This document shows positions 1 to 64,000 of a stretch of 64,000 bases of DNA, piece after piece. The number at the start of each line of letters is the position of its first letter. Within the stretch, counting starts at the first letter, position 1. The DNA is from Paecilomyces variotii. Taxonomy: Eukaryota. Position numbers and translations under genes: made by a program. The stretch lies in NCBI GenBank assembly GCA_004022145.1, contig RCNU01000010.1. The stretch is one strand, 5' to 3'. The notes under the pieces were generated by a model that had not been told where the DNA came from, did not search any database, and saw only the letters and a program-made list of their open reading frames with translations.

Positions 1-237
1 AACCAGTGATGACGTAGATGACGGCCCGCGTACCTGACAATATCCAAGGACAGTACAGGATCTAACAAGATCAGCCCCAAAGCTGGGGAGAACAGCGTAG
101 TTATAAGCAATTTCTCCGTATACTCAAAAAAATCCCCTAGAGAAAAACATCCTGTTCCCCATCCAGGTTATCATGCGCTTCAAGGCACCCTGTCCCTACG
201 CTTCCCGCTGCTAGGCTACTTAAGTATCTCACGAACC

Positions 238-1840
238 ATGAGTTACGTTCCGGGCCGCGCAGTAGTAGCTGTCGCTCGCCCTTCGCTACGCTGCGCATCA
301 CCCAAGGTTACAACGGCTTGGAAACCGGCTGCTACTACTACCGTCCCCCTCGCGAAGACCTTCTCTACATACCGTGTTCGACCTACGTCAAGAACAATTG
401 AGGCGGCTCCACGAATATGGAATCGACCACAATCGGTGGTTCTCGGTGGTGTCTATCTCCTACATGTTCGACAATATGGCTCCGAACCAGCAAACAAGGA
501 GAGCCAGAGCGATGACCCGGAATATCTGAGGACAATTGAAGAGATCAGGAAGAAACAGCGTGAGACTCCGTGGCAGCGAGAGGGTTCGAGCGAGTCTCCG
601 GTGCGCAAGCAGCGGTCTGCTACTGCAATGACCAAGGGTAAGACATGGCATCCTCGCAATGACAATGGATTTTCCCATCTGAATAGATGCTGATGTATTG
701 GAACTCATAGGGAAGCTTCTAACCACCCCCTCGCGACTCTTGAAACTCATACTACCGGTAACGACTCGCGACCATAACGATGACCGGAAAGGTACGGACA
801 GTCCTATCGAACTCCTGGGATATAGAGGCTAATTTATATCCATAGATATCGAGCCCTTGGCTCTTCTGGTGCATCCTCAACAACCCCTGTCTTACTTGGA
901 ACGGCTCATCCAAGCAGAAATACCTCCCGTCAAGGCTGCCGATGGCAATGTGAAGCCTCCATCGATCTCTTTCATGGCGATGGAGATAGAAGACGATGTA
1001 GTGAAACCGAGACCTGCAAAGGATCAAAAGGACGTTGAAGAGCAAAAACAAGAGGAGGCGCAGCCTCGTCGCTCGCGCAAGAAGGGTGGTCCGATCGAAG
1101 ATTCGCATAGATACTTGGAACGACCAGACCCGGCGGAAAGCGGCCAGACTCAGCGGTTCGTCCGCTGGTCGGCTTCCACGGAGGTTGGAGATTTTATCAG
1201 AGACGCGGCCCGCGCGAAGGAATTCATCGTGGTTATTGAAGGATCGCCTCTTGGCGAAATACCCGTCGCAGTGCCCTCGTTTGAAGATCGGACTTACTAT
1301 TTGAGGATGAGGCTAAGGAAAGTGTCGAAAGAGCTGAAGAGTATGGCCGTGATCAAAGAGGAGTGTGATGCGCTCGCCCATCGCGGGGCACAGAGGGTTG
1401 CGATGGGTGGTTTTGGTGTTCTCGTCTTCTGGTGGTACCTGGTCTATCGGTTGACTTTCGAAACGGACCTGGGATGGGACACCATGGAACCAGTGACCTA
1501 TCTGGTCAGTTTGTCTACGCTAATGGGCGGTTACCTCTGGTTCCTGTACCACAACCGAGAAGTGTCTTATCGATCTGCTCTTGATTTCACTATCAATAAA
1601 CGCCAGCAAGCCTTATACCAAACGAAGGGTGTGGATCTACAGCGGTGGGAATCGCTCATTGACGAGGCCAATTCATTAAGAAGGGAGATTAAGTCCATCG
1701 CCGCCGAGTACGACGTGGACTGGGACGAAAAAGCAGACGAAGGAGATGAACGAGTCACCAGAGCATTGAAGCAGGACAGAAAACAAAAGAACGGAAAGTC
1801 CCGAGACTCGAACTCGAAGGAGGACGAGGAAGACGAGTGA
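238..1840 (+). CDS. mcu: Mitochondrial calcium uniporter (MCU), 3 exons: 238-637, 711-791, 846-1840
   Basis: Introns 638-710 (GTAAGA..TAG) and 792-845 (GTACGG..GCTAAT..TAG) join to give KGKLLTTPSRLLKLILP...DIEPLALLVHPQQPLSYLERLIQAE. Two TM helices flank the WDTMEPVTY (DxxE) filter, and the N-terminus is Arg/Ser/Thr-rich and presequence-like. Confidence 0.93.
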
Positions 1841-1921
1841 AACAACCGGAACCCCAAAGAAATATTTTTGTCCCTTTCCAGCCATTATTGCCTAGTTGTC
1901 CAGAAGCGCCCATCCGTTCTG

Positions 1922-2664
1922 TCAGTGAGTGCCGTTTCTGACAGGATCATAATATCCCTTTTTGACCTGTTGCACGTTTCCTGCTGTTGTTGTCTTTGCG
2001 GCGTTTTTTGCGGATCCCTGAGCTGCAAACGCAGTCGGTATTAGCACTTCTGTGAATCATGAAAATAAAGACAGGACGATAATACAGCATACCACCTGAG
2101 CTACTGTCATCGCCTCGACGCCGGTTACGGTTGTTGCGAACGTCTCTCGAGCGGAACACACTGTACAACAACCACCCGGTCACCCAGTTTGGGCCGTACT
2201 CGCCATTTGTGGCACCGCGATCGAAGAGCGGACGTGTCACCGGTCCCGCATTCCTCCAGATTTCAATGATGCCCCATCGCTGTCGTTCAGGTCGGATGTG
2301 ATGCCAGAAGAAGGGCGGTCGCGTCGAGGGGTCGTTGCGAAGACTGTCGAGCAGGTCTGAGGTATCGCGATTCATGTGATTGTACACCACAATAGCCTCA
2401 TCCTTGTGAATTTGTTACCACACGAACATAATCACACCTAGACGGTTTCGTTTCTTTTTTTTTTTTTTTTTTTTATGCTCTTCTTTTCTTTTTCATTTTG
2501 TCTCTGCCATTGCATATTTCTTGCGGAGTTTGTTTTGGGAATTTTCTTGAAAGACTCACCCTCATAGCTTTGTAGTAGTACTCATGTTGAGGATTATTAG
2601 CATCAAGGCCTAGAGCATGCATGAATTCCTCCTTCGAAGCACGAGGCCCAACAGCTCCTGCCAT
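1922..2664 (-). CDS. Small hypothetical protein, 3 exons: 2664-2560, 2402-2093, 2022-1922
   Basis: Donors GTGAGT (2559) and GTATGC (2092), with acceptors AAG and CAG, give one continuous frame: MAGAVGPRASKEEF...KAMR|DEAIVVYN...NWVTGWLLYSVFRSRDVRNNR...GYYDPVRNGTH*. Confidence 0.75.
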
Positions 2665-4354
2665 CTTCGTAGAAAGCGTTTATTTGATTCTCTGAACTTC
2701 TTTCCGATTCACTTCAAAAAACCATTTAAAAAAAGAGTAGTGTAGTAAGATCTAAGCAATTACACCGTGGAGAAGAAACAACTTCGCCCACAGCGGAGAG
2801 AATCAAGATAGGAAGAGCTAAAGAAACCTTCTCAAGAACTATAGTCAAGAGAAAAAAGGACAGAAAGAAGATGCAAAGAAATTAAATCGAGTCACGCCCG
2901 AGACTTCTTCATTTATACTAGAGGTACGGACAATCGCACACAGAAACAAGCCAGCCATGCTGCTCCCAGGTAAATTAAGCATCCCTGGTAACTGAGACTC
3001 GACTAGTAATGTTACAAGGGTTCATCAAGTTACTTGGTCTACCTAGCTCTTCCTACCTATCCTTGGTAAGTATAGGTAGCGATGGTCTGGGCTCTACAGG
3101 AACGTGTTCATGTATGTAGTATGTAGTATGGAGCAAACAAAAGCCATCGTAGCCCCACACTGGAAAAAGCAGTCTTCATACCAACATACAGTAGATAGCT
3201 GCGTTTAGCCGGCGCAATATGAACATGTACATGTACATCGTTCTATTTTCTTTATGCAGGGTGTCGAAATAGAGAGATGTAGAAAAACAGATCAAGGTAC
3301 GTATCGAATTGTTGTATCTGCGGATGGGATGGATGGGGTTTGATACATCTGTGATCGATTGGTCGGTGGTATGTGCCTAGTTCCTAGTCTCGGGTAGATC
3401 AATGCGTTCGTGAGATCTGTTCCCTCACGGGTAGGAGGATAGATGCATCGAAGTGTTGTAAATGAGGCTGTAATAGTTATCTTTTATGCTATCGTTGTCT
3501 GTGTTCTGTTCTCGAGTCTCTGCTCTTGTGTCCCTGCATAGGTGATACAGGGAGCGGGTATGCTAGTACCCGTTCGAGGATGCGGTATTGGTTGTCGGCC
3601 TGGGGCTGGTTGAATTGGTTTTGCGGGGATGTAGTGGTAATTATTGAATTCGATGGTGGGTTTAGACTTTTGCTCGATGCGAACCGCTAGGACATGGTAT
3701 GGATTTACGTCAAGCCAGAAGTAAGCTTTTCCAAGGCGTATGTCGAGAGATCTATTTGATTGAAGGCCAGGTAAAAAGAGAGGATTTGGAAAGACAAACT
3801 GGATGGGAGAGATAAGTGAGCGATGGATGAGAAATCTGACAGTCAGGAGCTACATCTAGTTCATCAAACAATAGGTAAGTTAGCGTCGCCTGGTCTTCAT
3901 CAATATTATTTGGCAGAATGTAGGATGCATCTAGCAAACCAGCTCAAACCAGCACAAACACGCAGAAACACGCACTCCATTTCCTGTTGTTTGTTTCCAT
4001 ACTCTAATTGGGCATTCCTCTAATGTGTCTCATACGCAACAGTGAGCTTTCTTTATCTCACTTGCTAGGATTCTGATTTTGATTGCTTACTCACATCACG
4101 CTACGTCAGCATATTTCTTTGTCTGACAGGGGCAAACTGCCAGTCTGATTTGCCTGGGACTTTCACTTCTTTCTCTCCTCTTAAATAAAGCGGGCTTTGT
4201 GCGGGGTCATCTTTTTGTCATATGCGTGAAGCTCAAAAGAGCTCAGCTCATATTCTGTCTGTCTCCCAGCACAGTCTCATCCATTTTCCTCTCATCAACC
4301 TTCTACCACTACAGAGAATATTCACCTGTTTATCCACTGCACATATCACATAAT

Positions 4355-7300
4355 ATGTCTGGCAACCCCAAGCGCGGCGGGCGCGGACAGAGCCGTGGTG
4401 GTGGCAGGGGGGACTTCAACCTACCCATCCATTCAGGGCGAGGAGGAGGTCGCGGTCGTGGAGGAGATCGTGGTGGACGTGGTAGAGGCCGTGGAGCACC
4501 AGTCGAAGTTTACAGGTAAGCTACTTTGATATATTCTTCTTTCTGTTTTATATATATCTCACATCTGAGTTATGTAGTGCCAATGCTCCAGTGCCGGTTG
4601 ATGCCAAAGCGGCGCAGGTCGAAACACAGACTGAGAAGGCCATCAAGCAGGAACCCAAGGCCCTCAGAGTTCAACTGCCCCTGAGACCCGGTTATGGCAC
4701 CCAGGGTCGGCCTGTGGAGTTGTGGGCGAACCATCTGCACCTCATGCCTAAAGGCGATCTCATACTACATCGTTATAGCGTTGATATCGTGCTCGACGCA
4801 GGTAGCCGCCAACCCGCAGGGAAGAAGCTCCGGCGCCTTGTCCAGCTCTTGCTCCAAGAGCATTTCGGGCAGTACGACCGTCAGATAGCCACGGACTTCA
4901 AGTCTACTCTTGTCTCGCGACAGAAGCTGGACCTGGACAATAATGGCTATCAGGTCCGTTACCGCAGTGAAGACGAAGACGAGGCAGCGGACAATGCCCC
5001 ATTGTATCGCATGCGCGTTCAGCCCACTGGGACGTTGACGGTTGCTCAACTCATTGATTACCTATCCTCGTCGAATGTCAGCGCTGTGCTGAATTCAAAG
5101 GAGGAGATCATCCAGGCGTTGAACATCGTACTAGGACACACTGCACGAGCCGCACCAAATGTCACTTCTGTTGGCAGCAGCAAGCATTACCCACTGGCCA
5201 GATCGACAGAGGAGAAGTTTGATCTTGGAGCGGGTCTCATTGCTGTCAGAGGATTCTTGATGAGTGTTCGAGCCGCAACTGCACGGCTCCTGGTCAACGT
5301 GCAGGTGAAGCATGCTGCCTTCTACCAAGAAGGTCCTCTCGAGCAACTGATGCAGGCTTACATGGTCGCAAACCCCAGCAAGGTCAAGCTGGCGAGTTTC
5401 CTAAACAAACTCTCCGTCAATGTCACCCACATTGTCCGCAAGAACAAGGCGGGCCAGCTCATCCCTCGGATAAAGGTCATCTGTGGCCTGGCAATGCGCG
5501 ATGACGGCCGGAACCAAGCACATCCCCCTATTGTTCCTTCTTTTGGAGCTGGCCCTAAGGAGGTGCAATTTTTCATTGGAGACGAAAATCAATCACCAAG
5601 CTCCGGTCCTAGTGGGAAAGGGAAGAAGAAAGGCAAGAATCCGCCCAAGGCTGGACCTGAACCCCCGAGCCAGGAAGGCTATATCAGTGTCTATGACTTT
5701 TTCCGCCGCAGTAAGTGAGGAGACCGCCATGTCTTTTTCAGTATGCTCATAAACATAGGCTACAATATTCAGCTTCGACACACGGATCTACCAGTGGTCA
5801 ATGTCGGCTCGCGAGAGAATCCGACGTATCTCCCAGCTGAAGTCTGCGAAGTGCGTGCTGGACAGGCGGCGAACGCGAAGCTATCCTCGAGGCAGACACA
5901 GAATATGATCAGATTCGCAGTACGCAGACCAGTAGACAATGCGCAATCTATCGTCACCTCTGGTGTGAGCTTGTTGGGATTCAATTCAGCTAACCCAACC
6001 TTGGTACGTGCAAGTCCCCATGATTCCGTGATTGTGCTGACTGTGAAGAACGCTTTCGGTGTCAATGTGAATCCCATCTTGATTACCGTTCCAGGCCGCG
6101 TGTTGAATAGTCCCGATGTCCGCTATGGAAACAAAAGCATTTCGACCAGGTCTGGTAGCTGGAATATGTCTGAAGTGCAGTTCGCAACCAAATCCACTCT
6201 CACCTCCTGGACATATCTGCGCATCTCCTTTCCAGATGCCACCGAGAGCCCATGGAAGAGTGTAGCTGAGTTTCAGAAGACCTTTGAGGAATTTACAAAG
6301 ATATTGCAAAAATCTGGGGTAGTCACAGGGATGGCAGTTCAGGGAATGGATATCACGGTCGACCCGGATAACCCACAAGCCACGATCGATAACGCTATCG
6401 GTCTATTTGCACGAAGCAAAATCCGGGCGCCCCCCAAGATGCTTTTGGTGATCCTACCTGATACTACAGCTGCCGTCTACAACCGCGTTAAATATGCGTG
6501 CGACGTGAAAGAAGGTTTACTGAATGTCTGCGTGATCGCCAGCAAATTCGCCGAGAATTCGACCCCATACTTCGCCAATGTAGCCCTCAAGTTCAACCTC
6601 AAGCTAGGTGGCAGCAACCATCTCCTGGATAACTCCAAGCTCGGGCTCCTTGCCCAGGGCCGTACTATGGTTGTTGGCGCAGACGTCACCCATCCTTCTC
6701 CGGGCTCTGCAGGGAACGCACCCAGCGTAGCCAGTGTCGTAGCTTCAGTCGACCACCGGATGGGGCAATGGCCAGCTGCATTACGAATTCAGCCTCAGGC
6801 CCGGCAAGAGATGATCGGAGGTCTGGACGAGTTGTTCAAGAGCCGTCTCCGTCTCTGGACTAAACATAACAAAAACACCTATCCCGAGAACATATTGATG
6901 TATCGTGATGGAGTCTCAGAAGGTCAATACCAGCTTGTCCTTAACGAGGAGCTTCCCTTACTGCGAAAGGCGTGCAAGGAGATGTATCCAGCCTCAGATA
7001 CCAAGAAAGGTCTCCCGCATATCACCATCGTGATCGTGGGCAAGCGTCATAATACCCGGTTTTACCCTACCACTGTACAAAACGCAGATCGATCATCAAA
7101 CCCGCAAAACGGCACGGTCGTTGACCGCGGTGTTACAGAGGCGCGCAACTGGGATTTCTTCCTGCAGGCACACAGTGCGATTCAAGGGACTGCCCGGCCA
7201 GCCCATTATTATATCGTCCACGACGAGATATTCCAGCGCACGAAAGTGTCTCCCCCATTCGCTAATGCCGCGGATGTTCTAGAAAACCTCACTCACAATC

Positions 7301-7527
7301 TCTGCTATCTCTATGGCCGTGCCACCAAAGCCGTGAGCATTTGTCCGCCGGCATACTATGCTGATCTGGCCTGCGAACGCGCACGATGCTATCTTAGCGG
7401 GGTATACAACCCGTCTCCAGCGGAGACTCCTGCAGGGAGTGTTGCTGGCAGTGTGGCTGCCGCAGATGTGGATCCTAGCATGGTGCAAGTTCATGACAAT
7501 GTGAAGAATGCAATGTTTTACATTTGA
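4355..7527 (+). CDS. qde-2: Argonaute (QDE-2-like; N/PAZ/MID/PIWI), 4 exons: 4355-4515, 4578-5710, 5759-6003, 6049-7527
   Basis: RGG-rich N-terminus, LPLRPGYGTQG..ANH N-domain, PAZ motif LPVVNVG..TYLPAEVC, and PIWI motifs VGADVTHP, YRDGVSEGQ, KRHNTRF, GTARPAHY and PPAYYADL. Canonical introns at 4516-4577, 5711-5758 and 6004-6048. Confidence 0.96.
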
Positions 7528-10233
7528 TCTGTTTATCTAGGATGACGGAATCTGGTTTCGAGGGAATTTTTGGGAGTTCGGGTTTTGGTCTAATTGGAAG
7601 ATATGTTAGCGAGGTTCAAATTACCTCTGAAGAAGGGAGAATGACTCGTATGATCACTTGGTGGAAGTTTCTTCAGCTGTACATACTATGCTGAGTATGC
7701 ATCTCATGCATTCTTAGCTTAGAAGCTATGGCAATGAAGATATGGTACAATTCTATCGCATAGTATTCAATTGCATCTTGTAAGACTTCCGTCGTATTAC
7801 CACATGTCGAGCTTCTACAATCCGTCGAAGAATATAAGATGGCACCAACCTGCACCATTTCACAGCCCTGGAAGTAAGTCCACTATCCCGTGAGGCTCGA
7901 AGATAGTCTTCCAAACCACCAGGAAATCACTCCCGGGTAGGTATTGGTTATCTGATTTGAGATTAGATACATCAGCAGTCCCTACGTTGTAGTCTTCTGG
8001 GATCCGCCGTAGCAAACTTAACCCCACTACATTACAGTACTAGGACAATTCCATTTCTGAAGGACCATATCGTCTGATAATGATCGCCTGTGTGATGAGA
8101 TGCATGGTAAAAAATCCTCTCGGCTGGGAAATCAATGTGATCTGTCATATATACTCCAAGGACAAGAGGGCGTTCGATCCGCAGAAATAGTCAGTCAATA
8201 CATCGCTACATAGGAGATCTCCATATATTCTCAGGGATACGATTTGGCCGGCTAAATTACAATGTATGGAAGTATGCACGTAGCCAAATTGTTCTGGGAC
8301 CATCCTGGTATGTGTCGCTTTGGCTCTATCACAGAGGATAGTTACCGAATCGTCGTATCTACCTCACGCGGATACATAGCGGCATATCACAGAATATACG
8401 ATTTCAGTTAGACTACTCGGTTATGTTTACAACTTCATTACTGTATCTATAGCCCTAGAGACAAAATAAAAATGCAACTAACCTATCATACTCGTACAGA
8501 CATCTTTGTTTAGTTTTCCTGCAGGATCACGGCGGAAGCGGCTACGGACATGAGATCCCTACCCCTTATCGGCCCTCTGCATCGGTGAAGTCTGTGTATC
8601 GTGACTCGAGAGCTTGGATCCAAACAAGTACTGTACCTAAGCGGATATGCATCTTTCCTGACGAACGCAGGTCCGAGCGCAAAGCGAAGAGGTCAAAGCT
8701 TTGGAAGTTGAATCAGTCTCGGTTTAGGAATCGCTTTTATTGCTTTGCTCAGTGGAGTTCAGGTCTTTGTCATTCTCTATTTGGTTGTGCTCTTCATTAT
8801 AGCCTCTCGATCAAGTGTCCTGAGAGTCTAGTGAGATTATGGTATTAATATCATCGTCGTGGTTGTCTTCCATGTCGGCACTCTTGAACATCGTGTCGTC
8901 AAGGAGGGAAGACGACAATTCGCAACCGCAAATATTTCTAGCGAGAGAAAATCAGAGTAGAAAGAATATCGCAGGTAAGGTCTAGGGCTTGCCTAGAAGC
9001 GAGTTCTGTCCTCAACTCTTTGTATGAATACCTACCCTGTTGCCTGAGTTCTTTGCATGCAGGTATGTAACGATGAATCTGAAATACAAGAAGCGCCTTG
9101 ATGGTCGATTCGGGTAAGTGAATATAAGCTCCTTCCCATCAGATCCTATAGTCGATATCAGCAACGATGCTAGAAGAAAACGCAAGTTAGTAACCATAGA
9201 GCCTGTGAGCTACCTACCCATCGGAGTGTTAAAGCATACCTAATAAATGACTGTACCCCAGATACAGCCTCCTGAGTCACTATTGAAGCCATATCGCGCA
9301 AAAGGCGAACAATTCGCGAGTCTGTCACGAATTGGGGTATAGACCGCGGGTTTATAGGAATATTAGGGTGATTTAATGTCAGGAGCTGAGACCATAGAGC
9401 GCAAATGAGAGAAGGGAGATGTCTGATGCAAGAGATCAATCGAAAGTAGAGGGAGTGGAAAGACGGGAGGAGAATGAGGATGTGGGTTTAAGACAACACT
9501 ACGGTCGATCTGTTTTTGATAGATGTGGGCCTTCTGCTTCCGCAGTGTCCAGTTTTCATCATTATCTTTTATTAACCCAAGTGTTCTGTTCGCAGAAAAT
9601 TAAATAAGATTTTTAGTGTAAGGATTCGAGTTGAGCTTGATACGAGGTAAGTATATCGGACAACGAAGTCTCAGAAGAGCACGTTCGCGTGCAGCAGCAC
9701 GAAGCAGCTCACTTGTAATCAGCACATCAATGGCCTTCATCATAAAGGATAACATATATTTCCACAAATGGTCGATCTCTAGCTGATATAGTTTTATTTT
9801 ATCCAATTCAGACACTCGCACATAATGCCTTTTGATTGAAAAATGGCCGCCAGTATCTTGCTGACGCTGTTGTTGAATCGACCTTGCATGTCGCCTTCGT
9901 CAGAACAGGCGTAAAGCTCGTTGTAGTATGTGTTGCGATCAGGAAACTAGCAGGTTGTGATCGAGAATCGCATCTTTGAAGTAGGTATCGATCACAACTC
10001 TAGGATATTGAGCAAGTATAAGGACATACAAGTGCTAGAAGAAAGATACAACCCAGGTCCCTCTGGTTGTTTCCATAAATGGGTCTTATTAATAAAGTAA
10101 TCCAAGAATAGTTTGGCTGCAGTAGCGATCAGATTATCACCTATACGCGAAACCTGGGTCACTTTTGGTCCAGATTTCGCATTCTTGGACAAGGAGAGCT
10201 GTTCCGATACTTGTTGCCATTCGGACTTGCATC

Positions 10234-11400
10234 TCAAGGTCCGATGCAATAGATAGGCGAAAAAAAGCAAAAGTTGGCTGAAATCCCGCTGCTTGCTTTG
10301 AAGTCTCTTTTGGCGTTTTCGGATATTATTACAGAGTACCTCTCTGGAATAGAGGGCTTCCGTGACATAGCAGATATATAATTAGAAAGGGGAAGCCAGC
10401 TGAAAATGATAGATTCGACGTTTCTTCGCCTCGATTGAATCACAAAGTGTTTTGGTTCTATTTGGTGAAGAATGGCCGAATTGGGACCTAGCAGCAATCC
10501 TCTGCAGGTAATCTTGGAATTCTGTAAAGCCAGGAGACGATCGAGTTCGGTATCATCCGAGGGATAACGGACGTGACGCGAGGAGGTGATCGAGGGGTCC
10601 TCACGTTCGGATTCGACCTCAGGCGCGTTGGAACGAGAGGGCGGGACGATTTCGATGACCTCGACGTCCTCATGACCTTCATCGTCGCCGCTGAAGACAT
10701 CGTCAACATCTCGGCCCGAAAAGGAGGCGTGCCAACGACAGTTCCTATGATCGTTAGAACTGATCGGGTCGACCGAAAAGGAAAGATGATACTCACTAAT
10801 ACTGCAACGCTGTCTGTCTCCCGTCCAGGTGCAGTTCGCACATCGGCGACGTCACCTAAGGCAACGCACTCATCGAAGGGGCTGAGGCCACGACGGCAGT
10901 GAGTACACTGAGGGAGCTGCGCCTCACATTCGCACGAAGAATACCGGCGTGTTGATATTCAACGGACAGTCCAAAGACGTTAGGATCGCAGCTCCGTTTA
11001 ACTAAGGGGAATAGAATCCGGAACAACATGAATTGCTCTTCTGTGACTTGAGAGCCAGATTTCAGATCGTTGCATCATTTGAATATCAGGACTTGTTCTG
11101 GCGCTTCCGTCTTAATCCATCCCTTATACCCTCCTATCTCTTTCATCAGATCATATATAAAAGTAGGAAGTTTTGAACGTTCAAATCCTGGAACCAGTCC
11201 CAAGCCGTCCAAAATGACCTGCTCGTGATATCGGCAGAATTCTAAAAGCCTTGTTTCTCTCATTGCTCTGAGTCCCATAATGAGCCTTTCGACTGCTCTG
11301 GGAGAGGAAGGTCCTTGTTGTAAAAGGTATAAGGCTTCACAGGGATATCGTTGACTAAATTCTGCAGATATCCGATACAAACTCAGGATAGCTTATTATC
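10234..11400 (-). pseudogene. Decayed gene relic with a DUF3716-like Cys-rich domain (boundaries approximate)
   Basis: The minus strand at about 10913-10797 reads QCTHCRRGLSPFDECVALGD/(frameshift)/RRCANCTWTGDRQRCSI. A GTGAGT donor and an acidic exon fragment follow. No intact long ORF remains. Confidence 0.55.
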
Positions 11401-13484
11401 ATCATCATCCTCAAGGATGCGCTTTTCGCACTTGACCAGTTAACTATATATCGTCGTGTGCCAGGTTGAAGATGAAGTTGAAATCGAAGTCGTCCAGGAC
11501 TTGAATGCAAGTCAGTCCTTCGCAGATAAGTTGGAGACAGATAAAGACTAGACCATATATATAGGATTCGCGTATTCAATTCGAAACTGATAGGACTTAT
11601 CCCTAGGTCATGTTTATATGAGAATATACATATGGGCTGCAGTTATAGGTATGTTTCATAAAAGATCAACGAAGATTTCACCCCAAACCGGGATCCTCAC
11701 TGAAGCAAGCATACCACGATTCTGGGAAGGAGAGCACACGTAAGACCCATCAGGGATCGCGCTGAAGTCAGACAGGTAGTCAGCAATGGTATCGGTTGAA
11801 CATTGAGGATCAGTGGGCGCGCATCACGAGCTTGGAGTAGCTCGGAGACTTCGCCATCAGAACCGGACTCGGAGGGCACCATGATGGGCGCTACATTCAC
11901 TGAGTTAGCCATGGACAAATCATGAGATAGGAACACTTACCCTGGGGGCTACCCGCGGGGGGAGAACGGATACGGCCAGTGGGAGTAGGGGGCGGGCCGA
12001 CTGCAGAACGTCAACTCAGAATCTTCGTATAGCGGCCGTTTGGGGTGGCGAGTTTATGTTCAAGACAAGAATTGAAGAAAAAACCTCTCAGCGTCGAATA
12101 TATCTTGTTCGTCGGATCAAAACCCGCGAGATTTCAGTATAATATCAGCTATATCGCTGGATGTACGGCGACTAATCGTACAGAGAACCTTCGAGGAACT
12201 GACCAAATTTGAGGTCTGTATAAGCATATACTTTATGAAAGATAAGCATGTGTGTCTCTCCCATAGTTATACACACGTATAGAGAGCAGAGTGCATAGCC
12301 AAGTCCGATGCGCAGAAGAAGAAGTCCAGCCTACTCGATCCTATAAGTAAGTAAACGAGAGAGAGTCATCACAGTTCATTGAATAATCCATATAACCCCG
12401 CACGCAGCGCAGGCCCAGATTCACCGAACTAGATAGAGTATGGGAATAGTCCTTCCATTCTCGTTTATCTTCCTTACTAGTTGTAGAATTCATCTATGTA
12501 TATCATTCACGTATCCGGTAGTCACTTATAGTGGAAATCGGGAGATGATTTGTCTTTTAGTGGCTGCTGCCGACAGGTTTCTGCTTTTGATGCGGACTAA
12601 GTATTCAGATAGGCTGGTTAATTGATTTTCGACGATTGGTAGAATTCGGATAAGGTCAATGACATTATCATCCCTGTCTAATGCGATTAAACGGTGATGT
12701 TTGGGAGTGGACTCCAACTGCGAACTGTAAGCACCGCTGTTTCCTAGCCATGTCCCTTTTGGTTTCCTTGTTCTCTGGCATGAGTTATGTTCTGTCGACG
12801 CTCACTACTTCTTCGGAGACGAGCTGCAAACGGCTTGTACGACTCTGCTGAAAGAGAGGTAGGATAAGCAATGTGAAGCCACCTTGAGCCACCAAGAGAC
12901 ACGCCGGAATTAGTAAATGCTCGAAATCACCGGTGGAGGCAGTGCTCCAGCCAGCAGGTAAATCAGGATGAAGTCCATGGGCATAATTATATAGCTGATA
13001 GATTCCGGTATCCTCTAGTTCTCTAAAAAATCAAGAATTCATTCCCGTTTTACATGCTTCTTCAGAGTCTTTGTTTCTGTGATCCTAGATCCTGACGTGT
13101 TTAAGTACTGTACTTGGTTTGGTAAGCATTTTCATTATTGCGGGAGAGTGAGTTTATTTTTATCCCGTTATACTTTTCGTATAGCTTTCTTTTCCCTTTC
13201 CAATTATTATGCCATCATCAAGGTACATAACTAATGGCTATCCTCATTAAGCGTCCCATGAACAAACGAGAGCAGTCAGGCTCGATAATCACCAGCGGGG
13301 AAAGGGCTGGGATCAGTGCGACAGGAATCGCCCTTAGGAGCAGCAGGATACCAAATCACCTGCTGCTGATGTCGCTGAGAATATAATCATAGATGATATA
13401 TATAGATAGAGGTTTTATAACTGAAAACACCAAACCTTCCATATTGACTCTTCTCAAAGCACGCCTCTATACAAAACAAGCAAG

Positions 13485-15424
13485 CTACAATTTCGAAACA
13501 ATACCGCCTTGTGGACCCCCAACCACCTCAGCAGCCGCCCTCTCACCACTCCTAATCGCACCTTCCATATAACCCTTCCACTCCCCCGCCGTCTCGGTCC
13601 CAGCAAAGTACAAATTCCCAAAGGGCTCTCTCAACGCATCACCGCCGACGGTATCCAGAACCCCCGGCGCGAGTGAAGTGCAAGGACATCCCCAGCCGGA
13701 GAATTCGTCATTTGCCCATTCGTAAGTATGCATCTGGACGAACTCCTCTTCGACTTTGTAATCGAATACGCTTTTCAGCTGATGGAGCAACTTGAGCTCC
13801 CGATCACGAGGGGATAGTGCTGCCCAGACGTGGCCTGGTTCACCACACATGAAGCAGGTGAGGATATATTTCTGATCTGCTAGGCTGGAGGTATCGCGTA
13901 TTACGCTTGCAGGGCCTGTGAATGATTGGACGAGGCCGCAGAAGCCTTTCTTAATCCAGAATGGAGAGGAGAATTCCATCATGGCCTTGGTATAGTAGCC
14001 GTAACTCAGGGAGTCCACGTAAACGCGCTTAGTGACTGGTAATGGAGGTGTGAAAGCCATGGTCTTGAGGACAGGGCCAGGGACGGTCGTGATGACTTTT
14101 CGAGCAGTGTAGACACCGCTGGTGGATTGAACTTGGATTGAATCTTTGTTGGGTTGGATAACCTCTTCGACCGGACTGGAAAGACATACCACACCCTCAG
14201 GTAGTGATCCAGCAAGACCCTTGGCAAATAACTGGGTACCTTGGCGAATACGGAGATACTGCCCACCGTGCTTTCTGTCGGAGCGCATCTGAAGCAGGCC
14301 TCCGCCTGATTTGCAGTAATTAAGGAAATAGAGAGCGGATATGTCTCTTGGCTCTTGTCCTAACATGGCTCGCGTCCACACGGCAGCAGTAGCAAGGGCA
14401 ATGTCGTCCGCACCGCGAGAACGTAAGTATGCCTCGAACGTGAGGGCATCAAGACTTGTGTTTTGCGGTTTCCAGGTGTCTACTTCCTGGCAATCGGCTT
14501 CGACCATGTCGCGGATCTCAGCTAGTTTCTGACGGGTTGGTTCGTCGAACTTGATATAAGAGAAAAACGTTAGCTTCGCGCAATCATTATCTTCACTCAA
14601 GAAGAAGGCACATGGCGCTCTCCTCGAGTATACCACGCATATCTCCTCAGGATCTTATAAGAAAGGGAAAATCCCACATAAGGCAACTCCCCATACGGAA
14701 ATGAAGAACACTTCCCCTCAAAATCCTCCAAGACAACACTCCCCTGCGTATTCTGTTCAATCAACTCAGCACCATATCTCTTCGCCAAAGCATACACTCT
14801 GCTTTGGTTAGTATCATTGATCCAGGCGGCCCCCACATCCACCACCGCATTACTGCCATTTATCGACTGGCTCCATGTCTTTCCACCAACACGATCGCGA
14901 GCCTCGAGCACTATACATGAGAGCCCTGCACGGGTGATGTCGTGAGCTGCTGAGAGGCCAGCGAGGCCGGCACCGATGATGACCACATCAACAGCCCGCT
15001 GTGTAGCAGGTATTATCGCTGGTGGGATAGAAGATTGCTTCGGTAGGGCTATCAGGGCATCAATCTCGAACAGCCAGGATGGAACAGCCAACTTGGAGAC
15101 CGGGATAAGCGTGATGGCCGGTCTGTGGCCACGGAGGAAACGCTGCACGTGGCGGACGTGCTTGCGGTTCGAGGCATCGTAATTGACGATCAGTAGAGTC
15201 AATTTGGCAATGTTTTCAATTGATGCACCGGCAGAGAGGATGACTTTGCGGAGATTGAGAAGAGCTAGGTGAATTTGTGACTCGTAGTCGTCGGGGACGA
15301 ACCCGTTCTTGGTGCTTCCTGGCTGTCCGGCAACGTGGATTAGGTCTCCTGTTGAGATAGTCGCGGGTGCGTAGTATGCGTTTGACGTATTAGACAAGTC
15401 AATTGTCTTGATAGTTCGGGACAT
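13485..15424 (-). CDS. RidA/YjgF-domain + flavin-dependent amine oxidase fusion (APAO/fumonisin amine oxidase-like), exons 15424-14678 and 14549-13485
   Basis: The first ~130 aa carry RidA motifs (VAGQ, ALLNLRKVILSAG, RPAITLIPV..LFEIDA). These are followed by the FAD fingerprint VIIGAGLAGL..LEARDRVGGK, DVGAAWIN and the C-terminal FAGTETA..WKGYMEGAIRSGERAA. Intron 14677-14550 (GTGGGA..GCTAAC..AAG) joins the two ORFs in frame. Confidence 0.9.
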
Positions 15425-16611
15425 TGTTGTATAACAAATGTTTATATTCCCTGTATCTTAATAGAAAGTCTATAATCGAGTACAGCCTTCTAAGTTGCTG
15501 CAATGCGGGGGAGATAGAGACAGTCTTGGGGATCGTGATAACTTGTAACTCAAAAAACAAACTCGACAAGACTGAGAACAGAACTTATTTAAATGTCTAT
15601 GACCCCGTCCAATTCCAATGGACGAAGCAAAATACCTACCTATCTCGAAGTAGCCTGTAATCCCGATATCAACAGACGGAGCGATAAGGGAAAAGACCGC
15701 CTGATAAGCTTGTTACACGCTCACTGGTTATCCGGACAATTCATATTCCGGATTCGTGGCGCCTTTCGCTGTCGCTTGCCTTTCTGATCACAGGCTAGGT
15801 TGGTTTAGAATCTCATAGCGGAGAATGCATGTATTAGACTACTAGCTACTGCAAGTTCCAAATTGGCGGTCATTTGAGAGACTAAAACCAACATCAAAGC
15901 TGCTACTGACTTGAATGTTAGTACCACACTGAACACCGCCATCTTGCTTATATGCGGAGCTCTGGCCGACCGCCACGATGCTCGCAGGCATATTCGTTAT
16001 GTAAGGAATGAGAATAATACACACACATTATCACGTCGATCGGGATAAAGCAAGTCGTCTAGGACAATGGCAACAACAACATAGCGATGTACTTTTTAGG
16101 GATTTCTCAACCTTTTTGTCCAGTGATTTCGCTTTCGGGATTTTTTTTATAACCGTCTGCAGAAGCCAACACATAACCTACTCCACGGTTCATCTCTGGA
16201 GTGGGTAATGCGATATAGGTACTTATATGCATGAAGTCAAAAGAAAGAACTGTAAAGAAAAGACAAAAGTGGAGGGAATATAAACATCATGGACCCTTGA
16301 AAAATGACGGCCAAAAAGAGATGGGTCAAGAGAGGAAAATAGAAAAAAGCCTTTGCTGGATGCCATCTATCTCGTCCTCGTCCGCACATTACCATGAAAA
16401 GGCCACGCGTAACATGGGGAAACGTCCCAGAACCATAAAAAGGAAAAGAAAAGGAAAAGGACTCGTCTCAGATGGTTCTCGCTTTCGAATTACCGCTGAT
16501 CGAAGAGGAATGTTCCGGAAGAGTCAAGGCGATATAGTTGTTGCACGGTGCAGTCTCCGTAGTGAGGATTATTGCTCTGCACCCGGCCTCTCGTGGGTTC
16601 ATGTCGAGGGC

Positions 16612-17365
16612 TTACGATGTTGAGGGCTTCTCGCCGTAGAATCTCTTGAGGATGTCGGCTACTTCGTCGTAGTCCTTCTTGACGTCGGTCAGAGTCTCCT
16701 TGATGTTGGCCAAGGAAACCTTGTCGTCTGGTTCCTCCACGGTACCCGACTCATCTTTGCGTGCTCCGTAGTGCTGGATCTTCTCGCAAGCGTCCTTCAC
16801 CTTGGTCAAGCCCAGAGTGGCAGAAGAGCCCTTCAGGAAGTGACCAAGCTGGGAGAGCTCGGGCAGATCCTTCCTTGATCTGTAAAAGTAGCGGTGTCAG
16901 CACGAGCGCGGTCCATGTCAGATCTCGGTGCCGCAGAGTTCCCTGGATCCTCATCCTTCGAGAAGGCTTCCACGGAGCTCGTTTGTCGGGACAATATGAT
17001 CACGTGACAGCCGGTACGTATGTGTTGGCCACCTGGTGGGGTCGGCTGGGAAAAGGACCCAGCGCTTTCCCTTGCAAACAGGGGAGGGAGAGGGTGACAA
17101 CTAACATGGCCTTTTCCATCTTCTCAAAAGTGCTGTCTGCTTGCTCGAAGAAGCCGTAGACAATGCCCTTGCTGAATTCCCTTTCGTCGTCATCGTCCAT
17201 CTCCAGGATCTGTTCGAAAGTGGAGGGATCGATGATGTTTTCATATTTGGACAGGTCTGGAGGACCTCCATCAACCTACCAGTAGCTCAGTTAGCTTCCC
17301 GTCGGTTCAGCAAAAATCGAGAGACGGCTTACCTTCTCAGCAGCCTTCTTTTCTGCAGGAGCCAT
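16612..17365 (-). CDS. ypdA: Histidine phosphotransfer (HPt) protein Ypd1/YpdA, 3 coding exons
   Basis: MAPAEKKAAEK|..IDPSTFEQILEMDDDDEREFSKGIVYGFFEQA..|..LSQLGHFLKGSSATLGLTKVKDACEKIQH contains the HPt signature GHFLKGSS. Confidence 0.95.
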
Positions 17366-20300
17366 GGCTGGTTATGTTCTATCTGGAACGAAAAGTGCAC
17401 TTGTCGTAGATTTCTTCTCGCTGTGATGGAGTAGTTCCCTGCTACCACTGGCAGAAACTGTAAAGACTGGATAGAATAGACTATGATGTACGGAGTTGGT
17501 GATAGTAGGGTCCGTATGCAAAAAGTAGACACCGAAACAGCAGTGGCGGTGGCGTTGGTATCAAAGTCTCGATGTCAGGAGCCGATCCACTCGCCAAAGC
17601 AATCCAATGTAAAATGACCACGATGGACTAGATAAAGATGCTCCTTTCAGTGGTGCCTGTACCCTCAGCCGGTCAGCACGCTATCCACACAGCATTGGGC
17701 GAGAGCTCTGCTGGCATAAAGATCGGAGTAGAATCGAAACATGTTTTCGCGCTTTTGATAGTTGCCTCAACGCAAGCTCCTAATCTTCCTGCACTTTTTT
17801 GATCTTGCAACAGTCTCTTGAATTTGGTAAAGACCCAGGAGCCCGCTGCTTGCGAGCCACGCGACACAGAGCGTGTTTTGCTTGAGGGCAACTTCGACTA
17901 ATGAGATATGGGCGATTCACCTGCAGTATCCGGTTTTTCTCACCAAAGAAAGACAAGAAGTTTTCCCGATGCGTCTAGTATAGCTGACCGATCTTTAAGC
18001 TGCGAGTCCCCAAGCGAAAATCACTCTGGCACAGTGTTAGTCAAGGTGCAAAGAGGATATTCCCACTACTGATGACGAGGGGTGAGGACGGGATCATCTA
18101 CCCCACGTTCAGGCGGTATCGGGAATATCTAAGGAGGACGTACAGGAACACAATATGCGCAGTTGAACAAGAAAAGCACAGATGAATGGAAACACGGCGC
18201 CAGGGGACCGCTTCGTGTACTGAGTCCCAAAGGTTGGCCAGGGAGGGGATGATGGACAAAGGAGAGGAGGGGTAGAAGGGTAAGTATCCCACCTTGGACG
18301 TTTTAGCTCCTTATCGACGGATAGGCGACGACGGACCGTTTTTTTACGCGGTTATACTACCTAGGGCAACTAGTCGCACCTTGAGGGGGGTTTGCAAAGG
18401 TGAGTGAGGGATGGAGGGGTTGGATTCTTCCTGCGCGCTTCTTCGGGAGCTGGACAAAGTCTTTTGGCGCGTTGACCCAGGGTGGGTTCTGCCTCTCTTG
18501 TCTGCGGTTTCTGCGTTTTTTTTGACGCAGTTCCAACGCCTGCAGAAAATAATAGGGAGATAGATCGCGTTGCGACGCCGATTATCACCGAAGCCAACGA
18601 AGAAGTCTAACCAACATTGCCCGATGGATCGAGCAGCAGTAGTAGGTTGTCACAGACAAACACAGTTTTGATAAATGTCGGGAGTAGTAGTGTGGACTAT
18701 TCTTCTAGACTTAGTGGGGAAGGAGGGTTTCGCAAGGGGGGGGCGGTTGGCGGTGATCATGAACGGGGATAGGAAAAAGCGATGGCAGGGTTGACGGTTG
18801 GCGTGTGGGTTGGTTCGCCTGAAAGACCCGATTCAGGCGCTCTAGCGTCACCAGAGAGACTGCTGAACCAGAAGAACAGGAGAGTTTCTTCATCGTCATG
18901 CGTACCTGAAGGTTCTCTCGAGGATCCACGGGCCGTTCTAAGAAGCTCTAGTAGCAGCAACTCAGTACTAATATGACTTTCTTTCTTCAGGAAGATAGCC
19001 GATTAAATGGTAATGTCCATAATACTAATTAATCGGCTAGAAATGGGAGCTTTGCTGACTGATCTCATAAGAGGGGCGGCTATTAACCATGTAATGTAGT
19101 CTATACTCTAGTGTGTGGTTTGCATGTTTGGATGTGTCTCTCTGCATTCTGGGACTAAGTAATAAGTATTCACCTTGCGGCTTTCCTACCGGGGATGTTG
19201 CCGGAATCTTTAGCTTCTAGTTAGTATTGAGTCGGACCGGGTGAATAGCTTGTCTGATGCGTCCGTCTCCTTTCAAAAAAAGAAAAAGAGATTGCAACAG
19301 ACAGTTGCATCTACGATGTCAGACGAGGGGACACCCCCTGGCCATCTGACAGTCTTCGACGGCGGTGATCATGCTGGCCCGGATCCACTGCTTCATAGTC
19401 CCCGATGACCGAGTCTGAACCCGAAAAAAAAGAATGGATATACATAGATAGAGTAGGGACGGTTGCTAGACTGACCTCGTGGGACTGGGAAAGAAAAAGC
19501 AGAGTTCTCCCTGCCTGTTATCCGGTGGTCAGGTAACTGATTTGCAATGACCAGCGGAATCCAACCTGGCCTAGGCCGCCGTCGACACCGTTGAGCTGGA
19601 TCGCAAGTGTCCCGGCGACTGGCCAGTCAGTAATCCTCTACGGAGTACGACAGCAAGCATTGACGATCCCAGCGCGTGGGGAAGCGAACCAGACGCGGTA
19701 CGATTATTGAAGTTGAGCGTCCGTCGAGAGAAACCTAAAATCCAATCTTTGTCCGGGACACTGCTGCTTCCGATATCGTCGCTGGTTCACCGCTGGCTGG
19801 TCTGTTAGTTTCGACAGTTTTCGAAGGCCACGAGAGGGAAAAAGGAGGGGGGAATGGAATTGTGTATTTAAACAAACGCATCCATGTGTGTGTGACGGGC
19901 AAACAGACCGCTCGGAGGGTCGACGTCTGGAGGGAAGTTCTCCGCCACCCACATGGCGCCGCCCATCCCAGCAGCCGATGACGTCGAGGGCGGATGCCGT
20001 CATTCCACCCGCAGACCAGCTCCCCTCGCGCCTTCCTACTCCATGCAGGTGCGGGCCCCCGGTGACGTTGGGAGTGATTGTTTGGGTCGTCAAAGGAAGA
20101 GAGGGAAAAAAAAAAAAAAAACCTCGCACAGTGAGACAGAAAGGATCTTTTTTTGGCGACGCTGGCCCAATATGATTGTACATCGAAAGGAAGGCCATGT
20201 TTAATTTATTTAATTCTAATAAATTCCTGGAGGATTGCATCGAGACTAACCATAATCCCTGTTGCCTGCAACGACCGTTGAGGAACGTGCTGGGATGAAA

Positions 20301-23300
20301 ATTGGAAAATGACAAAAAGTAAAAAAGTCAAAAAAAGGTAAAAAAGAAACGTGTGTGCGGCTACTCCAGAGAGTCACGATACCGAGACATCCACACCGGC
20401 AAATCTGTGGTGCCCACACGACAATAATGCTACTCTCCCATATCTACGGTAGAGTTGAGTATTATTATTATGGTATCACAATCGAGTACTCTCAGACACC
20501 GAGGTCGGGATCTGTCCTGGCGGGCCTTTCTCGGCATTATTGCAGTAAAGCAATCACTCGCAAAAGGCAGGTGCTGCGATGCAAAAATTGGCAACCCCCG
20601 CCCAGCCAGCGCCAATCTCGCGCTAGAAACTCTTGGACGGCCAGCCATGACATCAGCCTGCATGGCCTGGAACCCTCCGAGAACCCGCGGCTGACTGCGC
20701 CGCCGTGATTCGCTCTCCTCCTCCGTTCCCCCCCAACTCGACGCTTTCTGTCATCCCGTGAGTTTCTCGGGAACTCCCGCGGGGCCTTTGGCTTCTGGTC
20801 TTCCTCCCTAGAGTAGACTAGGCCAATCTGACACCAGACTCGCTCGTACCAGAAGACAAACTGCTTCACAATAATGTTCACATCATCAACCACAAGCTGA
20901 AATCCACAAGACGATTGTAACTGCACTCGATCGGGGAGGTTAAACGCTCGATATCATATCATATCACAATCTCTTGGCCCGATCCAGCTTGGAGTCATGG
21001 ACCCGGTTCCTCCAGACTCTCCCGCCATGGATCTGGGCCCATAAAATGCTGACCACTCTTGCTTGTACTCTAAACGGCTGCTTGCCCGCTGGCTCCCCGC
21101 GGGTGTCTCTTACACGGATAGGACACTCGAGTCCAGGGAGCTCCTCAAATCGGTTTCTCGCTTCCTTAAATCTATTTTGAGGATCATATCATATTGGGCT
21201 TGGGTATCCACCGTTGGAAACCCCGATCAATTGGTGATCTAGACGTATTCTATCGCCCTTCCTTGACTATCGGGGCTTAGGCCATGCACGAAGCTGATTC
21301 TGCGGTAAAGCAGTCGTCAGCAGCCGCGCTTGCATAACTGGTGTTAGTTATTGTCCTCTTGGATGTTTATACATTAAACTAGAATCGGAAAGATTACCAG
21401 TGATCGCTTCGTTCCAAGACCAAGCAAGTAGTACTTCTTCGTACTACGTACTCTATCATCGATCTCAATTGGGAATCTCTTCGGGATTCAATACTCGCTC
21501 ACGTGCGGATATTCCTCCCCGAAAACTTGGAAAGTTTGATGACTTCTCCACGGTTCTCACCGTGACCATGGATAACATCTCGCAAGAATTTCTGGAAGGG
21601 TGGAAACCCCCGCTCTCGTTGTCCTTCTAATCATATACAACATCGGAGGCAGAATCCGATTCCTCATTGGTCCCCTGAAATGCATGTCCCTCACTCAAAG
21701 AGATTGGTTGCTATTTCGGGAATCCATCTCCACGAGTATGGTATATCTGTATCAGGACTCTTATCAGGATGTCCGATGAAGGAATAATGAAATCACTTTC
21801 CGCATAACAGGCTACAATAATACAGGACCTACCTTGCTTTTCCATACTCCACGAAGTGACTATCACTCTGTGCATACGTGACGTCAAACCCGATACCTTG
21901 TGAGAGGGAAAAACAAGAAGAGAACAAACTGATCAAAACCCCGCTTACCCTTATTACTAATGAATCTGTAGAATACTATAGTACAGTACATCTTACTGGA
22001 TTCTATTCTAAAGCATCCTCACAGGTTTGTTGTACCATTGGTCCGGCTCAAAAGACCCCTTCCTATATCCGACTAATCGGAAGCGATAGGCCCTTTGTTT
22101 TTTCCAATCTCTCTATCTAACCAATTTTCTTCTTTTCGTTTTTTTTTTTCATTGGTCCTCCCCCGCATGCCTGAAGCAGTGCCTACTCTACTATAATTAG
22201 CATTTGTAGTATAGATACCCACGTGACTTGCGATGTGTGTACTGTAGCCTCGTCGTGAGGAGATATATACTTATCAATCGGTCACGGATAAGCGAGTTCT
22301 ATAGACGGTAGGGGGTAGATGAATTCCTATAGCTACCAAAAATCAGAGAAAGGGTTAAATTTTGATCTAGTTGCGTTTGCGCATATCGATACCGCGCTCT
22401 GCTTAGTGGGGAAGTGAGATAGATACCTAGCTGCCCCGACAGGAAACATAGTTCCTAGAGTTAACTACTGCTCAACGGACAGAGGTTATCTGGTGGTTCT
22501 TTAGACTGTGAGCAGGAATTATGTTTTGTTTATTTGCACTGCGCCTATCCTATTATTTTGCCCGTGGATTTATAGACAACTAAGAAAACCGCATATATAT
22601 ACATATTTCCAGTACTCACTGCATACCTGTAGAAGCGATAATTACAGTACCCAGCACGTGGACCGTTTCATCTCACTTATATCGGGTTCAATGAAGTGGA
22701 CGACGTTAATTGTCCTATATACCTCACGCAGCGGCAGGGCAAATCGCCGGGATATATATAGCTCCATGCTCTCTCAATTAAAAATATCCCTAACAGTCCC
22801 TGGAACTGACTCATGGGAAGTGAACTCAGGCTAGACATGTTAATCGTTTAGATAACGCATAAGTCCCGGAATAAGGCAGTGTCAGAGCCAGAGAGGGTGC
22901 TGGCTAGAGAGTCGAGGGGGTCACTGTGGGCGAATGCGTCGGAGGTTAGACTCGTAGTCGAGTGCGCTTCGCAACGCTCTAATTGCGCGCTTATAGCGAG
23001 GTCTAGTTAGGTTCTAGCGAGCTGCGCACGCATTTCTGATCGTAAAGTAATCCAAGGACACGTTTTCAGTGGTGGTACAACATGCGCTGGGTATCGCGCC
23101 ATGGCACGGAGTCTCTCGCGTAGGAGCTGCTGAGCGGACGGGTTGTTTTCTAACAATAGCCTGTCTGAGTATTATGCTAGATCACATTGATATAATATGA
23201 AGCACTAATAGTACTAAAAAAAAAAAACTCTCTTTATTTTATCATTCCGCGCTCAATAATCATAACTAGATACCCTACACGAACTTGCAATTGAAAATGC

Positions 23301-23328
23301 CTAAAATCGCTACGCAAGCACAACAACA

Positions 23329-23462
23329 GCCCTTATAGCTCAGTGGTAGAGCGCAACACGTACGTACCTCTCAAAAACAGCTCCCATTTCATTGTTACTA
23401 ATAGATCCTAGTTGTATCATACCTCGATATGTTGAGGCCCGCGTCGATCCCGCGTGGGGGCA
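23329..23462 (+). tRNA. tRNA-Thr(UGU) gene or pseudogene, with a spliceosomal-type insert (23360-23411), a canonical 37/38 intron (23417-23428) and a shortened T-arm
   Basis: Acceptor stem GCCCTTA/TGGGGGC plus discriminator A; D-arm GCTC-AGTGGTA-GAGC (A-box); anticodon stem CAACA/TGTTG. The loop C|T-TGT-A|A forms only after both inserts are removed. An oligo-T terminator follows at about 23478-23484. Confidence 0.85.
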
Positions 23463-24447
23463 ATTATCCACTCAATCTTTTTTTGCCTCTTCGTCACGTG
23501 GTTCTGGGGTATTTTGGTTCGTATCCATATAAAGCCGGAATATTTTTTTTTTCTAGCTTTCTTTTTGATCGGTGTTTATGGATTCTGTATATTATAAGGT
23601 GTAGGTCTGTTATATGACTGTAGAAAGTAAAACGTAAAGATACCGTATAGATAGTTTCGAGAAAAGAGGAAGAAGAAAGCAGTTAGATGGAATCGTTCTG
23701 AATTAATTTATTAGTTCCTAGCGAAACAGACCTAACGATTCCCTAATGGCAAATACCTAAGCAGGCTATTAATCCATCTGGACTACTGACAACTCTACAA
23801 AGCGGTAGTATTGCGCTGGATGGCCACATACCGTAGGCATAGTTTCGCTAGCGCTCGACTGCTATGGTATTCGGAGACGGGGAAGTCTCCGAGTGTCTGA
23901 CTGCAGGCGTCAAGATACTCAACCAGGTAGCTTCTAACAACGAGCGTAGTAGAAACCGAAGTGAATACATGGACAACCGAGCGGTTTACTAAACTACTAT
24001 AGACCTCCCTGCAGATATAGCTAAAGACTGAGACTTAATGAATGATCTCGTTGAGATGAATTTAAGTATTTAGAGTAACAATTATTGTGACACTGTACAG
24101 GGGAGAGCTATGCCAGAAGAAAGCATGTAAGGGGATCTGGGATTAAGATGTATTTAATAAAGTGGGCGTTAGGAGTTAGCAGGACGACAAAGCGGGTACC
24201 TAGTCCTGGTGAAACCAGAATGACCTACCCAAACGAGGGATAGGATGATGATATTACTTCCCACTAAAAGGGGTGTTGCCATCTAATAGCTACACACAAA
24301 GCGGGCTCAAATGGCAGAATTCTCCCTAGAGTGGTGACACTGACTATTGCCATTAACCCTTATTCCAAAAAGTAGCTCAATCTCCATGTCAGACATGTTG
24401 GATCCCCCCTACAGTGGTCCCTGCTGGGCGCCCCTTTGCACTGGCGA

Positions 24448-24484
24448 TCACGTGACCGGGAGAATCCTATATAGGATCTCCCGG
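24448..24484. promoter_or_regulatory. E-box (TCACGTGA) abutting a near-perfect 29-bp palindrome centred on TATATA
   Basis: TCACGTGA at 24448-24455, then CCGGGAGAATCCTAT/ATAGGATCTCCCGG at 24456-24484, about 80-100 nt upstream of the ATG at 24562. Confidence 0.45.
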
Positions 24485-24561
24485 GCTTCCTAGATTAGTA
24501 ATAGAACAAGCTTCTCACCGCTTCCTTCAAGACACACTCACCACACATACTAAACTTCAAA

Positions 24562-27531
24562 ATGCCACCAAGATCCAAAAAGGTTAAGACTACTGCACCA
24601 AACCACCATACTCAAGCACTGATTGGAAACCATGTGGAAATGAGACCACTTAATCCAGATGACCCTGAGTTCAAAGATGAGGAGAACGATGTAAGCCAGA
24701 GGCCCAGAGACCTGGGACTGTCAGGATAGCAAGTATCTCACGCTCTACTTTATAGGTATCCTTTTCTGTTCAGCCAGAGGTTATTATTCCTTGTTTTGAG
24801 GCTATCACAACTAGCTTAGTCGAGAACCTTCACCTGGAAGTCTGGAAAGAGTTCGATATTCTATCGTACTGGGGACATATTGAAATGCTCGGGGGGTTAA
24901 AAGCAGTAGTTTCGGAAACCCTCAGATGTATCCATCCAAAAATCAGGTCTCTTGAAGGCAAGAGAGTCACCCCTCAGACGTAAGTCCACAATTCGAGCAT
25001 CTAACTTGGTATCGATGAGGTCTGTTAACACATAGAAGATTGGACGATATTCGGTGTAGTGATCCTGCACACTGGCCAGCCCACAGCGGGTACCTAAGTT
25101 ACGTCAAGGATCTGAGAAACAGCCAATACTGGCGCGCTTATGTCGGTCAATCGTCGAAACCCGCTCATCGCATAAAACAGCATATGGATGCATATTTCAA
25201 ACGGGATCAGTCTACTTTACATTATTATATCCTTTCTAAAGCACGAAGTCACAGATCAATGGGTTTCATTCCTCTCTGGAGTATACCTTTGAGTGATTCC
25301 GACGAAAGCGAAACTTGCCGGCATCTGCTTCTGAGTAATGTCCTTGAGATGGTTATGTGTCGAGCGTTTCAGACTTTGTCAAATGCTGCACTGCAGAAAT
25401 TTTTTGGAGATGCGGACAAATCAGAATATGCGAATGTAGGCCTCAATATTCTTCCACCCCTACTCCAAGGACTTGAAGTTAGTAGGTCAACCAGGCGACT
25501 ATATACAAAAGGTTTCGAAGATTCTCCCGACCCGCAAGTTCAACAATGGCCCAAAGTCAGGCAGGAACAGCTGCATTCATTTATAAGATCTTCAAATAAT
25601 CTAGAACGCCGTATCCAACGGAAAGTCAATGGAGATTACTACAAAATCGCTCTGGCAAAAGCAATTGAAGGATACGATTTGCCCAATCCTATTCAAGATT
25701 TTGCAGAGATTAATTTGGTTTCATCACAGCCTGAAGACATGGTGAGCTTAATGAAAGAAGCATCATCTTCTATCGAAGCTGTTTCCAGCGGACCGGATTT
25801 AATACGACCATTCGGTCAACTTGCGGCGAAAATTGGCATTGTTTTAGATTGGTGCCCTGTCAACAGAGCAGAAAGCGAATATTCTATCAGAAACAATATC
25901 ACGGCAGTTCCACCAATTCTTATGAACTGTGGCTTCAACCAAAATAACTCCCTGATTTGGACCTACACATCTAAAGCATGCATTTCTATCTAACAGCGCT
26001 GCTTTGATTGAAAGCGCACTTGAAGACCAAGTTATCCGATCAGTCCATTCCAAACTTATCCAGAAGTCTAACCTTCGCGTGATCCTACTGTGCGGTCTAA
26101 ATGCCGAAAGGAGCATTGTGTCTCCTGGACTATCTCCTATTAAAATCGAACTTCAAGGGTATTCCTACTCTGCTTATATTGAATTAAAGGAGACTGGGGC
26201 TGAAATCAAACGACTATATGTACGGTTACCGTTTTCATTGACTTCCTTACGTTCCACAAACTGGAGGCAATGCATGCAATTTGGCGAATTGTTGAGATTC
26301 GTAACAGTAATTCTGGATACAAAGGAGATCCGGGGCTATTCTATGGCAAACCAATCTGTATATCGCTTTATCATTACGCAATATGCTGATGAGCGGGACT
26401 CAAAATGCGATCCAATGACTATTGGAACCCTTGACCCAATTCTCCTCGATTGGCTTGCATTGAAAGGAATAGTTCATCAAGATGCTATTCTAGAATTTGC
26501 AAAACTCGGTGGAAGTATGATCCGTGGCATTCTACTACTATTAGTGAGCCTTCCTAGGAAACCAAAGGGAACATATCCGTGTTCGAAGCGGGAGCTTTAT
26601 CAAGGACATGAGACTCGTATCCCACTCTTCAGCCTAGAGCAACTAGAAAGATCTAGGAGGCTCTACAGAAAAACACGCGTGTCGCTGCATAGTAGCGAAA
26701 AATCTAATTCATTGAGCTCTGGTAGTCAACCCGACAGCACTCAACTCAACAACGCTGGACTCGAGGACGCCGAACTTGATGACGCCTTGATGCGCTCTCA
26801 GAAGCTTGATGAGATCTTAAAGGAACCGGCGCTTCTTGACGATGTCTTGAAAGAAGACGTGTTTGAGGACCTTGAAGAATATAATGTTGAATCTTTACTG
26901 CAGAATCAAGCAAGTGCAGCCTTCTCTGATGATCAAGATCCTGATGATGAAGGAGCGGATGATCCCAGGAGCCTCTACTATCGACCGAGAATAAGTCTCA
27001 ATGCAATGAAGGAACTATTGAATGGCCGATTTTACAAGGGAAAAAATTGCATAAGACCACCCAATACTTTCCAAATCAATGTCTGGGAAGTAAATTTGAT
27101 TATATCCAATCAAGATAAAGACATCGATTTTGATCGAGGGTTCGTGGTCACTATGGATATTAGCCCTCCTGGCATCCGGAACCCAAATGTTTACGTCGCA
27201 ACAGCTCTAGATAGCGATCCAGCTTCAAGAGTTGCTTTTAATGTCACTGCGACCAGCAATTCAGGAGAACGGATATCAATATACCCGCAAAGCACTAAAA
27301 GGAATAAAAAGGTAATCATGAAAGTGAATACTCTTTTCGACTATTTACAAGGTATGCTTGCCAATAAAGACAGGAGATCTTCCAAAATTAATATCAAATA
27401 AAGGTCTGTCGCTGGGTGAAGTAATTGCAACTCCTCGGAGGTTTGTAGCGATTCAGAAATCGGAGATGGCACTTAGGGATACACGTTTGAGCAGATTCAT
27501 CTATCCAGGTGACTTCACAGACGGAAGTTAA
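24562..27531 (+). pseudogene. Large hypothetical protein with an N-terminal GIY-YIG-like nuclease domain and one apparent frameshift near 25960-25995
   Basis: Exons 24562-24690, 24756-24979, 25036 onward and a last exon of about 27404-27531 splice in frame. Motifs: GYLSY..AYVGQS....RIKQH...VLE...GLN. ORFs 25040-25993 and 26004-27401 are in different frames with no plausible intron between them. Confidence 0.6.
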
Positions 27532-28005
27532 CTGTCGATACTGATCATACTGGAACATCAACATAAAGCGAACATGACACCACAGACTATATCCTAGCGA
27601 GTCAGAGTTTAGGATTTCATACAATTTACCCCCTTTTCAGCGCAAGAGAATTTTCGTCTTGATATGTCCATAAATCTAGAGTATGCTTACATTAGTTAAC
27701 TTCATCTCGCGATCTAGCATTTTGTGAAAAAATAACCCTCTTGTACCTCCAGACGATGACCACCTAAGAACTCCACACCAGTCCCTAATACAAGGCACGA
27801 AGCCTTCGTCTAGTGTTATACGAATCTAGCTCAGCAGTCTTACCAAGCAGCATTACTTAACTAGCACCCTATACATTCTCACAGATCTCAACAATATAGA
27901 GCGCAAATGCTCAATCAATATAAAATCATTTTTTGCACCCACAGCTCGCACATACGACCCATATATTCATTCTATTTCTCCACGAAGATCCAGCACTTTA
28001 CTTTG

Positions 28006-28050
<45 letters not shown>
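28006..28050 (+). repeat. Poly(A) tract, 45 nt
   Basis: Direct read of the sequence. Confidence 0.95.
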
Positions 28051-28054
<4 letters not shown>

Positions 28055-28522
28055 GAACAGCTCATTGCGGGACTGTTTTATACTTATCTTTAACATACCA
28101 TACCCACTTTCCCGATACGCCCGCCCTTGAGAATACGGATACGATATAATTTCCTACTCAGGGATAAATATACCACGGTTTTGACGCGGATTAATTAGCA
28201 CAACGGCCGAAAATGAATTGCCAATAATAACTAATAGAAGAGGATTCTTTAGGTCTTCGGGAACCCGTGTGGATCCACGGTGTGATACCTATAGAGTACT
28301 AATTGAAAACATTATTGTCAAGGGCTCCTGGGTGATAATAATAATAATATGGGATTAAGGGGTCGAGCGCTAAAATGTTAAAGTTACTTCTCTACGGCCT
28401 AGGTAGCTTCGAGTGACTTGCTGTCCGTGAGGTATCCTTCCAACGATTATTTATAAATGCCTTGAGGCCCCCCCTCCTTGATGGTGCGTTGGGAGAGTCG
28501 CATCCTGCAGCAGAATGCCACC

Positions 28523-29818
28523 ATGCCTCTTACCATCCATCTCGACAACCCTCTCCCTTCATACTCCGGAGGCGAAACCATCCGCGGTCGGGTCACCCTC
28601 GAATCCCTCACCCAAATCGAAGTAAAAGACATCCGAATCACGCTCTCGGGAAAAGCCAAGACCAAGATCAAGAAAGTGAAACACGTCGGCGCCCCCAGAA
28701 CAACATATCGCGGCAAAGCTGTACTATTCGAGAAAGAAAAGATCCTAGTCCATATCGATGGCACACTTCCTCCGCAGACACTCGAATGGCGTTTCGAATT
28801 CACGTTTCCTACACATGTTCAAGCGCGCTCGGGTAAGAGCCAGTGGTCAAGCCAAATACCGTTCGATGCAGAGTCAACAACGCATTCGTTACCGCCGACG
28901 TTTATGGCGAATGTGGAAAATGAGTTGTGGGAGATAGAATCCGTCGTGGCGTATCAGATTCAGGTGGACGTGTCGAAGACGCAACGCATGCTTGTGGGGA
29001 GGAAATCGTTGATTTTTCATGAAGTGATACCCCTGACGTTCATACCGCCAGTTCCGTTCGAAGAAGAGAAAGGCTATGCGTCCGCATCAAGAATGGAGAC
29101 GTTCACGATCAGAAGTCTCTTGTTATTACCGGAGAATCGAGGGAGGAAACTTGATATCCGGGAAAAGATGACATCGTGGCTATCACCGAGTCAGCTGCCC
29201 GTGTTTAAATTTCGGGTCATATTCAATTATTCCTCGTGCCTTCATCAATCGGATCCCATGGTCTGCACTTTAGATATCCAGCCTATGTTGGAAGACTCGA
29301 CAGTTGCATCAGTCGCTCCCACGGTCTTCTTGAAGTCGGTTTCTCTCACGCTGCTGACTCGAACGGTGGCGTGGTCATCGCCGTCGATTATAGGCTCCTT
29401 AGTAGGAGACGTCGAGGAGTCCAAGAATATTCTCTCGGAGGGATCTTTGCGAATACCGGCTACTGGTCAGATAGACATCAGTGGTGCATGCGGACAGATC
29501 TCTCTCCAGCATCCAGATCCGTCATTTTCGACGTTCAATATCTGTCGCTCATACAGGTTACATGCGAGTATAGTTCTGGAATGTGCCGAGAAGACAGTTA
29601 CGTTCTCTGTGAGTGATGCTGACATTCATATACTGCCTGATAAGAGGAGTGTCGATGCTTCTGAGGCTGGAAAGACAAAAGGACATCCATATTCGGCTGG
29701 ACGGGTCGAGGCGCCAATGGAACCTGTGCCTGAACTTGATAGCGATGGAGTTTCCCCCCCTGCTTATGATTATTCGTCCTCCGTGTCGGTTGCTAGCTGC
29801 GAAAAGGGAAGCTTGTAG
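28523..29818 (+). CDS. Alpha-arrestin-like protein (intronless)
   Basis: Arrestin-N pattern IHLD....YSGGETIRGRVTL...IRITLSGKAKTKI, WRFEFTFP and LPPTF, with a C-terminal PPAY motif of the Rsp5/HulA WW-ligand type. Confidence 0.8.
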   Translation: MPLTIHLDNPLPSYSGGETIRGRVTLESLTQIEVKDIRITLSGKAKTKIKKVKHVGAPRTTYRGKAVLFEKEKILVHIDGTLPPQTLEWRFEFTFPTHVQARSGKSQWSSQIPFDAESTTHSLPPTFMANVENELWEIESVVAYQIQVDVSKTQRMLVGRKSLIFHEVIPLTFIPPVPFEEEKGYASASRMETFTIRSLLLLPENRGRKLDIREKMTSWLSPSQLPVFKFRVIFNYSSCLHQSDPMVCTLDIQPMLEDSTVASVAPTVFLKSVSLTLLTRTVAWSSPSIIGSLVGDVEESKNILSEGSLRIPATGQIDISGACGQISLQHPDPSFSTFNICRSYRLHASIVLECAEKTVTFSVSDADIHILPDKRSVDASEAGKTKGHPYSAGRVEAPMEPVPELDSDGVSPPAYDYSSSVSVASCEKGSL

Positions 29819-30399
29819 TAGTTATATCTAATATAAATCAAGTTGACATACTGAAAACCTAATATACGCTAAGAGTGACACGGCATGTAATTAATGACCC
29901 CACTACACTATTAGAAGGTCTAGAAGCATGTGCAAAAGGACGATATACAAATATCTAACGTATTGTTATGCTCAAGACATATCTTGTTCCGAGTCTTATG
30001 TGTCTTGGTATCTAACAATGTTCAAGCTTGGACGCCCATTGAATAGTGTACAATTATCTACAGTGGGACTTGTCAGACCCCATGGATTATTGCACCTGGA
30101 ATGTTCAATACTGCGGAAAATATCCCATCATAAAACCTGTGTGATCCAGAGCCCTGGCCCATCTACCATTTATCCGTTCTAGAGTCTGGTAGTGAAAACA
30201 GGATAGTATACAGTACAAACGGGGACATCGCCGAAAAGGAAAACGTAAAATCAGTTCTGCGGGAAAAGGCACGTGGCAGGTATAGCAGAAACCGCTAGGA
30301 TATCAGTACATCAAGGGGCCCCGAATGGATGAATCATCGATCATGAACAGCATTTTTAAACCCCATTTTCAACGTTCCGTGAATTATTTTGGTGGGCGT

Positions 30400-32000
30400 T
30401 TAGCCGGTGACCTTGTAGATGGCCTCGGCGAGTCTCTTGACGTTGCCGGTGGTGATACCAGCAACGGAGATACGGCCGTCCTTGGTAGCGTAGACGGAGT
30501 GCTACAAACAGTCAGTACGTAATCGTGATAGACTTGATCTGAAAAGAAAACTCACCTCCTTGGCCAGAGCGTCCATCTGCTCGGGCTTCAGACCAGTGTA
30601 GGCGAACATTCCGATCTGGACAATATTGGTTAGCACCGCATCTTTCTTAAACCATATCAGAGAAAACCAACCTGGCTGGTAATGTGAGACCAGTCGTGCT
30701 TGCTGCCCAGGTCCTCCAGGTTCTTCTTGAGCAGAGCACGCATCTTGATGATGCGGTCAGCCATGTCCTTGACCTCACCGAGCCACTGCTTGTTCAGGGC
30801 AGGGTCGTTCATGATGGTCGAGGCGATGCGGGCACCGTGGATGGGAGGGTTGGAGTATAGAGGACGGGTGAGGATCTTGATCTGAGAGTCGACGCGCTTC
30901 TTCTCCTCGGGAGACTCGCAAACGAGGGAGAAAGCACCAACACGCTCACCGTAGAGACCCTGAAACGGCGTCAGCAGACTCAGAAGAGTGTTGATATGTC
31001 GATTGCACTCACCATGTTCTTGGCAAAGCTCTGGCAGAGAGCAATGTTGTGGCCCTCCTTGACAAAGTAACGGGGAGCAAAGGCATCGCGGTCAGCGTTT
31101 CCACTGGCGAAACCCTGGTAGGCCATATCGAAGAAGGCAAAGTGGCCCTTCTCCTTCACGACGTCGCTGATCTTGCGCCACTGCTCCTCCGAGGGGTCAA
31201 CACCGGTAGGGTTGTGAGCGCAGGCGTGGAGCAGGATGATGCTCTGGGCCGGAGCGGCCTTGAGGTCCTCAATCAGACCCTCAAAGTCCAGACCAATGGT
31301 GTCCTTGTTGTAGTAGCGGTACTTGTCAACCTCGAGGCCGGAGTCCTTGAAGACGGCATTGTGGTTGGCCCAGCTGGGGGTAGGAATATAGATCTTCTTC
31401 GCGTGAGGGTAGAAACGCTGGAGGAAAGCACCTCCGATGCGCAGAGCACCGGTACCGGAGATGGTCTGAGTGATGGCAAGACGGTCCTCTGCGATCACAG
31501 GGGAGTCGGCGCCGTAGGCCAGCTTGGCCGCAGCCGCTGTGAAGGCCGGGACACCAGTGATACCGGCATACTCCTTGTCGAGGCGCGCGTTGACAATCTT
31601 GTCCTCTGCGGCGCGGACGGAGGGCAGGACGTACGGCTTGCCCTGGTCGTCACCTGTTTACGCGAGAAGCAAGCAATCAGACGATGGCTCCAGTAGTAAA
31701 TAATAAAAAAAAAAGATGATCAAGATCTCCCTTACGGTAAGCACCAACACCCAGGTTGATCTTCTCCTTGAATGAGTCAGCCTTGAAGGCTTCCGTGATA
31801 CCCAAGATGGCATCCTAGTACCATTGCAGTCAGCCGTCTGCGCTCATTAAGCATGTGATGATTTTATCATCCCAACTCACCGGAGGTCCCTGAGGGACAC
31901 TCGACCAAGTCGAGGCCGGACGAACACCTGCGAGCAGGGTGCGCAGGCCAGACTGACGGGAAGCCGTCTGGCGGCTGGCAAGACGAAGGGTGGACAGCAT
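30400..32000 (-). CDS. AAT1: Aspartate aminotransferase, mitochondrial (multi-exon)
   Basis: Presequence [11 protein letters not shown], then [56 protein letters not shown], the PLP lysine motif [15 protein letters not shown], and DGRISVAG. Confidence 0.96.
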
Positions 32001-33125
32001 GGCGGACGTTCAAACAACCAGACACGATTAATTGGAGGCGACAAGAATCGAATAGACCACCAAGGAGATGGATGGAGAACTAATTGCACAGACCCGGGAC
32101 TGGAAGAGAAAGAGAGAGAGAAAGAGTGAAAGTTGAGCGAGGGAAGGGAAGCTCCGGAGTAATAGAGTCGAGTCACGGAGCGGTGTCGCTTCGCGGCGTA
32201 CCTCCAGTCTGAGCTTAGAGAGTCTCCAACCAGTCAACTAACCAATTCAATATTCACTAACTTACTTATTCACTAACTAACTAAGTTAACTACAGCTTGA
32301 CACGGACCTTAACGTTGGATTTGACTTTTGTCTTGTGTCCGGTGAGCGCACAACGGGAAAAGTGTCGATTCTAGTCCAGCCAGACCAGGAGACAAAAAAA
32401 CGCCCCCCGTGGATCGGCCAGCTCTCCGCACTCGCTCTCTGCGGAGAACAGTTGGACTGAATCTGATAGAGCCAGTCGAGTCTAGGTAAGAGAAACACTA
32501 TCTACTGCTATGAACTAGTTACTGCTGATTGCTGATGATATCTCGATGAAAATTCAGATCTATTCTATCTACTACTCTCTGTGTGTGACCCGGGATATGC
32601 GACCAGGGAGATGCATAAACATCAATGCTGGACTCAACCATCACAAGCTAGAAAAGAAAAAGGGAAAAGAAAGAAAAGTGCCGACATCGTCAGATCTCCG
32701 AAACAGAACCCCACTCGCTTAATCCCAGCCTGGTTAAAGGATTGCTCCGTGTCTTTCTTCTTGCGACAGTCGGGATTCGGGCCAAAAAGAGCTAATTGTT
32801 ATTATGGTACATAGATATTATGGTTCTCGAGATGAACGGAGCAAAGAAAAAGAAAAAAGCAGAAAATCTGGGGAACCCTACCCATCGTCCATCCCCAGCA
32901 TTCTCTTTTATGTGACTAGGAGATGCAATTACGCAGAATAGTCTGATCTAGCCCGTGGAATGTATCCAGTGAAGCGTGTTTCGGAATGCCGCGCTGGGTA
33001 ATTAATTATGTACAGGTACAGGTCATCAAGCGACGGAGATCCCGTCGTCTAGTCTAGCATTAAGTTATCTATCGCTGCTCGTCATCAACAACATCCCCAG
33101 ACGATCGTCGGTGTCTTCCCCGTCT

Positions 33126-35162
33126 TTACCCCAATCTCACACCGGCCTGGCGGTTCCGACGGGCTGCGTCGCCCATCGCGTTGTTCATGCCCGTGTGCTG
33201 GCTGCTGTCCAGCGCGCTCATCGCCTCCCGTTTCTTCTCCTCCTCGATCTTCTTCAGGTGCTTCTCGGTCTTCATGCGCCCGCTGCCCTTGCCGTGGAAC
33301 TGGTGGCTCAGGTGCTTGAACGCCTCCTTCTGGTTCATCAACCGACCATGCTCGTCGACGTACTTCAGCTGCACATCGGGCTTGTACTCGCGATTGAAGA
33401 TCTCCGCCATCTGGCGCGATTCCTGCTGGTCGCGCTGCTTGTTCTCCCACTGAGCATACTCCTCGCGTTCCCGGGCCGACATGCGGTCCAGCTTGCCCGA
33501 CGTGCGGTTCCGCTCACGCTGCAGCCGAGCCCGTTTCTCCGCTTCAGTCTCACGGCGGTACTTCTCCTGCAGGAAGCGCTGGCGGTCGCGATGGAGGGAG
33601 TTGAGCTCGGTCGCATCCGTCTGTTTGACGAGACCGCGCTGCCGCAGCATCGACAGAGTGGCCCCCAGACCCTGGTCAAGCGTCGCTTCTTCGTCCAGAC
33701 CGGTGACGCTGATCTCCGGCGGCACACCACCTTCTTTCTTAATCGACTCTTCTCTCTTGATGCGCTCTTTGAGCTCCTCCTCATCCTCGACCTCATTGTA
33801 GACCCGTTCCATGTCAACATCAGGGGACTCTTCCTTGACAGACGGCTCCCGGGCCGCTGGGGTAGTAGAACGGCGTTCACGACGCTCTGGAAGTGTAGGT
33901 CTCTGTAGGTTGGAGACGAACTCGGAGGTCTCATCGATAACCAAGCCGGGCTCTTCTTCCTCTCCGGTTTCCATGGGAGTTTGAGACTCTTCTTCCCGGA
34001 GCTGTCGAGCAAGGTCCTCTGGTCGCATCTTCTTGCGCTTCTTGAAAGCGGCGCGTCTCTGCAGAGCTAGAGAAGCTTGTAAATCTTCGTCGTCGACGAA
34101 AGACGTCTCTTCACTGCGTTTACGGACTGCTGGTGCCAGTCCATTCGTAGCAGAGTCGACATCCATGGAATCTCCATTACTCGTAGCACCCGCTGGAGAG
34201 CCTGTAGATTCGGCAGTCGGGAAAATATCGTCATCGTCAATGACCCTTTGTCGGGTGGACTTGGCCTTCTTCTTCTTTGGCTTCTTGATCTTGACCTCGC
34301 TGATATCCATATAATCAGAAACCGGAGCGGCGGGCTCGGGAGCAATGTCCAGACTGATGGCGTGCGCCTTCAGCTTCTGTGAGACATCTTGTCGCTTGGC
34401 CTCTCGCTCCTCCGCAGTGGAACCTTGACCATCAAGCGTAAAGCGTTTCCGCTTCTTTCCCTCAATCTCTTCATCGTAGTGGCCCAGAATGCCAGAAGAC
34501 TCCTCTGTCGGATCATATGCCGTCCGTTTCTTCTTCAGCTCCAGTCTTTCCTTCAGCTTTTCCTGTTCACGCAGCTCGAGATTTTCCAGCTCATCACCCT
34601 CCTCCTCATTCTCATCGATCGTAGTATCCCTCAGCGTAAGAATCTGCTCTCCGCCGGCCTCGAGATCGGCGATTTCATGCCCGACCTTAACACCAGCCAG
34701 ATCAGCCGCCGTGTATTCCGCTATACGTTCCCGCTCAGCCAGTTCCTCCGCCAGCTTGCGAGCTCGCTCCTTCTCGATCTTCTTCTGCTTCTTCTTCGCC
34801 TGCATCAGCCAGGTTTTGGTATCGGTGCTCGCATCGTCCAGTTCACCAAGCGTCTGGCCCTCCAGCTGACGATTCCGCTGCGCAGCTTCGCGGGCTCTCT
34901 TGATCGCGGCGTTCTTCTCATCACGTCTGCGCTTTGCGTCTATTTCCTCCTGGTGTTTCCGCCAGTTGTCACCAGCCTGCGCAGAACGCGACTCGAGTGT
35001 ACTACCGGGGTCTTCTTGCTCAGAGCCCGAGCCTGCATCGTCGGACTTGGACTCCTTGAACGTCAGACCGGTGGCGGGGGCAGCACCGGGGACAGGAAGG
35101 GGTTTCAGACCCAGTGCCACCCGGATTTTGTTGTTCTGCTCGATCGAAAGAGCATCCGCCAT
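33126..35162 (-). CDS. SNU66: U4/U6.U5 tri-snRNP protein Snu66/SART-1
   Basis: 678-aa ORF with the N-terminal HIND motif LSIEQNNKIRVALGLKPL and the C-terminal YKPDVQLKYVDEHGR..KEAFKHLSHQFHGKGSG. Confidence 0.95.
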   Translation of the reverse strand: MADALSIEQNNKIRVALGLKPLPVPGAAPATGLTFKESKSDDAGSGSEQEDPGSTLESRSAQAGDNWRKHQEEIDAKRRRDEKNAAIKRAREAAQRNRQLEGQTLGELDDASTDTKTWLMQAKKKQKKIEKERARKLAEELAERERIAEYTAADLAGVKVGHEIADLEAGGEQILTLRDTTIDENEEEGDELENLELREQEKLKERLELKKKRTAYDPTEESSGILGHYDEEIEGKKRKRFTLDGQGSTAEEREAKRQDVSQKLKAHAISLDIAPEPAAPVSDYMDISEVKIKKPKKKKAKSTRQRVIDDDDIFPTAESTGSPAGATSNGDSMDVDSATNGLAPAVRKRSEETSFVDDEDLQASLALQRRAAFKKRKKMRPEDLARQLREEESQTPMETGEEEEPGLVIDETSEFVSNLQRPTLPERRERRSTTPAAREPSVKEESPDVDMERVYNEVEDEEELKERIKREESIKKEGGVPPEISVTGLDEEATLDQGLGATLSMLRQRGLVKQTDATELNSLHRDRQRFLQEKYRRETEAEKRARLQRERNRTSGKLDRMSAREREEYAQWENKQRDQQESRQMAEIFNREYKPDVQLKYVDEHGRLMNQKEAFKHLSHQFHGKGSGRMKTEKHLKKIEEEKKREAMSALDSSQHTGMNNAMGDAARRNRQAGVRLG

Positions 35163-35469
35163 TTTGGCGGGTTGAATAATGAGGCTGGGACGTAGGTTGG
35201 GTGAAGAGAGAAATATATCAACCAGAGACTGCGAGGTTGATAGTTAATGATCACTATCTCGTATCACGGCGAACTATTGTTACTCTAAGGCTTAAGCAGC
35301 CGCCCAGGCTCCAGGTTCGAATCGCCGAATATATTTTCCCGTTCCGATCCTAAAATAGACTAGCGCAGGAAAACTCACTGGCGCGGCTCCACTCAAGGCC
35401 CCAAATAAAAAAGATCGCGTTTTCTCTTCTCTTTCTCTTTTTCTTTTTTTTCTTCTTCATTCACAACAA

Positions 35470-35826
35470 ACCTACAGATCTGTGTCCTGCGATCCTGGCC
35501 ACGGATAAGTTGCTTGCTTCTGCTTGCGACGGACTCTGTGTGTCCGGTTGATTGCTCGACAGTTCGACGACCAAGGAGCCATCACTACGCCTTTTTCAAA
35601 GGTGTAGGAAATGGTGTCAATTTCCGGTCGACAGATCTCAGAGCGAAGTCCAGCTCCGGTGCTTCACTTCGGTCTTGAGCTCCCTTCCTCTTCTCTCCCC
35701 TTACGGGGAAGGGAGGTTGGTGAGTTCGACTGGATGGCCTGGTTGCTGGCGGCGTCATATTCCCAGTCCCTTTGCCGAGGCCGTTGGCTGGTGAGGTTAG
35801 GGAAAAACCATGACATGCCAACATTA
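35470..35826 (+). ncRNA. SNR30: H/ACA snoRNA snR30/U17 homolog (5' end approximate)
   Basis: The 3' hairpin has m1 ATATTCCCA (35757-35765) and m2 AAACCAT (35805-35811) on opposite strands, with a closing stem TGGC..GTC/GAC..GCCA and an ACA box at 35821-35823. The 5' domain is closed by AGATCTGT (35476-35483)/ACAGATCT (35631-35638), followed by an H-box-like AGAGCG. Confidence 0.82.
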
Positions 35827-36023
35827 CTTGACTTTCTATGCATTTTTGTAGTTCTGGTTCATATATTAAAATTATTTGAGCCTGTTCGTAATTTTTGTCA
35901 TCGTAAGAGTTACAAGCATCATGCTTAATGCTCAACTAGAGCTTTTATGGACAATAATGTTGTCAGGCCTATCCGGCCTCCAGCTCCATGATAGCCATGT
36001 ACGACCTGACCCAAAGTCACCAT

Positions 36024-36799
36024 CTACAACAACTTCAAATGCCCCGTCACGCTATCGACCACACTCTTCGGTCCCAGTATTCCTAACACCGTCCTGCTAC
36101 CACTGGCAATCTGCGTGCGGCCTGCATCCTGAATGACGCGAGCGCAGAGTCCCAGACTGAGCGCCTGCGCCTGGAGAAGCAGTATATCCTCTTCCGACTT
36201 CACTTGCAAAGCAACCTTTGCCTGGCCACCGCGCTCCCAACGACGGAGAATAGGGGAATTGGGCGAATTGGAAAGATAATATTTGTAGCAAGCGAGAGTG
36301 GCATGGCCGCATTGCGCGGCGATTTTGCCTATTCATCATAACGCAAGTCAGTATACTCAAAAGAATCAAGACCAGGCATCCAAAATCAGATAGATAGCAT
36401 AAGAGCTCAACCCAGTCCCAGAAACAGATCAGATACAGAAGCAAAAAGGGAAGAAGGGAAGGGCATACCCTTCGTCATACCCAAATCCGTCCTAACAACC
36501 AACACAAGCTTAACTTCTTCATTATTCCCTTCGAAATTCGCCAATTCTCCTCCCTCCTCCTCCTCCTCCTCTTCCTCTTCCTCTTCTTCTTCACTTTCTT
36601 CTTCATCCGAAGACCCCCTATGCACTTTCACATCATAGCTATTCGGCCAGCTCTTCTTCTGGGTCGATTTCGACGAGAACAGACCCAGCGCGGCGCCCTG
36701 TCCGATGAAAAAGCCCGTGACTCCAGCGACGATGGCTGTCGCGACGACGTAGGATGCTGTCGAGGACGTTAGGGGTGGTAGTGATGTTGATGTCGCCAT
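36024..36799 (-). CDS. PTH2: Peptidyl-tRNA hydrolase 2, 2 exons
   Basis: N-terminal TM anchor, then KLVLVVRTDLGMTK|GKIAAQCGHA, GQAKVALQ and IQDAGRTQIASGSRTVLGILGP. Confidence 0.95.
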
Positions 36800-37327
36800 T
36801 GTATTGTATTGTATTTGTTTCCTTTCTGTCTGTGGTGCTTTGCTTTGTTTGGGTTGTTAAGTGTATGCGGCGAGATTTCGGCTGGGAGTGTGTTTTTAAT
36901 TTTCGGCGGTGCTTTGGTTGAGCGGAAAGTTGCAGTAGTAGTAAGTAGCTTTGGTAGCTTTCGGCTCGAGATGAGGTCACTTTACCCGCGCGCTTCTGCG
37001 GCCTGCGCAGCTACAGCAGTAGAGTACATATGTGGGGCGATAGTTATAGCTCTAGATGATAAGCTACGTGAATAATATACTAGTTCATGGTTAAGCTATA
37101 AAAACAGATTTGAATTCTCCCTTTTTTTTGCCATTTCATAATGTCTACCGGGTAAAAGACAGAAAAGCGCAAGGTATATGTATCCAAGCGGTGTTTTCAA
37201 TCAAGACATCCACGTTGAAAGCGTACACTGCGTCGATCCGAGCGCCCATTAGATAAATGCTAACCATTATATACAACATTTGTTAAAGATAATATCGTCA
37301 GTATAACCAGCACCGGATAACAGTTGT

Positions 37328-38205
37328 CTAGTTAGCGCCCCCAGCAGCTGGGCGGTTGGGCTGAGCGGGTGCCAGGCGACGACTCCTTTGGTACTTATTA
37401 GCATCATATCTCTCAGAAAATATGTTTAGGAAACAGGACACTCACGTAATCATCCGACTGAAGACACTGATACCGATCATAAAGAGCCAGCTGGGGATCA
37501 AGCTGAATCCAAACAGGACGTAACCCAGAATAACGTTGAGCCCGTACTCGGCGAGCCAGCCATCGGTAGGGTGGAAAGCGCCATCGTACTGGTCGAATTC
37601 CTCGTAGGTCTTCTCCGAATGAATCTTGTAGATGGTCTCGGGAGTGACAGTCGTAATGTTCAGGGGCACGATGTGCAGAGGTCTGGTCGGGCGAGCCTCG
37701 TCAGGCTGGGCCTGAGGAACCTGGAAGTGCCAAACTGAAGGAGCACCAGCCGACCAGATGGAGCACAGAACCCGGTCCTGCTCACAGTTCAGGTAACCCA
37801 GCTGGGGAGAAGTCGGGTCGGCAGCGAACAGGAGCACGGATTCCTACCCTCACTTGTCAGCTAAACTGGTCGCTTGAGTCGATCTAAATCGAAAACACAT
37901 ACATTGAAGGCCTTCTCGGCCCTCTCACAACGACCGAAACAAGTCTTGTTTCCTCCCGTCACAAAGATGAGCCAATCCTGCGCGGACTCTGTCGACGGCT
38001 CTAGGTTGGCTTGCCAGTTACTGATGTTGAACGGCGTCACTGTCTTCTCCGCGACCTTCTCTGCAGCCTTTTCGGCGACAACCGGAGGCGCCGGGACATA
38101 GGACTTGGCCTTGTTGAACCAGCCCTGTAACCGCTCCCCGAGGGGAATCTGCTCCTGTGCTGTCGCAAGGGCTGGGAGAAGGAGGAGAAAAGGAGAGAGA
38201 TGCAT
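37328..38205 (-). CDS. Conserved secretory-pathway membrane protein, probable thioredoxin-like fold, 3 exons
   Basis: Signal peptide MHLSPFLLLLPALATA, then WLIFVTGGNKTCFGRC, LGYLNCE...LCSIW and C-terminal hydrophobic helices. The last exon encodes SRRLAPAQPNRPAAGGAN*. Confidence 0.7.
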
Positions 38206-38954
38206 GATGACGACGTGCGAGCCACCCACGGGATTATCGTCAAACAACAATGGAATGGGACAAAGAAAGAAAGAAGATATCAAGAACCACCGATTACGAG
38301 CAGGACCAGCGCAACCTGAGGCAAACGGAATTTAAAAGAGCTTGGGACAACTAGTTAGTTAGTTAGGAACCGTGTCGCAACTTTGTAAACAGAGCGCAGT
38401 TTCTCGCTAAGACGGACAGCTGGCTTCAGCGCGGGCCAAAAGGGGGATGGCGCACGTTGTCGGAGAGCGGGGAAACGAGCGGCCGTGCGGAGAGCTTGGA
38501 TGATCGATTATTTAGTAGTTTACTATCTAGTTTACTAGTTCACTAGGTAAATAATAATAATAATAATAATAATCATACTTGGAGTATTGGCTATGCTGAT
38601 TGTCCAGACTCCAATGCTATTGTGAGTCTCCTTGCTATCTATGTCGAGGTTATGACGCAGCCATGCTGGAGGAATCCCGCCCAAGAACTGTATCCTCAAG
38701 TACCTACTAACTAGGTAGCATACCTAGACATATGCGTGATAGATACCACCCAAAACACCCGATACGAACACCATGAGGCGAAATATGTAGGAATATCCAC
38801 CTTGAGATAGTTTGTCCGCTCCCCGAAGTGGCACGCAGATAGAGGGGTAAATCCGGTAAACCTATGTCATCAGAACCGAGTCCTGTATTGTATGTACATA
38901 CTACGATAACATTTCTCAGTACCATTTGAAACCGAGATAACGTATTCGTCGAAT

Positions 38955-40091
38955 ATGGCAACATTAACCTCCCGATGTGCCGTCGTCTCACCAACACCCC
39001 GAAGTCCCATCAAGATCCTTCCGTTTGAAGTTGGTCGACCCCCAGCAGACAGCATTCATGTCGAGATCATCCAAGCCGGTATCTGCGGCACAGATCCCCA
39101 TCTCTGGAAAGGCGACTACGGGCTTCGCGCGCCTGTCGTGCTTGGACATGAAGGTATAGGAAAAGTCATTTCAATGAACCCGACAGTCATCACAGATCAC
39201 GCGGGCCAACCACTTCACGAAGGTGATATCGTATATTGGACTGCAATCCGTCCCTGCCGGAAGTGCTACTACTGTACTGTTCTAGACGACGAGTGTGGAT
39301 GTCCTTCGAATGGATTCATGCATAACTACGAGGCACTTGCTCGAGCGAAGGAAGGTACCTGGGCTACATATAGCCAATATGCAACTCTGGGACCGCGCAA
39401 TTCCTTTTATCGCGTCTCGTCTGACGTTCCGCCAGAGGCTTATATTGCCCTTGGCTGTGCACTTCCCGCGGTCATTCAGGCTACTGGCCGTTTACGAAAA
39501 GGCCACATCGAACCTCACAGCACTGTCCTCGTGCAGGGCTGCGGAGCGGTTGGACTGGCTGCCATAATGATGGCGAGATTGTCCGGTGCTTTGAAGGTTG
39601 TAGTGATTGATAGAAATCCCATTCGACTGGCCAAAGCCAAAGAATTCGGCGCTGATGACTGTATCAACTTGGACGAAGTCACGGATATGGGAGAGCGGGC
39701 GAAAAGAATCACCACCCAAGTTGTCGGAGATCGTGGTGTCGACCTAGCCATTGAATGCAGCGGCCATCCCAGCGCTATCAGGGAAGGGCTCGGCTTGCTG
39801 GCACGCAACGGTACCTATCTTCTCATTGGCACTTGGGCTGGGAAAGCAGAAGTTCTATTCGATCCTTTCGTCGTGGTCAACAAGGCTTTGCATATCCAGG
39901 GAAGCACTTACGGCGCTCCTCGCGACTATTACCGGGCCTCAAAGGTCGTTGAGCAGAATTGGCAACGGTTCCCACTGGCCAGCTGCGTAACGCACAAATT
40001 CAGCCTCGACGAGACGCAGCTCGGGTTGGAGACTGTAATGTCTGGACTAGCAGTAAAAGCGGTGGTTGAACCAAACCGCAAGGGCAATTAG
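38955..40091 (+). CDS. Zinc-dependent alcohol dehydrogenase (MDR superfamily), intronless
   Basis: GICGTDPH, GHEGIG, the structural Zn motif CRKCYYC..C and the Rossmann motif GCGAVG. Confidence 0.92.
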   Translation: MATLTSRCAVVSPTPRSPIKILPFEVGRPPADSIHVEIIQAGICGTDPHLWKGDYGLRAPVVLGHEGIGKVISMNPTVITDHAGQPLHEGDIVYWTAIRPCRKCYYCTVLDDECGCPSNGFMHNYEALARAKEGTWATYSQYATLGPRNSFYRVSSDVPPEAYIALGCALPAVIQATGRLRKGHIEPHSTVLVQGCGAVGLAAIMMARLSGALKVVVIDRNPIRLAKAKEFGADDCINLDEVTDMGERAKRITTQVVGDRGVDLAIECSGHPSAIREGLGLLARNGTYLLIGTWAGKAEVLFDPFVVVNKALHIQGSTYGAPRDYYRASKVVEQNWQRFPLASCVTHKFSLDETQLGLETVMSGLAVKAVVEPNRKGN

Positions 40092-40572
40092 AATCCTTTG
40101 AGTGAATTGTCCAAATGCAGAACGAATCTTTGGTTATTGTGGCTTTTAAATGTATAGCACATTTCGCATGATACGTTGTCAGAAGTGTCGAACTAGTGGT
40201 TTGTTTCTCTTTTGATGGGGTTCAAATCATGGAGAATATATCGAGTACAGATCACTGAAAGGATGTTTCGTTGACAATGGGTTTCCATCCTTCTCGCCGA
40301 GGACAGGTAAGGAAATGTTTCGTTAGGATTACTGTATAGACAACTTTCGTTTACACGTAGGAAGGAGCAAGTAGACCGGTGATGGGATAGACTCGATGTT
40401 GTATTGATTGGGAATAATCCTTAAAAGCCCCAGGAACGAAAACTAGACATGCTAACTTGCTGGAAACGCCAAACACCTCGCTTTTGTGCAGACCAGAACC
40501 TGGGTATTTTTTTATCTCACGTCATGTGTGTGCACTGCTAGAACATCTCGAAAGGAGAATGACAAAATAACC

Positions 40573-43524
40573 TCATCTGACCTTGCTCATCAGAGTCTCG
40601 ATGCCTCTCTCGACACTCAACTCGGCTGCCTTTGCCTTCACCGCACTGAGCATGGAACGCTCAAAGTCATCACGACTCCGCAGAACGGCTTCCACCCACG
40701 ATAGCTGGAGATCCCAGTACTCGGTCTTAAACGCCTCATAGACTGCAACGACTCCAGTTTTGTCGGCCTCAAGCAGACGAACCAGATAGTCGACCAGTCG
40801 CCACTTCTGCTTGATGCTGGCGAAGGACTCGGGGTACTTCTGGAAGAAGTCAAAGACTGTGAGGATGTCATCCTTGAACTTGTCTGTGTACGGGTCCTGG
40901 CGGCGGAACTTGACACCGCGGTTGCGGATGGCGGAAAGGTAGCGAACGAGCAGCTCATCAGACAGCTCTTCGACGAGGATGTCCGTGAGAGAAGGATGGA
41001 GAACGGGCGAGTAATCGGCCATGTAATCCTCAAAAGTGGAAGTGATACGCTTGACCGCAAATTCGCCATACCATTTCGGAGTAAAGAACTCGGGAAGGAC
41101 GGCGCTGAAGTCAACGGTGAACATGAGTTCAACAAACTGCGAGAGACAATAGGTACTAAGATCAACGTAGCCGTCGCGAAGAGCATCAAGCTCGGCTGTG
41201 GCCGTCGACGCCAGGTATTTCGGCGAGACAAGTGGCTCGAAGTCGCGCTTGAAGCGAGTGAGATAACCGATTTGGCCGGACTCGTCGTTATCGTCAATAC
41301 AGGCGATTTGGTCGTTGGCTATTGCGATCAGCCAGTCCTGTAGCGCCTGTAGACCTTCTGACATGTCACCGCCTGCAGCCTTGTATTTGCCGCTCTCCTC
41401 GTCAATGAGAGCTTGCCAGTTGCTCTGATGGCCTTTCAGGACAAGGAACATGGCATCGATAATACCTTCGACCACGTCTGTACGGTCCGAGGCACTAGAA
41501 GCCCCGATTTGCTCGTGCAGCATACGCCACATATCGGGGAGCGTCTTGGTGCGGAAATAGCCGTCAGCATTTGGTTCCAAGGCATCTGGCGATCTCTCGA
41601 TCATTGCCTTCTTGTCTGTTGAGAATATACGGTCCATCCATTCGTTGACTGCATCGATGATGATATTGCGCCACTGTCGAATAAGCTCTGGTTCGCGATT
41701 GTCGAGAACGTTGGGTACGAGATCGGTCTGCTTCCAGCCTAATTTGGACATCTTTTTGTAGTATTTCTCGGTCCAATGGATGATGGCAAGCAGGTTATCT
41801 GGAGGGAGTTCAGGATCATCGATAAGACCGATAAGGAAATCGTGCATCATCCGATGATAGATATTAGTGTAGGTCTGATAGATCTTCCACTTCTTTGGCA
41901 TGAGGGACTGCATCCCTTGCTGGACAACGAAAAGGTCATTGAAGAACCATTTGAAGCTCTTGTCCAGGTGGTCCGGTTCGCCCAGGAAAGCCTCCTTGGT
42001 AGAATCAAACTGGCTCTGAGCGTAGAACTCGATAGCCTGAATGAACTTCTCCTTGTAACCCCTGACTGTCTTCGGCCCGATATTCATAGACTTAAACCGG
42101 CTTGCCAGGTCCTTATGATCTTTCTGCGCCTCCTGCAATGCCCGCACCTTCTCGTCGTTCTTTTCTTCATTCATCACCACAACAGCCAAGCGAACAACCA
42201 TGCTGCGATTATCCGACTGCACAAGCGGAATGAGGTTCATACAGGCAGTTCCCAGATGATCATCGAACCAGTCAATGACCGAATCCAGTCCCTGAAAGTA
42301 ATCCACAAGAGTATCTTCACTGCTAGAATCGCCCGCTCTGCGAATCTGGTCCATCGCCTCATCCCGGAAATCCCGCAACCTCGAAATCTGCATATGTGCC
42401 TTGAGCAGATTCGGCTGGTTTTCCAGATCTTCATCATCGTCCTTCAAGAGTTCTTCCACCTCGGCAAGGTCAGCACCGAAATTCTCAAGACCCTTCTTCA
42501 TCATTAACGTGGCCTCAAAATTTCGCTGCACCCTAGCCAGCTTGTCGATTTGCGAGAAATCATCCACCGAGGTCTGCGACTCCGCGCATAGCTTGTCTAT
42601 TCCTTGCAACTCGTCTCTTGTCTTCGAAACGTGCCGTTGGCCTTCAGTCAGGAGGTTGATACTCCGCTGTACCGTTTCCAGCTGGTTACTCAGACCTTCC
42701 CTTAGCTGCGAATCGACGGCTGCCTTCTTCCGCGAGTATTCCGCTTTCAGAGCGGGGATCTTATCCAAGTCTTCGGGGTGACGGAGCAAGTCCTCGAGAC
42801 GAGGCATCGCCACGGATCCCGCATCATTTCCATTTTGCGCCATGGCTCTAGATGGCCTCGTGTATTGATATCGATCTCTTGTCTGACTGGAAAGACGTTC
42901 GGAGGTGAGGGTGGAAGGTTCGTTGCCCGCACGAACCGATGCCGAGTGCTGAGGTGACGACTTCAGTCCTTTCTTTTGGGACAATATATCTTCCTTGTAA
43001 ATAAGCCCCCCCTCTAATTTGATCACTGTCTGGGCGTCTGGACCGGAGGATATCCGTGCACCACCGGTTGGGACACTGCGCGATTGCCCCGGGTACAGAG
43101 AGGAAAGAAACGGCCTGGGTATCTCCCTTTCGAATATCGAATTCCACCGTTCGAGCGAGCGACTAATGGAAGTATCACGAGTAGGCCTGCAATAACCTGA
43201 TTCAGGAGGCGCAGCAGTAGCAGCGGTAGCAACAGAAGTAGCAGTAGTAACAGAGGTTGTATCCGGAGTATGTGTCGTGATCGGAACAGCTTCCGTTTCA
43301 ATCTCAGCAGCTTCACCAGAAGAACCGAAACAGTCCGCACCAGAAGCGCTATGAACACCTTCCTTGCGTATATTATTCAATTGACCCCCTCGAGATTCAC
43401 GGCGAACGTTGGCCTCGCCGTCAGTCTGGAAGCGGCGGAGATGCTGCTCAAAGGCGGCTGCTCGCTCGGCCACCGATGGGGAACCCCGGCAGAACGCCCC
43501 ACGTGACTCACCGCCCGACTCCAT
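40573..43524 (-). CDS. SEC6: Exocyst subunit Sec6; the conserved part starts at ATG 42843, and the upstream in-frame extension is uncertain
   Basis: RLEDLLRHPEDLDKIPALKAEYSRKKAAVDSQLR, QPNLLKAH..LRDFRD, WLIAIANDQIAC and YWDLQLSWVEAVLRSRDDF. Confidence 0.9.
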   Translation of the reverse strand: MESGGESRGAFCRGSPSVAERAAAFEQHLRRFQTDGEANVRRESRGGQLNNIRKEGVHSASGADCFGSSGEAAEIETEAVPITTHTPDTTSVTTATSVATAATAAPPESGYCRPTRDTSISRSLERWNSIFEREIPRPFLSSLYPGQSRSVPTGGARISSGPDAQTVIKLEGGLIYKEDILSQKKGLKSSPQHSASVRAGNEPSTLTSERLSSQTRDRYQYTRPSRAMAQNGNDAGSVAMPRLEDLLRHPEDLDKIPALKAEYSRKKAAVDSQLREGLSNQLETVQRSINLLTEGQRHVSKTRDELQGIDKLCAESQTSVDDFSQIDKLARVQRNFEATLMMKKGLENFGADLAEVEELLKDDDEDLENQPNLLKAHMQISRLRDFRDEAMDQIRRAGDSSSEDTLVDYFQGLDSVIDWFDDHLGTACMNLIPLVQSDNRSMVVRLAVVVMNEEKNDEKVRALQEAQKDHKDLASRFKSMNIGPKTVRGYKEKFIQAIEFYAQSQFDSTKEAFLGEPDHLDKSFKWFFNDLFVVQQGMQSLMPKKWKIYQTYTNIYHRMMHDFLIGLIDDPELPPDNLLAIIHWTEKYYKKMSKLGWKQTDLVPNVLDNREPELIRQWRNIIIDAVNEWMDRIFSTDKKAMIERSPDALEPNADGYFRTKTLPDMWRMLHEQIGASSASDRTDVVEGIIDAMFLVLKGHQSNWQALIDEESGKYKAAGGDMSEGLQALQDWLIAIANDQIACIDDNDESGQIGYLTRFKRDFEPLVSPKYLASTATAELDALRDGYVDLSTYCLSQFVELMFTVDFSAVLPEFFTPKWYGEFAVKRITSTFEDYMADYSPVLHPSLTDILVEELSDELLVRYLSAIRNRGVKFRRQDPYTDKFKDDILTVFDFFQKYPESFASIKQKWRLVDYLVRLLEADKTGVVAVYEAFKTEYWDLQLSWVEAVLRSRDDFERSMLSAVKAKAAELSVERGIETLMSKVR

Positions 43525-44004
43525 GGCCCTCCGATTTTCCGCCTCGGGGAAACTTTTGAGATAGCGGATCGGATCGAGGTGATTGACACTGGACGCAAGA
43601 TCGGAGACTCGTGGGTTCCGAGTCAGAGACGGACTTGTCTTTTTCAGTTATTTTTTTTTCTCGTTTTCAGTCTCTCAGCTTACCAGATATTTTTCCCAGT
43701 ATCCTTAATTGTCAATCAACGAGCGTCAAACGAACTCTCGGGGAAGGAAACCATCTGCTTTCAAAAAAGCAAGCAGCACGAGAGCTGATTCACAACATCA
43801 ACCCAACAAGTCGTGGACAACTTTTGTCCAGAAACGACATAACAAGAAGACAGTGAAGTGAAGGCAGAGAGAAACCTCACGCGAACGAAACAAACAAGAA
43901 CCGCGTTATAACAAGGCGGTGTCCTCCGAATTCAAAATCACAACACATTCCATCCTTCCCTCCTCCTCCTCCTTCGTACGTGAAACTCTACACCATCAGC
44001 CAAA

Positions 44005-44289
44005 ATGAGCTACTTCCGAATCACGCTTATGCGCTCCGCCATCGGTCTGCCTACCCGGACAACAGGCGTGTTGAAGGCCCTCGGACTGAAGAAGCGTATG
44101 GCTACCGTCTTCCACCCCGTGACGCAGGATGTGGCCGGACAGATCATGAAAGTGAAGGAACTGGTTGATGTTCAGGAAGTTGATCGTCCTATGACGAAGC
44201 AGGAGGTGCATCTGGAGCGGAAGCCGGATCCAGGATACTATGTCGAACACCCAGCCGGTGCAGAGTGGAAGGAGAAGAGACGGGCATGA
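44005..44289 (+). CDS. MRPL33: Mitochondrial ribosomal protein uL30m (MrpL33)
   Basis: [41 protein letters not shown] is the L30 pattern. Confidence 0.93.
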
Positions 44290-44935
44290 GGGAGTGCTGT
44301 CTTTTTTCGATTGACGACTCTTTTCATTTTTTGGGGGGAAATGCCGTGGGTCTGCTTTCCATGAGCCAAGGGAATTGCACGGGTACCAATTGCCTGTCAG
44401 AATGATCGGATATTCAACGGAGGCATCAATGCCCTACGGCTCAATAATTGGCCTCACGCCTCTGACAAAGATGTTGAATGGAAAATACATGTGCTGATTT
44501 CTGAGATTTTCATTCAGCACATGTTCGATGGAGGTCATGTTTGATGCCAGTTTCCAGGGATAGATGGCCATGTCTTTGGTTTTGCTATCGCATACCGCAT
44601 GTCCCACTACTCTCCTATGGTGCTACTTTGTATTTGAAACTTTGTTCTACTGTATTATAGAATCTCATCCTACGCGGCATAATGGCCGATTATCACAAGA
44701 TACGAGATATATACGACATCTCTATTACTCAATGACGCTAGTAATAATAGACAGCCTAAGCAAGACTGTTGGAACACCAGAAGTACGCCGCCAACACCAA
44801 AAAATAACTATCCGTATCCACACTCCATCTGACCCCAAGCCATTCGTGTATATACATGGAGCTTTCCAAGGCAGCACCTGGAACTTTTTTGATTCTCAGT
44901 TGACACGCCGTGAGGGTGTAAGGCGGGCCTGATCT

Positions 44936-46849
44936 TTATGCTTTATAAAGCGTGTCCAGGAAGCCCTCTGCCAAACGGGTGACAATACTCTTATCGGGTA
45001 TGCTACCTGCCACACCGTACAGAGCGGAGGTGTCTCCACGTTTGCGCGCGTAGGAGTTGCCCTGTCTCACCCTCTCTTCAGCTTTCTCAAGCTCTGCCCG
45101 GACGACGTCGATGAGGTCCTCAGTAAGCTTGTCCACCGCTGCGGCAGTCGGAATGGTGAAGGCAACGTGCATCGCTGCTGGAGACTGCAAAGCGTTGAGA
45201 TGCCATCCCTTAGCAGACAATTCGTCGGCGATGTCATAGATATCGACACCGTCATTCTTGCTCGTCCAGGAGACAACGCTGACGAGCGGCTGTCCAACGA
45301 CCACCAGGTTTTCCGAAAGAATTGGGTGCTCACGAATGGCAGACTCGAACTTCTTTGCTGCCGTCATGATCTGGTTGCAACTCTCAATGTATCCAGATAC
45401 CCCCATACTCATGAGACTAGTCCAGCAGCCTGCAATCAAAGCACCAGGTCGGGATCCTGCCACGGAGGGAGAGGCATAGACACCGCCAGACCAATCAGGA
45501 TACACAAAGTATTGATAGCTGCGGTAGGTACGGTTGCGGTAGAGAAGGACGGAGTTGCCCTTGGGAGCGAAACCATACTTGTGGGTGTCAACACTGATAC
45601 TCGTGACGCCCGGTTGACGGAAGTCGAAACCGCCCTGTTCCTCGTAAGGGGATGGATAACCCGCCTTCTTGAGGAAGGCAATCACGAAGGAGCCCAAGCA
45701 GCAGTCAACGTGCAGGGGAATCTTGTACTTGGTAGCAAGACGGGAAAGAGCGGGGATGTCGTCGACAATGCCATGAGGGAAGTTAGGCGCAGAGCCCACC
45801 AAGAGGACAGTGTTTGGGTTGATAAGACGGCGAACAGCACGGATGTCGACTTTATAGTCGGGTGCTGGGCACGGAACACGGTGCAATTTGATCTTGAAGT
45901 ATTCGCAAGCCTTGTAGAATGCGGCATGAGCAGTGTCGGGAATAATCCTGTATGAATTAGTCGAGATTTTCAGCAGCGTTGCTGGCCTGACTTACATTTC
46001 AGGTGCAGTCACACCACGCTCGATATACGCCTTTTGACGTGCTCCCAGACAAGCCATGATGATCGACTCTGTTCCACCACTGGTAGTCACACCAGCACCA
46101 TCAGAGGGGCCATTGAACAGCGCCAGAACCTGATTCGATAATAGTCAGTTACTGCTTTGGATTTTTCAAGCAGAGCAAAAGAGATACTGACCATAGCAAC
46201 GATTTCCGCCTCCATCTTGCGAACGCCGGGGAATACATCCGGGTGAATAGGGTTCGCGACACCAAACTGGCCAAAGGCTTCGGTCTGTAGCTTCAATAGG
46301 TCCTGGCCACCATGATACACGGCACCACTGACACGACCATCCTCCCACTTTGTATGCTCCATGCTGGCGAGCTTATTGAGTTCCTCACGCACATGGTCGG
46401 GGGTCCATCCTTCCTCGGGGAGTTCAAGGTATCTCGTCACGCCAGGGCCCGACGAGACGAGCTTAGATTCTAATTTCGTGAGAGCTGTCGTGACTTCCTT
46501 GTCCACCTGGCCGCGAACTCCAGGAATACGCAGAACTATCCGGAAAACCCATAGACGGATCAGAGCAAAGATATTCCGGATGCTGCCGATGATGCCGTAG
46601 CCGCGAACAGAGTAGAAAGTTTTGCGGGTAGCGCGGAGGATGAATAGGATAAAAATGATATTTCGCAGCCTGTTCCATCGTAGATATCAAATTAGCTGTG
46701 TGAACTATTGCCTGTATGTCTGAAGACAGCTGGGTTCGGTGGCATGCTACTTACAGCTCCAGATTCAACGCGGCGAGTTGGAAAGCGGATGAGCTCCGTG
46801 GCCCCATCAGCTTGTTCTGCAGGGCCACTGGAATGATGGTGGAAGTCAT
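44936..46849 (-). CDS. DPL1: Sphingosine/sphinganine-1-phosphate lyase (multi-exon)
   Basis: WEDGRVSGAVYHGG, NPIHPDVFPGVRKMEAE, TSGGTESIIMAC, HVDCCLGSF, the PLP motif SVDTHKYG and GSRPG. Confidence 0.95.
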
Positions 46850-47520
46850 GATGGATGGACGATAGCGATACAAGTAATTATGTTGGCGACCCTAAGGAAT
46901 GGAGGGATGCTTGTCAGAGCTCAAGAGACGACCAGGACGCCAGATGCTGAAAAAGCCGCCATAGGCATAGTTAGGTAGGCAGGCGTTTAACTAGTAGTTC
47001 AAGAGCCTCGGCAGGTGCATCCCCGCAGGCCGCAGTTTCACCATGACGTTGCCACGGACAAAATGCAGCCGCTATGGCACGAGACTTACGGAAGTATTAC
47101 TACCAGACCTGAGGTTGAGATCGAAACAAAACACTGCTACAAAAAAGAAGTTCATGTGGTTGAAATGTCAATTGAGCGACACTGCAGATATTACTAATCT
47201 CTGCCAAAAAGTGCTCCGACTCGCGGTATAGTTAAATACTCGCGGCCGACTAAACAAGAGCATGCATGCTATGTACAGGGGTTGAGACTATCGCTCTCCA
47301 AACACCAGCCTCCCTTTTATGCGTAATAAATCAGAGAGCTTTTTTAAGACCCAAAGAAACCGAAAATAATTCCCAAGCAAAACGCAAAAAGAGCATAGAC
47401 AAATGACGTCATCTTTCCGGCAAACTGCCCGTTAATATATCAACTCTTTAAATCGAGTTAATCTGGACATGAGGATTCTTCTTTTCTTTCTTTCGTCGTG
47501 ACTGTTCAAATATCGGTCAT

Positions 47521-49152
<1,632 letters not shown>

Positions 49153-49319
49153 TTTGTATGTGGAGCGGGGTTGTTACTGTGAGGAATATATACGGCGGGG
49201 AGCGATCCCGGGTGACGGACAGGGGCAATGCTAATGAGAAAGATGAAAAGAAAACGACCAGACAGAGCCCGGGATGGTATTTATCGCAACAGAAATTCGT
49301 GAAGAGGAGAGCAGAGTAA

Positions 49320-49379
49320 GAGTCAGAGTCAGAGCAGAGCCGGGTGGAGATTTAAACCCGGGCGATCTGGGAATGACTC
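49320..49379. promoter_or_regulatory. Three Gcn4/CpcA-type TGACTC elements upstream of homocitrate synthase
   Basis: GAGTCA at 49320-49325 and 49326-49331, and TGACTC at 49374-49379, 170-230 nt upstream of the ATG of an amino-acid biosynthetic gene. Confidence 0.55.
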
Positions 49380-50431
49380 GACCAGGCGCTTTTTCCTCTG
49401 CGGCAAAAAAAGATTGGGCGAACTGGGAAATTTTCTTTTCACAGGCCGGCAGCGGTGGGGATCGTCCGTAACGGTATTGAATAATAAATTACCGCCGGAC
49501 AGACATCACCTTGTAGTAATTATTATTCCTTTCGCCCGTGCAATTGGAAATTGTATAACTGCTGACAAGCTGATGATCTTGAATTACTTTGATTTTATAT
49601 ATATATATATATATATATGGTCTGCTATGTATATGTATGCGTTGTTGTTCTCCGTCGACAGTATGAAATTCGGGGTTGCCGCCACACATCTTTTTCTTGT
49701 GTGCCAAAAAAACAGGCCCTTACCGACATCGGCCATCGGTTGCTGAGGGGGTTCCGCACCCGTCAAAAATAATTACCATTGACTACGATAAGATCACGAG
49801 TCTAGACATAGTTTGTTGCTAAGCAATCCTTTTTATTCCTGGGAACACTCTCTAATTCGCTCTATAGCGCTCTATATGGTACGATTCTAAGACGCCCGCA
49901 AAATCACTATGGGAGCAACGTCACCGCGAGATTTATCTCTGGCTTAGTAGGATTATTGCCTAGCACATAATATGGAAGTACCTTTATTCGTATCGCCGTC
50001 TGGGGTGCAGTAGGCGAGACGTCACCGTCCAAGGTTGTCGGCCGACTCAGCATCTTTTTCCGTCTTCCCGTTGGTCGGTACTGTCACTCTCCTTTCCTAG
50101 GCTAGAGATCTCGTAGAACTTAGTACAGACAAGAACACATCCGGTTATTAGTCATATTCTCAGCCCCTCAGGTGGGTGTTTTGGACGAACTACTACTATC
50201 AATCGTTTCCTAACGACATAAATACGGGATTGACTACTTTGAGAGTATCCTGAAGGCAACGCTTTGGGGGCCCAGCTAGGGACGAGCAGATAATTTCTAC
50301 TAAGATAGTCTATGGTGTTGAGTTAACTAGCATGACCCCTTCTCATACAAGCCTTAACCCCATACTTCCATCTGGGCCGAAACAAATAGATACATGTCAA
50401 AACGAGCGTCATAGCATCAGATGCACTCTTC

Positions 50432-51470
50432 TCACTCACTCCAGCTCTTCAGCTTGGACACCTGGTGGGTGAAGACGCGACCGCGAGTGCGCTCCATCTG
50501 GTTGTACAGATCGCCGTCGATCGACTCGACCCTTCCTTCAGGGTCATCCCGGTACTTTCTAGGATTCTCGAACTCGCCCATGTTGACGGCAACTCTTCTG
50601 CGACCAAGGCGCTGGATCTTAGACTGGCGGATGCCATATCCACGGTTCCCTGGGCCCATAACATTACCCAGTCCAATTGTCCGGTTCTTGCGCATGCCAA
50701 AGTATAAACCAGCGATGACGAGAAGAACAGCACTCACACTGATTGGCAGACCGAGGATGAGTCCCAATTTATTGTACGGAGTCTGAGGCGGAGGCTTGTA
50801 ATGCTCTATGCGTCTATGCGTGAGCTGAACTCTTGGCCCCTGTCGATAACTCGCTCGCTGATTCGAAGTCGGTTCGTTTTCAATGATATACAACGTCAAA
50901 TTGTTTCGAGCCTTCCCTTGCAGCCATTCTTGACGCATCTTCAGAGGGATATATCCGTAGCTGTTCTCTGTTCTGTCCGACGTGAAGGCAGAATCGCCCT
51001 CCAGGGGAGTGCAATATCGCAGCTCGATCGTAATGGTTGCATTGACAGGATAATAATCAGGATTCCAAGTCACGTAGTATGTCGAGTCAACCGTAACATT
51101 GCTTCCGTCCTTGGGCAAGCAGAATGGCGAATATGGTTGATCAAACTCGGTACAGACGGGAAAGTCGCCAGCATATGGCCGCGGGTCTGTAATGGCGGCC
51201 GTATTGAACTTGGGCACGTCTGATGCCATAGCATCTGATGTCTCTAGAGTGGATACTGCAGACTCGGGGGCCACTGAATAGGTCAGAAAGAGAGGCTCAC
51301 AGCAACACTCCAACGAGACGCGTCATGTAACTAGACATGTAAAAGAACAATTACTCACAAGTTTCTCCTCCGTTGATTGCCTCGCTGGTTTCTATGGCAG
51401 TACTCAGGGCTACCATCACCCCATAAACTAAGATGACGGGCCACAACCCGCATAGCTCGACAAGCTGCAT
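50432..51470 (-). CDS. Single-pass membrane protein, Psg1/DUF4448-like, 2 exons (51470-51359, 51273-50432)
   Basis: Signal-peptide exon MQLVELCGLWPVILVYGVMVALSTA, then PFCLPKDG..VDSTYYVTWNP and a C-terminal TM followed by GYGIRQSKIQR. Confidence 0.7.
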
Positions 51471-52246
51471 GTTGCCTACCTAGAGTAGCCAGCCACCAGG
51501 TGCATGAAATACGATGGTTGCTGAGAGGTGTCGTTTTCAATTCGAGACAGGAGACTAGTTGGATAATCTTCTAGGCATAGTATCTAATACTAGACGCAGA
51601 CGGTGTGTCCGTCGTGGATGTCAAGAACATGCTGTAGTAAGCAGTCAACCACCAGCACTGTTTCTTGTTGGGGAAGGTGCTATCCCCGAGAGGACAACCC
51701 GGTCAGGTGCAATCGGTAAAATCTCGAGGATCGATGTTTTCTGCCTTGGTCTGGGAACGAATCTGTATACGTATGGAAGCGGTGCATGGAAGGTCACCGG
51801 AAGGCTACTGTCTTGCAACAGAACCTATTAGGTCACTAGGATCTAGATCCTTTTGTAGGTGTATTTAAAAGATAAATATGAAGCCAACTCCCTACTTAGA
51901 TCGAGGGTCAAGCCAGCAACTACCTATTCCCCCTAGCTACCTCAGTTCAATATGCTCAACACTTCCGTGCCATATGGTTTGACAGGTATTCCAGATAAAG
52001 TTGGTATGAAACGGCCATGGCTAGAAATTCTTCCTCAGATCTTGAAATTGTACATGATGTGCTAGCAGCTAACCGGTTTCAACCTGCATATAGAGATGCA
52101 TTTCTCTTTTGGCCGCCTTAACTAGCCGGAACGCTGTTCTCCCCTGGGTTTCTCCATTATGTGCAACGATACTTCTATCTGAAAAGCCATATTGCCCCTT
52201 GAAAACTCGTGAAAAAAGTCGTAAACATAAGCCGGGCCCATAAGGC

Positions 52247-53350
52247 TTACAACTCCATCTCCTCCTCAGACATCCCGCTGCTGCTGCCGAACTGAATCTT
52301 CCAGTATTTTTGCTCGCCAGATGAGGCATCGACGACCCGATTCACTTTCTTTACCGATGTTCGGGGGGAGAGCGCGCTGGCACATTTGGTTATGCGGACG
52401 AGATGCGTCCATATCTTGTTTCTTGCGGAGGGGTTTACACCCCATTCCTGGCAATGCCAGAAGGAGTACTATAAATAAATAAAAAACTTAGATAAGAATT
52501 ATTGTATCACAGAATAGTCATAGGAGCTCTTACTTTATCGTCGTTGTCAATACGCAAGAAGCTGAACATCTCACCATCCGTTACACAGCCGTAGATAATG
52601 CTGTTGATGTGGTTCTCTTTCTTGCGAATTTTGTGGACCATTGCTATGAAGTATGGTTAATTGATGTTCAATAGGGTGTGACTAGCTAACTTACCCATAT
52701 AGGCCAGGCATTGTCCCAAACCAGTGCCGTGGTTACACCTATCCTTGGCCTCGCAAATCACAAGGTTCGTATCCAGCCCGTGATCCCCATACCACATAGT
52801 GTAGTCTGACCTGCCGTTGAGAATGACAGCTTGTCCCTTATGGACGATTTCGCATTCAAGGTGGGTCTCAGCTGTGAGAGTTACAGGCTTCTCCGTTCTC
52901 TCTGGATGTCTCATAGCAACATTCTTCTGTTCGACCCGGACACAGGCTTGGAGTATAATGTCTAACTTCCAGCGAACTGTAGCTTCATTTGTCGGGTCGT
53001 GCCCCAAAGCCTGCTCCATATCGTAGATTCTCGATACTAAAAAGAAAGAAAAGGTCAGAACTCAGAAAAGAAAACGGCATTCAGAAAATTCAAGACTTAC
53101 GAACGGTCTCTGGCACTGGTATGATATCTTTTTCCTCCGGTCCCCAAATTTCCTCCAATCTATCGTCACGTTTGAGGCCGAACGCATCTCTCACTTCTGA
53201 GAGCCTTAAGCTGCTGGCCGCCAATACAGGCAGTTTGTCCATTTCACGCAAGACATAATCTACATCCTCTGGTGCAGCTTGCTTCCCTTCCTTCAGCCCA
53301 CGAAGTAGTGATTTGGCTTTTTGGACCCAACGAAGCTTGTTTAGAGGCAT
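52247..53350 (-). CDS. Hypothetical protein with a PD-(D/E)XK restriction-endonuclease-like fold, 4 exons
   Basis: Three GT-AG introns splice in frame. Motifs: NEATVRWKLD, E...LNGRSDY, VICEAK, GLGQCLAYM and IYGCVTDGEMFSFLRID. Confidence 0.7.
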
Positions 53351-53469
53351 ATCGTGCAGAGATCAAGGGAAGTATAGGACACAGAAGATAAAGAGTAAGC
53401 GAACAGGGCAGAAAAATGAGCTTGTAGAGGGGAAATTTCAAGCTTGGCGGAAGTAGAGAATTGATTTAG

Positions 53470-53857
53470 TCAGAGAGAAGCGAGCTCAGCAAGCGGGGAG
53501 AAAGTGAGCTGAAGGAAAGACAGGAGGGAAGTCAGCTTGACGGAAGAGAAGAGAAGAGAAGAAACGAAGTGGGATGGAGCAGATGAAGTCGAGCTGAGAA
53601 GAATTTAATCAGAAAGAATCGAGCTCAACAAGCGGGGAGAAAGTGAGCTAGAGGAAAGACAGGAGGGAAGTCAGCTTGACGGAAGATAAGAGAAGAGAAG
53701 AGACGAAGTGAGATGGAGACAGATGAAATCGAGCTGAGAAAAATGTAATCAGAGAGAAGCGAGCTCAGCAAGCGGGGAGAAGTGAGCTAAAGCAAAGACA
53801 GGACAGAAGAGAAGAGTCGAAGTGAGATGAAGAAAGATGAGGTCGAGCTGAGAAAAA
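53470..53857. repeat. Purine-rich tandem repeat with a unit of about 139-140 bp (two full copies plus an internally deleted third)
   Basis: TCAGARAGAAKCGAGCTCARCAAGCGGGGAGAA recurs at about 53470, 53609 and 53749, and the downstream blocks are shared between copies. Confidence 0.88.
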
Positions 53858-54417
53858 GCAGTCCTTCAGGGCTCCTGGATCTATCTATCCATCCATCCAT
53901 TTGTCTGCCTGTTACTACTTTAGTACTAGTACGACTAGTACGCCTAAAGCATCTGCCTGGAGAAAAGGCATCAGTGCATATATGCAAGTGCTCAAGTATG
54001 CCTGCTTTAACTATGGATCAGCAATATATTTTGCATGGTTATAGTTGCTCTAAGTAACCTAAAACATGATACAGATGATAGGATACATAGAATGCTATAC
54101 GGACCTTCTCTTCGATGCATTATGTACCCTACCCTACCCCACGAACTAGAGCGGTATGGCAGCATGGACTCCTACAGGTTTAGTGTCCTAAGTATATAAC
54201 TTCAGACTCGGGGGGTGTTTCAAGGACATTTATTATCTATCTAAACTACCTAGATAAGATATAAGGACTTAAGACCAAATATCAGGATAATGCTTGATAA
54301 AAGATAACTATAGCATGACTAGTAATATGTCTGCCATGGCTTATGCCCATAGCTGAGCGCAGTCCATTTCTATCGATCTTGACCAGGTCAGATATGTGAG
54401 TTGTGAAATAGCGTAAC

Positions 54418-54424
54418 TATATAA
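54418..54424 (+). promoter_or_regulatory. TATA element of the 5S rRNA gene
   Basis: TATATAA at -30 to -24 relative to the 5S start, the position known for dispersed 5S genes of filamentous ascomycetes. Confidence 0.6.
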
Positions 54425-54447
54425 CGTCCCTAAGGGTAATTTCTAGC

Positions 54448-54566
54448 ACATACGACCATAGGGTGTGGAAAACAGGGCTTCCCGTCCGCTCAGCCGTACT
54501 TAAGCCACACGCCGGCAGGTTAGTAGTTGGGTGGGTGACCACCAGCGAATCCCTGCTGTTGTATGT
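54448..54566 (+). rRNA. 5S: Dispersed 5S rRNA gene
   Basis: ACATACGACCATAGGGTGTGGAAAACAGGGCTTCCCGTCCGCTCAGCCGTACTTAAGCC...TGTTGTATGT, 119 nt, with pairing ends and an oligo-T terminator immediately after. Confidence 0.98.
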
Positions 54567-55000
54567 TTTTCTTTTTTTTTAATCTGAAATCTATTTTGCC
54601 TCTCCCAATTCTTGTCGTTAGCCATTGTTGCTGCCTTGATTTCCCGTTGAAATTTCAAAGTGATAGAGGGCTTGTCAACAATTGACTGTGTGCAATATGT
54701 GGCTTCTCCGCTATCTTGAAGATAACTTAACTGGTCTGCCCTTCTAGTTGATTATCCGTGTCGAGATTGCTGACCGGAGCTTTGGTTGCTTCCTAGTGGC
54801 TGGAATGAATTGTATATAGTAGAGGGTAACAGAGACGGTTATCATGCATGCTATGTTGTAAAATTGGGACTCGTGCAAGGAATATGTTCCATATATTGGC
54901 TTCAACTGGATGTTTTCCTATAACCAACCTGGACCGTGGTATATGATTCGTATAGTTAAATAAAGTAAATTGCAGCAATATATGCCTCGCATGCTGTTCA

Positions 55001-56560
55001 TCATGAAGCGTTGACGGCAACACCGCCATCCACACTGTTCGTATCCTCGTCCGCGGACGTATGTATGGCATTACGTGGACCGTGAAAACCAAGACTTCTT
55101 TCCGCAATGACCTTATAAGCTTGACTGAGCCGCTCGGCATTTGGATCGCCATTGCTTGCGTCCAGCTTCTTCGCGCCCATTTCGCAGATGCAGACCTTGT
55201 CGATTGGGATGTCTCGGGCCCAAAGGAAAGGGATCTTTGTGCTATCATCTGCTCCGGGTCGTTTGTTTTGCATTTGCTTCTGTTTCTTCTCCGGTGGCCT
55301 GTTTCCCTCGTCTTTACCTCCCTCAGCATCAGAATTGCTCTCTGCGGATAATTGATCCTCGGAGATACCGGTAGCGATTATTGTTGAACGAGGCTGCGTT
55401 CTGTCTGTATCAATATAATAGTCTCGGTAATGCGCGAGGATGTCTCGCGCATCGAAGGTATAAGTGCCGTTTTTGGGTCCACCGTCGCGACGACGTCCGC
55501 GTCCGGCATAGATTGTATTTACGATGGTAGCGTGGAGGAGAAGTGGTCTTGCTTTTGGCTTCTTTTCCTTCAGTTTAATTTTAGAGCTGGAGGGACCGGA
55601 TGTTGGGTCTTCTGCGATTCCTGTCGGAACCTCCTCTAGAAGTGATTGCTGGAGTGTTGCTTCAGCTTCTGGGCGGGAGCTAGATTCCACCTGCTGCAAA
55701 CCCTCACTGTTTCCTTCGGCCTTCTGCGATCCCTGATTTTCTGATGCTGCTGGCTTTTTGTATTCTCCCTCTAGGAAACCAGCCTCTAGGAATTTCTCGC
55801 GCAACAGCACGCTGAAGGGATAGAGACGAGATGTAGGGTCCACCGGGGCCGCATACAAAACAGTAGCAGAGCGGGCACGTGGGAGTGCATGCATAGATTC
55901 AAGAGACACAATCAAAGGTTCAGGCGAATCAGGAGTCACAGGACGGACGAGATCTGTACCAGTAGCCAATTGCTCAGATGCCGTAGGGAGGAGACCTTCC
56001 CGCGCCTCAGCCGTCGCTGGCGGCTCCGAATCAACAAAGTCTGGATTCAATGGCGTCTCCAATAAAGCTCTAGCTCGATTCTGCATTGACTTCGCGCGAG
56101 CTTCTGCCTCTCGCGCAATCGAAACCAGATCCAAAGACTGCAGCAGGTTGATCGCTTCGTCCAGGCGCTCTTTGGTCGGCAGACTCATTACTCCCAGCGT
56201 CAGATGGAGCGTCCCAACTGGCCTGACAGCTCCATCAGGAATAAGCGGCGGAGTGGGTTTCAGAGGATGGTCGTTTTCTGTCCGGAGACGAGACGGAATT
56301 GCTGCCTTGAATGTGGCAATGGACGATTCCAGTTGAGGCAGAGAAACATCATTGACGAGAGGGAAGCAGAGGAAATGCGTCAACGGTGGCTTCTTTTCTC
56401 TTTTCTGGTTGTGATTGTTATTCCTGAGATTCCTAGCCCTGTGAGGAGGACCAGGCTGGTCTCTAGGTTCTGACATGCCCGAGAAGCGATAGGATGCGGA
56501 GGATAAGGATGAAAAATCTGAACGGAATATCACAGGCCCAAGAGGCCTGGTTCGTAGCAT
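55001..56560 (-). CDS. 2H phosphoesterase (AKAP7/ASCC1-like) protein; in-frame ATGs at 56560 and 56476
   Basis: LTHFLCFPL plus two HxT motifs (TLHLTLGVM and LLHATIVNT), and VCICEMG. Confidence 0.82.
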   Translation of the reverse strand: MLRTRPLGPVIFRSDFSSLSSASYRFSGMSEPRDQPGPPHRARNLRNNNHNQKREKKPPLTHFLCFPLVNDVSLPQLESSIATFKAAIPSRLRTENDHPLKPTPPLIPDGAVRPVGTLHLTLGVMSLPTKERLDEAINLLQSLDLVSIAREAEARAKSMQNRARALLETPLNPDFVDSEPPATAEAREGLLPTASEQLATGTDLVRPVTPDSPEPLIVSLESMHALPRARSATVLYAAPVDPTSRLYPFSVLLREKFLEAGFLEGEYKKPAASENQGSQKAEGNSEGLQQVESSSRPEAEATLQQSLLEEVPTGIAEDPTSGPSSSKIKLKEKKPKARPLLLHATIVNTIYAGRGRRRDGGPKNGTYTFDARDILAHYRDYYIDTDRTQPRSTIIATGISEDQLSAESNSDAEGGKDEGNRPPEKKQKQMQNKRPGADDSTKIPFLWARDIPIDKVCICEMGAKKLDASNGDPNAERLSQAYKVIAERSLGFHGPRNAIHTSADEDTNSVDGGVAVNAS

Positions 56561-57064
56561 GGGAACTGAATATGGGGGACGTTGTATTTCAATCTGATCA
56601 AAATCCCCCAAGCTGACAGGCTAAGTATACTGCCTCAGCTGGTGCCGTCATAGCATTTGCGCGAAAGAAGCACTAACGAAGTAGTGGCGAAGCTCAGTCT
56701 AGAGCTTGTAGCTGGTGTGGAAGCAAAGAATCCTGGGAGTCTGTTGGTTAATCCGTAAGAGTCGAACGTATAACAAATAACAAAATATAAATAACTAGAT
56801 AACACAAGCAGTAAGCACAGGGTAATTAGTTCGAATGGGCAAATAGGAGTGGCGGTTAAGGAGCTGACGGGGAGAACCTTGGGAAGCAGCAGAAGCTCCG
56901 GAGAATCCATGATGTGATGCCATCTCCGCGTTTCCTTCCAACAAAAACCGCTCTGCTTGATTCCTCATCAACTCAATCCAAACCCACACTCTTCTTCTAG
57001 CTTCACAATCCTCCATCTCTGGCGTCCATCTGAATTTGTACAGTACATACATACATAGCTCACC

Positions 57065-57865
57065 ATGTTTTCTCGAACTCCTCGCGCTCTCGTCTCTGCT
57101 CGACCATCCTTCCGTCTTGCCCGGGTGTCGCAGACCTCAACCCCGGCTGCCGTCCAGCGGTTCCAGACCAGAAACCGTGCAGTCCTCTCGTCCAGCGAGG
57201 CCTACAGCTCGCGATCTTTCCATTCCTCGTCGGTCGCCTTCAAGGGCATCACCCCAGACTCCTCGGACCCCGCTCCTCCCAAGTCTCAGACCATCTCCGC
57301 CGACGAGCCCAGCTATGTGACGGAACCTTCACCGCTCACGGACCAGGAGTATCGCGAATGCTCGGAGCACTACTTCAATGTACTTCTTTCAGAGCTCGAG
57401 AAGGCGCAGGAGGAGGGTTCCGATATGGAGGCTGAGTATGCGGTATGTTGAGCAGAGCTTTCTTTTCTATGCGAGGACAGTATTGAAGAGAATCAGCCCT
57501 GATGGAATGATTTTCCCCATCGAGCTTGAGGAGCCCTTCAGAATAATCTGCCGTCTCTTATGTCGAATGCTAACTGCTGCCATTCTTAGGCTGGCGTCCT
57601 AAACGTCATCGTTCCCAGCGCTGGAACCTACGTCCTGAACAAGCAACCGCCGAACAAGCAGATTTGGCTCAGCTCACCCATCTCCGGCCCCAGACGCTAT
57701 GACTGGGTTGTTGTGGGGGACAGGATGCATGAGAAGCAGGATACACGGGGTCAGCTCAATGGCCAGTGGATCTGTCTGCGTGACGGCTCGAACTTGACCG
57801 ACCTGTTGAACAAGGAATTGACATTGAGCATTCCCAAGATCATCTACGACGAGGACTCTTCGTGA
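57065..57865 (+). CDS. YFH1: Frataxin, 2 exons (57065-57442, 57590-57865)
   Basis: Mitochondrial presequence, then [36 protein letters not shown]. Confidence 0.96.
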
Positions 57866-58571
57866 GGCAGAAGTTGAATGTCGGACCAGCAATTCTACAG
57901 AGAGAAGATATGATAGAATAACCAGTGTTAGGAGTAATCACAGTGGCGGATATTAACCTGTACAGAGAGCTATTCTATGGGCAGGTAATATGCCAGAGCT
58001 TCTGCTTTGAACGTGTAATATGGATACACAGAATACGAATCCAAAGTCCAGTTGATAGTGTCCCATGATGCCAGAATAAAGCCTCTTCGCCATGAGCCTG
58101 GATACATCCTCTTCCCCATGAGAAGCGCATCGTCTCAATCCAACCTTGGCTATGCCCCGTACCTTGCCAGCTCCGCCGACCCAGCCTACCGTATACCTCA
58201 GTCAAGCAGAAGCTGCAGGAGTATATCGTAGCCAAGATGCGCCAATACAAGGCTGTAGGCCGGTCGTGTCTCTGCCGGCACTCACGACAGCGGCGCGTGT
58301 CGCGCTGGGACGGGCGCGGGAGCCGGAGGCCTCAAGGACAAAAGCGGGATGCTGTCAGAGTTTCCAAACCAGGCCGTAACTCGAGTGCTGTCCTTAAGTA
58401 TGCGGCGGTCTGTCCGTGGCCAATCTCTCCTCTCCGCGAGGAGACAGAGCCGGTCTCGCCCAAGCCCCCGCAATAATTGCCGGATGACATATCACATCTC
58501 ATATATCCTCTCCCTTATTTCCCTCGGAAGAGAAAAAGAAACCATAACCAAAACCAAAAGCAACACGCTAA

Positions 58572-58916
58572 CTACGCCTGCACCGCAACACCCTCAGCCG
58601 GCTTCATATCCTCATCCTTCGGTAGATCAGACTAACAAACACAACACCACATCGTCAGCAAAAGAGAGTACAAAAACACAAACCCAAATCCAAAGATGGG
58701 GGGGCAAAAGTTCAAACTCACCACCTCAAAAATCACCCTCACCATCAAACTACAACTCGGACACACCGCAATATCCTCTCCATCGCGCAGATCCGCAATC
58801 GCAATCTCGAACCGATCGCCACATGGACACGGGTAATGATATATCTGGAGGTTCGGGTCGAAAGTCATATCTTCGATCTCGACTTCGTCGTAGATGGAGA
58901 GAGATTCGTCGGCCAT
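58572..58916 (-). CDS. DPH3: Diphthamide biosynthesis protein Dph3/Kti11 (CSL zinc finger), 2 exons
   Basis: [27 protein letters not shown]; the second exon encodes [19 protein letters not shown]. Confidence 0.95.
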
Positions 58917-59527
58917 GGTTGAGGACTATCGGATCGGTGTGCGCGTAGATACGTATGTAGAGTAGAGTAGAGTAGAGGAGAAGTATTGATTTCAAACTGT
59001 CGTTGATGTATGTATCTTTAGTGGATCAGTTGTCCGGGTATTTGGATATCGTAAAGTAGTCGTGAAAATGACACAGTCGGGGTTTTTTTTTTTCTTCGCG
59101 CAGGAAAAAAGTGCCAGTGGCGGACCAGAGATTCTTGAATCTTCACCAACTGAAAGAAGCTTTTTTTGACTTTCGCCGCGGCGGGCGGTTTTTTGAGGAT
59201 TGTCACGTGATTGCGGGGGTTGTTGTATGCGCGGAATTCGAAGTAGTTATGTTGTTTTGACTATGTTTAATATTTGGATAGTGGGATTTGAATGAATGAG
59301 GATGAGTTGCTTTTTCCCTTTCTTTGAAATGAAATGCGTTCTCTTTACGTTCCCAGCGAAGTATCATAGTCCATACTGGATATCCTATTAGTAAAATATC
59401 TATAGATCTATACAGGCGACAATTACAATCTACCGCAGAATCCATATTCACAGGGGTATCAAACAGTCGAAAAAAAAAAGAAAAAGAAAAAGAAAGCCGC
59501 CACGCAAAATCAACATAATCCACCATC

Positions 59528-60921
59528 CTATCCTCCCAACCGCTTGACTTCCATCTTGACAGCTTCCATCTCCTTGAGCAGTGCTCCGTACCGCCGGGCG
59601 ATTTCAGCCATAGTTCCCGCGCCGGCATTGTTTTCTTGAGCAGAACCTGTTCCTTCGTAGGATTCGAGTTCTTTGATTAGAGATTTTTCCTTCTCCTCCA
59701 ATCTTCTGCGTGTGTCTTGGAGATGGTCGCGGTAGTTAGTCAGCGCGGCGAGCGCGTCGGGCGTGTAGATGGCTGAGAGTGTTTCTAGTTTCATGACTCT
59801 GGAATATCGCGGGTTGCATGTTAGTAATTTGCAGAAATGAGTCCAGAGTTGAATCAATAGAAAAGAAATAAAAAATAAGAGAATTCTCGACAATCCACAT
59901 ACCGAACTTTACCCTCCACCGCCTCAGCAACCGTCGCCAAATGCTCCGCCTTCGACTTAGACGCTCTCGCTAATGCCCCATGTTTCGTCCGCTCCAGCAA
60001 CTCTACCGTTCGTTCCATGATCTCTCCCCGCACCGCAAATACCGCCGCTGCCGTAGCTGCCATCTTTCTCCTAGCCGCTGGAAGCTCGGCCAGTTGAAGG
60101 GCTCGCAGAGCAGCCATCCGTGCAGAAACCTGCGAAGACACCGTAACCTGCGGTGTCATCCTGGCGCTACTCTGGCGCGGACGGGCGCGAAGACGAGACT
60201 GATTCGCAAGAGAAGGAATATGTGAAGAAATCGGTGCCTGTTGAGAGGCCTCTGCTCCTGCTTCTGCGATGGCTCGGAGAGTGTCTAGGTTCGAAGAGAA
60301 GAGCTTCGAGAGAGCACGCGCGATGCTCTCGGCGTTGTAGTGGAATGTTTCGAAATCTGGTGATAGGAGAGAAAGCATGTCCTCTCCGTCGCGGATATCT
60401 CGTGTGGATTCTTCTGGAGGTATGGGGGACTGGAGATAGAGGGCTATGATGGCGATGAGATCACGGAGCTGTTGTTCAGATTATTTCAGTCAGCAAGTCG
60501 TTTCCAGAAGCACAATTGTTTCCCAATACACAATAGATCCAAGTAAATAAATAACAAAAAACCAACCTCATCCGGTAAAACACTTCTCAAATCCAGCGCA
60601 ACCCTCTCCAGCGCCCGTTTCTTAATCTGCCTCTTCGCATTCCGAATCTGCAACTCCCTCAATTCCTACATTTTCATAGAAATCTCACTCGTCAGAAACC
60701 GTTTCCATTGCGCCTATACATTGGCTTTTGCTTTCCACGATCCACGGGTCGCATGTGCATTGTTCGGGACAACTTACATTCTGAACGGCCTTGCGCGCCG
60801 GGTGGGCGTCATTGGCGCGCGTGGAGCCATCAGGGTTTAGTAACTCGGTGGTTAGATGCTGGTAGAGCTTTTTGAATTGAGGATTGTTTTCGAGAATTGC
60901 TGGATCGCATGGTGGGATCAT
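59528..60921 (-). CDS. Coiled-coil protein, possibly augmin/HAUS4-like (multi-exon)
   Basis: MIPPCDPAILENNPQFKKLYQHLTT, LERTKHGA..KAEHLA and IYTPDALAALTNYRDHL..IARRYG, linked by GT-AG introns. The family assignment is from recalled resemblance only. Confidence 0.6.
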
Positions 60922-61830
60922 GTTGGAGCTGGGAATAGCCTGGGATTGTTGCTCACATTTACCCGGAGTCGCGAAGGCGTGCGGAGAACCTTAAGATCTA
61001 CTGTAGCTTAGAAGAACGGCTCCCGGTGGGGACAATCGGAGCGATGTTAAGCGACGCCAACAACGCCTACTAGCGGATTTCACAATATTCTAACGCCATC
61101 TTCCTCATGGCACATGTCCGGCAGACCATGTTGACCACAACTACGAAAGAACTGCTGTATCGAGATATTTCATTATACATTACAGAAGAACCAATGTGCA
61201 TCTCGCTGCAGTTTTCACATTTTCACGTTTCATATTCATACAGGACATCTGGTATTCTCCTCGACCGCCTCTCAATCACAGCCACATAAAAGTCGAGAAG
61301 AATTTTCGCTCGAGACCTTCCCCTCCACACCTGCATGCAGAGAAGACGAGACCGCCAGTCAAAGTGACTGAATGGAAGCACGAGAGCACGACGTTGCTCA
61401 TCGAACCAGGACATGCCGCTAGAAAAAAAAAAAAAAAAAAAAACAAGCAAAACACGACGTGAAAGACCAACCAGAGGATGCCAAACCAACAATCAGGCTA
61501 GCCATAGGTCTCATCTAATCGTCACGAGAAAACGAGAAAAAGCTTGCATGAAGTGAAGACCGGTAGGAATAGCAAGTATGTACAGGGACAAACGGAAGGC
61601 GGATACGGGTGTCATATGACAAACCATGAGGTTGTCCCGAGTGCGCTGCCGACCGAGCGAGGCCTGAAGCTAGTGCCAGAAATTATGTTGATTGATTAGA
61701 GCTGATTGCCCCCCAGACACAGTCAGGAAGCCATGGACGAGGAGGTTTGACGAAAGGCACGATCCGAAGAAAGATTCATCCGAAATATTAATATTGAGAG
61801 AAGAAGCAATGATGCTGGCAGATGCTGCGT

Positions 61831-64000
61831 TTACTCTTCCTCACTCTCCTCAGAATCGTCGTCTTCGTCGCTGCTCTCAACGTTTGCTTCGACCGACTGA
61901 ATTGGCTCTGGAGACCGAACCCCACCACCTTGGAAGCGGGAAAGATTGCTCTCAAGCATGTTGATCTGAGCTTCCTGTTCGTATTTGCTCATTGGTTTAT
62001 TCTTCTTTGGCTTCGGAGGCGCGGCACTCGGGATCGGAGCGTGTGGAATAACCTCCTCATCTTCTTCCATGACATGGGGAGCGTTCTTCTTGACGAACTT
62101 GAGAAGCATGACAAGAACTTCGTTGGGAAGCTCATCAATGTCAAGCTCGATCTCAGTCTCCTGTGTACCTTTGAGAGAAGGAACGTTGTTCTGGATGATC
62201 CGCAACGCTTCCTGCATTTTCTTGTCGGGCAGACTACTGATTCCATTGGAGATGATCCGCTTCTCCTGGTAGGTAACCAAGCGCTGCTTCTCCGGTTTCG
62301 AACTCTTGGCAGAAGCTTTCTTGTCCTTCTTGGAAAGGCCACCGGCTCTCTTGAGGTCTTTCTTTCCACTCTTGGATTTGCCCGACTTCTTGGCAGCCGG
62401 GGGAGTCTTCTTTTTCTTCTGGGTGATCGCTTCCACCTGCCTCGACATTTCCTCGATTTGGCGGCGAAGCAGTTGCAGCTTCTCACTGTCAGCATCATCA
62501 TCGCTGTCTTCTGCGTCCTCGTCGCTTTCCTCGTCCGAGGAAGAGACACTCTGATGCTCAGGATGAGGCTCATGCGCTTCGATCCAGCGTGCCTTCTGCG
62601 CCCATTTCGCGTCAAACACCTCCTGGAGCTTCTGGCCCGCAATGTAGGTGGGATCACCAGGGATATTGAATTTGAAGCAATTCTTGAAGATCTGGCGGAT
62701 ATCGATCTCGAATTCCTTGGAATTCTCGTATTGTCCAGCCTTCAACTTAGCCTGCACGGTAGAGAGATCCATGGGTCTCTTGATGATGTTATGATAGGTG
62801 GGGATATTAAGGGCGACAGGATCAACGGGAACGTAGAAAGGAGCGGCAATGTTGTAGTACTTGTGCTTGTGCAGCTCGTCCAAGACCTCTTGGCAGAACT
62901 TCAGCTCCCACTGGTACTTCTTCTTTTTTGGCTTGGTAGTATAAGGCAGGTCGCGCTTGGGAGGGTGAATGGAACGCTTGGGTCGACCATCAGCATTCGT
63001 AGAATCACGACGGATCAACGGCAAGCCTTCAGGTCCCAAGGCAAAAGTAGTACTCTGGGGCGGACTGGCAGCGGGTTTGGGAGGCGTCGGACCAGCAACA
63101 ACTCGCGATTCACGGCGCGCCGCTTGGGTCTTTGGTACAGAGACTGCAGCCTTCTTCGGCTTCTTCTCCTCAACCTCGTTGGCCCTGGGGAGATTGGTCA
63201 TAGACTTCTCGAAGCTCGCCTTCAGTCGCTGACCTTCCTGTGCGACAATGTGATCAGGCCCGTTGAAGACCAGGGCATTCTGGGCCATCAATCTGACATC
63301 ATCAGCCACGGCCTCAGGAGTCTCGTATTCGTTGTTTTTGAGCTTGCGCTCAATCGTCCCGAGGTCCATGGGCCGTGTGATGATGAGCGGGTAGTTGGGG
63401 ATATTCAGCTTGATGGGATCTACGGGCTCCTTGTAGAATCGCGCGTCGTGGGAGCGCTTCAGGTTCTGGACAGCCTTCAAAAGGAACTTGTGCTGCATCT
63501 TGGTAATACCAAACTGTCCGTCAGTTCCGTCAGTCGGTTGTCCCACTGGCGTCTCTGTCGCAGGCGTAGGCGTAGGCGGCAGCTCGGGAACCTTGAAGCC
63601 AGGAGCATCACCATTGGTCTTGGTACGCTTGGCAGCAGGCTCTTCGCTGCCATCGGCTTCACGTTCCCGCGAGACCTTGGTGGGTGACGGTGGCGCATCA
63701 ACCATCTCCTGGTCGGCAGATGGCTGAGCCGAGGTTTCCTGTGCAGAAGGAGCGGGTTTCGAGGGGGAGGGGTGATGAGGCAGGTCTGAGGGTGCTGCAG
63801 ACGCCGGCTTGGCCTCGGCCGTGTCCTGCATCTTGTTCTCAGAGGGCACGTTCTCAGGAACCGTGCTGGGGGCGGAGGCGTCCTGCGTAGAGACTGGAGT
63901 CGTGGAGGCCTGTTCAGGCTTCGGTTCTGAAGGCTCAGCGGGCTTGGGCTCAGTGTCTGTCTTTGCGGGTGCCGACTCATCCATCGAGTCCTTTGTACCG
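61831..64000 (-). CDS. BDF1: BET double-bromodomain protein Bdf1 (the 5' end probably lies beyond the window)
   Basis: Two bromodomains (FYKEPVDPIKLNIPNY..PMDLGTI and FYVPVDPVALNIPTY..PMDLSTV) and an ET domain (EIELDIDELP). The frame stays open to the window edge. Confidence 0.95.
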   Translation of the reverse strand, partial: GTKDSMDESAPAKTDTEPKPAEPSEPKPEQASTTPVSTQDASAPSTVPENVPSENKMQDTAEAKPASAAPSDLPHHPSPSKPAPSAQETSAQPSADQEMVDAPPSPTKVSREREADGSEEPAAKRTKTNGDAPGFKVPELPPTPTPATETPVGQPTDGTDGQFGITKMQHKFLLKAVQNLKRSHDARFYKEPVDPIKLNIPNYPLIITRPMDLGTIERKLKNNEYETPEAVADDVRLMAQNALVFNGPDHIVAQEGQRLKASFEKSMTNLPRANEVEEKKPKKAAVSVPKTQAARRESRVVAGPTPPKPAASPPQSTTFALGPEGLPLIRRDSTNADGRPKRSIHPPKRDLPYTTKPKKKKYQWELKFCQEVLDELHKHKYYNIAAPFYVPVDPVALNIPTYHNIIKRPMDLSTVQAKLKAGQYENSKEFEIDIRQIFKNCFKFNIPGDPTYIAGQKLQEVFDAKWAQKARWIEAHEPHPEHQSVSSSDEESDEDAEDSDDDADSEKLQLLRRQIEEMSRQVEAITQKKKKTPPAAKKSGKSKSGKKDLKRAGGLSKKDKKASAKSSKPEKQRLVTYQEKRIISNGISSLPDKKMQEALRIIQNNVPSLKGTQETEIELDIDELPNEVLVMLLKFVKKNAPHVMEEDEEVIPHAPIPSAAPPKPKKNKPMSKYEQEAQINMLESNLSRFQGGGVRSPEPIQSVEANVESSDEDDDSEESEEE

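Follow-up and report, generated by a model that had tools for sequence, protein, structure and literature searches.

A conserved and very probably spliced mRNA-type intron in the anticodon loop of a tRNA-Thr(UGU)-like gene of Paecilomyces variotii

In passages of two reviews, spliceosomal and tRNA introns are distinct systems, each with substrates of its own: one calls the two classes unrelated and places spliceosomal introns in Pol II transcripts (PMC12530127), and the other, from 2023, puts eukaryotic tRNA introns between N37 and N38 and there mentions the spliceosome only as a contrast (PMC10275265). Introns of the mRNA type are also known in the genes of U6, U2, U5 and U1 snRNA and in rRNA genes, and part of PMC5855946 sets out a model of their origin by reverse splicing. 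A sequence of Paecilomyces variotii raises the question whether both classes can interrupt one and the same tRNA anticodon loop and, if so, whether a tRNA can still be made from it. The sequence lies in a stretch of 64,000 nucleotides (assembly GCA_004022145.1, contig RCNU01000010.1), hereafter the window, and had been noticed from its letters as a tRNA-Thr(UGU) gene carrying a 52-nt spliceosomal-type intron and a normal 12-nt tRNA intron. The original prediction was aware of no intron of the first kind in a nuclear tRNA, and this agrees with a full-text literature search across main texts outside subscription journals, in which no description of a spliceosomal intron in a tRNA gene was found; passages of PMC3879985 and PMC3978253 contain none either. 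The analysis reported here indicates that this intron is genuine, that it is conserved and undergoes splicing, and that it is apparently without precedent in a tRNA gene.

Two adjoining inserts in a tRNA-Thr(UGU)-like sequence

On re-reading of the sequence, all coordinates given in the original prediction for the interrupted tRNA-Thr(UGU)-like sequence turned out to be correct (Table 1). By inspection, the acceptor, D and anticodon arms of the window copy are perfect.

Table 1. Coordinates of features at the interrupted tRNA locus (L001, contig of a relative; X17, run recorded as RNA)
Feature	Position in window	Strand	Evidence or remark
tRNA exon 1: acceptor 5′ strand (7 nt), D arm, anticodon-stem 5′ strand CAACA, C32	23329–23359	+	Rfam tRNA model aligns identical stretch in L001; 31/31 identical to L001
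A-box-like TAGCTCAGTGG	23336–23346	+	In D arm of tRNA exon 1
Spliceosomal-type intron, 52 nt, between C32 and U33	23360–23411	+	Sequence signals; X17 RNA joint 23359–23412; signals kept in all alleles
5′ splice site GTACGT of 52-nt intron	23360–23365	+	
Branch site TACTAAT of 52-nt intron	23396–23402	+	Branch A23401, 10 nt before AG at 23410–23411
3′ splice site TAG of 52-nt intron	23409–23411	+	
tRNA exon 2: TTGTA = U33, anticodon UGU, A37	23412–23416	+	Sequence; ARAGORN calls
tRNA-type intron, 12 nt, canonical 37/38 site	23417–23428	+	ARAGORN i(37,12); kept in spliced RNA contig
tRNA exon 3: A38 (23429), TGTTG (23430–23434), variable loop, shortened T arm, acceptor 3′ strand, discriminator A	23429–23462	+	
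Defective T arm and B box	23440–23454	+	2 nt short relative to relatives
T7 run, Pol III terminator-like	23480–23486	+	18 nt past tRNA end; L001 has a T7 run too
Conserved 3′ flank	23463–23598	+	124/135 aligned bases identical to L001; homology to L001 stops at 23598
CACGTG	23495–23500	+	Inside conserved 3′ flank
TATAAAG	23528–23534	+	Inside conserved 3′ flank
T10 run	23543–23552	+	Inside conserved 3′ flank
Poly(A) addition site of + strand RNA	23719–23720	+	X17 record 31, 19 non-templated A's

The longer insert has the features of a U2-type (GT-AG) intron, namely a 5′ splice site of the form GTANGT at the exon boundary, a CTRAY branch site, a YAG end, and exact removal between them. Given the local base composition, the chance that an arbitrary insert starts with GTANGT, ends with YAG and has CTRAY within 20 nt of its end is ~3e-6. 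Introns in the mRNAs of Aspergillus-like fungi are typically 50–70 nt long, and the GTACGT that had been pointed out at 6004 of the window is indeed present there. A strict scan of the window for intron motifs returned one on the + strand and seven on the – strand, against 4.2 ± 2.2 per strand in shuffled sequence, which is uninformative on intron style.

The shorter insert lies at the site used by ordinary tRNA introns. In canonical tRNA introns an anticodon–intron (A-I) pair is formed by the pyrimidine at position 32 and the purine 3 nt before the 3′ splice site. Here C32 (23359) can pair with G23426, at –3 from the 3′ end of the 12-nt intron, and the same is true of L001. Since this pair is possible only once the 52 nt are gone, the order of events, spliceosome first and endonuclease second, is forced. 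The claim that the 12-nt insert comes to stand at 37/38 when the 52 nt are taken out is supported by ARAGORN, which reports i(37,12) both for L001 and for a diagnostic version of the window sequence (see below).

An A box and a T-loop/B box GGTTCGANNCC are consensus elements of tRNA genes. Compared with a nuclear tRNA gene of Pol III type 2, the window copy has the A box and a T run downstream; the B box/T-loop GGTTCGANNCC is missing and the cloverleaf is incomplete.

Within the window, neither a paralogue of either tRNA half or of a 280-nt block nor a donor of the intron was found, the best other matches to these queries being 15 nt long (E 0.014). The surroundings, ~20.7–24.5 kb, contain no ORF of at least 110 aa, Pfam assigned none of four flanking ORFs (131–481 aa) to a family, and L001 has no long ORF after the conserved block. 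Two other elements in the window matched Rfam above the gathering score, the A. fumigatus sRNA Afu_309 at 35459–35826 (+; matched over its full length with 206 bits), which suggests an Aspergillus-like (Eurotiales) source of the window, and a 5S rRNA gene at 54448–54567 (+; 84.6 bits).

Removal of the 52 nt in RNA contigs

Parts of 23200–23600 are contained in 20 runs from nine studies, and six of these runs are recorded as RNA, all of them food or fermentation metatranscriptomes. Contigs, rather than reads, were aligned to 22300–24700 from three RNA runs (X15, X16 and X17) and from one DNA run of another organism (X12, organism B). Contig assemblies drop rare forms and cannot prove absence, and standard libraries capture mature tRNA poorly.

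A 128-nt contig of X17 (record 27, with one differing letter) joins 23359 to 23412, skipping exactly 52 nt with GT..AG ends, and has 34 letters on the shorter side of the joint. It keeps the 12-nt insert at 23417–23428 and, like the window, is without the two T-arm bases discussed below. This is the intermediate junction, 52 nt gone and 12 nt still present, that had been predicted to occur in RNA, and the exact GT|AG removal supports the assignment of the 52-nt insert as a spliceosomal-type intron, all signals of which are present. The joint was found in one of the three RNA runs and in none of the contigs of the DNA run, where both of two alleles contain the intron, and no other joint is listed; a single run from a single study thus supplies the spliced form, with a contig depth of 5.1. 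Another X17 contig stops at 23355 and carries 9 loose letters that equal the last four exon bases of a variant allele followed by TTGTA; we read them as the spliced junction of another allele, with five of the nine letters being informative. Contigs of X15 and X16 over the locus, at depth 55–60, retain the intron and have no joint listed, and these libraries may contain DNA or unspliced or precursor RNA; the missing joint there, like stretches lacking RNA coverage, carries no weight in the present argument.

Could the joined form have arisen other than by splicing? Such a contig would also result if the X17 sample contained DNA of an allele or paralogue without the intron, or if the reverse transcriptase had switched templates; RNA libraries can contain DNA, and the joint was seen in a single contig of one library. 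However, no letter at the joint fits both sides, which rules out a microhomology artefact and leaves a template switch nothing to act on, and the junction falls exactly at GT..AG. The contig also matches the 3′ flank of the window to 23505 with one difference, and therefore belongs to this locus, and in the DNA run both alleles carry the intron. We consider a source other than splicing improbable, and it is very likely that the 52-nt intron is genuinely spliced.

Removal might also be the work of the tRNA endonuclease, if the 52 nt were a bulge-helix-bulge intron at a non-canonical position. Part of PMC3978253 provides a precedent for this in the alga Cyanidioschyzon merolae, and by eye intron bases 2–5 (UACG) can pair with U34–A37 (UGUA) to make a 4-bp central helix. 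The motif was defined as two 3-nt bulges holding the cut sites with a 4-bp helix between them, and precursors of the window and of L001 were folded without constraints. Neither the minimum-free-energy nor the centroid folds have such a motif at both sites, and the folds are no better than those of shuffled sequences (z –0.76 for the window and –1.17 for L001). An endonuclease substrate, moreover, leaves the correctly spaced GTANGT, CTAAT and YAG unexplained, and the RNA that has lost the 52 nt still has its canonical 12-nt intron. This origin of the joint is thus even less credible, and we give it very little weight compared with spliceosomal removal.

The extent of the spliced RNA bears on the polymerase that makes it. 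Record 27 reaches 23505 and so extends the tRNA by 43 nt and the T7 run (23480–23486) by 19 nt, though these 19 letters are fewer than the 31 required to count it as bridging. Further contigs of X17, records 28/29 (23476–23534), 30 (23505–23592) and 31 (23563–23720), are linked by overlaps of 30 nt, and the last of them, record 31, finishes with 19 A's. Because the genome reads GCGAAACAG after 23720, this tail is non-templated and represents a poly(A) tail of the + strand. From the overlaps we infer that junction and tail belong to one molecule. With the 12-nt insert and a 3′ trailer, the spliced RNA resembles a Pol II transcript across the tRNA more than a Pol III pre-tRNA, and what was seen is apparently a Pol II-type transcript. 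Among the cases that the original prediction named as refuting it is an insert that is an intron of an unrelated Pol II transcript running across a dead tRNA, and the transcript does resemble that case. RNA with both inserts removed, that is, the mature tRNA junction that had also been expected, is not listed among the contigs of X15, X16 and X17, which can drop rare forms.

The 3′ flank, which contains CACGTG, TATAAAG and the T10 run, could be a Pol II promoter or belong to the non-coding transcript. Farther downstream, a short element at 24396–24530 has a very high RNA contig depth (up to ~1500 in X16) with many loose ends on both sides, as if it were repeated or shared by many organisms. 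It contains CACGTG (24449–24454) and a 30-nt palindrome around TATATA (24456–24485) and lies just upstream of an ATG at 24563.

The T arm, a relative and the alleles of the locus

The T arm of the window copy has a 4-bp stem CGCG/CGCG and a loop TCGATCC, is without the GGTTCGA B box, and is 2 nt short, a gap that had escaped the original prediction. It is because of this gap that no tRNA finder makes a call at the locus, with or without the inserts. ARAGORN at default called no tRNA in the window, and it made no call in any of 16 sequence/option pairs (full locus, or minus the 52 nt, the 12 nt or both, with introns allowed or at default); with the threshold lowered to 70% it made 193 calls across the window, which amount to noise. 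The Rfam tRNA model had no match in the window at the gathering score, nor on 23250–23550 at E up to 10. The tRNA score had been expected to jump upon deletion of 23360–23411; this did not happen, as the deleted sequence still gives no call while the T arm is without its 2 nt. In a diagnostic version, two bases of the type found in relatives were added behind 23443 and the 52 nt removed, and ARAGORN then called Thr(tgt) with a 12-nt intron at 37; when the two T-arm bases were left out of the same diagnostic, there was no call. In a control, 5 of 11 arbitrary GT..AG deletions also yielded some call, and the ARAGORN calls with one long intron considered below are therefore unspecific.

Scanning metagenomes for the 5′ half followed by CGTANGT gave no match, and a second scan gave a single contig, L001 (1242 nt). 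Its positions 118–253 hold the same gene, with an exon 1 identical to that of the window, TTGTA, a 12-nt insert with one change, and a 52-nt insert with GTAAGT, ATGACTAAT and TAG. The T arm of L001 is fully canonical (CGCGG TTCGATC CCGCG). The Rfam tRNA model matches 118–253 with 41.3 bits (gathering 29; E 4.8e-7), placing 77 inserted bases in the anticodon arm, and ARAGORN calls Thr(tgt) i(37,12) after deletion of the 52 nt. On intact L001 with introns allowed, ARAGORN reports Leu(aag), a mis-call. The suspicion that finders would probably miss or mis-call genes of this sort agrees with the default silence on the window and the wrong identity for L001.

Taken at face value, calls of this type describe a different tRNA, with one long intron and another anticodon: for L001 it is Leu(aag) i(38,47), and for the diagnostic version of the window Ser(cga) i(31,64), both made by ARAGORN with introns allowed. 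The anticodon would then, however, include position 4 of the 5′ splice site, where near-identical alleles have C, A or T, so that the identity of the tRNA would flip from one to the next, and either a G at position 33 or an 89-nt tRNA would be required. The RNA junction at 23359/23412 contradicts both calls, and calls were likewise obtained from the arbitrary deletions in the control above. We rejected this candidate, the probability of which we regard as negligible.

Between the window and L001, 68/70 exon bases are identical, apart from the 2-nt gap, as are 49/52 bases of the 52-nt intron and 11/12 of the 12-nt intron. Inside the intron, conservation thus equals that of the exons, unlike what a plain intron would show. 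The original prediction had anticipated conserved splice signals around a divergent interior: the signals are kept in all alleles, but the interior differs from L001 no more than the exons do. Outside the gene, the 3′ flank (124/135 identical up to 23598) is far better conserved than the upstream sequence 23218–23318 (67/101).

The 5′ splice site is GTACGT in the window, GTAAGT in L001, and GTATGT in X15, X16 and X12, the alleles differing at position 4, the degenerate position of GTANGT. Every allele seen has the same ACTAAT and TAG, despite indels of 5 and 8 nt just behind the 5′ splice site. On the 5′ side two allele types are found, CAACA with the short intron, and CAGTA with 5 or 8 extra bases right behind GTATGT; on the 3′ side the types are TGTTG without the two T-arm bases and TACTG with them. 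CAACA/TGTTG, a Watson-Crick stem, occurs in the window, in the spliced X17 contig and in one X12 allele; CAGTA/TACTG, also Watson-Crick and with an intact T arm, in X16; CAGTA/TGTTG, with G-U and U-G pairs, in X15 and the other X12 allele; and CAACA/TACTG, with A.C and C.A mismatches, in L001. The two T-arm bases, or a canonical T arm, are present in two of six sources, X16 (where GT is inserted behind 23443) and L001; the other four, namely the window, X12, X15 and the X17 contig with the joint, do not have them.

The anticodon stems of the window and X16 differ by two fully compensatory base-pair changes, with X15 as the wobble intermediate. From the letters of the alleles, such changes are suggestive of past selection on the anticodon stem. 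All four combinations of stem halves occur; this weakens the covariation and speaks for recombination, for gene conversion from paralogues or for chimeric assembly.

Two further observations concern the copies sampled. In X12, the block 23206–23592 is covered about twice as deeply as the sequence downstream (8.5–11.3 versus 4.9–5.9) and resolves into two equally deep alleles (7.7 each). This suggests that the interrupted tRNA locus is present twice, as paralogues or because the sample contains two genomes. In X12, X15 and X16, contigs begin to match the window at 23206 and diverge upstream, and an A12 run lies at 23218–23229; the break at 23206 suggests that one lineage has undergone an insertion or rearrangement ~100 nt before the tRNA.

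Does the locus nevertheless give a tRNA in this genome? It might be a working tRNA-Thr(UGU) gene whose Pol III transcript is matured by the spliceosome and then by TSEN/Trl1, and several features would fit: the A-box-like sequence, the T7 run 18 nt downstream, the perfect acceptor, D and anticodon arms, the pairing of C32 with the G at –3 of the 12-nt intron, the compensatory stem changes between alleles, and a 52-nt intron free of T runs of at least 4. Fission yeast offers a parallel, U6 of S. pombe being described in part of PMC5855946 as a Pol III transcript with spliceosomal removal of its intron. Against this, the window, X12 and X15 alleles and the spliced X17 RNA are all without the 2 T-arm nt and so have no T-loop or B box, ARAGORN and Rfam are silent on the window copy, and the spliced RNA keeps the 12-nt intron and a trailer beyond the T7 run, with no mature junction among the contigs. 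We think it unlikely that the gene works in this manner.

Proposed explanation and comparison with known systems

The explanation that we favour, and hold to be reasonably probable as a whole, is that a tRNA-Thr(UGU) gene with a 12-nt intron at 37/38 gained a U2-type intron at 32/33, that this intron is spliced in Pol II-type RNA, and that the window allele is decaying. The gene would already have had its ordinary 12-nt intron when the GT-AG intron was acquired between 32 and 33. A candidate route is reverse splicing into the exposed anticodon loop with subsequent reverse transcription and recombination, as modelled for U6. A Pol II-type transcript would run through the tRNA and past the T7 run and be polyadenylated at 23720; if so, the substrate of the spliceosome would be a long non-coding transcript instead of a short Pol III pre-tRNA. 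Where the T arm is intact (X16 type, L001), RNase P and RNase Z, followed by TSEN and ligase, could then free a normal tRNA. In the window allele, a later 2-nt deletion would have removed the T-loop and B box.

Since T-loop and B box are missing from the window allele, the element there is in all likelihood no working tRNA gene but either a tRNA in decay or a tRNA-like module within a spliced non-coding RNA, and a functional tRNA from this copy is doubtful. For some relative's copy a working tRNA is a better prospect, if still a tentative one. It is likewise conceivable, at about the same modest level of confidence, that relatives with an intact T arm (X16 type, L001), and possibly this genome as well, make tRNA-Thr(UGU) only after the spliceosome and then TSEN and ligase have acted on one anticodon loop, where the spliceosomal step would take place on a Pol II-type or a Pol III transcript.

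If maturation does pass through both machineries, no nuclear tRNA gene before this one would have been found to carry a spliceosomal intron; the case would point to tRNA genes that standard finders miss, and tRNA output would be coupled to mRNA-type splicing. Should the copy in the window be the sole source of tRNA-Thr(UGU), decoding of ACA would depend on the spliceosome; should it be redundant, it would show a tRNA gene decaying into a tRNA-like piece of a non-coding RNA. True excision from a tRNA anticodon loop would extend the hosts of mRNA-type introns beyond snRNAs and rRNA. The locus also provides a natural test case for intron gain via reverse splicing into an exposed loop, and raises the question whether tRNA is made from Pol II transcripts in fungi. 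For annotation, it marks a blind spot of tRNA finders, ARAGORN being silent here at default and naming the relative's gene Leu when introns are allowed.

The nearest known systems are the intron-bearing snRNA genes, U6 of S. pombe and many other yeasts and U2, U5 and U1 of Rhodotorula hasegawae. As in those, canonical splice sites and a branch site lie in the gene of a small structural RNA, and removal restores the conserved RNA; U6, in the account given in part of PMC5855946, is a Pol III transcript. Unlike in the snRNA cases, the host here is a tRNA, which stands outside the spliceosome, so that the insertion cannot be put down to proximity to the catalytic centre. A second intron of another class also lies beside the one described here, and the spliced RNA looks like a polyadenylated Pol II-type transcript. 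Spliceosomal introns were reportedly described in the rRNA genes of ascomycetes by Bhattacharya et al. in 2000. These resemble the present case in that the host is an abundant structural RNA from outside the spliceosome (as cited in part of PMC5855946). They differ from it in that the host is a Pol I rRNA.

Among tRNA introns, the nuclear tRNA genes of Cyanidioschyzon merolae likewise can have more than one intron per gene, one of them non-canonical. Those introns, as described in part of PMC3978253, are bulge-helix-bulge substrates of the endonuclease, whereas here the signals are spliceosomal and the folds have no such motif. The 12-nt insert conforms to canonical introns removed by TSEN and tRNA ligase, by its 37/38 position in the ARAGORN calls and by the C32/G(–3) pair; the 52-nt insert does not, lying at 32/33 with GT..AG ends and a branch site and being removed while the 37/38 intron stays.

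The mascRNA of MALAT1 is a tRNA-like fold processed from a Pol II transcript. Insect RNase P RNA, located within an intron of a Pol II gene according to part of PMC6797745, is similarly a Pol III-type RNA obtained from a Pol II transcript. Unlike the locus studied here, those small RNAs have no spliceosomal intron of their own, and release of a tRNA from the present transcript is putative. In its host class, a tRNA, the intron differs from those of the RNA classes described so far with mRNA-type introns, the snRNAs and rRNA.
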